64,000 nucleotides of DNA, taken from assembly GCA_963708025.1 (NCBI GenBank), contig CAVPSB010000034.1:166440-230439 (forward strand). Direction: 5' to 3'. Under the pieces are notes generated by a model that did no database searches, was not told the DNA's origin, and saw nothing but the letters and a program-made list of their open reading frames with translations. Within the stretch, counting starts at the first letter, position 1; every line of letters starts with the position of its first letter. A program made the position numbers and the translations under genes. Shown piece after piece: positions 1 to 64,000 of the stretch. This DNA is from an uncultured Candidatus Rokubacteria bacterium (GTDB lineage: Bacteria; Methylomirabilota; Methylomirabilia; Rokubacteriales; DASRDR01).

Positions 1-722
1 CCGGGCTCCACGCGGGTCAGGTACTCGGCCGGGCGCTCGTCGCCGAGAAAGTCCCGGCCGTTGACGGTCGCCCACAGCTCGTCGGTCCCGGGCCGGAACG
101 CGAGGCCCACCGCGTTGCGCAGGCCGCTCGCGACACGGACCTCGCCTGCGCCGTCCGCCTCGTACCGGGTGATGGCGGCGCGACGCGGGTCCGCTTCCTC
201 GCAGTTGTTGCAGGAAGAGCCGACCGCGACGTACAGGCGCCCGTCCGGGCCGAAGGCGATGGTCCGGGTCCAGTGGCTGCCCCGGGCCGGCAGCCCGCCG
301 ACGACCACCGCCGGGGGCCCGGCGGCCCGGCGGGTGGCGGCGTCGTAGGGCAGGCGGACGACACGGCCCGTCTCCGCGACGTAGAGCGCGCCCTCCCGGA
401 AGGCGAGGCCGTGCGGCAGGCCGAGGCCCTCGACGACCGTGATCGCCCGATCGGCCCGCCCATCGCCGTCGTCGTCGGGGAGGGCCAGGACCCGGCCGGT
501 GCGGGGGACCGAGACGAGCAACGTCCCCCGGGGATCGACCGCCAGGAAGCGGGCCGGACCCAGGTCCCGGGCGAAGACGGCGATCGCGAAGCCGGGCGGG
601 AGACGCAGCGAGGCCTGGTCGGAGGGGGGGGCCGGGGTGGGGTTGAAGGCCGAGCAGGCGAGGAGGACGAGCGCGACGAGCAGGGGCGCGCCGACGTGGA
701 GGGCCGCCCGCCGTCGGGACAC
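1..722 (-). CDS. PQQ-dependent glucose/sorbosone dehydrogenase family beta-propeller (3' end outside window)
   Basis: Manual minus-strand translation (frame not in ORF track): GTG at 722, hydrophobic leader LLVALVLLAC, then LRLPPGFAIAVFA, HWTRTIAFGPDGRLYVAVGSSCNNC and GLRNAVGLAFRPGTDELWATVNGRD. Confidence 0.8.
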   Translation of the reverse strand, partial: MSRRRAALHVGAPLLVALVLLACSAFNPTPAPPSDQASLRLPPGFAIAVFARDLGPARFLAVDPRGTLLVSVPRTGRVLALPDDDGDGRADRAITVVEGLGLPHGLAFREGALYVAETGRVVRLPYDAATRRAAGPPAVVVGGLPARGSHWTRTIAFGPDGRLYVAVGSSCNNCEEADPRRAAITRYEADGAGEVRVASGLRNAVGLAFRPGTDELWATVNGRDFLGDERPAEYLTRVEP

Positions 723-726
723 GGCG

Positions 727-1491
727 TCAGGCCATGCGGCCGTCCTCGGCCACCCCGGTGATGATGTAGGTCCCGCTCCGGTCGTCGCGCTTGAGGCTGA
801 CGACCTTGTGCTTGACGGCGTCCTCGAGGAGCTTCGAGAAGGTCGAGTAGCCGTAGTACGACTCGCTGAACGCCGGGTTCTTCCGGATCATGGTCTGCTT
901 GACCATCGAGCCCCACAGCACTTCCTTGTTCTCGCGCTGGAGGGCCTGGACGGCGTCGATCAGCTGCCCGAACACCTCGGCCTTCTTCTCGGGGAGCCCC
1001 TTGAGCAGGGTGCCCTTCTTGGCCTCCCGCGTGAGGTCCTCGTAGAAGATGAACTCGTCGCAGTTCGCCACCAGGAGCTCCGACGAGGAGTTCTTCACCC
1101 CGAGCCCGATCACGTACTTGTCGTTCTCCCGCAGCTTGGAGACGAGCGGCGAGAAGTCCGAGTCGCCGGAGACGACCGCGAAGGTGTCGATGTGCTGGTT
1201 CTTCTGGGTGAGGTCCATCGCGTCGACGACCATCCGGATGTCGGCCGAGTTCTTCCCGCTGTAGCGGCTCTGCGGGATGTCGATCAGCTCGATCGCGGCC
1301 TCGTGGAAGGGCCGCTTGTACTCCGTGTAGCGGTTCCAGTCCGCGTAGGCGCGCTTGACCATGATCTTGCCCTTCTCGACCAGCCGCTCGAGCACCAGCT
1401 TGATCTCGAAGCCCTTGTACTGGGCGTCCTTGATGCCGCGGGCGATGTTCTCGAAGTCGATGAACAGCGCGAGCTTCCGTTCTTCGTTCAT
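727..1491 (-). CDS. NYN domain (LabA/DUF88) protein with C-terminal OST-HTH/LOTUS domain
   Basis: LFIDFEN, GKNSADIRMVVDA, VSGDSDF motifs; C-terminal FSESYYGYSTFSKLL. Confidence 0.9.
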   Translation of the reverse strand: MNEERKLALFIDFENIARGIKDAQYKGFEIKLVLERLVEKGKIMVKRAYADWNRYTEYKRPFHEAAIELIDIPQSRYSGKNSADIRMVVDAMDLTQKNQHIDTFAVVSGDSDFSPLVSKLRENDKYVIGLGVKNSSSELLVANCDEFIFYEDLTREAKKGTLLKGLPEKKAEVFGQLIDAVQALQRENKEVLWGSMVKQTMIRKNPAFSESYYGYSTFSKLLEDAVKHKVVSLKRDDRSGTYIITGVAEDGRMA

Positions 1492-1622
1492 GCGATGCTC
1501 CCTCTGCGGAGGCGGGTCCCCGGAGCGGGCGGGGCGGGCGAGGCCCTGGGTCGAGGTCCAGCCATGCGTCGATTCATTATACGTCCAGATCCGTCCAGAT
1601 CCCGTCTGGTAGAATCGCCCGG

Positions 1623-2216
1623 ATGACGCCGGCCGACCCGATCGCCGAGCTGGTCGCCGACCGCGAGCGTGCCCGCGCCGCGGCGGATCCCTTCACCGAC
1701 CTCTGCATCCTGGGCACGGCCGACGAGACCGGCGCCGCCGCCGTCCGGCCGATCGTCCTCCGGGACGCGGGGCCGCAGGGCGTGGGGCTCCTCCTCACCG
1801 AGCTGAGCCCGAAGTGGCCGGCCCTGGCCGCGGGCCGGGCGGAATGCCTGCTGGTCTGGCTCAGCATCCGCCGGCAGTACCGGATCCGCGGGAGGCTGGC
1901 GCCGATGCCGGAGGAGCGCATCGCGCGGTACTGGGGACAGAAGGTCCACGAGTCCCGGCTGCTCGACGTCTACTACACCCGCTACCACCCGCAGAGCACC
2001 GCTCTCCCGTCGCGCCAGGCGTTCGTCGAGGGGATCGACGCCCTCCGCCGCCAGTACCCGGCGCCCGACGACGTGCCGCGTCCCGACGCCCTCCGCGGCG
2101 TGTACCTGGTCCCGGACCGGATCGAGATCTGGCGAGGGGCGCCGGACCGGCTGCACGACCGGCGGCTGTTCCTCCCGGCCGCCGGCGGCTGGCGCGAGGA
2201 GGTCCTCGTCCCCTGA
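1623..2216 (+). CDS. Pyridoxamine 5'-phosphate oxidase-like FMN-binding protein
   Basis: RQYRIRG and PDRIEIWRGAPDRLHDR motifs typical of the PdxH family. Confidence 0.75.
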   Translation: MTPADPIAELVADRERARAAADPFTDLCILGTADETGAAAVRPIVLRDAGPQGVGLLLTELSPKWPALAAGRAECLLVWLSIRRQYRIRGRLAPMPEERIARYWGQKVHESRLLDVYYTRYHPQSTALPSRQAFVEGIDALRRQYPAPDDVPRPDALRGVYLVPDRIEIWRGAPDRLHDRRLFLPAAGGWREEVLVP

Positions 2217-2223
2217 GACGCCG

Positions 2224-3366
2224 TCAGGCGGCGGCGTCGCGGACGGCGTCGGCGAGCCGGCGGGCGGCGAGACCGCCGATCACGGCGGCGGCCAGCGTGA
2301 CCGCGAGCGCGACCAGGGTCGCCCCGGCGCCGGGCACCATCGGCTGGAAAGCCGGGCTCCGCGCCAGGAGCACGCCGCTGACGGCGAACGCCGCGACCGC
2401 GGAGGCCGCGGTGGCGAGGAGCGGGCGCCGGCGGGCGTCCGCGGCCGTCATCGCCGCCGCCGGAACGAGCGCGAGGGCCAGCGCGAGGCCGCCGGGCACC
2501 CCGGGTCCGGTCCGGTTCTTCCGGGCGATGGCGTGCGCCAGCGCGATCGGGGAGTCGGGGTCCCCGGCGATCGCCGCGTCGATCACCGACACCGGCTGGA
2601 TGAGCGCGAAGCCCGCCGCCGCGATCTCGTTGCCGGCGAGGTCGCTGAGCAGCACCACGCCCAGCACCAGCAGCGGAGCCGCCCGGAGAGCCGACAGCCG
2701 GGCGGCGCTCACCAGCGCGAGGGGCAGGAGCAGGGGAGCCAGCATCGCGTAGGCGTGGAAGCGCACCCCCCCGTGCCGGTAGGCGATCAGGAGGGCCGGC
2801 TCCAGCGTGGTGTGCAGCCCCCGGTAGAGCAGCGCGGCGCCGAGGACCAGGGCCGCCTGCCGGGCCCGGTGCCCCGGCGGGTAGACCTCCCGCGCGATCA
2901 GGAGGCAGCCGACCGAGTTGATCGCGCCGCCGAGGAAGCCCAGCAGGTGCGGCGGGCTCCAGATCGTGACGTCGAGGCCGAACAGCCGGTGCCAGAGGTC
3001 GTCGATCGGCGCCGCCGCCACCGTGACCGCCACGCCCCAGGCGGCGACCTGGAAGCCGCGCGTGCCGCGGAGACCCAGGATCCGGAGCGTCCGACCCCCC
3101 GCCGGGCCCCGCCACGTCTCCCAGGCCAGGACGCCGAAGCTCACGAGGGTGATCAGCGCCACCCCGCCGTAGGTCATGAGGTGCGGCGGGATCCAGAACG
3201 AGTCGCGCCCGATCCGGACGTGCCACTCGATGTCCCAGCGGACGCCCCAGCCGGCGACGAGCTTGGCGGCGAGCAGCGCCCACAGGGCCACGCGGCGGAC
3301 GGCGAGCCGGTCCGCGACCCCGACCAGCGGAGCCTCGACGGCTCGGGTTGCCGTCTGGACGCTCAC
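2224..3366 (-). CDS. Polytopic membrane protein with two D-x-x-W-H...P-x-H motifs
   Basis: Many hydrophobic segments; WDIEWHVRIGRDSFWIPPH and DDLWHRLFGLDVTIWSPPH; start GTG 3366 inferred. Confidence 0.75.
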   Translation of the reverse strand: MSVQTATRAVEAPLVGVADRLAVRRVALWALLAAKLVAGWGVRWDIEWHVRIGRDSFWIPPHLMTYGGVALITLVSFGVLAWETWRGPAGGRTLRILGLRGTRGFQVAAWGVAVTVAAAPIDDLWHRLFGLDVTIWSPPHLLGFLGGAINSVGCLLIAREVYPPGHRARQAALVLGAALLYRGLHTTLEPALLIAYRHGGVRFHAYAMLAPLLLPLALVSAARLSALRAAPLLVLGVVLLSDLAGNEIAAAGFALIQPVSVIDAAIAGDPDSPIALAHAIARKNRTGPGVPGGLALALALVPAAAMTAADARRRPLLATAASAVAAFAVSGVLLARSPAFQPMVPGAGATLVALAVTLAAAVIGGLAARRLADAVRDAAA

Positions 3367-3564
3367 CGTGCGATTCCGAGCCGCTCGAAGCCGTCGAAGA
3401 ACCGGGGGGCACCGGCGCGATGCCCGGGCTCGAGACCCACGGTGATCATCGGCCCTACGGTACCACACGGGCGGCACGCCGGCCTTGACAGGCGGCCTCC
3501 CGTGACCGACATTCGGGGCGCACGTCCGCACCTCACGATCACCGGAGATTCAGGAGGACACGCC

Positions 3565-4916
3565 ATGCTCCACCATCCCATCAGCCGACGGAAGATCCTC
3601 GCGGGACCCTCGGCACCACCGCGGCCCTCGCGCTTCCCCGCGCTGCCTTTCCCGCGGTGAAGAAGGGCACCAGCCTTCGCTTGTGGATCCTCAAGACCTA
3701 CGTGGAGCCGACCAACAAGGCGATCGAGGCGAGCGCGCAGCGCTGGGCCCAGAAGCACGGCGCCGCCGTCACCGTGGAGTACTTCACCTTCGAGGACATG
3801 CAGACGAAGTACGTGGCGGCCATCGAGAGCAACAGCACACCCGACGTGGGACAGCTCGAGACGGGCGCCCCCGCCCGCTTCGCCGGCATGGGCCAGCTCC
3901 TCGACCTCACCACGTTCTACCGTCAGATCGAGGGCCAGGTGGGCAAGGCTCCCGCCAACGTGGCGCCGGTGACCATGGTGGGCGACAAGGTCTACGCGAT
4001 CCCGTGGTACGTCATGGCCGCGTTCTGGTACGCGTGGCGCGACGTCTTCGAGAAGGCCAAGGTCAAGCTCCCCACCACCTTCGCGGAGGCCAAGGAGGCC
4101 GCGCAGGCGCTCACCCGGCCCAAGGACAACTTCTACGGCATGGGGCAGAGCTGGAACCGCACCTCCGACGGCTACGGCGTCATGCAGAGCCTGATGTACT
4201 CCTACGGCGTGGGCTGGGCGGGCAAGGACGGCAAGTACAAGTCCATCAAGACGCCGGCGATGCAGACGGCGATGAAGTGGGCGACCGACATCTACCGGGA
4301 CAATCTCCAGCCCGCCGACACCCTCACCTGGACCGGCTCGGGCAACAACGAGAACTTCATCGCGAAGAACATCGCCCAGACCTCCAACGGGCCCAGCATC
4401 ACCTTCGCCATGGAGAACGCCGTCGCCAAGGCCACCGATGCCAAGGACAAGAAGATGAAGGAGGAGGCTCTCGCCAATCACGTGGCCCTGCCGCATCCCG
4501 CCGGGCCGGACGGGCGGCGCATGTGGGCCATCGCGATGTCCATGGGCATCTTCAAGGGCAGCAAGGATCCGGAGGCGGCGATGAGCCTCCTCGCGCACCT
4601 GCTCTCCCCCGAGGAGACGCTCGGCGTCATGAAGGACTCCTACGGCCAGTTCGCGCCGGTGCTGGACAAGTCGCGCAACGCCGCCAAGGACTACTTCGAC
4701 AAGAACGAGAACTACCGGACCTTCGGGCGCGCCGTCGAGTGGTTCGCTCCCACCGGCTGGCCGGGGCCGGTCACGCCCGCGGCCGCCGAGGTGCAGGCGA
4801 GCAACGTGCTCACCGACGCGCCCGCCAAGGTGATCGTGGACAAGTGGTCGGTGGATCAGGCCATCGAGTGGGAAGACAAGAAGATCAAGGAGATCTACGA
4901 CACGCTGAAGGGGTGA
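3565..4916 (+). CDS. Carbohydrate-type ABC transporter substrate-binding protein with Tat signal (frameshift near 3605)
   Basis: RBS GGAGGA + ATG 3565; SRRKIL twin-arginine motif; body in ORF 3657..4916; upstream of two permeases. Confidence 0.85.
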
Positions 4917-5818
4917 GGTCGCGTCCCCGCCGGGGACTCGGGGCGCGGGGCCGGGAGACCGGCACCGCGCTCCTCTTTCTCCTCCCGCTCTTCGTCCTGG
5001 TGGTGGGGCTGATCTTCTATCCCTTCTGCCGGGCGATCTGGCTCTCCCTCACCGACAAGCTGGTGGGCTATCCCGAGCGATTCGTCGGCCTCAAGAACTA
5101 CGTCTATCTGGCGGGCGACGACGCCTTCCGGCAGGTCGTCCGCAACAGCGTGGTCTTCACGGTGGTATCGGTGGGCATGAAGGTGGTCACCGGGCTCGCC
5201 ATGGCCCTCGTTCTCAACGGAATGATCCGCGGCCGCAACTTCTTCCGCGGCCTCTTCCTCATGCCGTGGATCACCTCCACCGTCATCATCGCCCTGACCT
5301 GGCGGTGGATGTTCGACGCCTTCCCCGGGCGCGGCTTCTTCAACAGCCTCCTCCTCGACCTCGGGCTCCTCCGCCAGCCCGTCGCCTTCATGGCCACGCC
5401 GGAGGGCGCCATGGCCGCGGTGATCGTGGCCAACTGGTGGCGGGGCTTCCCCTTCTTCGGCGTGTCCTTCCTCGCCGGCATGGCGAGCATCCCGCGCGAG
5501 CTCTACGAGGCGGCCTCGGTGGACGGCGCCGCCGCGAGCCGGCGCTTCTGGCACATCACCCTGCCCGGGCTCAAGCACGTGATGATCGTGACCACGCTCC
5601 TGTCCTTCATCCTCACCATCAACGACTTCAACATCATCTACGTGATGACCCGCGGCGGGCCCGGCTCGGCCACCCAGGTCTTCGCGACCTACTCGTACCA
5701 GGTGGCGTTCAACCAGCTCCGCTGGGGGCGCGGGGTGACCATCTCGATCTTCCTGGTGCCGCTGCTCGTGGTCGGCATCATCCTCATCAGCCGCTATCTC
5801 CTGCGGGAGCGGCGATGA
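4913..5818 (+). CDS. Sugar ABC transporter permease
   Basis: GTG overlaps SBP stop; EAA motif ELYEAASVDGA; IYVMTRGGPG. Confidence 0.9.
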   Translation: MRSRPRRGLGARGRETGTALLFLLPLFVLVVGLIFYPFCRAIWLSLTDKLVGYPERFVGLKNYVYLAGDDAFRQVVRNSVVFTVVSVGMKVVTGLAMALVLNGMIRGRNFFRGLFLMPWITSTVIIALTWRWMFDAFPGRGFFNSLLLDLGLLRQPVAFMATPEGAMAAVIVANWWRGFPFFGVSFLAGMASIPRELYEAASVDGAAASRRFWHITLPGLKHVMIVTTLLSFILTINDFNIIYVMTRGGPGSATQVFATYSYQVAFNQLRWGRGVTISIFLVPLLVVGIILISRYLLRERR

Positions 5819-5825
5819 GGCCGGC

Positions 5826-6641
5826 ATGACGCGCGCGCTCAGGCTCGCCGGGCTCGTGGCCTTCCTGCTGCTGATCCTCGTCCCCTTCTGGTGGATCGCC
5901 AGCATGTCCTTCAAGACCTACGAGCAGATCCAGTTCGCCACGAGCATCTACGTGCCGAGCCCCTTCACCTGGGAGAACTACACCGGCCTCTGGACGGAGA
6001 CCCGCTTCCCCCTCTGGCTGCGCAACAGCCTGGTGACGGCGCTGGTGGTCACGCTCATCACCAGCGTGGTGGCCAGCCTGGGCGGCTACGCGGTGGCGCG
6101 GCTCCGCTTCCCCGGCCGCGAGGCGGTGGCCAGCCTCATCCTCATCCTCTACCTGATCCCGCCCGCGCTGCTCTTCATCCCCCTCTACCGCGTGCTCACC
6201 GAGCTCGGCGCGACCAACCATCTTGCCGCGCTCTTCCTCGCCTATCCCACGTTCACCGTGCCCTTCTGCACCTGGCTCCTCATCGGGTTCTTCAAGGCTC
6301 TGCCCGAGGAGCTGGAGGAGGCTGCCCTCATCGACGGGGCCGGGCGCGTCACCGCCTTCGTCCGCGTCCTCCTGCCACTGGCCGCCCCCGGGCTGGTGGC
6401 CTCGGCCATCTTCGCCTTCACGCTGTCCTGGAACGAGTTCCTGTACGCCCTCGTCTTCATCCAAGACGAGACCCTCATCACCGTCCCGGTCGGGCTCAAC
6501 CTCCTCATCTACGGGGACGTCTTCCACTGGGGCCAGCTCATGGCCGCCTCGGTGATCACTACCATCCCGGTTGTCGCACTCTACGTCTTCATACATCGCT
6601 GGATGGCGGAGGGTCTCGTGGCAGGATCGGTGAAGGGGTAG
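5826..6641 (+). CDS. Sugar ABC transporter permease
   Basis: ELEEAALIDGA, SWNEFLYA, ends GSVKG. Confidence 0.92.
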   Translation: MTRALRLAGLVAFLLLILVPFWWIASMSFKTYEQIQFATSIYVPSPFTWENYTGLWTETRFPLWLRNSLVTALVVTLITSVVASLGGYAVARLRFPGREAVASLILILYLIPPALLFIPLYRVLTELGATNHLAALFLAYPTFTVPFCTWLLIGFFKALPEELEEAALIDGAGRVTAFVRVLLPLAAPGLVASAIFAFTLSWNEFLYALVFIQDETLITVPVGLNLLIYGDVFHWGQLMAASVITTIPVVALYVFIHRWMAEGLVAGSVKG

Positions 6642-6743
6642 GAGGCCGGCTTCGTCCCAATATTCGGCCTCCTTGGGTCGGGTGCTATACTGACCCGGCC
6701 GTCGGATGACGGCGAATTGTCCAGAGTCAAGGAGCACCGTCCG

Positions 6744-7706
6744 ATGAGAGCCCCGGCCCTGGTCCTCGTCATCGCCGTCCTGCTGACGCTGCCGCTCGCC
6801 GCCGGCGGCGCCGAGCTGTACGTCACCAACACCCACTCCGGCACCATCTCCATCATCGACACCAGCCGGGACGACGTGATCGGCAGCATCCCGCTGGGCG
6901 GCGGGGTGCCCAACCGGATCGTCGCCACGCCCGACGGGCGGCAGGCCTGGGTGATCCACGACCGGTCGAAGAAGATCAGCATCGTCGACACGACGTCCCG
7001 GAAGGTGCTCCGGCAGGTGAAGATCGGCCAGTGGCCGTACAACCTCACGTTCACGCCCGACGGGCGCTACTGCTGGGTGCTGGACTGGGGCGACGTGAGC
7101 CAGCTCATCATCTACGACGTCGCCCGGGACGCGGTGGACGGCGCCATCGAGGTGAGCACGTGGCCGGCCCACGGGATCTTCTCCCGCGACGGGCGGCTCT
7201 TCTGGGTCACCAGCGAGACGGCCGGCAACGTCGCGGTCGTGGACGTGGCCCAGCGCAAGGTCCTGGAGACGCTGCCCTCGGGGGGCGACGCGATGGGGCT
7301 CGCGCAGACCGCCGACGGCCAGTACGTGTTCGTGGCGAACGGCGAGGAGAAGACGTTGTCCAAGGTGGACACCCGGACCCACCGGATCGTGGCGTCGGTT
7401 CCGCTCAAGGGAGTGGTCCACGACGTCGTGCTGACGCTGGACGGCCGGTTCCTCTACGCCACCCTCCGCAAGGCCAACGCGATCACCGTCATCCGGACCC
7501 AGGACCTCGAGGTCGTGGCGCAGATCCCGCAGCCCGGCTACCCCGACCTCGTCACCATGGCGCCGGACGGCACCAAGGCCTACGCGACGAACCGCCACGC
7601 CAACGTCGTCACGGTCATCGGGCTGGTCGATCACCGCGAGGTGAAGCGCATCCCGGTGGGGAAGGGGCCGCACGGGATGGCGTTGCTCCCCGCCCCCCGG
7701 CCGTGA
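6744..7706 (+). CDS. Secreted YVTN/YncE-type beta-propeller
   Basis: Signal peptide; LYVTN and repeated TPDG; extended -10 TGCTATACT at 6683-6691. Confidence 0.85.
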   Translation: MRAPALVLVIAVLLTLPLAAGGAELYVTNTHSGTISIIDTSRDDVIGSIPLGGGVPNRIVATPDGRQAWVIHDRSKKISIVDTTSRKVLRQVKIGQWPYNLTFTPDGRYCWVLDWGDVSQLIIYDVARDAVDGAIEVSTWPAHGIFSRDGRLFWVTSETAGNVAVVDVAQRKVLETLPSGGDAMGLAQTADGQYVFVANGEEKTLSKVDTRTHRIVASVPLKGVVHDVVLTLDGRFLYATLRKANAITVIRTQDLEVVAQIPQPGYPDLVTMAPDGTKAYATNRHANVVTVIGLVDHREVKRIPVGKGPHGMALLPAPRP

Positions 7707-8197
7707 CGCGCCTCTGGCTGGTGGCGGGCCTGGTCGTCGGGCTCGCCACGGCGCCGGCCCTCTCCCAGGATGGGCCGGGGAAGAAGATGCCGGACCGCGG
7801 CCAGCAGCACATCCAGGTCGGCACCACCATCCCCTACCAGGAGTACCCACCGACCTCGGGCTCGCACTGGCCGGTCGTCGCCCGGTGGGGCGTCTACACG
7901 GAGCCGATCCCCGACGAGGTGCTGGTCCACAACCTCGAGCACGGCGGGATCGTGCTGGTCTACAACTGCACGACCCCGTGCGCGGACGTCGTCCGCCAGA
8001 TGCCGGAAATCTACGAGTCCATGCCCAAGAGCAAGTTCGGCCACGTCAAGGTCGTGATCGCGCCGAACCCCCGGATCAAGACCCGCTTCGCCCTGCTCGC
8101 CTGGACCCGGCTGGACGAGTTCGAGCAGCTGGAGCGCGGGCGCGTCCTCCGCTTCGTCCAGGCCTGGCAGGACAAGGGCCCGGAGGACGTGCCCTAG
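7703..8197 (+). CDS. DUF3105-like secreted protein
   Basis: PPTSGSHW, VHNLEHGGI, ALLAW, GPE motifs; GTG overlaps upstream stop. Confidence 0.8.
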   Translation: MTRLWLVAGLVVGLATAPALSQDGPGKKMPDRGQQHIQVGTTIPYQEYPPTSGSHWPVVARWGVYTEPIPDEVLVHNLEHGGIVLVYNCTTPCADVVRQMPEIYESMPKSKFGHVKVVIAPNPRIKTRFALLAWTRLDEFEQLERGRVLRFVQAWQDKGPEDVP

Positions 8198-8347
8198 ATC
8201 ACCTGGCTTCATCGGCGCGGACCAGGTGGTCGATCCCGGCCCGCAACAGCGGGCGACCGGAGCACCGGACGACGAGAGCCGGGGTCTCGCCACCGAGACA
8301 ACAGAGCGGGTCGTAGACCCAGCCGCGGCTGGCGACCGACGAAACCG

Positions 8348-9403
8348 CTAGGGCGTCCCCATGGTCTTCGAGTGCTGCATCAGCAGCGAGTAGGGCGGCG
8401 CCAGATCCACGCCGTCCGGGTTGTTGAGCAGGCCGGGCTCCCGCCCCTTCTGGCCCGTCTTGCCGTACTGCCACACGATGCGGTTCGTCTGCGGGTCCAC
8501 GACGATCACCCGGTGGTTGTGGTCGTCGTTTGCGAGGACCATCCCGTTGGGCAGCACGACGGCCAGCGAGGGATGGTCGAGAGCGTCCTTGCCGGTGGGC
8601 TTGAAGCGCCAGCGCACCTTGCCGTCGCCGTCGAACATCACGAGCTGACCCGGCTTGGAGTAGTCGGCGGTGACGAAGCGCCCGTCGGCGAACTCGTTGG
8701 AGTCGGATGGGTAACGGACCTCGGGCACCCGGAAGCTCCGAATCACGGTTCCCGTCTTGAGGTCGAACTCGCTGTGCCACGCCCCCTGGATCTCGGTGAC
8801 GAGGTAGTGGCCGTTGCGCATCGGGAAGGCGCCGTTGGGGCTGCCGAAGATGCGCGGCGGATCGTGCTTGCAGCCACCGGCCGGGCGCCGGGCCGCCCCG
8901 TAGAGCCGCTCGGGCGTCTGGGCTCCCCGGGCGACTAGGACGAGGCGGCAGTTCTTGATGTCGGCGACGAGCACGTGCCCGTCGGGGAGCACGATGGCGT
9001 CGTCGGGGTTCCAGAGCTGGTTCGGCCCGTGCCCGTGGACGCCCGGGGTGCCGTACTTCCAGACGATCCGGCGACTGCCAACGTCCACCAGCGAGACGGC
9101 GAAGTTCTCTTCGTGCGTGACGATGATCTGCTTGCCGTCGGGGGTATAGAAGGCGTCATCCGGCACCTTGAAGGTCTCGCCCGGACCCAGGTCGCCGGGT
9201 TCGGGAAACGTCCAGATCACGCGGCCCTGAGCATCGACGAGGACGATCCGGTCGTTGTCCTCGTCGGCGATCAACACGGGGCCGGGTAGCGCCGACGGAT
9301 CCGAGCCCGGCTGCAGGTGCCCCTCCTGCTGAGACGAGGCCGTGGAGACGCCCAGGAGAAGCCCCGCCACCACAACGACCGCGTAGCTCGCCGCCCGCCT
9401 CAT
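8348..9403 (-). CDS. Secreted beta-propeller protein (NHL/PQQ-like repeats)
   Basis: Signal peptide; repeated IVWxYG, PDDA and LPxG..L..D units. Confidence 0.7.
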   Translation of the reverse strand: MRRAASYAVVVVAGLLLGVSTASSQQEGHLQPGSDPSALPGPVLIADEDNDRIVLVDAQGRVIWTFPEPGDLGPGETFKVPDDAFYTPDGKQIIVTHEENFAVSLVDVGSRRIVWKYGTPGVHGHGPNQLWNPDDAIVLPDGHVLVADIKNCRLVLVARGAQTPERLYGAARRPAGGCKHDPPRIFGSPNGAFPMRNGHYLVTEIQGAWHSEFDLKTGTVIRSFRVPEVRYPSDSNEFADGRFVTADYSKPGQLVMFDGDGKVRWRFKPTGKDALDHPSLAVVLPNGMVLANDDHNHRVIVVDPQTNRIVWQYGKTGQKGREPGLLNNPDGVDLAPPYSLLMQHSKTMGTP

Positions 9404-9509
9404 CGTCTCTCCCGCATGTCGGTCATGTGAACACGAATCTCGACCATCCTAGTGGGCGTGCCCGCCAGCTCCAATAGGTCAAATGCCTCGCCCGGACGAG
9501 CCGAATGCC

Positions 9510-10748
9510 TCAGACACTCGGGCCTCGATCGGTGGGACCTCGATTCCCGCGCTTCGGACCGATGGCGCCGCCGGAGCGCAGCGCGGCGATGGCCTCGGCG
9601 TCCAGCCCCAGGAGCCCGCGCAGCACCGCGTCGGTGTGCTCGCCGAGCATCGGCGCCGGCGTGCGCACGGAGCCCGGGGTCTCCGAGAGCCTCACGGGCA
9701 CGCCCACCATCCGCACCTTGCCGGCGCGGGGGTGATCCACGTCCACCAGCGCCCGGCGAGCGGCCACCTGGGGGTGCTCGACCACCTGGGCGATGCTGTT
9801 GATCGCGCCCACGGGAATGCCTCGGGCGAGGAGGAGCGGCTCCCAGTCCTCGTAGGTGCGCGTCAGGAACACCTCCCGGAGCGTCGGGATGAGCGTGTCG
9901 CGGTTCCGCACGCGATCGGCATTGGTGCGATAGCGGGGATCGTCGGCCATCTCCGGCCGGCCGATCGCGGGGCAGAACACCTTCCAGAGCTTCTCGCTGC
10001 CCACCGCCAGGGCCAGGTCGCGCGTCCTGGTGCGGAAGGTCTGGTAGGGGAGCAGGGCCTTGTACGCGGTGCCCATCGGCCGGGGCAGCTCGCCGTCGGC
10101 GAAGTAGCCGCCGATCGTGCTCCCGAGCAAGGAGAGCTGGCCCTCCAGCATGGAGACGTCGAGGGCCTGGCCGCGACCGGTTCGCTCCTTGACGCGGAGC
10201 GCGAGCATGATACCGAACGCCGCGTACATCCCGGCGGTCATGTCGGCGATCGAGACGCCGCAGCGCACCCCACGCTCACCCGGCTCGCCGGTGGTGCTGA
10301 TCATCCCGCTCTCGCCCTGCAGGATCAGGTCGAGCGCGGCGCGATCGCGATAGGGGCCGTCCTGGCCGAAGCCGGAGACGGAGCAATAGATGATGCCGAG
10401 GTTCCGCTCGCGGGCCGCCTCGTAGCCCAGGCCGAGCCGGGCGAGGACGCCCACCCGGTAGTTCTCCAGCACCACGTCGCACTTCTCGACCAGCCGGAAG
10501 AACAGCGCCTGGCCTTCGGGATGCTTGAGGTCAACCTCGATCCCCTTCTTGTTGCGGTGCAAACTCACGAAGTACGAGGTCTCTCCGCCCGGCAGGGGCA
10601 CCCCCCAGGCGCGGGCGATGTCGCCCGCGCCGGGGGGCTCGAGCTTGATGACCTCGGCGCCGAAGTCGGCGAGCATGGTGGAGCAGAACGGCCCCGCCAG
10701 GGCGTGGCTTAGGTCGAGGACCTTCACGTCTTCGAGCGGCATCCGCAT
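9510..10748 (-). CDS. CaiB/BaiF family CoA transferase
   Basis: VLDLSHALAGP, ADFGAEVIKLE, RNKK, ENYR, SGFGQDGP, APMLGEHT. Confidence 0.93.
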   Translation of the reverse strand: MRMPLEDVKVLDLSHALAGPFCSTMLADFGAEVIKLEPPGAGDIARAWGVPLPGGETSYFVSLHRNKKGIEVDLKHPEGQALFFRLVEKCDVVLENYRVGVLARLGLGYEAARERNLGIIYCSVSGFGQDGPYRDRAALDLILQGESGMISTTGEPGERGVRCGVSIADMTAGMYAAFGIMLALRVKERTGRGQALDVSMLEGQLSLLGSTIGGYFADGELPRPMGTAYKALLPYQTFRTRTRDLALAVGSEKLWKVFCPAIGRPEMADDPRYRTNADRVRNRDTLIPTLREVFLTRTYEDWEPLLLARGIPVGAINSIAQVVEHPQVAARRALVDVDHPRAGKVRMVGVPVRLSETPGSVRTPAPMLGEHTDAVLRGLLGLDAEAIAALRSGGAIGPKRGNRGPTDRGPSV

Positions 10749-10770
10749 CGAGCGCTCTCGGGAGGACCGG

Positions 10771-11742
10771 CTACGGGACCAGGAGGACCTTGCCGATCGT
10801 GCGGCGGCCGGCCAGGTGGGCGTGGGCCCGGGCGACGTCGGCCATCGGGAAGGCGCGGTCGACGATGGGCTTGAGTCGGCCGGCGGCGACGAGCTGGATG
10901 ATCTCGATGAAGGCCTCGGCGTGCATGTCGGGCCGCCACGGTCGGCGACCCAGGTGCAGCCCAAGCACCGAGAGGTTGCGGGTGAGGATCACGTCGCCAC
11001 TCACGGCCCCCGGCTCGCCCGACGCCCGGCCGTAGATCACCAGGCGGCCCCCCGGGGCGAGCGCCATCGCGCTCTGGGCCAGGACCTCGCCTCCCACGCA
11101 CTCCAGCACGACGTCAACGCCACGGTTCTCGGTCCGGGCCAGCACCGCGGTCACGAAGTTCTCCCGCGCGTAGTTGATCGTCTCGTCGGCGCCGAGCGCC
11201 CGCACCGCCTCGAGCTTCTCGTCGGTGGAGGCGGTCGCGAAGACGCGGGCGCCCCAGAGCTTCGCGAGCTGGACGGCCAGCGTCCCCACGCCGCTGGCGG
11301 CGGCGTGGATCAGGACCGACTCGCCGGGCTGGAGCGCGGCGCCGGTCTTGAGCAGGTGATAGGCCGTGAGGGACGCCAGCGGGAGCGCGGCCGCCGCCTC
11401 GAAGGAGTAGCCCGGCGGCATGGGGTAGACGAGGGGCTCCGGCGCCGCGACGTACTCGGCCTGGCAGCGCTGGCCGAGCATCGTCATGACGCGGTCGCCC
11501 GGCCGGGGTCCCTGGACCTCGGCGCCGACGCGCTCGACGGTGCCGGCCGCCTCCACCCCTTCGTGGTGGGGGAGCGGGAGCTTGGGGTTGTAGGTGCCGG
11601 CCCGGCGCATCACGTCCGAGAAGTTGACGCCGGCGGCGGCCACGCGGATCAGGACGTCGCCCGGCCCCACCTCGGGATCGGGGACGTCCTCGTACGCGAG
11701 CACCTCCGGCCCGCCGAAGCGGTGATAGCGCACCGCCTTCAC
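10771..11742 (-). CDS. NADPH:quinone oxidoreductase (MDR/zeta-crystallin family)
   Basis: GGPEVL, AAGVNFSD, HAAASGVG, GKVLL. Confidence 0.9.
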   Translation of the reverse strand: MKAVRYHRFGGPEVLAYEDVPDPEVGPGDVLIRVAAAGVNFSDVMRRAGTYNPKLPLPHHEGVEAAGTVERVGAEVQGPRPGDRVMTMLGQRCQAEYVAAPEPLVYPMPPGYSFEAAAALPLASLTAYHLLKTGAALQPGESVLIHAAASGVGTLAVQLAKLWGARVFATASTDEKLEAVRALGADETINYARENFVTAVLARTENRGVDVVLECVGGEVLAQSAMALAPGGRLVIYGRASGEPGAVSGDVILTRNLSVLGLHLGRRPWRPDMHAEAFIEIIQLVAAGRLKPIVDRAFPMADVARAHAHLAGRRTIGKVLLVP

Positions 11743-11990
11743 GGTGCGCCTCCCGGCTCGGGGGTGAACCAGCCCTCCAGCGCCTCGTCGTAGTAGAGCG
11801 TCATCTCCTCGCTGGTCGCCAGGCGGACCCGGAACCAGCGCCGGTAGCCGCCGCCGGGCTCCGCGCCCGCCTCGATCCACCCCCAGAGCACGTCGGTGAC
11901 GGCGACGGCGCTCTCGCCGCGCCAGATGCCGCAAGGGCGCTCGTTGCCCCGGCCCCCGGCGTACGCGAGCACGCGAATCGGGTGATCCAT
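11739..11990 (-). CDS. Small hypothetical protein
   Basis: ATG 11990; overlaps next start; RRWFRVR..LYYD pattern; sits in operon. Confidence 0.6.
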   Translation of the reverse strand: MDHPIRVLAYAGGRGNERPCGIWRGESAVAVTDVLWGWIEAGAEPGGGYRRWFRVRLATSEEMTLYYDEALEGWFTPEPGGAP

Positions 11991-11997
11991 CGACTTC

Positions 11998-12300
11998 CTA
12001 GACGTTGACGTAGATGTCGCCGCCTTCAACCCGCGCCGGGAACGAGCCCACCTTGACGGCGGGGTTCGCCGCGTTGGCGCCTGTCCGCACGTCCCAGCTC
12101 CAGCCGTGCCACGGGCAGGTCACGATCGTGCCGTCGAGGTCGCCTTCACCCAGCGGCCCGCCCCGGTGGAGGCAGGTGTTCTCGATCGCGTAGAAGGTGC
12201 CGTCACAGTTGAAGACGGCCAGCGTCCGGCCCTCGGCCTCGATGACCTTCCCCTGGCCGCGTGGAATTTCGCTCGCCTCGGCCACCTTGCACTTCGCCAT
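11998..12300 (-). CDS. Rieske 2Fe-2S ferredoxin
   Basis: CLHRGGPL and CPWHG boxes. Confidence 0.93.
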   Translation of the reverse strand: MAKCKVAEASEIPRGQGKVIEAEGRTLAVFNCDGTFYAIENTCLHRGGPLGEGDLDGTIVTCPWHGWSWDVRTGANAANPAVKVGSFPARVEGGDIYVNV

Positions 12301-12350
12301 GTGGGTCTCCCTTCGCCTTTGTTCGGAACCTCCCGCCTACCCGATCCTTC

Positions 12351-12420
12351 GACGGCCTTCGGCCCCTGGCCCCCTCCTCCATCGTCCGACGGCCTTCGGC
12401 CTTTGGCGGGGGGGAGGGGG
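12351..12420. repeat. REP-like intergenic palindrome
   Basis: CCCCTCCTCC...GGGGGAGGGGG arms; GACGGCCTTCGGCC occurs twice; related to the hairpin at 31587-31620. Confidence 0.5.
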
Positions 12421-12451
12421 GAGTCGGAGGCCGCGGTTGCCTCACACGCTC

Positions 12452-13600
12452 TCACTCCCTGAGGAGCTGGCGCGCGATGATGAGCCGCTGGATCTCCGAG
12501 GTGCCCTCGTAGATCCGGGGGGCGCGGGCCTCCCGGTAGAGCCGCTCGATGGGCGAGCCCCGGACCACGCCCAGGCCTCCGTGGATCTGGACCGCCTGGT
12601 CGATCACCCGGTGCGCCATCTCGGTGGCGAAGAGCTTGGCCATCGACGACTCGAGCGTGACCCGCGCCGCGCCCGCGTCCTTGAGCCGCGCCGCCGAGTA
12701 GACCAGCAGGCGCGCCGCCCGCAACTCGGTCGCCATGTCGGCGAGCTTCGCCTGGATGAGCTGGAACTGGGCGAGCGGCTGGCCGAACTGGGTGCGCCGC
12801 CGCGCGTGCGCCAGCGCGAGGTCGAGGCCGGCCTGGGCCAGGCCCACGGCCTGGGCCCCGACCGAGGCCCGGAAGACGTCGAGCGTCGCCATCGCCACCC
12901 GCCAGCCCTCGTGCTCGGCGCCGAGGAGGCTGCCGGCCGCCAGACGGCAGTCGTCGAAGGTCAGCTCGCCGATGACGTGCGGGGCCAGCGTGTGCATGAC
13001 GGCGCCGGAGAGCCCGGGCGCCTCCCGCGGCACGATGAACGCCGAGATGCCCTTCGCCCCGCGCTCGGGCGCCGTCTTGGCGAAGACGACGTAGAGGTCG
13101 GCCGCCGGCGCGTTCGAGATGAAGTGCTTCCGGCCGGTCAGCCGCCAGCCGTCGCCCCGGCGCTCGGCGCGCGTGGCCAGCGCCGCCGCGTCGGAGCCGG
13201 CCTCCGGCTCGGTGAGGGCGAACGCGGGGACCTGCTCGCCGCGGGCCAGCGGGGGCAGGTGGGCCGTCTTCTGGGCCTCGGTGCCGGCCAGCAGGATCGG
13301 GTAGCTGCCGAGGCCCTGGATGGCGAACAGCTCCTCGGCGGCGGGACAGGTCCGGGCCAGCTCCTCGCGGACCAGGCAGAGCGTCATGGAGCGGAACGGG
13401 CCCTCGAGCGCGCCGCCGTAGGCCGTCGGAACGAGGAGTGGGAAGAGCCCTTCCTTGCCGAGCGCGCGGGCCAGGTCCCGGTTCAGGTCGTCCCGCTCGC
13501 CCCAGGCGTCCGCGATCGGCCGCAGCGCCTCGGCGCCGGCGCGCGCGACGACGGCCCGGAGCTCTCGCTCCTCGACGGTCAGCTCGAGCGTCATGGTCAC
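12452..13600 (-). CDS. Acyl-CoA dehydrogenase
   Basis: AFALTEPEAGSD, RTQFG, QIHGGLG, IYEGTSEIQ. Confidence 0.95.
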   Translation of the reverse strand: MTMTLELTVEERELRAVVARAGAEALRPIADAWGERDDLNRDLARALGKEGLFPLLVPTAYGGALEGPFRSMTLCLVREELARTCPAAEELFAIQGLGSYPILLAGTEAQKTAHLPPLARGEQVPAFALTEPEAGSDAAALATRAERRGDGWRLTGRKHFISNAPAADLYVVFAKTAPERGAKGISAFIVPREAPGLSGAVMHTLAPHVIGELTFDDCRLAAGSLLGAEHEGWRVAMATLDVFRASVGAQAVGLAQAGLDLALAHARRRTQFGQPLAQFQLIQAKLADMATELRAARLLVYSAARLKDAGAARVTLESSMAKLFATEMAHRVIDQAVQIHGGLGVVRGSPIERLYREARAPRIYEGTSEIQRLIIARQLLRE

Positions 13601-14907
13601 GACGGCCCGGCGGGGAGGAGGCTCTTGACGAAGGCGAGCTTGCCGCTCTCGATCCTGAACACCGCGAGCGGGCGCGCCAGCGCGCCGTCCCCTCGCAGCG
13701 TGAGCGGCCCGCCGTAGACGGACGGGACGTCGCGCAGGCCGGCCAGCGTCTCCCGGAGCCGCGCTCCTCCCAGTGTGCCGCGTCCCTCGCCGGCCGCCGC
13801 GCGGATGCCGGCCGCCACCAGCATGACGGCGTCGTAGGCGCTGGCGGCGTAGCGCGACGGCCCGTCACCGAACTTCTTCTTGTAGGCCTCGGCGAAGCGC
13901 TCGGACCGCGCCCCCGCCTGGGGGGCGAAGGCATCGCTGACGACGATCGCCCCCTTGAGCGCCGGGCCGCCGGCCAGGCGGACCGCCGGGTCGTCGTCCA
14001 GCAGGTACAGCCCGCCCTGGTAGCCCCCCTCGCGGAGCCGCGCCGCCAGGTCGCCGAGGTCCATCCCGCGGAAGCCGAGCACGAGGGCCTCCGGAGCCTG
14101 CCGGGTGATCTGGCGGATCCGCGACGCGAGGTCGGAGGCCTCCAGCGAGAGGCTCTCCTCGACCGCGAGGCTGGCGCCCCGCTCGCGCCAGCGGGCCGAG
14201 ACGGCGGCCCGCACCGCCTTGCCGAACTCGTCCCCGCCCGCCAGGAGCCCGAGCCGTTGGACCTTCTGCTCCGCGGCGTGCGCCAGCAGGGTGTCCACGT
14301 GCGTGGCCATCGAGGGCCGGGTGTGGACGAGCACGCGGCTCGTGGCGGGGAACCGCCCGGTGACGATGCCCTGGTGGACGACCAGGAGGTTGCGGGTCGA
14401 GGCCAGCGGATAGATCGCCAGCGTCGGCGTCGCCGAGGCGGTGAACACCACGACGACCCCCATCCCGGCCAGCCGGGTGAACTCGTCCGTGGCCTTCTTG
14501 CCGTCCAGCGGCTGGACGTCGGCGGCCTCGAGGGTGAACGTGACGCCGGTGGGGGACGGCTCTTCCTCGGCGGCCCGCCGGGCGATCTCCACGGCCTCCT
14601 CTTCCCGGGCGCGGGCGAGGGGGGAAACCGCCGGCCGCTTGGGGCCGAGGTCCGCGATGGCCAGCTCGATGCCCTGGCGGATCTCCTTGCCGAACCAGGC
14701 GCCGGACCCGGTGAGCGGGAGCAGGGCCCCGAGGCGGAGCACCGGGACGGGAGGCTTGGCCTCGGGCGGCGGGCTCTCGTCACGAGGCGCCGCCGGCGCG
14801 CTCGCCCCGGGCAGGGGCTTGAGGTGACCCGGGCTCTGGGGGAGCGCGGGCGAGGCCAGCGAGAGGAGGACGAGCCCGGCGACGGCGAGCCGACCGATCA
14901 CCCGCAT
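13597..14907 (-). CDS. Branched-chain amino acid-type ABC substrate-binding protein
   Basis: Signal peptide; LGALLPLTGSGAWFG; FAEAYKKKFG; SAYDAV. Confidence 0.85.
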   Translation of the reverse strand: MRVIGRLAVAGLVLLSLASPALPQSPGHLKPLPGASAPAAPRDESPPPEAKPPVPVLRLGALLPLTGSGAWFGKEIRQGIELAIADLGPKRPAVSPLARAREEEAVEIARRAAEEEPSPTGVTFTLEAADVQPLDGKKATDEFTRLAGMGVVVVFTASATPTLAIYPLASTRNLLVVHQGIVTGRFPATSRVLVHTRPSMATHVDTLLAHAAEQKVQRLGLLAGGDEFGKAVRAAVSARWRERGASLAVEESLSLEASDLASRIRQITRQAPEALVLGFRGMDLGDLAARLREGGYQGGLYLLDDDPAVRLAGGPALKGAIVVSDAFAPQAGARSERFAEAYKKKFGDGPSRYAASAYDAVMLVAAGIRAAAGEGRGTLGGARLRETLAGLRDVPSVYGGPLTLRGDGALARPLAVFRIESGKLAFVKSLLPAGPS

Positions 14908-15018
14908 GTTCGGGTGAATTGTACCCCAGCCGCGCCGCGGTGACCGCCGAACGCGCACGGGCGCCGCCCCGTGGGGGAGCGGCGCCCGTGCTGGGGTCCC
15001 CGGCGCGGGCCGGTCGGA

Positions 15019-16525
<1,507 letters not shown>

Positions 16526-16553
16526 TGACACTCCTTTCAAGCCGGAGGGAACC

Positions 16554-17237
<684 letters not shown>

Positions 17238-17329
17238 CTAGGCTCGATCATCGCCGGTCGAGGCGCGCTGCCGCGGCCCCTTCCCGCGGGGAGCGGCAGG
17301 AAAGGGGTGTCGGGAAAAGGAGTGCCGCG

Positions 17330-19024
17330 GTGGGTGTCAGAAAGTGGTTCTTGGATCGGCCCATCAGAACCAAGCTCCTCATCGGATTCGTTGCGGTCAC
17401 CGCGGCGATCACCGTGATCTGCCTCGGCAGGCTCCGACAGACCGGGCAGACCCTTGCGACCTTCCAGGAGGCCTACCGAGGTCAGGCCCTGTCGCTGGGC
17501 GCCCTCGCCGAGTCGGTGCGCGCCATGTCCAGGGCTCAGGACCTTGCGGTCGAGCATGCCCTCGTGCAGAGCCCGGGCCGGATGCGGGAGATCGAAAGCG
17601 AGATCAGGAGCCTCGACGCCAGGGTGGACGAGGGGATCGGCTCCTTCGAAAGGACCCTCCTGAGCCCCGAGGAGCGATCGGCGCTCGCCCGGTTCAAGCA
17701 GGCCCTCACGGGATATCGCGGAGGGCGACGCGACGAGGCCCTGCGCTTCAGCGACGGCGGCAGAAAGGCCGAGGCGATGACGGCTCTCGGTCAAGCGGCT
17801 CAGCAGCTGCGGGCGACCGATGAGGCGATGAACGAGCTGCTGGCCATCAGGGTGAATGCCATCAAGGCGGGCGTCGAGGCAGGCCGCGAGGCGTACGCCG
17901 CAACCTGGCGGCTCACCGTGTTCCTGGTCCTCCTGGGGCTCGGCTTCTCGATGGTCTTGGCCCTGGTGATCGCGCGAACGGTCTGGTACCCGGTGGAAGA
18001 GATGGTGAAGGTCCTCGAGACGATGGAGCGGGGGGACCTCACGAAGCGCTTCAAGTGGGACACGCGGGACGAGATGGGCTGGGTCGCCTGGGTCATCAAG
18101 AAGCTCGGCGACACGATGCGCGACACGATGCGGGAGGTCGGTAGTGCGGCGACCCACGTCGCCGCCGCGTCCCAGCAGTTCTCGGCCGCGACCGAACAGT
18201 TCTCCAGCAGCGCTCACGAGCACGCGTCCAGCCTCGAGGAGACCGCCGCGTCGCTGGAGCAGCTCACGGCCACGGTCAAGCAGAACGCGGACAACGCCCG
18301 GCAGGCCAGCCAGCTCGCCGTCGGTTCCCGCGCTGTGGCCGAGCGGGGCGGCCAGGTCGTCGCGGCGGCGACGGGCGCGATGGAGGAGATCACCCACGCG
18401 TCGAGGCAGATCGCCGAGATCATCACGACGATCGATGAGATCGCCTTCCAGACGAATCTGCTGGCCTTGAACGCGGCGGTGGAGGCGGCCCGCGCCGGCG
18501 AGGAGGGTCGGGGCTTCGCGGTGGTGGCGGTCGAAGTGCGGAACCTGGCCCAGCGGGCGGCGCAGGCGGCGAGAGAGATCCGGCAGCTGATCCAGGATTC
18601 GGTCCAGAAGGTGGAGAGCGGGTCGGAGCTGGTAAACCGGTCAGGCCAGACTCTCCACGAGATCGTCGAGTCGGTCAAGCGCGTGGCGGCGATCATCGGT
18701 GAGATCTCGGCCACCTCCCAGGAGCAAGCCACCGGGATCGAGCAGGTGAACCGGGCGGTGAGCCAGATGGAGCAGGCGGTGCAGCGGGAGGCGGCTTCGG
18801 CTCACGAGCTGTCGGAGACGGCTCACGGCCTGAGCCAGGATGCGACCCACCTTCGGGCCCTGGTGGCTCGGTTCAAGCTGGGGCAGGAGAGCCCGGCCCC
18901 CAAACCGGGGGCCTGGTCCCCGAGCCGGCCCGACGCCACGACGCCGCCGGAGCCAGCGGCGACGGTCACGCCGAGGGGTGAGCCCTCGATCCGGGCTCGG
19001 GCGGGAGCGGGCCCGGGGCGCTGA
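17330..19024 (+). CDS. Methyl-accepting chemotaxis protein (4HB sensor, HAMP, signalling domain)
   Basis: Two TM segments; [39 protein letters not shown] before GTG 17330. Confidence 0.93.
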
Positions 19025-19045
19025 CCGGTCGCGCGGCTCGGGGGG

Positions 19046-21776
19046 TCACACGCTCTCGAAGCGACCCCGGGGACCGAACCGCGCGACCTCGGCACCGGTC
19101 GGCACCCGCTCGACCCGGACCGCGCAGACCTTGTACTCGGGGATCTTGGAATCCGGGTCATGGGCGGAGTTCGTCAGGAAGTTGGCCGCGGAGTCGGCCA
19201 GCTTGACGAACGGGATGAAGAGCTCGCCGGCCCGGACGGCGTCGGTGAGCCAGGCGAGCCCCTCCAGCTCCCCGCGGCGGGAGAGGACCCGCACGGGGTC
19301 GCCGTCCTTCACCCGGAGCCGGCGGGCGTCCGCCGGGTGGATCGACACCTGGAGGTGCGGGGCGAGCTGGAGGAGGCCCTCGACGCGCCGGGTGATGGTG
19401 CCGCCGTGCCAGTGGTACAAGAGCCGTCCGGTGTTGAGGATGAAGGGATAGTCGGGGTCGGGGAGCTCCGCGGCCTGCGGGCCCTGGCTCACCGGGACGA
19501 ACTTTCCCTTGCCGCGCGGGAAGGACTCCGCGTAGAGGAAGCGCGTCCCCGGATGGTCGGGCGCCGGGCACGGCCACTGGATCCCGCCCTCACGATCCAG
19601 CCGCGCGTGGGAGATCCCGCCGAGCGCGGGCACCAGGGCCGCCATCTCGTCGAAGATCGCGGTGGGTCCGCTCCAGTCGAAGCCGTCGGCCGGGCGCCCG
19701 AGTCGTCGCGCCACCCGCCGGGCCAGCTCCGCGGTGATCCACCAGTCGGGGCGGGTCTCGCCCGGCGGGTCCACGATCCGTCGCACCCGCTGGACGCGCC
19801 GCTCCGAGTTGGTGAAGGTCCCCTCCTTCTCGGCGAACGCCGCCGCCGGCAGGAAGACGTGGGCCAGCTCGGAGGTCTCGTGGAGGAAGAGGTCCTGGAC
19901 GACCAGGCAGTCGAGCTGCTCGAACGCCTTCCGGGCGTGGTTCAGATCGGGCTCGGAGAGGAGCGGGTTCTCCCCGACGACGTACATCGCGCGGATCTGA
20001 CCCGTCAGGCAGCCCTCCACCATCTCGGTCACGACGAGGCCCGGCTCGGCCGGCGGCCGGACGCCCCAGGCGCGCTCGAACTTCGCCAGCGACTCCGGCC
20101 CGAAGTTCTGGTAGCCGGGCAGGTTCGTCGGGATGCAGCCGGCGTCCCCGCAGCCCTGGACGTTGTTCTGGCCCCGCAGCGGCGAGATCCCCGCGCCCGG
20201 CCGGCCGAGCTGGCCGGTGAGGAGCGAGAGGTTCAGCAGCGCGTGGGCGTTGGCGGTGCCGTTGGTGTGCTGGGTGACGCCCATGCCCCAGATCAGGCAC
20301 GAGCCGGAGAACGGGGGTCGCGCGTACCAGCGGGCCGCCTGCACGATGTCGGCGGCCGGCACCCCGGTCATGCGCTCGGCGACCTCCGGCGTGTAGGGCT
20401 CCACCGCCGCCCGCCACGCCTCGAAGCTCTCGGTCCGGTCCCGCGACGAACTCGCGGTCCCACAGCCCCTCGTCGAGGATCACCCGGGCCATGCGCTGAA
20501 CAGCGCGACGTCGGTCCCCGGCCGCTGGCGGATCCAGATGTCCGCGTAGTCGCAGAGCTCGATCCGCTTGGGGTTGGCGACGACGAGCCTGGCGCCGCGG
20601 GCCACCGCCCGCCGGAACCGGACCGCGATGACCGGGTGGTTGGCGCTGGCGTCGGCGCCGACGACGAAGAGGCAGCCGGCCTCCTCGTAGTCCACGTAGG
20701 AGTTCGACGTGGCGCCGGAGCCCATCGAGACCAGCATGGCCTCCACCGAGGGCGAGTGGCAGAGGCGCGTGCAGTGGTCGACGTTGTTCGTGTCCATCAC
20801 CACCCGGCAGAGCTTCTGGATGGCGTAGCCGTCCTCGTTGGTGGCCTTGGCCGAGGCCAGCGCCCCGAAGCGCGCCGCGGTTCCGGACCAGCCCGTCCGC
20901 CGCGGCGTCGAGCGCCTCGTCCCAGGACACCGGCTCCCATCCGGCCCCGCGCCGGACCATCGGGCGGAGGACGCGGTCGCGCGCGTGGACGAAGCCGGTG
21001 CCGAAGCGCCCCTTGACGCACAGCATGCCCTGGCTCGAGCCGTTCGCCGGCACGTCGTCGGTCATCACCGCCAGGCGCCGGTCCTCCCGCACGGAGGCGA
21101 CGATCCCGCAGCCGACGCCGCAGTAGGGGCAGGTGGTCTCGACGCGCCGGGTGACCCGGGCCGGCGTCTCCTTGGGCCGGAGCGCGCCGGTCGGACAGGT
21201 CGCCACGCACTGGCCGCACGAGGTGCAGATCGAGTCGGCCATCAGGCCGTCCCCGAAGACGCCGACCCGCTCGGCGTGGCCCTTGCCGATCAGGCTGATG
21301 GCGCCGATCCGCTGCACGTCGTCGCAGGCGGTGGTGCAGCGGCCGCAGAGGATGCAGGCCTCGCGGTCGAGGACGAAGAACGACTTCGAGTCGTCCACCG
21401 GGGAGCGGTGGAGCGGGGCGTGGGAGGCGCCCGGGAGCCCGTGGCGGGCGCAGGCCTCGCCGAGCTGGCCGAACCCGTCGCGGCCGTCACCCGGCGTCAG
21501 CATCGAGAGCGTGAGGTCCAGGACCGCCCGGCGGAGGCGGGTGACGTCGGGGGTGTCGGTCCGCACGACCATGCCGTCGCGCGCCGGCAGGTGGCACGAG
21601 GCCGGGAAGCCCCGCTGGCCCTCGACCTGGACCAGGCAGGTCCGGCACGCCCCGAGCGGCGCGCGATCGGGGTCCTTGCAGAGCTGGGGCAGCGGCAGGC
21701 CGAGCCGGTTGACCGCGTCGAGGACGGTGGCGCCCCCGTCGACCTCCACGGCCCGGCCGTCGATGGTCAGGCGCAT
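19046..21776 (-). CDS. fdhF: Formate dehydrogenase alpha subunit, Cys-type (frameshifts near 20875, 20495, 20440)
   Basis: N-terminal 2Fe-2S, two 4Fe-4S motifs, CPYCGVGC, NNVDHCTRLCHSPS, PLRGQNNVQG, TNSERRVQ, KIPEYKVCAV. Confidence 0.92.
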
Positions 21777-21780
21777 GGCT

Positions 21781-23783
21781 CTACTGTACCCCGAAGGCCC
21801 CCGGGAAGTGCTCGAGGGCCGACCGGACCGAGAGCGGGGCGGCCTGGCCCAGGCCGCAGAGCGAGGCGAGCTGGACGACCTCCCCCAGCTCGCGGAGGAG
21901 CGGGACCTCGGCATCGCCGCCCGTGCCGGCCGCGAGGCCGTCGAGCGCCGCGAGCATCCGCGCGGTCCCCTCCCGGCACGGCGTGCACTTCCCGCACGAC
22001 TCCTTCGCGTTGAAGGCCATCAGCACCCGGACGATCTCGAGCACCGGGACCGAGTCGTCGAGGGCCACCACGCCGCCGGTGCCGGGGGAGAGCGCCGGCC
22101 GCTCGAGCGGCTGGTCGAGGAGCGCCGGCGGGAGGATCACGCCCGAGGGGCCGCCGACGACGATCGCGCCGAGCGGCCGGCCGGTGGCGAGGCCGCCGCC
22201 GAGGCCGTGGACCAGTCGCCGGAGGGTGACGGGCGGGGCGACCTCCACGACGCCGGGCCGGGCGACGTGACCGGACAGCCCGAACAGCTTCGTCGCCGCC
22301 GCGCCCGAGTCACCGGCCACGATGAGCGGCACGGCGGCCAGGGTCTCCACGTTGTTGATGACGGTGGGGCGGCCGTACACGCCCGCCTCGACGGGAAAGG
22401 GCGGCTTGGTCCGCGGCATCGCCCGCCGCCCCTCGATGGACTCGAGGAGCGCCGTCTCCTCGCCCAGGATGAAGCCGCCGGCCCCGCGCCGGATCTCGAC
22501 GTCGAAGGCGAAGTCCGAGCCGAGGACGCGCGGGCCCAGGATGCCGGCCGCCCGCGCCGCGCCCACCGCCGCCGCGCAGCGCTCGGCCGAGAGGCCGGCC
22601 TCGCCGTGTATATAGAGGATGCCGTGGCTGGCCCCCGCCGCGTAGGCGGCGAGCAGCAGGCCCTCGAGGAGCCGGTGGGGGTCGGCCTCCATGAGGTGGC
22701 GGTCCTTGAAGATCCCCGGCTCGCCCTCCTCGCCGTTGACGACGACGTACTTCGGCGCGCCCGGCGCGGCCCGGCACCCTTCCCACTTCACCGCCGCCGG
22801 GAAGTAGGCGCCGCCCCGCCCCTGGAGCCCGGCCGCCTTCACCGCGGCGATGACGGCCTCGGGATCGCCACGCTCGAGGGCGGCGGCCAGCGTCGCGTAG
22901 CTGCCCGCCCGACGGGCGTCGGCGAGGTCCTCGGGATCGATCGCGTTCCAGCGCGCGCTGAGCCGGCGCTGCTGGCCGCCGAGCACGGGATGCGAGGCGA
23001 CCGGCGGCAGCCCGGCCACGGGGTCCGTCCGCCCAGGCGGCGCCGGTCAGCCCGTGGTCGCCGGCGCCGTCGAGGAGGCGCCGGAGCGCCGGCACGGCGG
23101 CGGGGGTCACCCGCTCGACCGTCAGCCGGGGCGCGCCGGGCCGCAGCACGTCGACGACCGGCGCGGCGTGGCAGAGGCCCGGACAGGCCCCCGCCCGGAC
23201 GTCGGCGCCGGGGAGGGCCTCGCGGAGGGCCGTGAGCGTCGCCGCCGCGCCCCGGGCGAGGCCGCAGGAGCCGGCGCCGACGAGGAGCCTGGTGCCATCG
23301 CTCCCGCGAGGGGCTGAGGCCGGGAGATGGGGTTCCGGCGCCCGGCAGGCCCGGATCACGTCGTCCGGGGTCGGCGCGCTCAGGTACCGATGATCCACCT
23401 CGACCACCGGCGCCACGCTGCACACGAAGCAGCAGTCCGTCTCCTCGAGGGTCACCGCGCCGTCCGCCGTCGTCTCCCCGGGCGCGACGCCGAGGCGCCG
23501 CAGCGAGTGCGGCGAGGAGGCCGGCGCCGCCGTTGACGCGGCACGAGACCCCGGTGCAGACGCGCACGAGGTGGGCGCCCCGGGGCGCCAGCCTCAGCTC
23601 CGGATAGTGGGTCGCGACGCCGTAGACCTCGCTCTTCGGGACCCGGAGGTGCGCGCCGACGGCGGTGAGGTCATCCGGAGAGAGCCAGCCGCGCTCGGCC
23701 TGGACGGCCTGGAGGGCGGGGAGGAGCCAGGTCCGCTCGCGAGGGAAGGGCGCGAGGACGGCGATCGACGATGCCTGGGTCAC
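21781..23783 (-). CDS. Fused NuoE-like + thioredoxin-like 2Fe-2S + NuoF-like NADH/FMN subunit of FDH (frameshifts near 23500 and 23020)
   Basis: LLPALQAVQAERGWL, CTGVSC, CCFVC; GSCG...CPGLC; GRGGAYFP, EGEPGIFKDR, GEETAL, SCGKCTPCREG. Confidence 0.85.
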
Positions 23784-23977
23784 CGAGGGTGGCTCGCGAT
23801 CATGGCTGGGGGTCCGGGCCGGTGTGTCGCGCTCATCTTAGAGGCCGTTCCGCGGCCCCGTCAAGCTCGCCACCGCGCAGGGTGACGGCGAGCGCCCACC
23901 TCCGCATCGCCACGCTGCCACGCGACTCACCGTTGACAGGCGGACGGCTCGCGTGCCACCGTGACCGTGAGGGTCCG

Positions 23978-25241
23978 ATGTCCACCGATCGCTTCGGCAA
24001 CCCGCTCGCGCCCGGGCTCCCGTACGCCCGCGGCACCATCGTCCGGTCCACCGACGACGACCTCCGCAAGCTCCGTCACGCATGGAGCCTGATCGAGGCG
24101 CGCATCCGGAAGGACGGCCCGGAGGCGATCTTCAACCTGACCGGGCTGGAGCGGCGCCTCCAGGTCGAGCCGAGCGACCTCCCGTTTCTCGACGACGAGC
24201 TGGCCCCGGCGCTCTTCGGCGAGCGCCTCACGGCGCTGGCGCTCGAGCACCTCGGGGGCACGCCGGACCGCCACGACGTCATGGTGTTCAACCGGACCAC
24301 GGCCGCCACGCTGGCCACCCACCTGACGCTCGTCCAGCCGGGGGACACGGTCATCGGGGTCTCGGCGGGCTACAGCCATCCCACCGTCGTCCGCGCCGCC
24401 GCCCAGGCCGGCGCCCGCTTTGTCGACACGGTGGGTCTCGACGCCTTCGCGGCCGCGCTCGAGCGGGCCGACCGGGTCACGCTGGTCGTGCTCACCCGGC
24501 TCGCCGTGACCTACGAGGCGCTGTCGGCCGCGGATCTCGCCGGGGTCGTGGCGCTCGCCCGCGCGCGCGGCGCGCGGATCTACGCCGACGACGCCGGCGG
24601 TGCCCGGGTCGGGCCGGCCGCGCTGGACCAGCCCCGCATGCTGGAGCTGGGGGTGGACGTGGGCGCCACCGGCCTCGACAAGTACGGCACCGTGGGCCCG
24701 CGCCTCGGCCTTCTCGGCGGGGAGCGCGGGCTGGTGGCCGCGATCCGGGCGCGGGCCTTCGAGCTGGGGCTCGAGGCCCGGCCCATGCTCTACCCGGCGG
24801 TCCTGCGCTCGCTCGAGCAGTACGCGCCGGCGCGGGTCCGGCAGCTCGTGGCCTGCACGAAGGAGGTGGCCGCGGCCCTGCGGGAGGTCGTCGGCGGCCG
24901 GCTCCACGAGACGCCGGTGACGGCCCAGCTCCGGGGCGAGGACATCCTCGACATCGCCCGCGAGCGCGCGGGAGGCGTGACGTCGGCCCCTCGTCCCGAT
25001 CGAGGCGACGGCGGCGCTCGCGATGCTCCTGCTCCGGGACCACGGGGTCCTGACGGTTCACTTCGCCGGGATGCCGCCCGGCACCTCGGCCCTGCTCGTC
25101 AAGTTCGTGCCGCCGGAGACCCTGCGCCGCCTCGGCGGCGCCCCCGTCTTCGCCCGGGCCGTGGACGACTCGCTCGACCGGCTCGCCGGGCTGGTCGGGT
25201 CGGCGGATGCGGTGCGCACCCTCCTGTTCGGCCCTTCCTAG
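23978..25241 (+). CDS. PLP-dependent SelA-like enzyme, MJ0158/UPF0425-like (frameshift near 24985)
   Basis: VFNRTTAA, SHPTV, DDAGGAR, DKYGTVGPRLG (PLP lysine). Confidence 0.7.
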
Positions 25242-25331
25242 CGTCGGCTTCCGGCCCTTCTCCCATCCGGGATCCCCCGTACGAGCCTCCCCCGAAAAAG
25301 GGGGTTCCAGGGATTCCCTCTCCGGTGTAAC

Positions 25332-30942
<5,611 letters not shown>

Positions 30943-30970
<28 letters not shown>

Positions 30971-31563
30971 CGAGCTCCGGGGGGTCTGAGAAGACCGATT
31001 TCCTCCCTCGGACGCCGCGCTCGACCGACTACTTTTTCCGGGCCCCGCCGCGACCTCGACTTGACGGTCCCGCGCGGCTTCTTCGCCGTCGGCGTTCGCG
31101 CTCGCGCCGGGTCGTTGCCGGGCAGGAAGAGCTGGGCGAAGTGGTTATCCACGACCTCGCCCTGGCCACCGACCGTGAAGTTCGACGTGATGAGGCCGCT
31201 GGTACCGACCAGCTGCCCCGTCCCGCCCGTCACCTCCCAGATCACCGCTCCTCGCTGGAGTCCCTCGATGCCACTCGGGCCGAGGACGCCCCGGCCCACC
31301 GTCTTGAACGACACCGTGCCGGCCTTCCCATACGCGATGGTGCCCGATTCGAGGAACGTGCCCTCGCCCAGCATCTCCACCTGCGACTCGAAGGTCGCCG
31401 ACCCGCCGGCGCTGGATTCGAGGCCGGCCTGCACTCCCTTGGCACCGATAGCCGTCCGATGCAGTTGACTCCGGGCCGTCGTCTTGGCGGCCAGCTTTCC
31501 CGCCGCCCCGGCCACGGGGGCGGCGGTTCCGCGGAACTGTAGCGCGAAGATCAGCTGCCTCAT
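30943..31563 (-). CDS. Hypothetical beta-barrel protein (AOC/dirigent-like motif); true stop may lie near 31030
   Basis: RBS GGAGGA + ATG; WEVTGGTGQLVGTSG motif; basic tail overlaps the protease stop. Confidence 0.6.
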
Positions 31564-31586
31564 GGCGTCCTCCTCTCAGTGACCCG

Positions 31587-31620
31587 CCCCTGACCCCCTC
31601 CCCCAAGAGGGGGAGAGGGG
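31587..31620. repeat. REP-like palindrome / hairpin
   Basis: CCCCTCCCCC-AAGA-GGGGGAGAGGGG. Confidence 0.5.
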
Positions 31621-31660
31621 AAATGGGGCGCGACCCGCTTCGCGTATTGGCCGCCTGGGC

Positions 31661-32449
31661 TCAGTACGCCGGGAGCTTTCCCTCCTTGGCCGACTTCTTG
31701 ACGGCGGCCGCCTCCTCGGCGGCCTTGGCCGCCAGGAACCGGCTGTCGCTGGCCAGCGTCACGAACTGGTAGCCCTCGGCGATCATCTTCAGCGCGTAGG
31801 CCGCGGTGTTGTTGTGGATCCCGGCCACGACGCCGTGGCGCTTGCAGGCCGCCGCGATCTTCTTCTGGGCCTCCACCACCGGCGGGTCCGTCTGGTCGAG
31901 GCGGGGCTTGCAGCCGAAGGCCAGGCTCAGGTCCGAGGGGCCGACGTAGATGGCGTCCACGCCCGGGACGCTCAGGATGTCGTCCAGGTTCTCGAGCGCC
32001 TCGGCGGTCTCGATCATCGGGATGGCCAGGATGTCGTCGTTGGCGTGGTCGCCGTAGTCCGAGCCCGCGTAGATCGACGCCCGCACCGGACCCCAGCTCC
32101 GGAAGCCGCGCGGCGGGTACTTGCACGCCTGGACCATCGCCTCGGCCTGGGCGCGGTTCGAGATCATCGGGCAGATGACGCCGTAGACGCCGGCGTCCAG
32201 GATCTTCATCAGGCGGCCCGGGTCGTTCCACGGCACCCGCGCCAGCGGGATGACCCCGGTCGTCGAGATCGCCTGGAGCATGGTGACCGCCACCTGGTAG
32301 TCGACCACGCCGTGCTGCATGTCGATGGTCAGGGAGTCGAACCCCTGGTGCGCCATGACCTCGGCCGAGAACGAGCTGGGGATGGACAGCCAGCCGTTCA
32401 CGGTCGCCTCGCCGCGGGCCCATTTCGTCTTCAGCGTGTTCTCGCGCAC
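31661..32449 (-). CDS. HpcH/HpaI aldolase family protein
   Basis: IDMQHG, ARVP, YPPRGFRS, MIET, VGPSDL. Confidence 0.93.
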   Translation of the reverse strand: MRENTLKTKWARGEATVNGWLSIPSSFSAEVMAHQGFDSLTIDMQHGVVDYQVAVTMLQAISTTGVIPLARVPWNDPGRLMKILDAGVYGVICPMISNRAQAEAMVQACKYPPRGFRSWGPVRASIYAGSDYGDHANDDILAIPMIETAEALENLDDILSVPGVDAIYVGPSDLSLAFGCKPRLDQTDPPVVEAQKKIAAACKRHGVVAGIHNNTAAYALKMIAEGYQFVTLASDSRFLAAKAAEEAAAVKKSAKEGKLPAY

Positions 32450-32477
32450 GACATGTGCCTCCGTTGTTGGGTGTGTG

Positions 32478-33204
32478 TTACGGCACTCGCCCGACGTGGA
32501 TCGTCACCGTCCCCAGGCCGAGCCGGGTGATGCGGACGTCGCCCAGGCCCACGCTCGTCATGAGCCGGGCCAGCTCGGGCGGCGTCACGAAGCGCTCCAC
32601 CGACCGGGGCAGGTAGGTGTAGGCGGCGCGGTCGCCGCTCACCAGCGCCCCCAGGGCGGGACGACGTGGTGGAAGTAGAGCCGGAACGCCTCGCGCCAGA
32701 CCGGGAGCGTCGGCTGGGTGATCTCGAGCGCCACCACCCGCCCCGCCGCGGCGCGGTCACCCGCCGCATCTCGGCCAGGCCCGCGCCCAGGTCGGCGAGG
32801 TTCCGCAGGAGGAACGCCGAGGCGACGCAGCCGAAGCTGGCGTCCGGAAACGGGAGCGCCAGCGCGTCGGCGGCGACCAGGGTGATCCGCGACTCGTGCC
32901 GCTCGCGGAGCTTCTGGCGGGCCCGCCGCAGCATGCCCTCCACGAAGTCCGCGCCCACCACGCGCCCGGCCGGCGACGCCTCCACGAAGGCCAGGGCGAG
33001 GTCGGCTGTCCCGGTCGCCAGGTCCAGCACGACCTCCCCGGCGCGCGGCGCCGCCAGCCGGACGGCCGTCCGCCGCCACGCCTGGTCGCGCCCCCCGGTC
33101 ATCAGCGCGTTCATCAGGTCGTAGCGCGGGGCGATCCCCGCGAACATGGTCCGCACCCGCTCGGCCTTCTCCGCGGGCGGCGGCGCCGGGCCCGTCAGAA
33201 CCAT
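32478..33204 (-). CDS. ubiE: UbiE/MenG-type quinone methyltransferase (frameshifts near 32745 and 32655)
   Basis: MFAGIAPRYDLMN, LDLATGTADLA, FLLRN, AYTYLPRSV. Confidence 0.88.
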
Positions 33205-34050
33205 AGCCCGGCCACGGCCGCCACGAAGGTGATCACGCTGATGTAGCCGTTCACGTTGAAGAAGGCGACGTCGAGCCGCGAGAGGTCGTCGGCCGACACC
33301 AGCGAGTGCTCGTAGACGAGCAGGCCGGCCACCGCCAGCCAGCCGATCCAGTAGGCGACCCCCAGCCCCAGCACCCAGCCGACCGCGGCCAGCGCCGCCG
33401 CGGTGAGGACGTGGCAGAGGCGCGCCAGGCGGAGGGCGGTCCGCGACGCCGAAGCGCGCCGGCACCGCGTGGAGCCGCTCCCGGCGGTCGAACTCGACGT
33501 CCTGGCAGGCGTACAGGAGGTCGAAGCCCGCGATCCACACCGTCACCGCCAGCCACAGGAGCCAGGCCGGCAGCTCCATCCGGCCGCGCACCGCGATCCA
33601 GGCCCCGGCCGCCGCCGCCCCGTCGGTGAAGCCGAGGATCCAGTGGGAGGTCCAGGTGAAGAACTTCGTGTACGAGTAGCCGATCAGGAAGGCCAGCGCC
33701 ACCGGCGCCAGGGCCAGGCACAAGGGGTCGAGCTGCCAGGCCGCGACGAGGAAGACGGCCGCCGAGAGGCCGGCGGCCACCGCCAGGGTCCGCGGCGCCA
33801 GCAGGCCGCGGGGCAGGTGACGCCCGGCGGTCCGCGGGTTGCGCGCGTCGACGTGGCGGTCGATCAGCCGGTTGGCCGCCATCGCGGTCGTGCGGGCCGC
33901 CACCATCGCCACGGTGATCCAGACGACCGCGTGCCAGCCGGGCCAGCCCCGCGCCGCCAGGACCATGCCGAGGTAGGCGAACGGCAGCGCGAAGATCGTG
34001 TGCTCGACCTTGATCGCGTCCAGGAAGTGCCGGACGGTCCCGACCCTACT
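33195..34050 (-). CDS. UbiA-family prenyltransferase (MqnP-like; frameshift near 33440; start approximate)
   Basis: IKVEHTIFALPFA, NRLIDRHVDARNPRT, GFDLLYACQD, AFFNVNG. Confidence 0.85.
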
Positions 34051-35510
34051 GGCCCAGCCCGTACTCGCGCCAGCGAGCGGTCACCCGCTGGCGGACCTCG
34101 TCGCTCATCCGGATCTCGTCCGGCCACGGCTGCTCCACCCGGTCGAGCGGCGCCCGCTTCTCCGTCGCGTCGATGCCGAGCTTCCCCCCGTACCGGTGCC
34201 GGAGCGCCGCGTGGTCGAGGTCGTCGGTCGGGCCCTCGACCACGACCAGGTCCCGCGCCGGGTCGATGTTGTTCGTCACGCGCCAGGCGACCTCCGACAG
34301 GTCCTGGACGTTCACCCACTCGTCCACCACCACGACGTTCTTGGCCAGCATGAGGAGGCCCAGCCCCCACAGCCCGTACATCACCTTCCGCGCCTGCCCC
34401 GGGTAGCGCTTCTTCACCGAGACGATCACCAGGTTGTGGAACACGCCCTCGGCCGGCATGTTCATGTCCACGATCTCGGGCAGCATCATCCGGATGATCG
34501 GGAGGAACAGCCGCTCGGTCGCCTTGCCGAGCCAGTAGTCCTCCATCGGCGGCCGCCCGACGATGATGGTCGGGTAGATCGCGTCGCGGCGGCGCGTCAG
34601 CGCGGTCAGGTGGAAGACCGGGTAGGGATGGGCCAGCGAGTAGTAGCCGGTGTGGTCGCCGAACGGGCCCTCGGTCCGCGACTCGGCCGGGTCGACGTAG
34701 CCCTCCAGCACGATCTCGGCGTGGGCCGGCACCTCGAGGTCGATCGTCCGGGCCCGGACCATCTCGACGCCCCGGCCCCGGAGCCAGCCGGCCAGCAGGA
34801 TCTCGTCCAGCCCCGGCGGAAGCGGCGCCGTGCCGGCGTACATCGTCGCCGGGTCGGCGCCCAGGGCGATGGCCACCGGGATCCGCTCGCGGCCCCGCGC
34901 GGCGCGCCTCGCGCTCGTGCTCGGCGCCCCCCTTGTGGGTCTGCCAGTGGAGGCCCAGGGTCGTGTGGTCGTAGACCTGGAGCCGGTAGGTGCCCACGTT
35001 GCGGAGCCCGGTCACCGGGTCCCGCGTGATCACCAGCGGGAAGGTGATGTAGGGACCGGCGTCCCGCGGCCAGCACCAGAGGGCGGGGATCTCGGCGAGG
35101 CTCGGGCTCGCCGTCTCGACGACCTCCTGGCAGGGCCCGTGCTTCACGAGCTTCGGCCCGGTGCGGGCCAGCTCGACGAGCTCCAGGCCCTTCTTCAGCT
35201 TCTCGAGCAGCGAGCCCGGCATCCGGAGGTCGAGGAGCTCGGCGACCTTCGCCCCTAGCTCGTCCAGCCGCTCCACGCCGAGCGCCCACGCCATCCGCTC
35301 GGCGGTGCCGAAGGTGTTGATCAGGACCGGCAGCGAGAACCCTTCGACCCGCTCGAAGAGGAGCGCGTGGTTCCGCTCGACCGGGCCCTTGGCCACGCGG
35401 TCGGCGATCTCGGTGACCTCCAGCTCGCGCCTGACCAGCGCTCCGATCCGCCGGAGCTGGCCGCGCTTGTCGAGGAGCGCGATGAACTCGCGGAGGTCCT
35501 GGAACGGCAC
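34046..35510 (-). CDS. UbiD-family decarboxylase (menaquinone/futalosine-pathway type; frameshift near 34890)
   Basis: RNVGTYRLQ, EGPFGDHTGYY, GRPPMED, DDLDH, KLGIDAT. Confidence 0.92.
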
Positions 35511-35517
35511 CGACCGC

Positions 35518-36009
35518 TCAGTCGCGATACAGGAAGCGGACCAGGTAGCCGGCGACGATGGGGAGCGCCAGCGTGGGCAGCACGCGGGCCAGGACGAAGC
35601 GGCCACCCATGAACGGCAGCTCCCAGGCGATCACCCGCTGGAAACCGAACAGCGACCAGCTCGTCATGTAGGTCACCAGCGCGGACATCGAGGCGCCGGA
35701 CTGGAGGAAGACGGCCATCATCGGGAAGCTCACCATCGGGCCCCCCGGCGTCAGGATCCCGGCCAGGAAGCCGATCAGGATGCCGCGGTGCCCGGCGCTC
35801 CGGCCCAGCCAGCGCTCGATCAGGCCCGGCGAGATCAGGACCTGCAGCATGCCGGTCAGGATCAGCGCGGCGACCAGCCGGGGCAGAATGGCCCAGAGGA
35901 GGTCGAGCCCGGCCTTCAGCCCGATCAGCGGCGCCCCGGGGTCTCGGAGGTAGGCCGCGACGGTGAGGGCCAGAGCCAGCGCATAGATGATGAGGTCGGT
36001 CGCGTGCAT
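35518..36009 (-). CDS. Small predicted permease (DUF318-like)
   Basis: Hydrophobic; WLGRSAG, TPGGP motifs. Confidence 0.7.
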   Translation of the reverse strand: MHATDLIIYALALALTVAAYLRDPGAPLIGLKAGLDLLWAILPRLVAALILTGMLQVLISPGLIERWLGRSAGHRGILIGFLAGILTPGGPMVSFPMMAVFLQSGASMSALVTYMTSWSLFGFQRVIAWELPFMGGRFVLARVLPTLALPIVAGYLVRFLYRD

Positions 36010-36062
36010 GCAGGGCCCTCACTGGCCGGGGGTGGAGGGGGAGGTCTCGCGAAACCGAGGGC

Positions 36063-36071
36063 ATTATAGCA
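36063..36071 (-). promoter_or_regulatory. Extended -10 promoter of permease-ubiD operon
   Basis: Minus strand TGCTATAAT. Confidence 0.55.
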
Positions 36072-36107
36072 GAGGCGTCGATTCCGTCCGGCCGCGGGCC
36101 AAGCTCG

Positions 36108-36137
36108 TTGACGGCGCGCCGGACCTGCCGGTACAAT
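36108..36137 (+). promoter_or_regulatory. Sigma70 promoter of tRNA operon
   Basis: TTGACG-N18-TACAAT ending 10 bp before tRNA-Gln. Confidence 0.65.
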
Positions 36138-36147
36138 GGCCGTGCGC

Positions 36148-36221
36148 TGGGAGATCGTCTAGTGGTAGGACACGTGGCTCTGGACCACGTAGCGGGGGTT
36201 CGAATCCTCCTCTCCCAGCCA
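36148..36221 (+). tRNA. tRNA-Gln (CTG)
   Basis: Acceptor stem, CGTGG-CTCTGGA-CCACG anticodon arm, GGTTCGAAT T-loop, CCA end. Confidence 0.95.
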
Positions 36222-36234
36222 AATTCTCAACGGC

Positions 36235-36312
36235 GGCTCCATCGTCTAGCCCGGTCTAGGACACGGCCCTCTCAAGGCTGAAACACGGGTTCGAATCCCG
36301 TTGGAGCCACCA
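36235..36312 (+). tRNA. tRNA-Glu (CTC)
   Basis: GGCTCCA/TGGAGCC acceptor, CGGCC-CTCTCAA-GGCTG anticodon arm, GGTTCGAAT, CCA. Confidence 0.95.
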
Positions 36313-36410
36313 CCGACCTTGCGCTCGTGCCCATGATTACTGGGTTTTGCGAGAGTGAGGCACGAAGCGCATCGGAAAGATGTTACGGCCTTGATGGCCA
36401 AGGCAACGCG

Positions 36411-36440
36411 GCATTCAGAGGCATTCAGAGGCATTCAGAG
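36411..36440 (+). repeat. (GCATTCAGAG)x3 tandem repeat in att arm
   Basis: Three perfect 10-bp copies; degenerate GCATTCGGA copies near 59306-59322. Confidence 0.85.
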
Positions 36441-36694
36441 GTGTTTCCGGTGGTCCACGAGCCTCGAGGCGCCGTCGCAAGTGCCCGGAATGGCAACCAA
36501 GTGGCAACCGACTGAGTGACGGGGTGACCAAGTAGCCTGGGAGACGCGCCTCAGGCTGCACATCGAGCGGCGGGGAGGGAGCGAGAGAACATGAGCCGTG
36601 GTGGCGCCCCTCCCACGGCCTGGCCTGGTAGCTGGGACGGCGTCGAGGTCCCGGCTCTCAATCGCGACCCTCACCGCGCCTCGCTTCGGCTGCG

Positions 36695-37008
36695 TCACCG
36701 CCCGAGCTCCCTTCCCAGGATCCTCGTGACGAAGCTTCCTGGAGCCTCGGAGGCGACGAGCCCTTTCACGGCTCTCGGATCTCGGCGACGTTTCCCGTTC
36801 TTCTCCGCAGCCATCATCGTGCTCGAGTATGGCGTCCAGACGTCGGTGTCGGTGATCTCGTAGCCCTAGCCCTGAACGAGGAGGGCGAGCAAGCCGGCGC
36901 CGAGGGCAAGGCCGGCTGCTTGTCGGCGAAATCGCGCGCGGCGCGAGTGAGCGTCTTGGGCGGGGGTCCGGCTGGCGAGCGCGAGCGCTTCGTCGTAGAG
37001 CTCCGCCT
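36695..37008 (-). pseudogene. C-terminal remnant of a hypothetical gene truncated by an IS
   Basis: Protein-like pieces AELYDEALALA, TLTRAARDFADKQP, GYEITDTDV, FVTRILGRELGR* broken by stop and frameshifts. Confidence 0.5.
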
Positions 37009-38312
37009 TGTCCTTCGCCAAAACGTCGTCTGACTCGCTCGGAACCATCCGAAATCCGCGGGCCAGGCGAGCCGGGCTTGAGATAGAGCGACCTGGATCC
37101 GCCGACCGTGCACGATTCCAGGGGATTCGCGATGGATGAGCGAGAGAGGGCAGGCGGCGCTGGACCGGTGACGGGCGTTCGGTGGTGCGGAAGACCGACG
37201 ATGCTGGACTATGCGGCTTGGCGGGTGTAGCGATGGTGCAGGCCGCCGACTTCGGGAAGCTGCACGATCTTCCCCGCTGCGGGGAGCTCGATCGGCCTGA
37301 GGTCGGGCGCGTCCTTGTCGAGCGCGAGGTGTGTGCGCGCCTGATGGTAATAGGCGAAGTAACTGGTCAGGATGCGGCGGAGGTGTCGCTCGCCGAGAAC
37401 GAGCACGTGATTCAGGCACTCGCGCCGGACCGAGCCGATGAGGCGCTCCGCGGGCGGGTTCTGCCACGGGCTGTGCGGCGCCGTGAGAACCTCCTCGGTT
37501 CCCATGCCCTTCACGCGGTGCCGAAACGGCTGACCGTAGATCTTGGTCGCGGGCGCGAAGGAGATAGGGCGGCACGGACTCGTCCGGAAAGGCGTTCACG
37601 ATCTGCTGAGCGGTCCAGTGGGCGGTGGGGTACTCGGTCACGTTGAAGTGGACGACGCGCTGGCGGTGGTGGGCGAGGACGACGAGGACGAAGAGGACGC
37701 AGAGGCGCGCGGTGGGCACGGTGAAGAAGTCTATGGAGACCAAGTCGCGGACGTGGTTGGCGAGGAACGTCCGCCAGGTCTGAGAGGGTTGGGGGCGCCA
37801 CTTCGGCAGGAGCCTGGAGACGGTGCGCTCGGCGATGTCGATGCCGAGCTTCAGGAGCTCCCCGTGGATGCGGGGAGCACCCCACAGGGGATTCGCCGCG
37901 GCCATTTTCCTGACGAGGGCGGCGATTTCGGGATCGACCGGAGGGCGGCCTCCGGTGGGCCGGCCCGAGAGCTGGGTTCAGTGCTCGCGGAAGCGTCGGC
38001 GCTGCCATCGCAAGACGGTGTCGGGCGACACGACGAGCAGAGCCTGCCTCCAGCCGGTCCACACTCTGTCCAGCCCGACCCAGAATAGACGATCCATCGT
38101 GCGGAGCCTCGGCCGGGGGGCTGTTCGCTTGTAGACGGCGAGCTGCTGGCGTAGGGCCAGGTTCTCGAGGGCGAGCCGGCGGTGGCCGCCGACGAGGAAG
38201 GGGAGGAGCCGGAACAGGTGGAGCAGGAGAGTGATCATCGAGCCGCGATTGTGGCCGACCAGGGCCGACAGATCAACCATTTCGCTGCCGGATGAGGTGT
38301 TGGCGACGGACA
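37009..38312 (-). mobile_element. IS with rve-type (integrase core) DDE transposase, decayed
   Basis: Imperfect IRs TGTCCTTCGCCAAAACGTC / TGTCCGTCGCCAACACCTC; no TSD seen. Confidence 0.85.
37209..38238 (-). pseudogene. rve-type transposase pseudogene
   Basis: LENLALRQQL, NPLWGAPRIHGEL, IDFFTV, SPWQN, GGLHHRY; in-frame TGA at 37978 and frameshift near 37545. Confidence 0.88.
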
Positions 38313-38453
38313 GGGTTTCCGGGGTCATGAGGAGTCAAGCGTCTAACGCGGTCAGACCGCCGTGATGGCCGTGACGGCTACGCCGGCAAATATCGCGGCG
38401 AGCAAGATCCGGCGCGCGCTCATGGCTCTACCTATCGTCGCGGGGAAGAGCGT

Positions 38454-38900
38454 TCAGCGGCCCCCTTTTTGTCGGGCCAGGGCGACGCCCAGCCGGAAAA
38501 TGATCGCCACGCCGATGCCGAAGACCACGTGAAAGCCGATCTCGATCGGCACCATCGCCGGGTGGAAGCCGCCGCCAATGCCGGCCCCCTTCAGCGGCAG
38601 CACGACGAACCAGTACGCGGCCAGCGGAGCAAGGCCGAAGACGAGCCCACCCAGCCACCATGTGAGGCGCGCGGTGAGTCGCGGCTCGAGCACGGCGTAG
38701 AGCACTCCCCAAAGCCCGGCCCAGAACCCCAGGTTGATGCTCATGGGCACGCCGAAAGGCGGCACCGGCATGAGACTCCAGATCAAGGACGGCAGCAGGT
38801 GCGCGGCGTAGAGAATGGCACCGAACCCGCCCTGGAAGATCAGGTGCGAGAGGAACCCGGCGATAAAGCCGAGGACAAGGCGGGTCGAAATCGTCGACAT
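38454..38900 (-). CDS. Small membrane protein
   Basis: RBS GGAG + ATG 38900; four hydrophobic segments. Confidence 0.7.
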   Translation of the reverse strand: MSTISTRLVLGFIAGFLSHLIFQGGFGAILYAAHLLPSLIWSLMPVPPFGVPMSINLGFWAGLWGVLYAVLEPRLTARLTWWLGGLVFGLAPLAAYWFVVLPLKGAGIGGGFHPAMVPIEIGFHVVFGIGVAIIFRLGVALARQKGGR

Positions 38901-39071
38901 GGGAGACTCCCTTTTGTGGCGGATCAGCGGCCGCCGCCACGGATTCGGTAGGCGCCTCTGCTCCTCAGCCGCCGAGCTGACCGACATGATAGCCCAATCG
39001 CGTTTCGACATCTCCGGCCTTATGCAAGCCGCGGCTCATCAAGGTCTTGATCTGGTTCTGGCTCGCCGGCC

Positions 39072-39385
39072 GTGAAGGGTACACTTATTTCGGATCGGCG
39101 TTCCGAGCAGGAGACCCCGTAGGGTCGGACAGCATCTCGGGAGCGGGCGGGAGGGCCTCCATGGTGCGGTCGCTCATGGCCTTGGTCCTCCGGCGAGGCC
39201 TCGCGTGGCTCGTGTGGAGCAACGAGCACGCCAAGGACCTGGAAATCGTGGTCCTTCGCCATCAACTTCAAGTGCTCCGTCGCCACGTCGGCCGGCCGCG
39301 GTTTCGTTGGAGCGACCGGCTCTTCCTCGCCGCGGCGAGCCGCCACTTGGCACGGGAGAGCTGGCGCGCCTTCCTCGTGACGCCT
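39072..39385 (+). pseudogene. IS remnant: left end plus N-terminus of rve-type transposase
   Basis: AKDLEIVVLRHQLQVLRR..RPRFRWSDRLFLAA..FLVTP, cut at about 39385 by unrelated sequence starting TGTCCC. Confidence 0.7.
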
Positions 39386-39771
39386 GTCCCTTCCGTTTAA
39401 CCCATCCGGGTGGTCGGAGGACCGGCTGCGGCCGGCGCGACCGAGCTCGCATGAACAAGTACCTGTGCGAGCTGCACCGTGACCACAGGGTCGACCTCGT
39501 GGGTGAGCCGCGCATCGTGCGCAAGAACCCGAAGAAGGGCTGAGGAAGGAGGAGACCATGTCTAACGAGGTCAACATCGTTGGTCAATGGGGTCTGCCCC
39601 GACGCCTCGAATCCGTAATGGATTCGTAACAAGTTCCGAGGGTCTTGGGCCGCCGCCGTCCGGTACTGTCCTTGACACCGCCCGTGGCCGCCGCCCAGTA
39701 TAGCGGGTGCGTCAGACACGCGGCCTTCGTTCGCCAGCCCCCCTCAGGGAGAACGACCGAGAAGGGACTCC

Positions 39772-40402
39772 ATGTCGAAGACCCCCAGCCCGCCCCGGCC
39801 CCGTGACATATGACAGGGAGGTCACCGCGCTTTTGGTGATCGATCCGTACAACGACTTCATCTCCGAGGGCGGCAAGGTGTGGAGTCGCCTGAAGGCCGT
39901 CGCCGAAGCAAATGGCTGTGTGATTCACATGTCGCAGGTACTCGCCGCAGCGCGGAAGGCGGGGCTCCGCGTCTTCTACGCATTGCATCGTCGATACCGC
40001 CCCGGCGACTACGAGACCTGGAAGTACATTGCGCCGGTCCAGAGGGCGGCCTGGTCGAGGAGGACCTTCGAACACGGAACGTGGGGCGGCGAGATCCGCA
40101 GCGAATTCGCCCCGCAGCCGGGCGAGATCGTGGCCCTCGAGCATTGGGGTTCCAGTGGGTTTGCCAACACGGATCTGGACTTGCAGCTCAAGAGGCACGG
40201 CATCCATCAACTCATCGTCATCGGGCTGATCGCGCACACCTGTGTGGAGGCAACCGTACGCTTCGCCGCCGAGCTCGGCTACGAGGTCACGGTCGTCAAG
40301 GACGCGACGGCGAGTTACTCGGATGAGGAGATGCACGCCGCCCTCGACGTCAATCTTCCGAACTACGCCAGCGCCATCGTGACCGCCAGATCAACTCGTT
40401 GA
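39772..40402 (+). CDS. Isochorismatase-family cysteine hydrolase (ends possibly frameshifted)
   Basis: ALLVIDPYNDF, SGFANTDL, GLIAHTCVEATVR. Confidence 0.88.
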
Positions 40403-40594
40403 CTCGCTTTCGTCTGTCGAGGTCTCGGGCGCCAGTGCGCAGTCGGGCGCAGAGAGAGTGAAGGGATGAGTCATCGCACGATCGAGAAAGCTTCGACGTC
40501 GTCGCCGACTCGGAGCGGCCGTGCGGCGCGCCGGGTGCGCCGGCGGCACGTGCGCGGACGCCACGGACATCAACCCCTCACGCAGGAGTGAGCA

Positions 40595-41165
40595 ATGCGG
40601 AGAATCCCCTTCTTGCTGACGACTGACCATCGCGGTCGTGCTCGCCGTCTTGGGCGGCCGGACCATCACCGCGCAGGACACCTCGGACGAGAAGTACACC
40701 GTGCAGGTGCCGGGTGGACTCGCGTTCTCCGAGTTCAGGGGATACGAACGCTGGCAGGTCGTTTCCATCAGTCACACCGGCGAGCAGGTGATGGCCGTGA
40801 TCATGGCGAATCCCCTGATGATCGACGCCTACAAGGCCGGTATTCCCGGCAACGGCCAGCCGTTCCCCGACGGCGCCAAGATGGCGAAGGTCCACTGGGG
40901 CCCGAAGAAGCTGGAGACGTTCCCGACGGCGACGGTGCCCGGCACGCTGCACGACGTCGACTTCATGGTGAAGGACAGCAAGCGGTTCGCGGACAGCGGC
41001 GGCTGGGGATACGGCGCGTTCAAGTACAACGCCGCGTCCGGGAAGTTCATGCCCGCCGACATGAACGACATGCCGCCGCAGGGGAACGATGCCAAGTGCG
41101 GGGTCGGGTGCCACACGATCGTGAAGGGGAGAGACTACGTCTTCACGGATTACGGGAAGCGCTGA
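40595..41165 (+). CDS. Cytochrome P460 / c'-beta family protein (7-nt duplication frameshifts the signal peptide)
   Basis: PFPDGAKMAK, MVKDSKRFADSGGWGY, C-terminal CGVGCH..DYVFT. Confidence 0.85.
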
Positions 41166-41401
41166 ACGGGAACGGTCCAAAACCTGAGTTCGTGCAGAGA
41201 GCTCGGCACATTCAACTCGAAACCTTTCTCGCCGTCGCTCGGTATTCGGGCTTAGGCCCGTGCGGATTCTCCCGCAGAGCGGGTCACGTTGGCGCGAACC
41301 AACTCGACTGACATCCGCATACACCCGACTGACTGGAGCGGGCGCCGCCCGCTTCTGCGGGCAGGCGGCGCCGAGCGTTCGGCGGAAAGGTGGGAAGTCG
41401 C

Positions 41402-42316
41402 ATGGCCGAAAAGGGACCAATCCTCGTAACCGGGGCAGCCGGTCAACTTGGGGCGGTCGGGCGAACGGTGACCGGGCTGCTCCTCGATCGTGGGCTTCCG
41501 GTTCGCTCTATGGTCCGTCGTGAAGATGACCGGGCGGCGGCCTTGCGGGCCGCTGGTGCCGAGGTGGTGGTCGGAGACTTACTCGAACCGGTTGACGTCT
41601 ATCGGGTCGTGAGCGGTTGTCGCCGGGTGTACTTCGGCATGTCCGTGTCCTCCGGGTATCTGGAAGCGGCCGTGACCATGGCGGCGGTCGCCCGGGAAGT
41701 CGGGGTGGACGCCGTGGTCATCATGTCTCAGATGACCGTCTCCCAGATGAGCATCCGGAACACCACTCCGAGCCGTCAGCAGCGGCAGCACTGGCTCAGC
41801 GAACAGGCGTTTGGATGGTCGGGCCTGCCCCTCGTCACCGTTCGGCCGACGATGTTCTTGGAGAGCTTTTTCCCTCTCGCCGGTCCGACCGTTCGTGACC
41901 GAGGCCGCATCGAATTGCCGTTCGGCCGGGGCAAGACCTCTCCGCTTGCCGGGGATGATGTCGCTCGGGTCGTCGCCACCGCCCTCGCCGACCCTGGGCC
42001 GCACCTAGGCCGGGTATACGAACTGACAGGTCCGCGGTCGCAGGACATGAATGCGGTCGCGCAGGAATTCTCGGACGCGCTGAACCGTGTCGTAACGTAC
42101 TCCGACGTTCCCCCCGAGGAGTGGGAACGAGAGCTGAAGAGACAGGGGTTGCCGGACCACCTCATCGGGCATGTGGTGACGATGGGCGAGTTGCACCGGG
42201 CGGGCCGGTACGACCGGATGACGGACGGCGTCGAGCGCGTGACCAACCGGCCGCCGATGAGCGTCCGGGAATTCGTATCGCTTCACGCCGATGAGTTCGG
42301 CGGTCGTCGCCCATGA
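41402..42316 (+). CDS. NmrA-like NAD(P)H-binding SDR protein
   Basis: ILVTGAAGQLG, VVGDLL, RPTMF, YELTGP. Confidence 0.88.
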   Translation: MAEKGPILVTGAAGQLGAVGRTVTGLLLDRGLPVRSMVRREDDRAAALRAAGAEVVVGDLLEPVDVYRVVSGCRRVYFGMSVSSGYLEAAVTMAAVAREVGVDAVVIMSQMTVSQMSIRNTTPSRQQRQHWLSEQAFGWSGLPLVTVRPTMFLESFFPLAGPTVRDRGRIELPFGRGKTSPLAGDDVARVVATALADPGPHLGRVYELTGPRSQDMNAVAQEFSDALNRVVTYSDVPPEEWERELKRQGLPDHLIGHVVTMGELHRAGRYDRMTDGVERVTNRPPMSVREFVSLHADEFGGRRP

Positions 42317-42513
42317 AGGTCTGCCACGCCGAAGGACAACTTGCAGCCGACCGGGCGGACCGCGATAGTGCTCCGGTCGCCTCTGATCGACTTCAGGGTG
42401 CTGCTGAGAGGACTTGGAGGCTACGGGCTTACCTTGTTGCGACTCGAGGGTAGGATGGCAACCGCCGGTGGCAACCGCGCCGTAAGTCCGTGTCACCACA
42501 GACTATGTCACAA

Positions 42514-42558
42514 CCCTCTCCAGGCTGAAACACGGGTTCGAATCCCGTTGGAGCCACC
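42514..42558 (+). repeat. att site: duplicated 3' part of tRNA-Glu
   Basis: 44/45 identity to 36267-36311, starting at the anticodon arm. Confidence 0.92.
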
Positions 42559-43698
42559 TGTAGGGCGCAAGAACTCCATCGACAGTCCTTTCCTTCCGCT
42601 TGAGCCTATGAAAGACTCCCCGTCAGAGCAGGACAGGGGGTCAAGCATGATCAGGTGGGCGGGGCGGGCGATCGCGGCATGGTTCACGTCCAGAGCGGAC
42701 CTGATCGCCGAGAATCTATGCCTGCGTCAGCAGTTGATCGTGCTGCAACGCCGGATGCCACGCCCCAGGCTGCGGGCCGGCGACCGCCGGTTCTGGATTC
42801 TCGCTTGTCGCTGGGTTCCCCGATGGCGAGAGTCCCTGCTCGTCGTTCAGCCCGCGACCGTGCTCGGCTGGCATCGCCGGGGGTGGACGGCCTACTCGCG
42901 CTGGCGGTCCCGACGACGCCGGGGAGGCGGGCGCCCGCGCATCGCGGGTGAGCTGCGTGCCCTCATCCGGAGGATGGCCGCGGAGAATCTCCTCTGGGGA
43001 CACCGCCGCGTCCAAGCTGAGCTCGCGCGGCTGGGATTCACGGTGTCGGCGCGGACCGTCGCCACGTACATGCGCAGGCCCTACGACGGCGTCCCGTCAC
43101 CCGGTTGGCGCGAGTTCTTGACGCGCCATGCCAAGGACATCTGGGCGTGCGACTTCTTCTGTGTTCGCACGATCTTCTTCCAGACGTTGGACGTCTTCTT
43201 CGTGATGCACCACGAGACCCGACAGATCCTGCAGGCTCGGGTGACCCGACATCCCGCCGCCGAATGGGCTGCTCAGCAGGTCCTGGACGCGTGTAGCTGG
43301 GACCGGGACCCGCCGCGGTATCTGATCCGTGACCGGGACGGCCGGTTCGGGATCGACTTCGATCGCCGCGTGCAACGGCTCGGCGTCAAACGGATCCGGA
43401 CCCCCGTGAGGGCGCCGCGGGCGAACGCGCTCGCGCAGCGGTGGATCCGATCGGCGAGGAGTGAGTGCCTGGACCATGTGCTCATCCTCAACGAACGCCA
43501 CCTTCAGCGGGTGCTGGACGAGTACGTCGCCTATTTCAATGCGTGGCGACCGCATCGAGGGCTGGGCCAACGCGCGCCGTGCGGGTCGGTGCCGCCGCCC
43601 ATATCCAACGCGGCCGGCAAGATCATCGGTCGGCCGGTGCTCGGCGGGCTGCATCATGTGTATCAGCACGCAGCGTGATGCAGTTCTTGCGCCCTACA
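42559..43698 (+). mobile_element. Intact IS with rve-type transposase inserted in the att CCA end
   Basis: IRs TGTAGGGCGCAAGAACT(C/G)CATC (21/22); 3-bp TSD ACC at 42556-42558 and 43699-43701. Confidence 0.92.
42647..43678 (+). CDS. rve-type DDE transposase
   Basis: ENLCLRQQL, ACDFF, LIRDRD, ECLDH, GGLHHVY. Confidence 0.9.
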   Translation: MIRWAGRAIAAWFTSRADLIAENLCLRQQLIVLQRRMPRPRLRAGDRRFWILACRWVPRWRESLLVVQPATVLGWHRRGWTAYSRWRSRRRRGGGRPRIAGELRALIRRMAAENLLWGHRRVQAELARLGFTVSARTVATYMRRPYDGVPSPGWREFLTRHAKDIWACDFFCVRTIFFQTLDVFFVMHHETRQILQARVTRHPAAEWAAQQVLDACSWDRDPPRYLIRDRDGRFGIDFDRRVQRLGVKRIRTPVRAPRANALAQRWIRSARSECLDHVLILNERHLQRVLDEYVAYFNAWRPHRGLGQRAPCGSVPPPISNAAGKIIGRPVLGGLHHVYQHAA

Positions 43699-43715
43699 AC
43701 CAGCATGACACTGTG

Positions 43716-43964
43716 ATGGCCGACGATGATCAACCGCGCATCGTGACGGCCGGTGCGCGCGTGCGAGATCGCTTTTGCGGCGAGGTTCATACGCTGCGGC
43801 GGCCCGATCGGGCGGTGTCTGATGCCCTGCTCGTCTACGAATGCTCGGTGAGACACGTCGACAGCCGAGGCGCGGCGCCGGTGTTTCAGACGACCCACAT
43901 TGGCGCCATTCTGGGCCGGCTTGTCGGTGGGCTTGAGCGGGCGGAGGTGCCGTCCAATGGCTGA
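43716..43964 (+). CDS. Small hypothetical protein
   Basis: ATG ORF; overlaps next ORF. Confidence 0.35.
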   Translation: MADDDQPRIVTAGARVRDRFCGEVHTLRRPDRAVSDALLVYECSVRHVDSRGAAPVFQTTHIGAILGRLVGGLERAEVPSNG

Positions 43965-44139
43965 AGACGAGCAGAAGTGCGTGGCGTGCCAGAAGCCTCA
44001 TCAGGCTGCGGCGTGGTACGTGCGCAAGGGTCTCCGTGGCGGCCGCGAATACCTCTGTGGCGCGGAATACGATCGGTACCCAGACAAGGTCGGATGGGTT
44101 CAAGTGTTCCCTCCAGAAGGGACGACCAGGACACACTGA
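43957..44139 (+). CDS. Small Cys-containing hypothetical protein
   Basis: RBS GGAGG; CVACQKPH...YLC possible Zn ligands. Confidence 0.45.
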   Translation: MAEDEQKCVACQKPHQAAAWYVRKGLRGGREYLCGAEYDRYPDKVGWVQVFPPEGTTRTH

Positions 44140-44141
44140 CC

Positions 44142-44525
44142 ATGTCGGAAGCGATCGACGTTCGATCATCGGGCCGGCCTGATGAATGGGGCGAGTGGAC
44201 CACGGTTCCGACGCTGTTGCAACAGGCCGATGGTTACACGATTGCTGTGTGGTCAGATTCTCACTCCACTGTGACAGTCGATGTGGGCATTGGCCCTTCG
44301 GGCACGGAAGTGTCACGGGGCGAAAATGAGGTGCCTCCGCGTCGCTTGAAAGAACGGCGTCAAGGGCAAGCGAAGACACTTCAGGTGCACGAGCCGATTC
44401 TGGCCGGCACGCGAATCGCTGTTCGCATTAGATCGCCACAGTCGAACGATGCCGTTCGGGTGGCGATCGAACTCTGGCCTAAAAGGGTCATCGCGCCGGA
44501 CACCCGAGGACGCTGGGCGCTGTAG
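44142..44525 (+). CDS. Hypothetical beta-rich protein
   Basis: ATG 2 bp after upstream stop. Confidence 0.45.
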   Translation: MSEAIDVRSSGRPDEWGEWTTVPTLLQQADGYTIAVWSDSHSTVTVDVGIGPSGTEVSRGENEVPPRRLKERRQGQAKTLQVHEPILAGTRIAVRIRSPQSNDAVRVAIELWPKRVIAPDTRGRWAL

Positions 44526-44673
44526 CTGGTCGATGAGGTTCGCGCCGCGCTCGGGTGACGCCAAGCGAGGTAGGCCGCTTGTGGCTCCTGCCGGAGATTA
44601 ACGGATTAGCGCGTTCAGTCGATGCTCCCGTGCCTGGCGATTCCGTTCCAGTACGTCGTAGATCGCGTTGAGC

Positions 44674-44708
44674 ACGGCCCCCGGAGGCGGGATGCCCCCG
44701 GAGGCCGT
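44674..44708 (-). terminator. GC-rich hairpin downstream of groEL
   Basis: ACGGCCTCCGGGGGC-ATCCC-GCCTCCGGGGGCCGT on minus strand; no U tract. Confidence 0.5.
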
Positions 44709-44737
44709 CGGAGTAGCCGGATGCTCTGGCCGGTGGG

Positions 44738-46402
<1,665 letters not shown>

Positions 46403-46434
46403 TCACAGGAATGGCCGCGGCTGAGCCGCGAGGG

Positions 46435-46743
46435 TCACGAGCCGAGGATGCCGAGCACGTCCTCCTCCCTCATGGTGAGGTACTCCTGGCCGTCCAGCTT
46501 GACTTCGCTCCCGGAGTACTTGCCGAACAGGATCCGGTCCCCCGCCTTGACGTCGAGCGGGATTTTCTTGCCCTCCTCGGTCACCTTGCCGGTGCCGACC
46601 GCGATGACCTTGCCCTCCTGGGGCTTTTCCTTGGCGGAGTCGGGGATGATGATGCTCCCGTGTTTCTCGTCCCCCTCCGCGAGACGCTTGACGAGGATGC
46701 GGTCATGGAGCGGGCGCAGCGTGGTCTTCGTTCCGTGAGCCAT
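46435..46743 (-). CDS. groS: Co-chaperonin GroES
   Basis: [29 protein letters not shown]. Confidence 0.97.
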
Positions 46744-46796
46744 CGTCGGGTCCTCCCTCTATCAGGTGTGGGTGAGTGGGGCGTCCACAATCTGAA

Positions 46797-46831
46797 TGTA
46801 CTACATTACTAGTACACTAGTCCAGTATCAA
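46797..46831 (-). promoter_or_regulatory. groESL sigma70 promoter overlapped by a palindromic operator
   Basis: TTGATA-N17-TAATGT on minus strand; palindrome TGTACTA-N6-TAGTACA at 46797-46816. Confidence 0.75.
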
Positions 46832-47069
46832 TCGACGGCCACGGGCAGGCGCGGCGCCGCATCGGAATCCGCCACGGCGGGGGCCGTCGAGGACACGGCG
46901 CGCCGAAGCCCACCCACCGGGCCGCGTCCGGACGCCGCGTCGCTCCCGCTCCCGACCCCGAGTCCACCGACCGGGCGGGGCCTTCTGAACTGGATCCGGG
47001 GGGCCATCGGGTCCGCGGAGGGCTTCGGAGCCGGCCGGTCAGGGGAGGACGTGCCGGTGGTGGGGAAGC

Positions 47070-47108
47070 TTGACACGGATTATCATAGTGTACTATCATA
47101 CTAATACA
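47070..47108 (+). promoter_or_regulatory. Divergent promoter region with second copy of the operator
   Basis: TTGACA at 47070; TGTACTATCATACTAATACA at 47089-47108. Confidence 0.65.
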
Positions 47109-47265
47109 GTATGAAGGATGAGATTGCGACCCTGAAACAGTCAGCGACCAGCGGCCCCGGCCGCGACGCAGTTCCCGTTAGGCTCGCGTCCGCTTGCACG
47201 GTTGCAGCCAAGGACAGTCCCATCGGCAGCCACAACCGCGCGCACCCGCCGGAGAGGATACGGGC

Positions 47266-47688
47266 GTGTTACGTTCCAACGGAACCAAGCCGCTCGTGGC
47301 CATCTTCGATTCCGCGGATGACGTGATCGAGATGCTGGGACAGGTCCTCGAGGATCACGGATTCCAGACTGTGGTCGGGCGAATCGCGGAAATCCAAAGC
47401 GGCGTGCTCGACTTGGTCGCCTTCCTCGACGAACACGACCCGCAGGTCATCCTGTTCGACCTCCCACGACCGTATGAACAGGACCTTAACTTCCTTCGCC
47501 TGCTGACCACGACCGACGGACTCAAGCGCCGCGGCTGTGTCCTGATGACGACCCACGAGGAGGCGCTGAAGGTCGTGTTCCGCTCGGCCGATGGTCAACC
47601 ATCCATCATTGGCAAGCCCTACGTGCCAGAGGTGGTGCAGATGGTGCGGACGGCGTTCGAGGGGTGCGCAACTCGGAGGGACCCATGA
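47266..47688 (+). CDS. Stand-alone response regulator receiver
   Basis: VAIFDS, VILFDLP, LMTT, GKPY; start inferred. Confidence 0.7.
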   Translation: MLRSNGTKPLVAIFDSADDVIEMLGQVLEDHGFQTVVGRIAEIQSGVLDLVAFLDEHDPQVILFDLPRPYEQDLNFLRLLTTTDGLKRRGCVLMTTHEEALKVVFRSADGQPSIIGKPYVPEVVQMVRTAFEGCATRRDP

Positions 47689-48092
47689 GCCAGCCAGCCG
47701 GGGCCGACAGCGTCTCGCGACTCGATGGCGTGAGGGTCCTCCTCGTCGAGGGCCATCCCGCCGTGCGTGAGGTCACCACCATGCTCCTCGAACGCTCTGG
47801 GGCTATGGTGACCGCGGTCTCGGGGGTTCAGGAGGCGCTGGAGACGCTGGAGTATGAGCGACCGCATGTGCTGATCTCGCACATCGTCCCGGATGGCTAC
47901 ACACTGATTCGAAAGGTGCGCGCCCTGCCGCCCGGGCGAGGCGGAGAGATTCCGGCGGTGGCCGTGACAGGGCTGCACAGCGCGGAGGACCGCGCCCAGA
48001 TCTTGCGGGCGGGGTTCCAGTATCACGTGCCGAAGCCTGTTGACGCACGACGCCTCACGGCGGTCGTGGCGATTTTGGCCACCAAAGAGTGA
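47685..48092 (+). CDS. Receiver domain protein lacking the phospho-Asp
   Basis: LDGVRVLLVEG, LISHI in place of LISDI, AGFQYHVPKP. Confidence 0.75.
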   Translation: MSQPAGADSVSRLDGVRVLLVEGHPAVREVTTMLLERSGAMVTAVSGVQEALETLEYERPHVLISHIVPDGYTLIRKVRALPPGRGGEIPAVAVTGLHSAEDRAQILRAGFQYHVPKPVDARRLTAVVAILATKE

Positions 48093-48243
48093 GACGCGCG
48101 ACGCTGACCAGGGCTGTGCGATCTCAGTCGTGTCCCGGTTTCACTGTTGTCCAAATTAGCGCTGAGAACGGATGAGCCCCCTGAGGTAGGGTGGCGTCGT
48201 GACCGACCAAGGTACGACACCGCCGCACACAGGAGGCTCAGCC

Positions 48244-50288
48244 GTGAGTGGATTCTGCAGCATGTTCAGCCAGCTGCTCAAGCTGTTTCCGCGGACGGAG
48301 TTCCAGGCGCTCGTGAAGCGGACGTACGCCGAGCGCCACGCCCGGGGCTTCACGTGCTGGGGGCAGTTCGTCGCCATGCTGTTCTGTCAGCTGGGTCGCG
48401 CCCATTCTCTGAGGGAGATCTGCGGCGGGCTGCGGAGCAGCGAGGGCAAACTGAAGCATCTGGGCATCACGGCGCCGGCCCGCTCGACGCTCGCCTATGC
48501 CAACGAGCATCGCCCGTGGCAGCTCTACCGGGCCGTGTTCGAGGCGCTCCTGGTCCGCTGTCAGCCCCTGGCGCAGGGCCGGCGGAAGTTCCGGTTCAAG
48601 AATAAGCTGGTCAGTCTGGACTCGACGGTCATCGACCTGTGCGCGACGCTCTTTGATTGGGCCAAGTTCCGGCGCACCAAGGGGGCGGTCAAGCTGTGCA
48701 GCCTGTAACGGCAGTGCTCGTACCGGTGAAAGTCCGGTCACGGCGTCCGCCCCGGGTGCCGTGTAGCGATACCCGACTCGCGGGGAGGGCGACCTTCCCG
48801 AGGGAAAGCTCGGGTAGAAAGTCCTCGGCGGCCGGAGAGCGATGTCTCTCCAGGTCGGATCGGTCCAGGAGGGCGAGCAACTGCGCGGGCCGTAGCAAGG
48901 CGAACACTGGTGGAAGCGTCGAAACGCCCCCCCGACAGAAGCCGAGGTCGGGATTGTGGGGGAGCCGACTCATTAGTTTGATGAGGAAGGCGATGGGAGC
49001 AGGGACTCATCGGGGATATGGACCTGCTTCTCCTCCCGACGTAGAGGTGACGGCACGCGTGGACGGAGCGCTGACCCAAAGCAGGGAAGGCCTCGATCGC
49101 AGCCCAGACCAAGTCGTCGGGCGAGGCCTCCTGTATAACCAATGTGCTTGGGAAGTCAGGGGGTGCGGTCGAGACTGGCGGATCGGGCCGGATAGCGTGG
49201 AGGGAAGGGACAACATAACCCTTCCGGAGCAAAGGGCCCGTGGGCCAAGGTGGTCGCTGCTGAGTGAGCCTGAGGCGGGCCGGTACCGGATCAGGGCCGG
49301 CGGAGTCCGCAGGAGGGACATAAGCGACGAAGGCCATGTCAAACCGGGAAGTGCCCGAGGGTATGCGGACTTGGCACTTAAGCTCGGACGCTTTGTGGGA
49401 AGGGCATGGCTGATGGCAACACACCTTGGCTTGGAGCCGTACTGGCGAAAAGCCGCTGTACGGAATCTTAGGGGGGGCGCTGGAGACGTCGCCATGCGAG
49501 CCGGACTGAGGCCCGCGGCGAAAGCCGCGGATAAGCCACCGGACGCTACCGTGGGCGCGCCAGCGCTCTACCCGACCCATTGCCTGCTGGATCACGACGG
49601 CTACCTCCCCAGCGTGGTCGTCATCACCGAGGGGAAGCGGCATGACGTGCGGGTGGCCCGCACCCTGCGCTTCGACGCCGGGACCATCCTGGTGATCGAT
49701 CGCGGGTACACCGACTACGCCTGGTTCGGGCAGCTCACGGGTCACGGGGTGTGGTTCGTCACCCGACTCAAGGACCCCGCGGTGTACGAGGTCGTCGAGA
49801 CCCGGCGGATCCCCGCCCAGGGCCGGGTGGAGCGGGACGAGGTCATTCGCCTGACGGGCGTGGGGGCCGCGGACAAGTGCCCCCACCTCCTGCGCCGCGT
49901 CGAGGTCTACGACCCCGAGAAGGACGTCACCCTGGTGTTCCTGACCAACCATTTGCGCTTCGGGGCGACGACGATCGCCGCGATCTACAAGGACCGCTGG
50001 CAGGTGGAGCTGTTCTTCAAGGCGCTCAAGCAGAACCTGAAGATCAAGACCTTCGTGGGGACCAGCGCCAACGCCCTGAAGGTCCAGGTCTGGACCGCGC
50101 TCATCGCCATGCTGCTCCTCAAGTACCTCCAACTCCGGTCCCGCTTCGGCTGGTCCCTCTCGAACCTGGTGGCGCTGCTGCGGATGAGCCTCTTCACGCA
50201 TCGGGACCTGTGGGCCTGGCTCGATCGCCCGTTCGAGGGGCCGCCCGCCGTCCTCACCGCCTCTCAGGGAGTGTTGAACCTTGCGTAA
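48244..50288 (+). CDS. IS4-family transposase (DUF4372-like N-terminus + DDE), exons 48244-48695 and 49577-50288
   Basis: Joined exons give 1164 nt in frame, restoring KGAVKLHCLLDHDGYLP; LDST, DRGY, YKDRWQVELFFK motifs. Confidence 0.92.
48696..49576 (+). ncRNA. ORF-less group II intron, 881 nt
   Basis: 5' GTGCAG, 3' CTACCCGAC; domain V GAGCCGTACTGGCGAAAGCCGCTGTACGGAATC near 49433; short domain IV 49244-49430; EBS1/EBS2 match 5' exon. Confidence 0.92.
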
Positions 50289-50872
50289 CCTGGACAGCAT
50301 GACCCGGGAACCTGATCTCGGTCCACGGCCACACCCGTCCAATATCCCGGGACATCGCGCGATCCACCGGCCGGATCCCGGCTAATTTGGACAGCAGTGA
50401 GCTTGCGCATGTGTTCAAGGTGACAGTGCCGAAGATGGAATATTACCTGGACGTCCTCCTCGACGCGCAGCTTCTTCATCGCTATCTCTCCCCGGATAGT
50501 CCCCCCAAGTACGTGTTGACTAGAGCCGGACGGCAGTTTCTGGTTGAGAAGGGACGCTTGTGAGCGGCAACGATCTGCGTACGAATCCAGCCGACGCCCT
50601 TCCGGCGCGGATAAGATGATTCAGTAGACCGCTTCGTACCCCTAGCCTCAGAAGCCCTGCCAGGTGGTCCCAGGGCTTGTTAGAGGCTCCTGTTCGAGGA
50701 AGAAGGGGCCCGGGGGCCCTACCTGAGGGACCCACGCGCGCCCACGGGCCCCGCCGGCCCCCAAGGGAAGGAGAAATGGGGCCCCCTCCACCCGGCCTTG
50801 GAATCTGGAGGGAGTGGCACCGCGCTTGACCCTTCTTCCCCCTCAGGACTACCCTTGGCGCACCGGAGGCCG

Positions 50873-53800
50873 ATGGTGCAGTGTTCCCGGTGCCGAGCCG
50901 ATAACCCTGCTGGCATGAAGTTCTGTGGCCAGTGTGCGGCACCACTCGCCCTTGTCTGCCCGTCATGCGCGGCCGCCAATCCTCCAGGCAACAAGTTCTG
51001 CGGGCAGTGTGCGACACCGCTCGTCAAAGCCGGCGAGCCACGGTTCGAGTCGCCTGAGTCCTACACACCCAAACACCTCGCCGAGAAGATCCTCATTTCC
51101 CGAGCCGCATTGGAGGGCGAGCGCAAGCAGGTGACGGTGCTGTTCGCCGACATGAAAGGCTCGATGGAGCTCCTCGCCGATCGGGATCCCGAGGAGGCCC
51201 GGAAGCTCCTGGACCCCGTCCTCGAGCGGATGATGGAGGCGGTCCACCGCTACGAGGGCACCGTCAACCAGGTGATGGGCGATGGGATCATGGCGCTGTT
51301 CGGCGCGCCGGTGGCCCACGAGGACCATGCCGTCCGCGCCTGCTACGCGGCGCTGCGGATGCAGGAGCTCATGCAGCGCTACGCGGCGGAGGCGCGCCGG
51401 GCGCACGGTGTCAACGTGCAGATCCGGGTCGGGCTCAACTCGGGCGAGGTCGTCGTGCGGGCCATCGACAGCGATCTCCACATGGACTACACGGCGGTCG
51501 GTCAGACGACACACCTGGCGGCGCGGCTGGAACAGTTCGCGAGCCCGGGCAGCATCCTGGTCACGGGCGCGACCCTGGACCTGGTCGAGGGCTACATCGC
51601 CGTGACGTCGCTCGGCCCGGTGCCGGTCAAGGGGCTGGCGGAGCCGGTGGCGGTTTACGAGGTGACGGGGGTGGGCCCGGCGCGGACGCGCCTGCAGGCG
51701 GCGGCCCGGCGGGGGCTGACCCGGTTCGTCGGCCGGGCCGCGGAGCTGGAGCAGCTCCGCCGGGCCCAGCAGCTGGCCGGCGCCGGGCGCGGGCAGGTGG
51801 CGGCGATCGTCGGCGAGGCGGGGGTGGGGAAATCGCGCCTCGTCTACGAGTTCACTCACTCGGATCGCCTGCAGGGCTGGCGGGTGCTGGAGAGCGCCTC
51901 GGTCTCGTACGGCAAGGCGACGAGCTACTGGCCGGTGATCGACCTCCTGAAGGGCTACTTCAAGATCCAGGATCGGGATGACCTGCGGGAGGTCCAGGCG
52001 AAGGTGACGGGCACGCTGCTGACGCTCGACCGCACGCTGGAACCGACGCTGCCGGCCCTGCTGGCCCTGCTCGACGTGCCGGGGGAGGACGGCGGGTGGA
52101 CGGGGCTAGACCCGACGCAGCGGCGCCAGCGCACGCTGGACGCGGTGAAGCGGCTGTGGCTGCGGGAGGCGCGGGAGCAACCGCTGCTGCTGATCTTCGA
52201 GGACCTCCACTGGATCGACCCCGAGACCCAGGCGCTGCTCGACGGCCTGGTCGAGAGCCTGGCGGCGGCGCGGGTGCTGCTCCTGGTGACCTACCGGCCG
52301 GAGTACCAGCACGGCTGGGGGGCAAGAGCCCCTACAGCCAGCTGCGGCTGGACGCGCTGCCGGCCGAGACGGCCACCGAGCTGCTGGAGGCGCTGCTGGG
52401 CGCCGACCCCGGGCTGGGGCCGCTCAAGCAGCGGCTCGTCCGGCGGGGGAACCCGTTCTTCCTGGAGGAGACCGTCCGGATGCTGGTGGAGACGAAGGCG
52501 CTGGCCGGCGAGCGCGGGGGATATCGGCTCGCCCAGCCGGTCGAGGCGATCCAGGTGCCCCCCACGGTGCAGACGATCCTGGCGGCACGCATCGACCGGC
52601 TGGCGCCGGAGGACAAGCGGCTGCTGCAGGTCGCCGCGGTGGTCGGCAAGGACGTGCCGTGGGTCCTCCTGCAGGCGATCGCCGAGCGGCCGGACGACGA
52701 GCTCCGGGGCGGGCTCGACCGCCTCCAGGCGGCCGAGTTCGTCTACGAGACCGGGCTCTATCCGGAGCTGGAGTACACCTTCAAGCACGCCCTCACCCAC
52801 GAGGTCACCTACGGCAGCATGCTGCAGGAGCGGCGGCGCGCGCTGCACGCGCGGATCGTCGCGGCGATCGAGACGGTCCACCGCGACCGTCTTGGCGAGC
52901 AGACCGAGCGGCTCGCCCATCACGCCTTCCGGGGCGAGTTGCGGGAGAAGGCGGTGGGCTATCTCCGACGGGCCGGACTCAGGGCTGCCTCACGATCGGC
53001 GCTCGCGGACGCCCGGGGCTGGTTCGAGCAGGCGCTGGGGGTCCTCGAGGCACTGCCGGAGAGCCAGCCCGTGCTGGAGCAGGCCTTCGACACCCGCCTC
53101 GAGCTGCGGTCGGTGCTAACCCAGCTCGGTGAAGGCCGACGGATGCTGGAGCGTCTTCGTGAGGCCGAGAAGCTCGCCGAGCGATTGAACGACGACCGCC
53201 GGCGAGGCCAGGTCTACGCGTTCCTGACGATCACCTACGGGATGCTCGGTGAGCTTGACGACGCGCTCGTGGCCGGCTCCCGCGCGCTGGAGATCGCCGG
53301 GCGCCTCGGGAACGTGAAACTCCGCATCCTCACGACGAGCTATCTCGAGTTCGTGCATATGCAGCGCGGCGAGTACCAGCGGGTGATCGAGCTCGCCACC
53401 GACAACCTCGCAACGTTGCCAGCCGACTGGGCCTACGAGTATCTCGGAATCGCCGCCCCCCCATCGGTCTGGGACCGCGTCTTGCTGGTCAGGGGCCTCG
53501 CGGAGCTCGGTAGATTCGCCGAGGCGGCCGAGTACGAAGCGGAGGCGATCCGGGTTGCCGAGTGGACGCAGCATGCCTTCACCGTCGGTTTTGCCTACGC
53601 CTTCCCATCCACCCACCTCCTCAAGGGGGAATGGACGAAGGCGCGCTCACAGATCGAGCGCGGTGTCGCGGCCATCCGGACTGGAAACGTTGTCGTGCAG
53701 CTCCCGTACGCGGTCGCCTTGTCCTCCTGGGTGCTGGCACAGCTCGGCGAGGCAAGCGAGGCCCTGAGCCGGCTTCGGGAGGCCGAGGAGCTCCTCGAGC

Positions 53801-54240
53801 GTGTCTCAGTGAGGGGAATCGTCGCGCAGCACGCCCGTGCCTACCACTCGCTCGGACGCACCTGTCTGCTACTCGGTCGGCTTGACGAAGCGCGGAACTT
53901 CGCCGACCGCACGATCAAATTCTCACTGCGGCACCCTGGTTGCGCGGCCTATGCTTCGCACCTGCTCGGCGACATCGGAACTCATCCCGATCGGTTTGAC
54001 GCCGAGCGCGGCGAGGCCCACTTCCGGGACGCGCTGGCCCTGGCCGAACCGCGCGGCATGCGCCCCCTCGTCGCCCACTGCCACCTCGGCCTTGGCAAGC
54101 TCTACCGCGGTACCGGCGACCAGACGAAGGCCGGGGAACACCTCCAGACCGCGATCACGATGTACCGCGAGATGGGCATGAGCTTCTTCTTGGAGAAGGC
54201 GGAGGCGACGCTGGCGCCACCACATAGGAACTCACCCTGA
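50873..54240 (+). CDS. Class III nucleotide cyclase with double zinc ribbon, STAND/AAA ATPase and TPR-like tail (frameshift in G-run near 52320)
   Basis: CxxC repeats, TVLFADMKGS, GDGIMALFGAP, GEAGVGKS, EDLHW, GNPFF, FKHAL. Confidence 0.92.
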
Positions 54241-54380
54241 ACCTGGTCGCGTCTCTACAGGGCGACATGGCAGCAATCCTCGAAATACCCAGCATTTTGC
54301 TTGCCCGCGGGACGGCCTTGGCGTAGCCTGTCGCCAATCATCACACGGTCGCCACGCACCTGACAGGTCGAGGAGGGCCG

Positions 54381-57300
54381 ATGCGTCGGGGTGCAAAGCC
54401 CGCGAAGCCGAAGGTCGAAGCCAAGCCGCCGACCGCCGCCCGCAAGTCCGTGAAGAACGACGGCTCAAGGGTACCGAACCTTGAGAAGCGGCTGGCGGAG
54501 GCGCAAAAGCGCGAGACGGAGGCGCTGAAACGCGAGGCGGAAGCACTGGAGCAGCAGGCGGCCACTGCCGAGATCCTGCGCATCATCTCGAGCTCGCCGA
54601 CCGACCTCCAGCCGGTGTTCGACGCGATCGCCGAGCGGGCGATGTACTTGTGCGGAGCCAGCTCCGGCGCCGTCACGAGGTTCGACGGCGAGCTCATTCA
54701 CCTGACCGCGCTCGCGAACGTCAGCCCAGAGGCGGCGGCGAAGGCTCGGAGCGTGTTCCCCATGCCGCCAAGCCGCAGGACCGCGGTCGGCCGGGCGGTC
54801 CTGACCGGCGGCCCCGTCCAGATCCGGGATGTTGTAGAGGACCCCGAGTACGGCATCGCGACGCAGGCGCGGGACGCCTTTCGGAGCATGCTCTCGGTGC
54901 CGATGCTGCATCAGGGGAAGGCCATCGGTGCGGTGACCGTCGGACACCCCGACCCAGGACCGTTTTCAGAACGGCAGATCTCGCTCCTCCAAACCTTCGC
55001 CGCCCAGGCGGTGATCGCCATCGAGAACGTCCGGCTGTTCAACACCGAGCAGGTGCGCACGCGCGAACTTGCCGAATCGCTGCAGCAGCAGACCGCCACC
55101 GCCGATGTGCTCAAGCTGATCAGCCGCTCGGCATTCGATTTGCCCACCGTGCTCGACACACTCTGCGAGTGGGCCGTCCGGTTTTGCGACGCCGATCATG
55201 CCTACTTGTTCCAGCGCGATGGCGAGATGTACCACTGGGCCGCCAGTTTCGGTCATGCGACCGAAGTGCACGCTCGAATCAGGGACTATTTCAAGGGCCG
55301 GCCTGTTCCGGCGGATCGCGGCAGTGTCACCGGGCGAGCCGCCCTGGAGGCCAGAGTTGTTCAGGTTGCCGATGTGCTGGCGGACTCGGACTATACCTGG
55401 AGTGGCGCTCAGGAGATTGGTGGCTACCGGGCCGCGCTCGGTGTTCCGCTCTTGCGCGAGGGAAAAGTCGTCGGCGTGATCTTCGTGGCGAAAGCTGTGC
55501 CGCGGCCCTTCACCGACCAGCAGATCGAACTCGTCACGACGTTCGCCGACCAAGCCGTCATCGCGATCGAGAACGTCCGCCTCTTTCAGGAGCTGCAGGC
55601 CCGGAATCGCGAGCTGACCGAAGCGCTGGAGCAGCAGACGGCGACTAGCGAGATCCTGCGCGTGATCAGCCGTTCGCCCACGGATATTCAGCCCGTTCTT
55701 GACGCGGTGGCGGAGAGCGCGGCCCGCCTGTGCGAATCGTTCGACTCGATAGTATGGCTTCGGGACGGGGACGAGCTCCGCCTCGCCGCCCACCACGGCC
55801 CGATACCCATCCGCTCCACCCTCCCGTTGATCCGAGGGATGATCAACGGCCGGGCGGTCCTGGACGGGCGGACTATCCACGTCGCCGACATGCCGGCCGA
55901 GACGGACGAGTATCCGGAGGGCAGCGAGAACGCGAGACGCCTGAGCCACCGCACGGTCCTCGCCGTGCCGTTGACGCGAGAGGGCGTGGCAATCGGGACG
56001 ATCAGTCTCCGGCGGACGGAGATCCGCCTGTTCTCGGATCGCCAGGTCGCCCTCCTCCAGACCTTCGCCGACCAGGCGGTCATCGCTATTGAGAATGTGC
56101 GATTGTTCGAGGAATTGGAGGAGAAGAACCGCGCGCTGACGCAGGCACACGCCCAGGTGACCGAGGCCCTCGAGCAGCAGACGGCGACGGCCGAGATCTT
56201 GCGAGTCATCAGCCAGTCGCCAACAGATGTTCAGCCCGTTCTCGACGCGGTTGCCGAGAACGCAGCTCGATTGTGCCAGGCCACCGACGCCATCGTCCTT
56301 CGTGTCGAGGGCGACGGTTTGCGGCTTGCGGCCTCCTATGGAGCGCTCCCTACGACCTGGGAGCCCGACCGGAGGCTTCCGATCAGCCGCGGGATGCCAA
56401 GTGGACGCGCCGTGATCGATTGTCGGCCTATCCATGTCCACGACCTTCTGGCGGCGCCTGACGCGGAATTCGCCGAGGCGAAGGCTCGTGCCCGTCTGCG
56501 GGGGACGGAGCAGTTCATACGAACCGTGCTGGCCACGCCGCTTTTACACAACGAGAGGTCGATCGGGGCGATCGTGATTCGTAAGGCGCAAGTGCAGCCC
56601 TTCTCGGATAAGCAGATCGCCCTCGTCCAGACCTTCGCCGACCAAGCCGTGATCGCGATCGAGAACGTACGGCTGTTCACGGAACTGCAGGAGAAGAACC
56701 GTGCGGTCACTCTGGCTCACGCCCAGGTGACCGAGGCGCTGGAGCAGCAGACGGCCACGGCGGAGATCCTGCGGGTGATCGCCCGCTCGCCGACCGACAT
56801 CGGCCCGGTCTTTGCGACGATCCTCGAGAAGGCGATGGTCCTCGTCGGCGCCCAACTCGGGGCGCTCTTGCGCTACGAGGGCAACGAACTGTTCCGGTAC
56901 GTCGAGATCCGCGGTGCCGGGCCCGAAACAAGGGCCCTGTGGCAGGAACCCCAGCGGTTCGGGCGGCCGTGGTTTCGATCGAGCGGCCCCTGGAAGCCGG
57001 CCCAGATCCTCGACGTGCGCGAGACCGAGCCTTACCGTCGGCGAGAGCCGCTCTGGGTCACCAACGTCGAGCAGGAGGGAGTGCGGACGCTGCTGAACGT
57101 GCCGCTGGTCAGCGGGGGCCGGTTCCTCGGCGCCATCTCGCTCTGGCGTCGGGAGATGCGGGCCTTCTCCGAGAAGGAGATCGCGCTGCTCCAGACCTTC
57201 GCCGACCAGGCAGTCATCGCCATCGAGAACGTCCGGCTGTTCACCGAGACCAAGGAGGCGCTGGAACAGCAGACGGCGACGAGTGAGATCCTGCGTGTGA

Positions 57301-59090
57301 TCGCGAGCTCGCCGACCGATTTGCAGCCGGTCATGGAGGCCGTCGCTGAGAACGCCGCCCGGGTGTGCGGGGCAACGGATTCGTCGATCTTCCGCCTGGA
57401 GGGGGAGCACCTGCGCTTGGTGACGAACCATGGACCGCTACGCCGATCAATCACAATCGGAGAGGCCGTCCCGGTTGGCCGCGACCGTGTCGGCGGACGG
57501 GCGGTGAGCGACCGGCGGACGATCCAGGTCGAGGACATCGTGGCGTCCGAGGCAGAGTTCCCGGAAACCGTGTCCCGCATGAGGCAGGCTGGAGTCCTCA
57601 CCCGGACAATGGTGGCGACGCCGCTCCTGCGCGAGGGCACGCCGCTGGGCGTCATCATGATCAATCGAGGGCCCGAGGTCCAACCTTTCTCAGCCAAGCA
57701 GATCGCGCTCCTCGAGACGTTCGCCAACCAGGCGGTCATCGCCATCGAGAACGTGCGTCTCTTCAACGAGCTGCGGGCGCGGACCGCCGAGCTGACTCGC
57801 TCGGTGGAGCAGCTCACGGCCCTGGGGGAGGTCAGCCGGGCCGTCAGCTCGACCCTGGACCTCCAGACGGTGCTCACCACCATTGTGACTCGTGCGGTCC
57901 AGCTTTCAGCCGCCAACGGCGGCGGTGTCATCTACGAGTACGACGACGTCACGGAGGAGTTCCGCCTCCGAGCCACGCACGGGATGGACGCCGCGCTCAG
58001 CAACGCCTTGCAAACGGCACCCATCCGGCTCGGCGAGGGGGCGATGGGGCAGGCCGGGCTGACCCGAGCGCCCGTCCAGGTGGCCGACATCGTGGACGAG
58101 CGCGCCGTTGTCTTGGCTCGAGTGCGGCCGGTCCTGATGCAGTCTGGCTATCGGTCTCTTCTGGCGGTGCCCCTCCTCCTTGAGCAGCGCATCATGGGCG
58201 GGTTGGTCGTCTGGCGGCGGGAATCGGGGCCCTTCGATCCCGCCGTCGTGAACCTCCTTCAGGCCTTCGCCACGCAGTCGGTGCTCGCGATCCAGAATGC
58301 CCGGCTCTTCCGGGAGCTCGACGCCAAGAGCCGGCAGCTCGAGGCCGCGAGCCGCCACAAGTCGGAGTTCCTCGCCAACATGTCCCATGAGCTCCGGACG
58401 CCGCTGAACGCCATCCTCGGCTTCTCGGAGGTCCTCCTGGAGCGGATGTTCGGGGAGGTGAACGCGAAGCAGACGGAGTATCTACAGGACATCCTCGGCT
58501 CCGGTCAGCACCTCCTGTCCTTGATCAACGACATTCTCGACCTGTCCAAGGTGGAGGCTGGCCGGCTGGAGCTGGAGCTCGGGCAGTTCCACCTACCCAC
58601 CGCCCTGGACAATGCGTTGACCCTGATTCGAGAGCGGGCGACCCGGCACGGGATCACGCTCACCCAGACGGTGGACGAGCGGGTCGGCGAGATCGTAGCG
58701 GACGAGCGGAAGGTGAAGCAGATCCTGTTGAACCTCCTGTCCAACGCGGTGAAGTTCACCCCGGAGGGGGGGCGGGTTGGCGTCACCGCCACGGCGATCA
58801 ATGACGCCATCACCATCGCCGTCAGTGACACCGGGATCGGGATTGCGCCCGAGGACCAGGCGGCCATCTTCGAGGAGTTTCGCCAGGTCGGCCGGGATGA
58901 CGCCCGCAAGCAGGAGGGGACGGGGCTCGGGCTGACCCTGGCCAAGAAGTTCGTGGAGCTGCACGGGGGGCGGATCTGGGTCCAGAGCCAGGTGGGTCAG
59001 GGATCTACATTCACCTTCACCCTGCCGGCTCGGCCTGAAGGCCAGGAGTTCGAGCGAACAGTCAGGAGGTGTTCCTCCCTAAACTCGTGA
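54381..59090 (+). CDS. Sensor histidine kinase with seven GAF domains
   Basis: Six AIENVRLF plus one AIQNARLF GAF ends; SHELRTPL, NAVKFT, DTGIG, GTGLGL. Confidence 0.95.
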   Translation: MRRGAKPAKPKVEAKPPTAARKSVKNDGSRVPNLEKRLAEAQKRETEALKREAEALEQQAATAEILRIISSSPTDLQPVFDAIAERAMYLCGASSGAVTRFDGELIHLTALANVSPEAAAKARSVFPMPPSRRTAVGRAVLTGGPVQIRDVVEDPEYGIATQARDAFRSMLSVPMLHQGKAIGAVTVGHPDPGPFSERQISLLQTFAAQAVIAIENVRLFNTEQVRTRELAESLQQQTATADVLKLISRSAFDLPTVLDTLCEWAVRFCDADHAYLFQRDGEMYHWAASFGHATEVHARIRDYFKGRPVPADRGSVTGRAALEARVVQVADVLADSDYTWSGAQEIGGYRAALGVPLLREGKVVGVIFVAKAVPRPFTDQQIELVTTFADQAVIAIENVRLFQELQARNRELTEALEQQTATSEILRVISRSPTDIQPVLDAVAESAARLCESFDSIVWLRDGDELRLAAHHGPIPIRSTLPLIRGMINGRAVLDGRTIHVADMPAETDEYPEGSENARRLSHRTVLAVPLTREGVAIGTISLRRTEIRLFSDRQVALLQTFADQAVIAIENVRLFEELEEKNRALTQAHAQVTEALEQQTATAEILRVISQSPTDVQPVLDAVAENAARLCQATDAIVLRVEGDGLRLAASYGALPTTWEPDRRLPISRGMPSGRAVIDCRPIHVHDLLAAPDAEFAEAKARARLRGTEQFIRTVLATPLLHNERSIGAIVIRKAQVQPFSDKQIALVQTFADQAVIAIENVRLFTELQEKNRAVTLAHAQVTEALEQQTATAEILRVIARSPTDIGPVFATILEKAMVLVGAQLGALLRYEGNELFRYVEIRGAGPETRALWQEPQRFGRPWFRSSGPWKPAQILDVRETEPYRRREPLWVTNVEQEGVRTLLNVPLVSGGRFLGAISLWRREMRAFSEKEIALLQTFADQAVIAIENVRLFTETKEALEQQTATSEILRVIASSPTDLQPVMEAVAENAARVCGATDSSIFRLEGEHLRLVTNHGPLRRSITIGEAVPVGRDRVGGRAVSDRRTIQVEDIVASEAEFPETVSRMRQAGVLTRTMVATPLLREGTPLGVIMINRGPEVQPFSAKQIALLETFANQAVIAIENVRLFNELRARTAELTRSVEQLTALGEVSRAVSSTLDLQTVLTTIVTRAVQLSAANGGGVIYEYDDVTEEFRLRATHGMDAALSNALQTAPIRLGEGAMGQAGLTRAPVQVADIVDERAVVLARVRPVLMQSGYRSLLAVPLLLEQRIMGGLVVWRRESGPFDPAVVNLLQAFATQSVLAIQNARLFRELDAKSRQLEAASRHKSEFLANMSHELRTPLNAILGFSEVLLERMFGEVNAKQTEYLQDILGSGQHLLSLINDILDLSKVEAGRLELELGQFHLPTALDNALTLIRERATRHGITLTQTVDERVGEIVADERKVKQILLNLLSNAVKFTPEGGRVGVTATAINDAITIAVSDTGIGIAPEDQAAIFEEFRQVGRDDARKQEGTGLGLTLAKKFVELHGGRIWVQSQVGQGSTFTFTLPARPEGQEFERTVRRCSSLNS

Positions 59091-59199
59091 CCGAGCTGTC
59101 TCATTCTGTTGACAGGCTTCGCGGACGCCTGTAGACCCTAACGAGCCGCAAGTGCCTGAATCGCAAAGCTCAGCGAATGTGCCACCACCCTACGTAGCT

Positions 59200-59413
59200 C
59201 GTTGGAGCCACCACCGCCCTTCCGTTCTTGCCCATGTCTCCTGGGTTTTGAAAGAGTCGGCCACGACGCGGATCGAGAGGGTGTCACAGCCCTGAAAGGG
59301 CTGAGGCATTCGGAGCATTCGGACGATTTCCCAGTGTCTCGGGGAGTTGCTGGTCGTGATCGCACCACTGCAAGACCCCTGAAGTGCCCCGAAGTGGCAA
59401 GCAAATGGCAAGC
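59200..59413 (+). repeat. Third att junction: tRNA-Glu 3' end plus paralogous arm
   Basis: CGTTGGAGCCACCACCG identical to 36299-36315; about 200 bp of continuing similarity to 36316-36509 ending in a TGGCAAGC doublet. Confidence 0.85.
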
Positions 59414-59432
59414 ACCCTGGCGGCAGAATCCG

Positions 59433-60582
59433 TCATGTGACAACGCGCCGGATCGCCGCGGCATCGACCCGACGGCGGAACCTGAGGATGACGGCACCCG
59501 CCGGAAGCTCTTCCTCGGCACACGCGCGATCCTCGGCGATGCAGAGGATCAGGTTGGCCACGCGAGCCTCTCGATACAGCGCGAGCTTCCGGCGAAGATA
59601 CTCCGGCGTCCAGAACCCTACGAGCTCCAAGAGCCAGCGCCGCGACCGCTCGGCGCGGTGCTGGAGCGCGAAATCGGGGAACACCAGCCGCGTCCCGACG
59701 GGAATCGGCTCGGGCTCCCGCAGCACGTCCCAGTCCGGTGCCACCTTCCGGAAGTCCTGCGCGAACCGCTCCTCGAGCTGGCTGTCGAACCGCCGGGGCT
59801 CCGCGGAGGGAAAGATCGGATCGCCGGTGGCCAGCCGTAGGTCAGCGAGACGATCTTCCAGAAGGCACGTCGCGCGCAGGCGGAACCGCTGGCACCACGC
59901 CAGGTGGGGCACCAGCGATCCGAGGGCGCGTCCATAGAGCACGGTATGACGGAAGAGCGCGAGGGGGCCGGAGATTTCGAGAACGGCTCCCACATCGGCA
60001 GCTGGCCGAGACACGGTACAGAGGAGCCCACGCAGCTTCGCGTGCCGGACCAGGACCCTGGCGTTGCCCTCGACCTCGAGGGTCACACCGGTGGCCCGGC
60101 CGAGGAGGCCCTGGATCAGGCTGAGGTTGGCCCGGAGCGCGAGCTCGGCGGGCGACAGCGAGACCGGCAGGTCGGCGAGCACTCGCTCGCCGGGCAAGTC
60201 GGCGAAGAGCGAGCCTTCGAGGTCGGCTGGGGTCACGCCGAAGGAACTCGCGACCCGTGCCAGGAGCGCGTCACGCGATTCCGGGGCTAACACGGCCTCC
60301 TCGAACAGCAGCCGGCGGGCGTGGCGGGGCGGCACGGGGGAGCGTCGCTCGCTGCGTCCGAGTTGGGCCAGAACTCGGAGCGCGACGTGCTTCTTGCCGG
60401 ATGGGCCCTCCATGGGGAAGAGGGTCTCGCAGGCGGGCGTCGAACTCCCGCTGGCCTCGACCGACGAAGCGCTCACGCTCGTCGAGGAGGACCCTCAGCC
60501 AGGCGTAGTCCGATTCCACGAGGAGTCGCGGTACGACCGCCCCTCCAAGGAGCCTATAGCTGCGCGGAGCGTCGGCGGACAA
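59433..60582 (-). CDS. DUF790 (Bax1-like) PD-(D/E)xK endonuclease (frameshift near 60430)
   Basis: LFADLP, ISGPLALF..YG, FDSQLEERF, REPEP, FPDF, ELVGFWTPEYL. Confidence 0.88.
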
Positions 60583-61946
60583 GACCCTGGCGCCTCCGCC
60601 AGGCCTGACTGACCTCGATGGTGTGGCGCGTGACGAGTTCGTACACCAGGGCCCGCTTGCCCGGGCCCGGGCGGAGGAGCCGGCCCACCCGCTGAACGTG
60701 CTCCCGCTCCCCGAGGGCTCCGCCGACGACCACGCCGACGTCCGCATCCGGCACGTCCAGACCCTCGTTGAGGACCCGGGAGGAGACGAGGGCTCGGAGA
60801 CGACCCCGACGGAACGCGTCGAGCACGGCGTCGCGTTCCGGGCGGCCGATGTCACAGGTCAGGGGCATGATCAGGTGCTCCCGCGCGATGGCATAGGCGC
60901 TGGCGTTGTCGGCGGTGAACACGAGCACGCGCGCGTCGCGGTGACGGGCGAGGAGCGCCTGCAGGGCACGCCGCTTCGCGTCGGTCAGGGCCAGGAGCCG
61001 CCGCGCCTCGCGCCAGGCCGCGAGGGCGCGTCGCCCCTCCGCCGTCCGGCTGGCCGCTCGCACGACATCGGTCCACGTCGCTTGAGGCACCGTCCGGAGG
61101 AGCGCGGCCAAGGTGGTGGTGAAGACCTGGCTCAGCGCCGCGTATCGGGCACGCTCGGCGTCGGCCAGATCCAGGTGGAGGACGATCGCGTCGAATTCAG
61201 CGAGAAACCGGCCGGTCAGGTCCCCGATCGCCAGTTCGTAGACGGTCGGCCCGATCAGTTCCGCAAGCCGGGTCGCGTGGGTCGCGTCGCGAGGCGGAGT
61301 GGCGGTCAAGCCCAGGCGGGCACTCGCGACGGTCATCTCCAGCGCCTCGTCGCGGAAGCCGCAGCCGAAGTGATGGACCTCGTCGACGATCAGGAGACCG
61401 AAGTGGGCTCCGAGGCTGGTCCATGTGGCGGTAGGCACTTTCGTAGGTGGCCACCGTCACGGGCGTCACGTCGCGACGCCCGTCGCCATGGCAGCCGGCC
61501 GGATGGGGATAGACGGACGCGATCTCGCGGCGCCACTGCTCGAGAAGGACGCGCGTCGGCACCAGGCAGAGCGCCGGCAGGCGCGTCGAGGCCATGGCGC
61601 CCAGCGCGACGCGGGTCTTGCCGCTGCCAGTCGGAAGCACGACCACCCCACGCCGGCTGGCCAGTTCCCAGGCAGAGAGAGCGGCGGCCTGGTAGTCGCG
61701 TAGCTCAGGGTCGGCCCAGCCGGTCGTGGGCCCGCGGCCGCCGTGGGCTGCATCGACGAAGGGGATCGCCCGGTCGCGCAGCCAGCGCACCACCGCCGCG
61801 TACATGGAGGCCGGGGCGCGGTGCGCTTCGACTCTGGCGTCCCAGAGAATCCCGGGCGCTCCGGTCAGATCGAGCCCGGCCGGCGTGTTGGCGAGCACGA
61901 TCGTTCCGCGGTCAAACCGGAGGTGCACGGCTCCACCGGGCAGCAA
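60554..61946 (-). CDS. XPB/Rad25-like SF2 helicase (frameshift near 61415)
   Basis: LRDYQ, LPTGSGKT, DEVHH, GLTAT, LNEGLDVP, QRVGRLLR; overlaps DUF790 start. Confidence 0.9.
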
Positions 61947-62312
61947 TCATCGTGCCCGATCGAACATGCGGGGGAGGCCTCGATCGGATGCGGTACCGGC
62001 GGTGTTGGATGCGCGTCACCCGGTACGCCACGTATCCATTCGGGGACAGTCCGCGGAGGTGTTGGAGGGGAAGGACTAGGCGATCGGCGTCTCCCCGGGC
62101 AGACTCCAGAGGAGAGCGAATCCCCCTCGGGGTCCGCGGCCAGCCCCACCTCCACCGTGGCGTGCGAATGGCTTGCTGGCAGCGCGACGAGGGTGCCCGA
62201 CCCGGTCCGCCGACACGCCTCGCGGGGGCTCGGTGGCTGTCCTGTTTCACCGTTCACGCATGAAGGGGGTTAGGCGTTCAGTCGGGACAAGCTGATGAGC
62301 TTCTTGATTGCG

Positions 62313-62357
62313 TTGACACATCGGGCCCAGGCACGCTACTGTCATAATATGTATTAC
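62313..62357 (+). promoter_or_regulatory. Putative TA promoter/operator
   Basis: TTGACA-N18-TACTGT followed by palindromic TAATA-TG-TATTA. Confidence 0.5.
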
Positions 62358-62374
62358 AAGGAGAGGCGAAAGTC

Positions 62375-62662
62375 ATGGGCACAAGAAAGCTGATCACCAT
62401 CTCGCTCCCTCCTCCTCTGGTCAAGAAGGCTGAGGAGTTGGCGAGGGAAGAGAACCGCACGAAATCCGAACTCCTTCGGGAGGCGCTCCGCTTCTATGTG
62501 GAGACGAAGGACGTACGCAAAGTGGCTGCTCGAGAGCGATTCCTGGCCTTGCTCGACCAAGTGCAGGCCAGAACGGAGGGTGTTCCGTCTCGGCGCATCC
62601 GAAAGATCGTCGGTGAAGCCATCGACGCGGTGCGACGCCGGAAGCGTCGTGCCAGTGCATGA
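62375..62662 (+). CDS. Ribbon-helix-helix (CopG-type) antitoxin
   Basis: ITISLP..RTKSELLREALR; 4-bp overlap with PIN gene. Confidence 0.85.
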   Translation: MGTRKLITISLPPPLVKKAEELAREENRTKSELLREALRFYVETKDVRKVAARERFLALLDQVQARTEGVPSRRIRKIVGEAIDAVRRRKRRASA

Positions 62663-63093
62663 GGGTAGTGCTCGATACGAACGTCATCGTCTCCGCGACG
62701 CTCATTCGAGGTGGCAACGAGGACAAGATACTCCGCGCGTGGCAGCGTGGTGCGTTCGAGTTGGTGCTCTCGTCCGAGATCCTCGAGGAGATTGGACGAG
62801 TACTCTCGTACGAGAAGCTCCGCCAATCCCGATGGATGACCGAGGCCGAGGTCGTGCTCTTGCTCGAGACGTTGGCTCAGGAGGGTGTCTTGGTACCAGG
62901 AACGACGAGTGTGAAAGCGAGCCGTGATCCGGAGGACGACAAGTTTCTGGCTGCGGCGGTGCAGGCTCGGGCTCGCTATGTCGTGACGGGTGACTACGAC
63001 TTGCTGGATCTGAAGGTGCACCGCGGCGTGCGCATGATCAAGCCTGCCCAGTTCCTCCGGGCCATTCTGGGGCGCGAACGGAGGAGGCGGTAG
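62659..63093 (+). CDS. PIN-domain toxin
   Basis: VVLDTNVIVSA, RDPEDDKFL, VTGDYDLL. Confidence 0.92.
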   Translation: MRVVLDTNVIVSATLIRGGNEDKILRAWQRGAFELVLSSEILEEIGRVLSYEKLRQSRWMTEAEVVLLLETLAQEGVLVPGTTSVKASRDPEDDKFLAAAVQARARYVVTGDYDLLDLKVHRGVRMIKPAQFLRAILGRERRRR

Positions 63094-63154
63094 GGGCAGG
63101 CCGAGGGTCGGCCTTGTGGGCGCGAAGGGTCTCTGGGGCTCCGCGGAATCGGGG

Positions 63155-63686
63155 CCGACATCGGCCGGGGCATCGGGCTCCCGTACGCCACGCTCCAGCG
63201 CTACATGACCCTGCTCCAGACGACGTTCCTCGTATGCCGACCTGGGCCACGAATCTCGGGAGCCGGGTCACGAAGGCGCCGAGGGTGGCGTTCGTCGATG
63301 CGGGCCTCGCCGCGGCGCTGCTCCAGCTGACCCAGGCGCGCCTGCTCGGCGAGCCGGTTCTATGGGGCGGCCTGCTGGAGACCTTCGTCGGGCTCGAGCT
63401 GCTCAAGCAAGCGTCCTGGCACCCGGATCCCCCGCAGCTCTTTCACTTCCGGATGCCCAAGGGGGCCGAGGTGGACCTCGTCCTCGAGCGGAATGGCCAT
63501 GGGGTCGGCGTGGAAGTGCGGTCCGCCCAGACCGTGACCGCCGAGGACTTCAAGGGACTCAAGGCGCTGGCCGAGCTGGCCAGTCGCCGGTTCCATCGCG
63601 GCCTCGTGCTCTACCTGGGGCGCCAGGCGGCGGCCTTCGGGCCGAACCTCCAGGCGGTCCCGCTCACGGCGCTGTGGGAGTGGTAG
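63155..63686 (+). pseudogene. C-terminal fragment of AAA+ ATPase/DUF4143 protein
   Basis: TLQRYMTLLQTTFL (other frame), KAPRVAFVDAGL, LLETFV, EVDLVLE; ATPase N-terminus absent. Confidence 0.75.
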
Positions 63687-63690
63687 GCGA

Positions 63691-64000
63691 GTGAGACGAA
63701 TCGGCAACCGGTGGATCACGGCCATGGCGGACTACCTGGATGCCGAGGGCTGCCTGGTGGACATGCCGGCCCCGGCGAGAAACCTGGCCAATCATCTCGG
63801 GGCGATCGTGACGGCCCTGACGAGTCAACCGCCCGGGGAGCTGCGGCAGACGTCCGTCAGGTGCCGGCGGCGTCCAGGCCGGCGCCCCTGTGTCGGGCGG
63901 ATCCGAACGGTCATCGAGGTCGACTCCGGACAGATCTCGTGGGAGTGCCCGGCGTGTGGCGACAACGGGATCATCCATCACTGGGAGGGGACGCCCTGGG
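63691..64000 (+). CDS. Hypothetical Zn-ribbon protein (3' end outside window)
   Basis: Manual translation: VRCRRRPGRRPC...WECPACGDNGIIHHWEGTPW. Confidence 0.65.
   Translation, partial: MRRIGNRWITAMADYLDAEGCLVDMPAPARNLANHLGAIVTALTSQPPGELRQTSVRCRRRPGRRPCVGRIRTVIEVDSGQISWECPACGDNGIIHHWEGTPW

Follow-up and report, generated by a model that had tools for sequence, protein, structure and literature searches.

An ORF-less group II intron, in all likelihood a genuine ribozyme that travels without an intron-encoded protein (IEP), has retrohomed into the transposase gene of an IS4-family insertion sequence (IS); it belongs to a family that would borrow reverse transcriptase (RT) from elsewhere, and it is probably stranded in its present host. 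The window, i.e., the whole stretch of DNA analysed, comprises 64,000 nucleotides from an uncultured Candidatus Rokubacteria bacterium, and all positions below refer to it. The observation behind the original prediction, an ORF-less group II intron homed exactly into an IS4-family transposase, is confirmed as genuine by the junction in an intron-free paralogue, by the consensus fold and by the transposase profiles. The host element and its insert are composed as follows.

48141..50401, + strand: whole IS4-family insertion sequence, from the inverted repeats as read and the paralogue alignment, which starts at 48141
48141-48160: left inverted repeat (IRL), TCACTGTTGTCCAAATTAGC
48244..48695, + strand: transposase exon 1 (DUF4372, 96.6 bits; translation)
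48696..49576, + strand: ORF-less group II intron, 881 nt, with a GUGCAG start and a CUACCCGAC end, delimited by the paralogue boundaries and the consensus fold
49577..50288, + strand: transposase exon 2 (DDE_Tnp_1 positions 39-200 of 200, 80.1 bits; translation)
50382-50401: right inverted repeat (IRR), GCTAATTTGGACAGCAGTGA

With the intron included the insertion sequence measures 2261 bp; its own length is 1380 bp. Its 20-bp inverted repeats are identical at 19 of 20 positions, and a direct repeat (target-site duplication) was looked for in its flanks, with none seen. Exon 1 starts with GTG at 48244, 7 nt past AGGAGG (48231-48236), and ends in the CT of a leucine codon that the first base of exon 2, a C, completes; the stop codon TAA lies at 50286-50288. 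An intron-free paralogue with 89.7% DNA identity to this IS was found in the same genome (G000:C31), and the IS4-type DDE transposase profile NF033592 scores 264.5 bits on it (cut-off 115). The alignment with the paralogue runs up to 48695 and then continues straight at 49577 (...GGGGGCGGTCAAGCT/CCATTGCCTGC), with no base duplicated or missing at the junction and without target duplication. Because the 411-aa ORF of the paralogue reads ...KGAVKLHCLLDH... over the junction, the leucine codon CT/C is split by the insert. The original prediction had placed an 881-nt insert at 48696-49576 within this codon, had named in advance the reading of an intron-free homologue across the junction as its test, and had proposed a search of the genome for an intron-free IS4 copy. 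The G000:C31 paralogue is such a copy, its ORF runs through the junction as anticipated, and the boundaries are exact; removal of the insert also yields the 387-aa transposase that had been expected (452 + 709 coding bases, or 387 codons). In the unspliced frame a TAA occurs at 48706-48708, 4 codons inside the intron. A 543-aa frame that is open through the whole intron (48657-50288) was considered as coding and set aside, as a probable by-product of the high G+C content.

A consensus alignment was built from 17 elements of different genomes and several phyla and folded with RNAalifold, giving six domains (DI-DVI) with 157 pairs, which in the window are placed as follows.

48702..49085, + strand: domain I (consensus fold), containing the sub-threshold Rfam D1D4-4 match at 48720-48900
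49086..49179, + strand: domain II (consensus fold, helices 17-20)
49184..49240, + strand: domain III (consensus fold, helices 21-23)
49242..49432, + strand: domain IV, 191 nt, without ORF (consensus fold, helices 24-27)
49434..49467, + strand: domain V, 34 nt, with the AGC triad at 49435-49437, a GAAAA loop and the 2-nt bulge CU
49471..49573, + strand: domain VI, 103 nt, unusually long, with a bulged A at 49570

In the consensus 96.0% of the pair cells were paired, compared with 36.9-46.0% in slid controls, and both sides had changed in 92 of the 157 pairs, compared with 18-31 in the controls; on each of the five fold measures, all 500 shuffles fell short of the real alignment. The window copy retains 155 of the 157 pairs (sister copies, 155-157), and of the 9 substitutions private to it just one disrupts pairing. 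A group II covariance match, which had been predicted, was obtained in part. The Rfam D1-D4 model D1D4-4 (RF02003) gave a significant match that passes narrowly (45.4 bits, E = 1.4e-8) and is the sole such match in the genome, but it stays below the cut-off of 49 bits, and the DV/DVI model RF00029 had no match in the region or the whole genome with E up to 10. D1D4-6 matched partially over the EBS1 hairpin (13.9 bits), and at gathering thresholds Rfam called no intron family and two tRNAs only. The family profile aligned significantly to the ribozymes of RT-containing introns (50-57 bits). Judged by its fold, the insert is a real group II intron that standard Rfam calling misses.

The anatomical details of the original prediction were recovered from the sequence and this fold: the 5' end GUGCAG at 48696-48701, the domain V hairpin with its AGC triad, the long domain VI, and a domain IV of 187 nt closed by GCCAAGGUG/CACCUUGGC, a 9-bp helix of 49244-49252 with 49422-49430 that two G-U pairs lengthen to 49242/49432 in the family consensus. 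The branch-point A bulged at 49570 lies 7 nt from the 3' end, is invariant in all 17 elements, and is left unpaired with a covarying stretch of helix on either side of it (of the 13 pairs in helix 29, 7 have both partners changed). Group II introns have the 5' consensus GUGYG, and a G-U wobble at the domain V triad G is near-universal among them. Neither feature was found here. The 17 type-a elements all begin with GUGCA(G), with A at position 5, and all of them have two A's opposite the triad G (3' strand GGAAU); in the window G49436 is opposite A49464 and A49465, without a G-U wobble. The upper helix and the basal pair of domain V covary, with C-G versus G-C in the upper helix in 4 of 17 elements. 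Because the triad lacks its wobble and position 5 is A, catalytic competence is not something to assume from sequence.

The exon is targeted by two pairings.

48681..48687, + strand: IBS2 GGGGGCG, paired with EBS2 over 7 bp; covariation of the equivalent pairing in relatives
48690..48695, + strand: IBS1 CAAGCU, the final six exon bases, 6 of 6 pairs with EBS1 including one G-U
48925..48931, + strand: EBS2 CGCCCCC, pairing with IBS2
48975..48980, + strand: EBS1 AGUUUG, loop of a CUCAU/AUGAG hairpin, pairing with IBS1

Both pairings had been predicted, EBS1/IBS1 as AGTTTG with CAAGCT (one G-U) and EBS2 as CGCCCCC with GGGGGCG, and both are present and covary, the first across 17 insertion sites and the second in relatives at other sites. 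The EBS1/IBS1 pairing averaged 5.82 of 6 at own sites (n=17) versus 2.65 at non-self sites (n=258) and covaried in 17 of 17 elements, and an EBS2/IBS2 helix of at least 5 bp formed at 14 of 15 own sites versus 52 of 234 non-self sites. For EBS3, which in the IIB structural class pairs with the first 3'-exon base, no alignment column stood out, the best fitting 13 of 17 elements. The intron most likely entered by reverse splicing (retrohoming) into the sense strand of the transposase gene, with the EBS1 and EBS2 loops choosing the target by pairing with the last 15 exon bases.

Matches to the domain V pattern came from many phyla and numbered at least 119 stretches in genomes and at least 120 in metagenomes. 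Family members were counted among the matches listed by the exact domain V pattern plus a fixed domain I motif, so that divergent or ORF-containing members may be missed; with this definition the domain I motif lay 612-841 nt upstream of domain V in 40 of 83 genome and 26 of 80 metagenome matches, and none of these 66 elements, among the matches listed from genomes and metagenomes, contained an RT between the motif and domain V. Two other genomes hold near-identical copies (96.6-97.5%), which lie in three different genes; every site fits the EBS1 of its own copy, and a further copy, 87% identical, sits at a fourth site. Besides the IS4 transposase, the targets include, by motif reading, an IS110-like transposase, an rve-like integrase and RT genes. 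One relative (L016) lies inside an RT gene, another (L017) directly after an RT ORF, and the L059-type copies lie between domains V and VI of a host intron. Mobile-element targets are ordinary, the same in kind as those of bacterial group II introns generally, which, as PMC4181065 states, prefer intergenic regions or other mobile genetic elements as homing sites. RT genes (RVT_1) were present in 11 of the 14 host genomes tested (G240, G238, G221, G018, G064, G011 and G251-G255).

Shared across the family are the 5' GUGCAG, the triad G facing two A's, the GAAAA loop and, often, a long domain VI. On these sequence comparisons the family appears to be old, widespread and always ORF-less. Its members would depend on an RT/maturase borrowed from group II introns elsewhere in the cell, and may often reside inside the very introns that supply it. 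The original prediction, a non-autonomous retroelement that is mobilised in trans, agrees in this respect with what the family shows: moved copies, 0 of 66 elements with room for an ORF among the matches listed, and RT genes in most hosts tested; it does not extend to the window genome, in which no RT was found. For the family members, mobilisation in trans is what we infer. A close autonomous parent was sought by blastn of the intron against the 20 RT loci of G238 and G240, and the only loci matched were those containing the ORF-less copy itself. An ORF-deleted element in L038/L040 was likewise set aside, as it derives from a different intron, that of L024/L025. In a sister subtype not even the 5' GU seems to be present. 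Searches of an open-access library turned up no description of this intron family.

Several known introns invite comparison. L024/L025 (in G238 and G240) are ORF-containing introns with a 441-aa RVT_1+GIIM protein, and L171 is the ORF-containing ltrA intron of the Caballeronia sp. SBC2 plasmid pSBC2-3. Like the window intron, they have a domain I of the D1D4-4 type that scores below threshold (35-45 bits across ~182 nt) and a domain VI that is long and carries the CUGGAGACG / GCCGGACUGAGG motifs, L171 being 77% identical to the window intron over 105 nt of domain VI. What sets them apart is an RT/maturase gene and a canonical domain V, with AGC paired with GUU (RF00029 scores 39.7-39.9 bits on that of L024/L025), and the DNA similarity is otherwise patchy. 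Among archaea, ORF-less and RT-encoding introns of Methanosarcina are said, in work by Dai and Zimmerly from 2003, to home into the ORFs of related introns. Compared at the level of the title, these resemble the L016, L017 and L059-type relatives in being located inside other introns, whereas the window copy sits in an IS4 transposase.

Thermosynechococcus elongatus harbours ORF-less IIB1 introns that, according to excerpts of Mohr et al. 2010 (PMC2882425) and PMC8643678, are spliced and mobilised by the RTs of related ORF-containing introns. These introns and ours are both ORF-less, keep EBS/IBS targeting and would spread via a protein made elsewhere. However, close siblings with an ORF accompany the T. 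elongatus copies in their genome, whereas no ORF-containing member with the window intron's domain V was found among the 66 elements (matches listed), and the window intron has a genome without RT match and a non-canonical domain V and 5' end. Bacterial ORF-less introns usually share their genome with a related intron that encodes an IEP, according to PMC4424553 and PMC3245105. A passage of the former gives C.te.I1 of Clostridium tetani, which is ORF-less, lives in a genome without an IEP-related gene and self-splices in vitro, as the one exception known to such reliance. C.te.I1 and the window intron are both orphan ORF-less introns in genomes without a detected IEP. The self-splicing of C.te.I1 is experimental, whereas the window intron is known from sequence; its host gene codes for a transposase, and its family is large and multi-phylum.

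The genome of the window (49 contigs, completeness 99.67%, contamination 8.18%) gave 0 matches to RVT_1 and GIIM in a profile search of the whole genome, the intron included, with no fragment at contig ends, in agreement with the predicted absence of an RT/maturase from the intron. The best E value in a tblastn search of this genome with six group II RTs was 0.25. The original prediction had also proposed looking for further intron copies or an RT-encoding relative. There is one copy, and no related IEP-encoding intron was found in this genome. Because the genome lacks any RT/maturase match, the copy is probably stranded and immobile.

Dependence of transposase production on splicing, the last element of the original prediction, follows from the anatomy as we infer it: full-length transposase would require an intron that is still able to splice, whether unaided or helped by a host factor, and unspliced mRNA would give the N-terminal DUF4372 part only. 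In RNA run X15, one contig joins 48695 to 49577, with 23 letters on its shorter side. The same joint is present in two contigs of DNA run X2, indicating that copies of the IS without the intron occur in DNA, and the X15 joint therefore proves nothing. RNA-library contigs also cover the intron itself, as one 800-nt contig in X16 (48706-49462) without exon cover and as several pieces in X17; these may come from DNA carry-over or from other family copies.

It is quite conceivable, if somewhat short of an even chance, that the intron is dead, its splicing lost, and that this IS carries a knocked-out transposase gene making only an N-terminal fragment of 154-169 aa. The genome has no RVT_1 or GIIM match, the triad lacks its G-U wobble, a stop stands 4 codons into the intron, and bacterial ORF-less introns nearly always need a related IEP, according to the same portion of PMC4424553. 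However, the ribozyme is undecayed, with as many consensus pairs (155 of 157) as its sisters have (155-157), and no damage is seen in the two exons, the two inverted repeats or the EBS/IBS pairings. The odd domain V, moreover, is a conserved trait of the family, found in elements that have clearly moved, and no lesion of the window copy. We consider it unlikely that a helper RT/maturase is encoded on an intron that was not assembled or binned, which would make the window copy a normal passenger, mobilised and spliced in trans. The assembly consists of 49 contigs, repeated introns often break assemblies, and most host genomes tested do have RVT_1 genes (11 of 14). Against this stand the completeness of 99.67%, the lack of an RVT_1 candidate even as a contig-end fragment, the best tblastn E value of 0.25, and the single intron copy without sign of ongoing mobility. 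It is highly improbable that the insert is something other than an intron (for instance a miniature transposon, or a structured RNA gene of unrelated origin) that simply resembles group II motifs: this reading would agree with the missed Rfam gathering scores and the lack of an RF00029 match, but there is neither target duplication nor terminal inverted repeats, the six-domain fold is strongly supported by covariation, the exon-pairing loops covary with 17 different flanks, all 17 elements place the bulged A 7 nt from the 3' end, and the family profile aligns to RT-containing intron ribozymes at 50-57 bits.

For the intron read as a retrohomed, now stranded ribozyme, the window case itself, an intron within an IS, is otherwise ordinary. 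What extends beyond it is the same domain V, invisible to the standard DV/DVI model, at ORF-less spacing wherever this could be judged among the matches listed. We tentatively raise the possibility, which we regard as rather less probable than its negation, that group II introns include a pan-bacterial, SINE-like lineage in which no member encodes a protein of its own, with a remodelled core (triad G versus two A's, A5), largely riding in introns and mobile-element genes and overlooked by DV- and RT-based surveys. The element and its family turn three matters into testable questions: how far the group II catalytic core can vary, which proteins serve non-autonomous introns, and whether introns gate transposase production in insertion sequences. 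If such a lineage exists, the copy in this RT-free genome would be the second natural case after C.te.I1, either of IEP-free splicing or of the silencing of a host gene.

Comparison of the region 47400-50700 of the window with the rest of its genome (a draft of 8.17 Mb in 49 contigs, with an estimated contamination of 8.18%) revealed a second copy of the IS, with 89.7% DNA identity, on contig C31. The alignment of this intron-free copy to the window stops at 48695 and picks up at 49577, with 0 bases duplicated or missing (junction ...GGGGGCGGTCAAGCT / CCATTGCCTGC), and its unbroken 411-aa ORF reads ...KGAVKLHCLLDH.... The insert therefore occupies exactly 48696-49576 (881 nt) and interrupts a Leu codon (CT/C). 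Both the paralogue and the joined exons, which code for 387 aa, agree with the transposase of the original prediction, whose coordinates and motifs were all borne out. Its assignment of the host gene to the IS4 family also held: the paralogue scored 264.5 bits against NCBIfam NF033592 (IS4 family transposase; cut-off 115), and the exons carry the domains listed below.

48141-50401: whole IS, with 20-bp inverted repeats identical at 19/20 positions
48244, + strand: GTG start of the transposase, 7 nt downstream of AGGAGG
Exon 1: DUF4372 domain
Exon 2: DDE_Tnp_1 domain, profile positions 39-200 of 200

No target duplication was seen at the IS flanks. The paralogous IS (C31:14827-16194), whose ORF is intact, is missing ~12 terminal bp of the right inverted repeat. 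A 543-aa open frame (48657-50288, + strand), in phase with exon 2, spans the whole intron and is probably a by-product of the G+C-rich sequence.

Rfam by itself leaves the group II identity of the insert undecided. At gathering scores, the whole window yielded two tRNAs and no group II model; the tRNA genes are adjacent on the + strand (36148-36218, 62.1 bits; 36235-36309, 61.2 bits). With E-value reporting over 48500-49800, group-II-D1D4-4 (RF02003) matched 48720-48900 significantly (45.4 bits, E = 1.4e-8), although below its cut-off of 49, and a D1D4-6 fragment covered the EBS1 hairpin (13.9 bits). The DV/DVI model RF00029 gave no match in this interval at E up to 10 and none genome-wide. 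The anticipated covariance-model match was thus obtained in part, from RF02003 and not from RF00029, and it is the relatives of the intron that settle its identity.

When 251 genomes of this phylum were searched at the DNA level, 14 gave matches, counting the window's own. Two full-length copies each are present in G240 (97.5% and 97.3% identical to the window intron) and G238 (96.6% and 87%), one copy in G070 is interrupted by a contig end, and nine further genomes hold partial or more distant relatives. No examined copy was located in the IS that hosts the window intron. The three near-identical copies interrupt three other genes, all in sense orientation, and a motif reading suggests that these genes (at L003, L004 and L016) encode an rve-like integrase, an IS110-like transposase and a group II-type RT. 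A family copy with a truncated 5' part (L011, G221:C137) lies in an IS110-like transposase gene; the 3' strand of its DV is GGCUU and hence completely paired. L007 (G064:C176) is a ~430-nt deletion derivative retaining the 5' end along with DV and DVI. Plasmid 2 of Polaromonas sp. JS666 (L170, 3490-3600) carries a lone ~100-nt fragment of the long domain VI, without upstream intron body, among IS110, ISL3 and Tn3 transposase genes.

The window intron was aligned with five phylum relatives and 11 other-phylum elements found by their DV pattern (n=17), after removal of three rows identical to loci already included. The RNAalifold consensus revealed the textbook group II architecture, DI-DVI.

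48702-49085: DI
49086-49179: DII
49184-49240: DIII
49242-49432: DIV
49434-49467: DV, 34 nt, with AGC, a 2-nt bulge and a GAAAA loop (consensus core 49437-49463)
49471-49573: DVI

A49570, invariant in the alignment, is unpaired and lies 7 nt before the intron 3' end. Although the fold was predicted from the same alignment used for the pair counts, which is somewhat favourable to it, the margin was very large: standard pairs occupied 96.0% of 2655 cells, versus 36.9-46.0% with partners slid by 1-3 columns; both-side changes occurred in 92 of 157 pairs, versus 18-31 in the slid versions; and 0 of 500 shuffles attained the observed value on any of five measures.

The six bases at the EBS1 position are complementary to the final six 5' exon bases of the element's own site, with 6/6 paired in 14 of the 17 elements and 5/6 in the remaining three (mean 5.82), versus a mean of 2.65 with foreign exons (258 pairings, 14 of them with at least 5). 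The EBS1/IBS1 sequences are wholly different among sites (AGUUUG/CAAGCU in the window, UAGGC/GCCUA at L017, CGUAAU/AUUACG at L009, CUACUU/AAGUAG at L090). EBS2 forms at least 5 bp with exon positions -7 to -18 at 14/15 own sites (two of the 17 elements were excluded for short flanks), versus 52/234 non-self combinations, and in the window it pairs perfectly with IBS2 over 7 bp. This difference between own and non-self sites confirms the predicted EBS1/IBS1 and EBS2/IBS2 assignments, and such pairing is the signature of target choice by reverse splicing. No EBS3 partner was identified when one was sought, so the IIA/IIB class is not assigned; in having an EBS2 and in overall size, the intron looks IIB-like.

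In group II introns, the triad normally contains a G-U pair and intron position 5 is normally G. Here, the DV 3' strand is GUACGG-AA-UC, pairing in the order C-G, triad G opposite two A's, A-U and a covarying basal pair (G-C in the window, A-U or C-G in other elements). The expected triad G-U wobble is missing in 17/17 aligned elements, and the upper helix shows a compensatory change from C-G to G-C. The 5' end is GUGCAG in 17/17, with A at position 5. A sister subtype combines the same DV with a 5' end NNGCAG (NN = UC, CU, UU, AU, CC, GC or AC) replacing GUGCAG and with a 3' end CUACUCGR; it makes up 25 of the 39 elements with both ends defined, among them L047, L050, L051, L055, L061, L105 and L112. 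Visual inspection of seven of them showed an EBS1 loop able to pair with a flank ending directly 5' of NN, so that the intron seems to lack a 5' GU. At L072:6200-7990, and likewise at L060, two subtype-b copies are arrayed in tandem, head to tail, at an interval of 798 nt, the second starting directly where the first ends.

A scan of two collections with an exact 25-base DV pattern (7 free positions) found at least 119 stretches in species-representative genomes and at least 120 in metagenome contigs. Record titles among the genome matches listed include Acidobacteriota, Planctomycetota, several proteobacterial classes, Binatia, Chloroflexota, Nitrospiraceae and others. A conserved DI motif lies 612-841 nt upstream of DV in 40/83 of the genome matches listed (708 nt in the window intron) and 623-792 nt upstream in 26/80 of the metagenome matches listed, the available upstream sequence being 1000 nt or longer in 40 of these 80. 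Using tblastn with six group II RTs, no RT was found between the DI motif and DV in any element among the matches listed, nor any RT match in the 80 metagenome matches listed. An RT-like ORF lies upstream of 7 of the genome matches listed: in the 4 with the DI motif it stops short of the motif, and in the remaining 3 a distance of 719-928 nt separates its end from DV, so that it reaches no further downstream than the expected intron start. Within this sample, whose counts rest on the exact DV pattern and the fixed DI motif, the family looks uniformly ORF-less.

The window copy keeps 155/157 consensus pairs (155-157 in its three closest relatives), only one of its 9 private substitutions (48720) disrupts a pair, and its EBS1 and EBS2 are still complementary to the exon beside it; the insertion looks intact and fairly recent. 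An unspliced mRNA would be terminated at TAA 48706-48708, giving a product with DUF4372 but lacking the DDE core, so that the full-length transposase is predicted to require splicing. One might speculate that the DUF4372 fragment regulates transposition. The exon-exon joint of one RNA-library contig recurs in a DNA run, and the RNA data are therefore uninformative on splicing. RNA-library contigs of runs X16 and X17 cover the intron (48696-49576) but the IS exons scarcely or not at all (in X16, one 800-nt contig with depth 26.8 over the intron and exon depth 0), which hints weakly at an accumulation of intron RNA. Loose contig ends represent further insertion sites of the same intron in soil samples.

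A family profile search of the window's genome found a single intron copy; RVT_1 and GIIM gave 0 matches there, and tblastn with six RTs gave a best E of 0.25. The search proposed for further copies and an RT-encoding relative thus returned one copy and no RT match. Among other hosts, RVT_1 genes occur in G240 (10 matches), G238 (20), G221, G018, G064, G011 and G251-G255 (2-55 matches), with none in the fragmented genomes G070 and G071. Family members often lie within or beside other introns: the L016 copy is inside an RT gene, the L017 copy is directly past an RT ORF, and four copies in G251 each lie ~1150 nt past an RT domain. L059-type copies (L059/L071; G251 contigs C3, C9 and C12) are read as separating the DV from the DVI of a host intron that encodes an RT, a composite that occurs four times in G251. 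At L019 (G221:C55), another intron (GUGCG...) directly follows the DV of a family member.

The nearest ORF-containing ribozymes found, L024/L025, encode a 441-aa protein with RVT_1 and GIIM domains, in which no endonuclease domain was detected. Like the window intron, they have a weak D1D4-4 match (over ~182 nt) and a similar long DVI, which in the ltrA intron of Caballeronia plasmid pSBC2-3 (L171) is 77% identical over 105 nt. In L024/L025, which have a 153-nt RF00029 match, and in L171, DV is canonical and the rest of the intron distant. Another RT gene has its YADD motif split by the L024/L025 intron, and L171 begins directly after the DV of an upstream intron. In G238, an RT gene holds a second ORF-less intron (L038:1975-2840 and L040; ~860 nt), unrelated to the window intron. 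It derives from the L024/L025 intron (94-96% identical) by internal deletion of the ORF and has a canonical DV (RF00029, 45.4 bits).

The literature consulted already describes bacterial group II introns that lack an ORF, as well as introns residing in mobile elements or within other introns, and a review gives C.te.I1 as the unique case of an orphan ORF-less intron in an RT-free genome (PMC4424553). The window intron resembles C.te.I1 as an orphan copy in a genome without a detected RT. No description of such a family was found in searches of an open-access literature library, a result that does not prove its absence. Beyond what is known go the conserved non-canonical DV and 5' end missed by RF00029, the multi-phylum family with no ORF-containing member found among the matches listed, and the orphan copy in a genome without an RT match. 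Because most tested hosts have RT genes and copies lie in or beside other introns, the best inference is that these introns are mobilised in trans by resident intron RTs.
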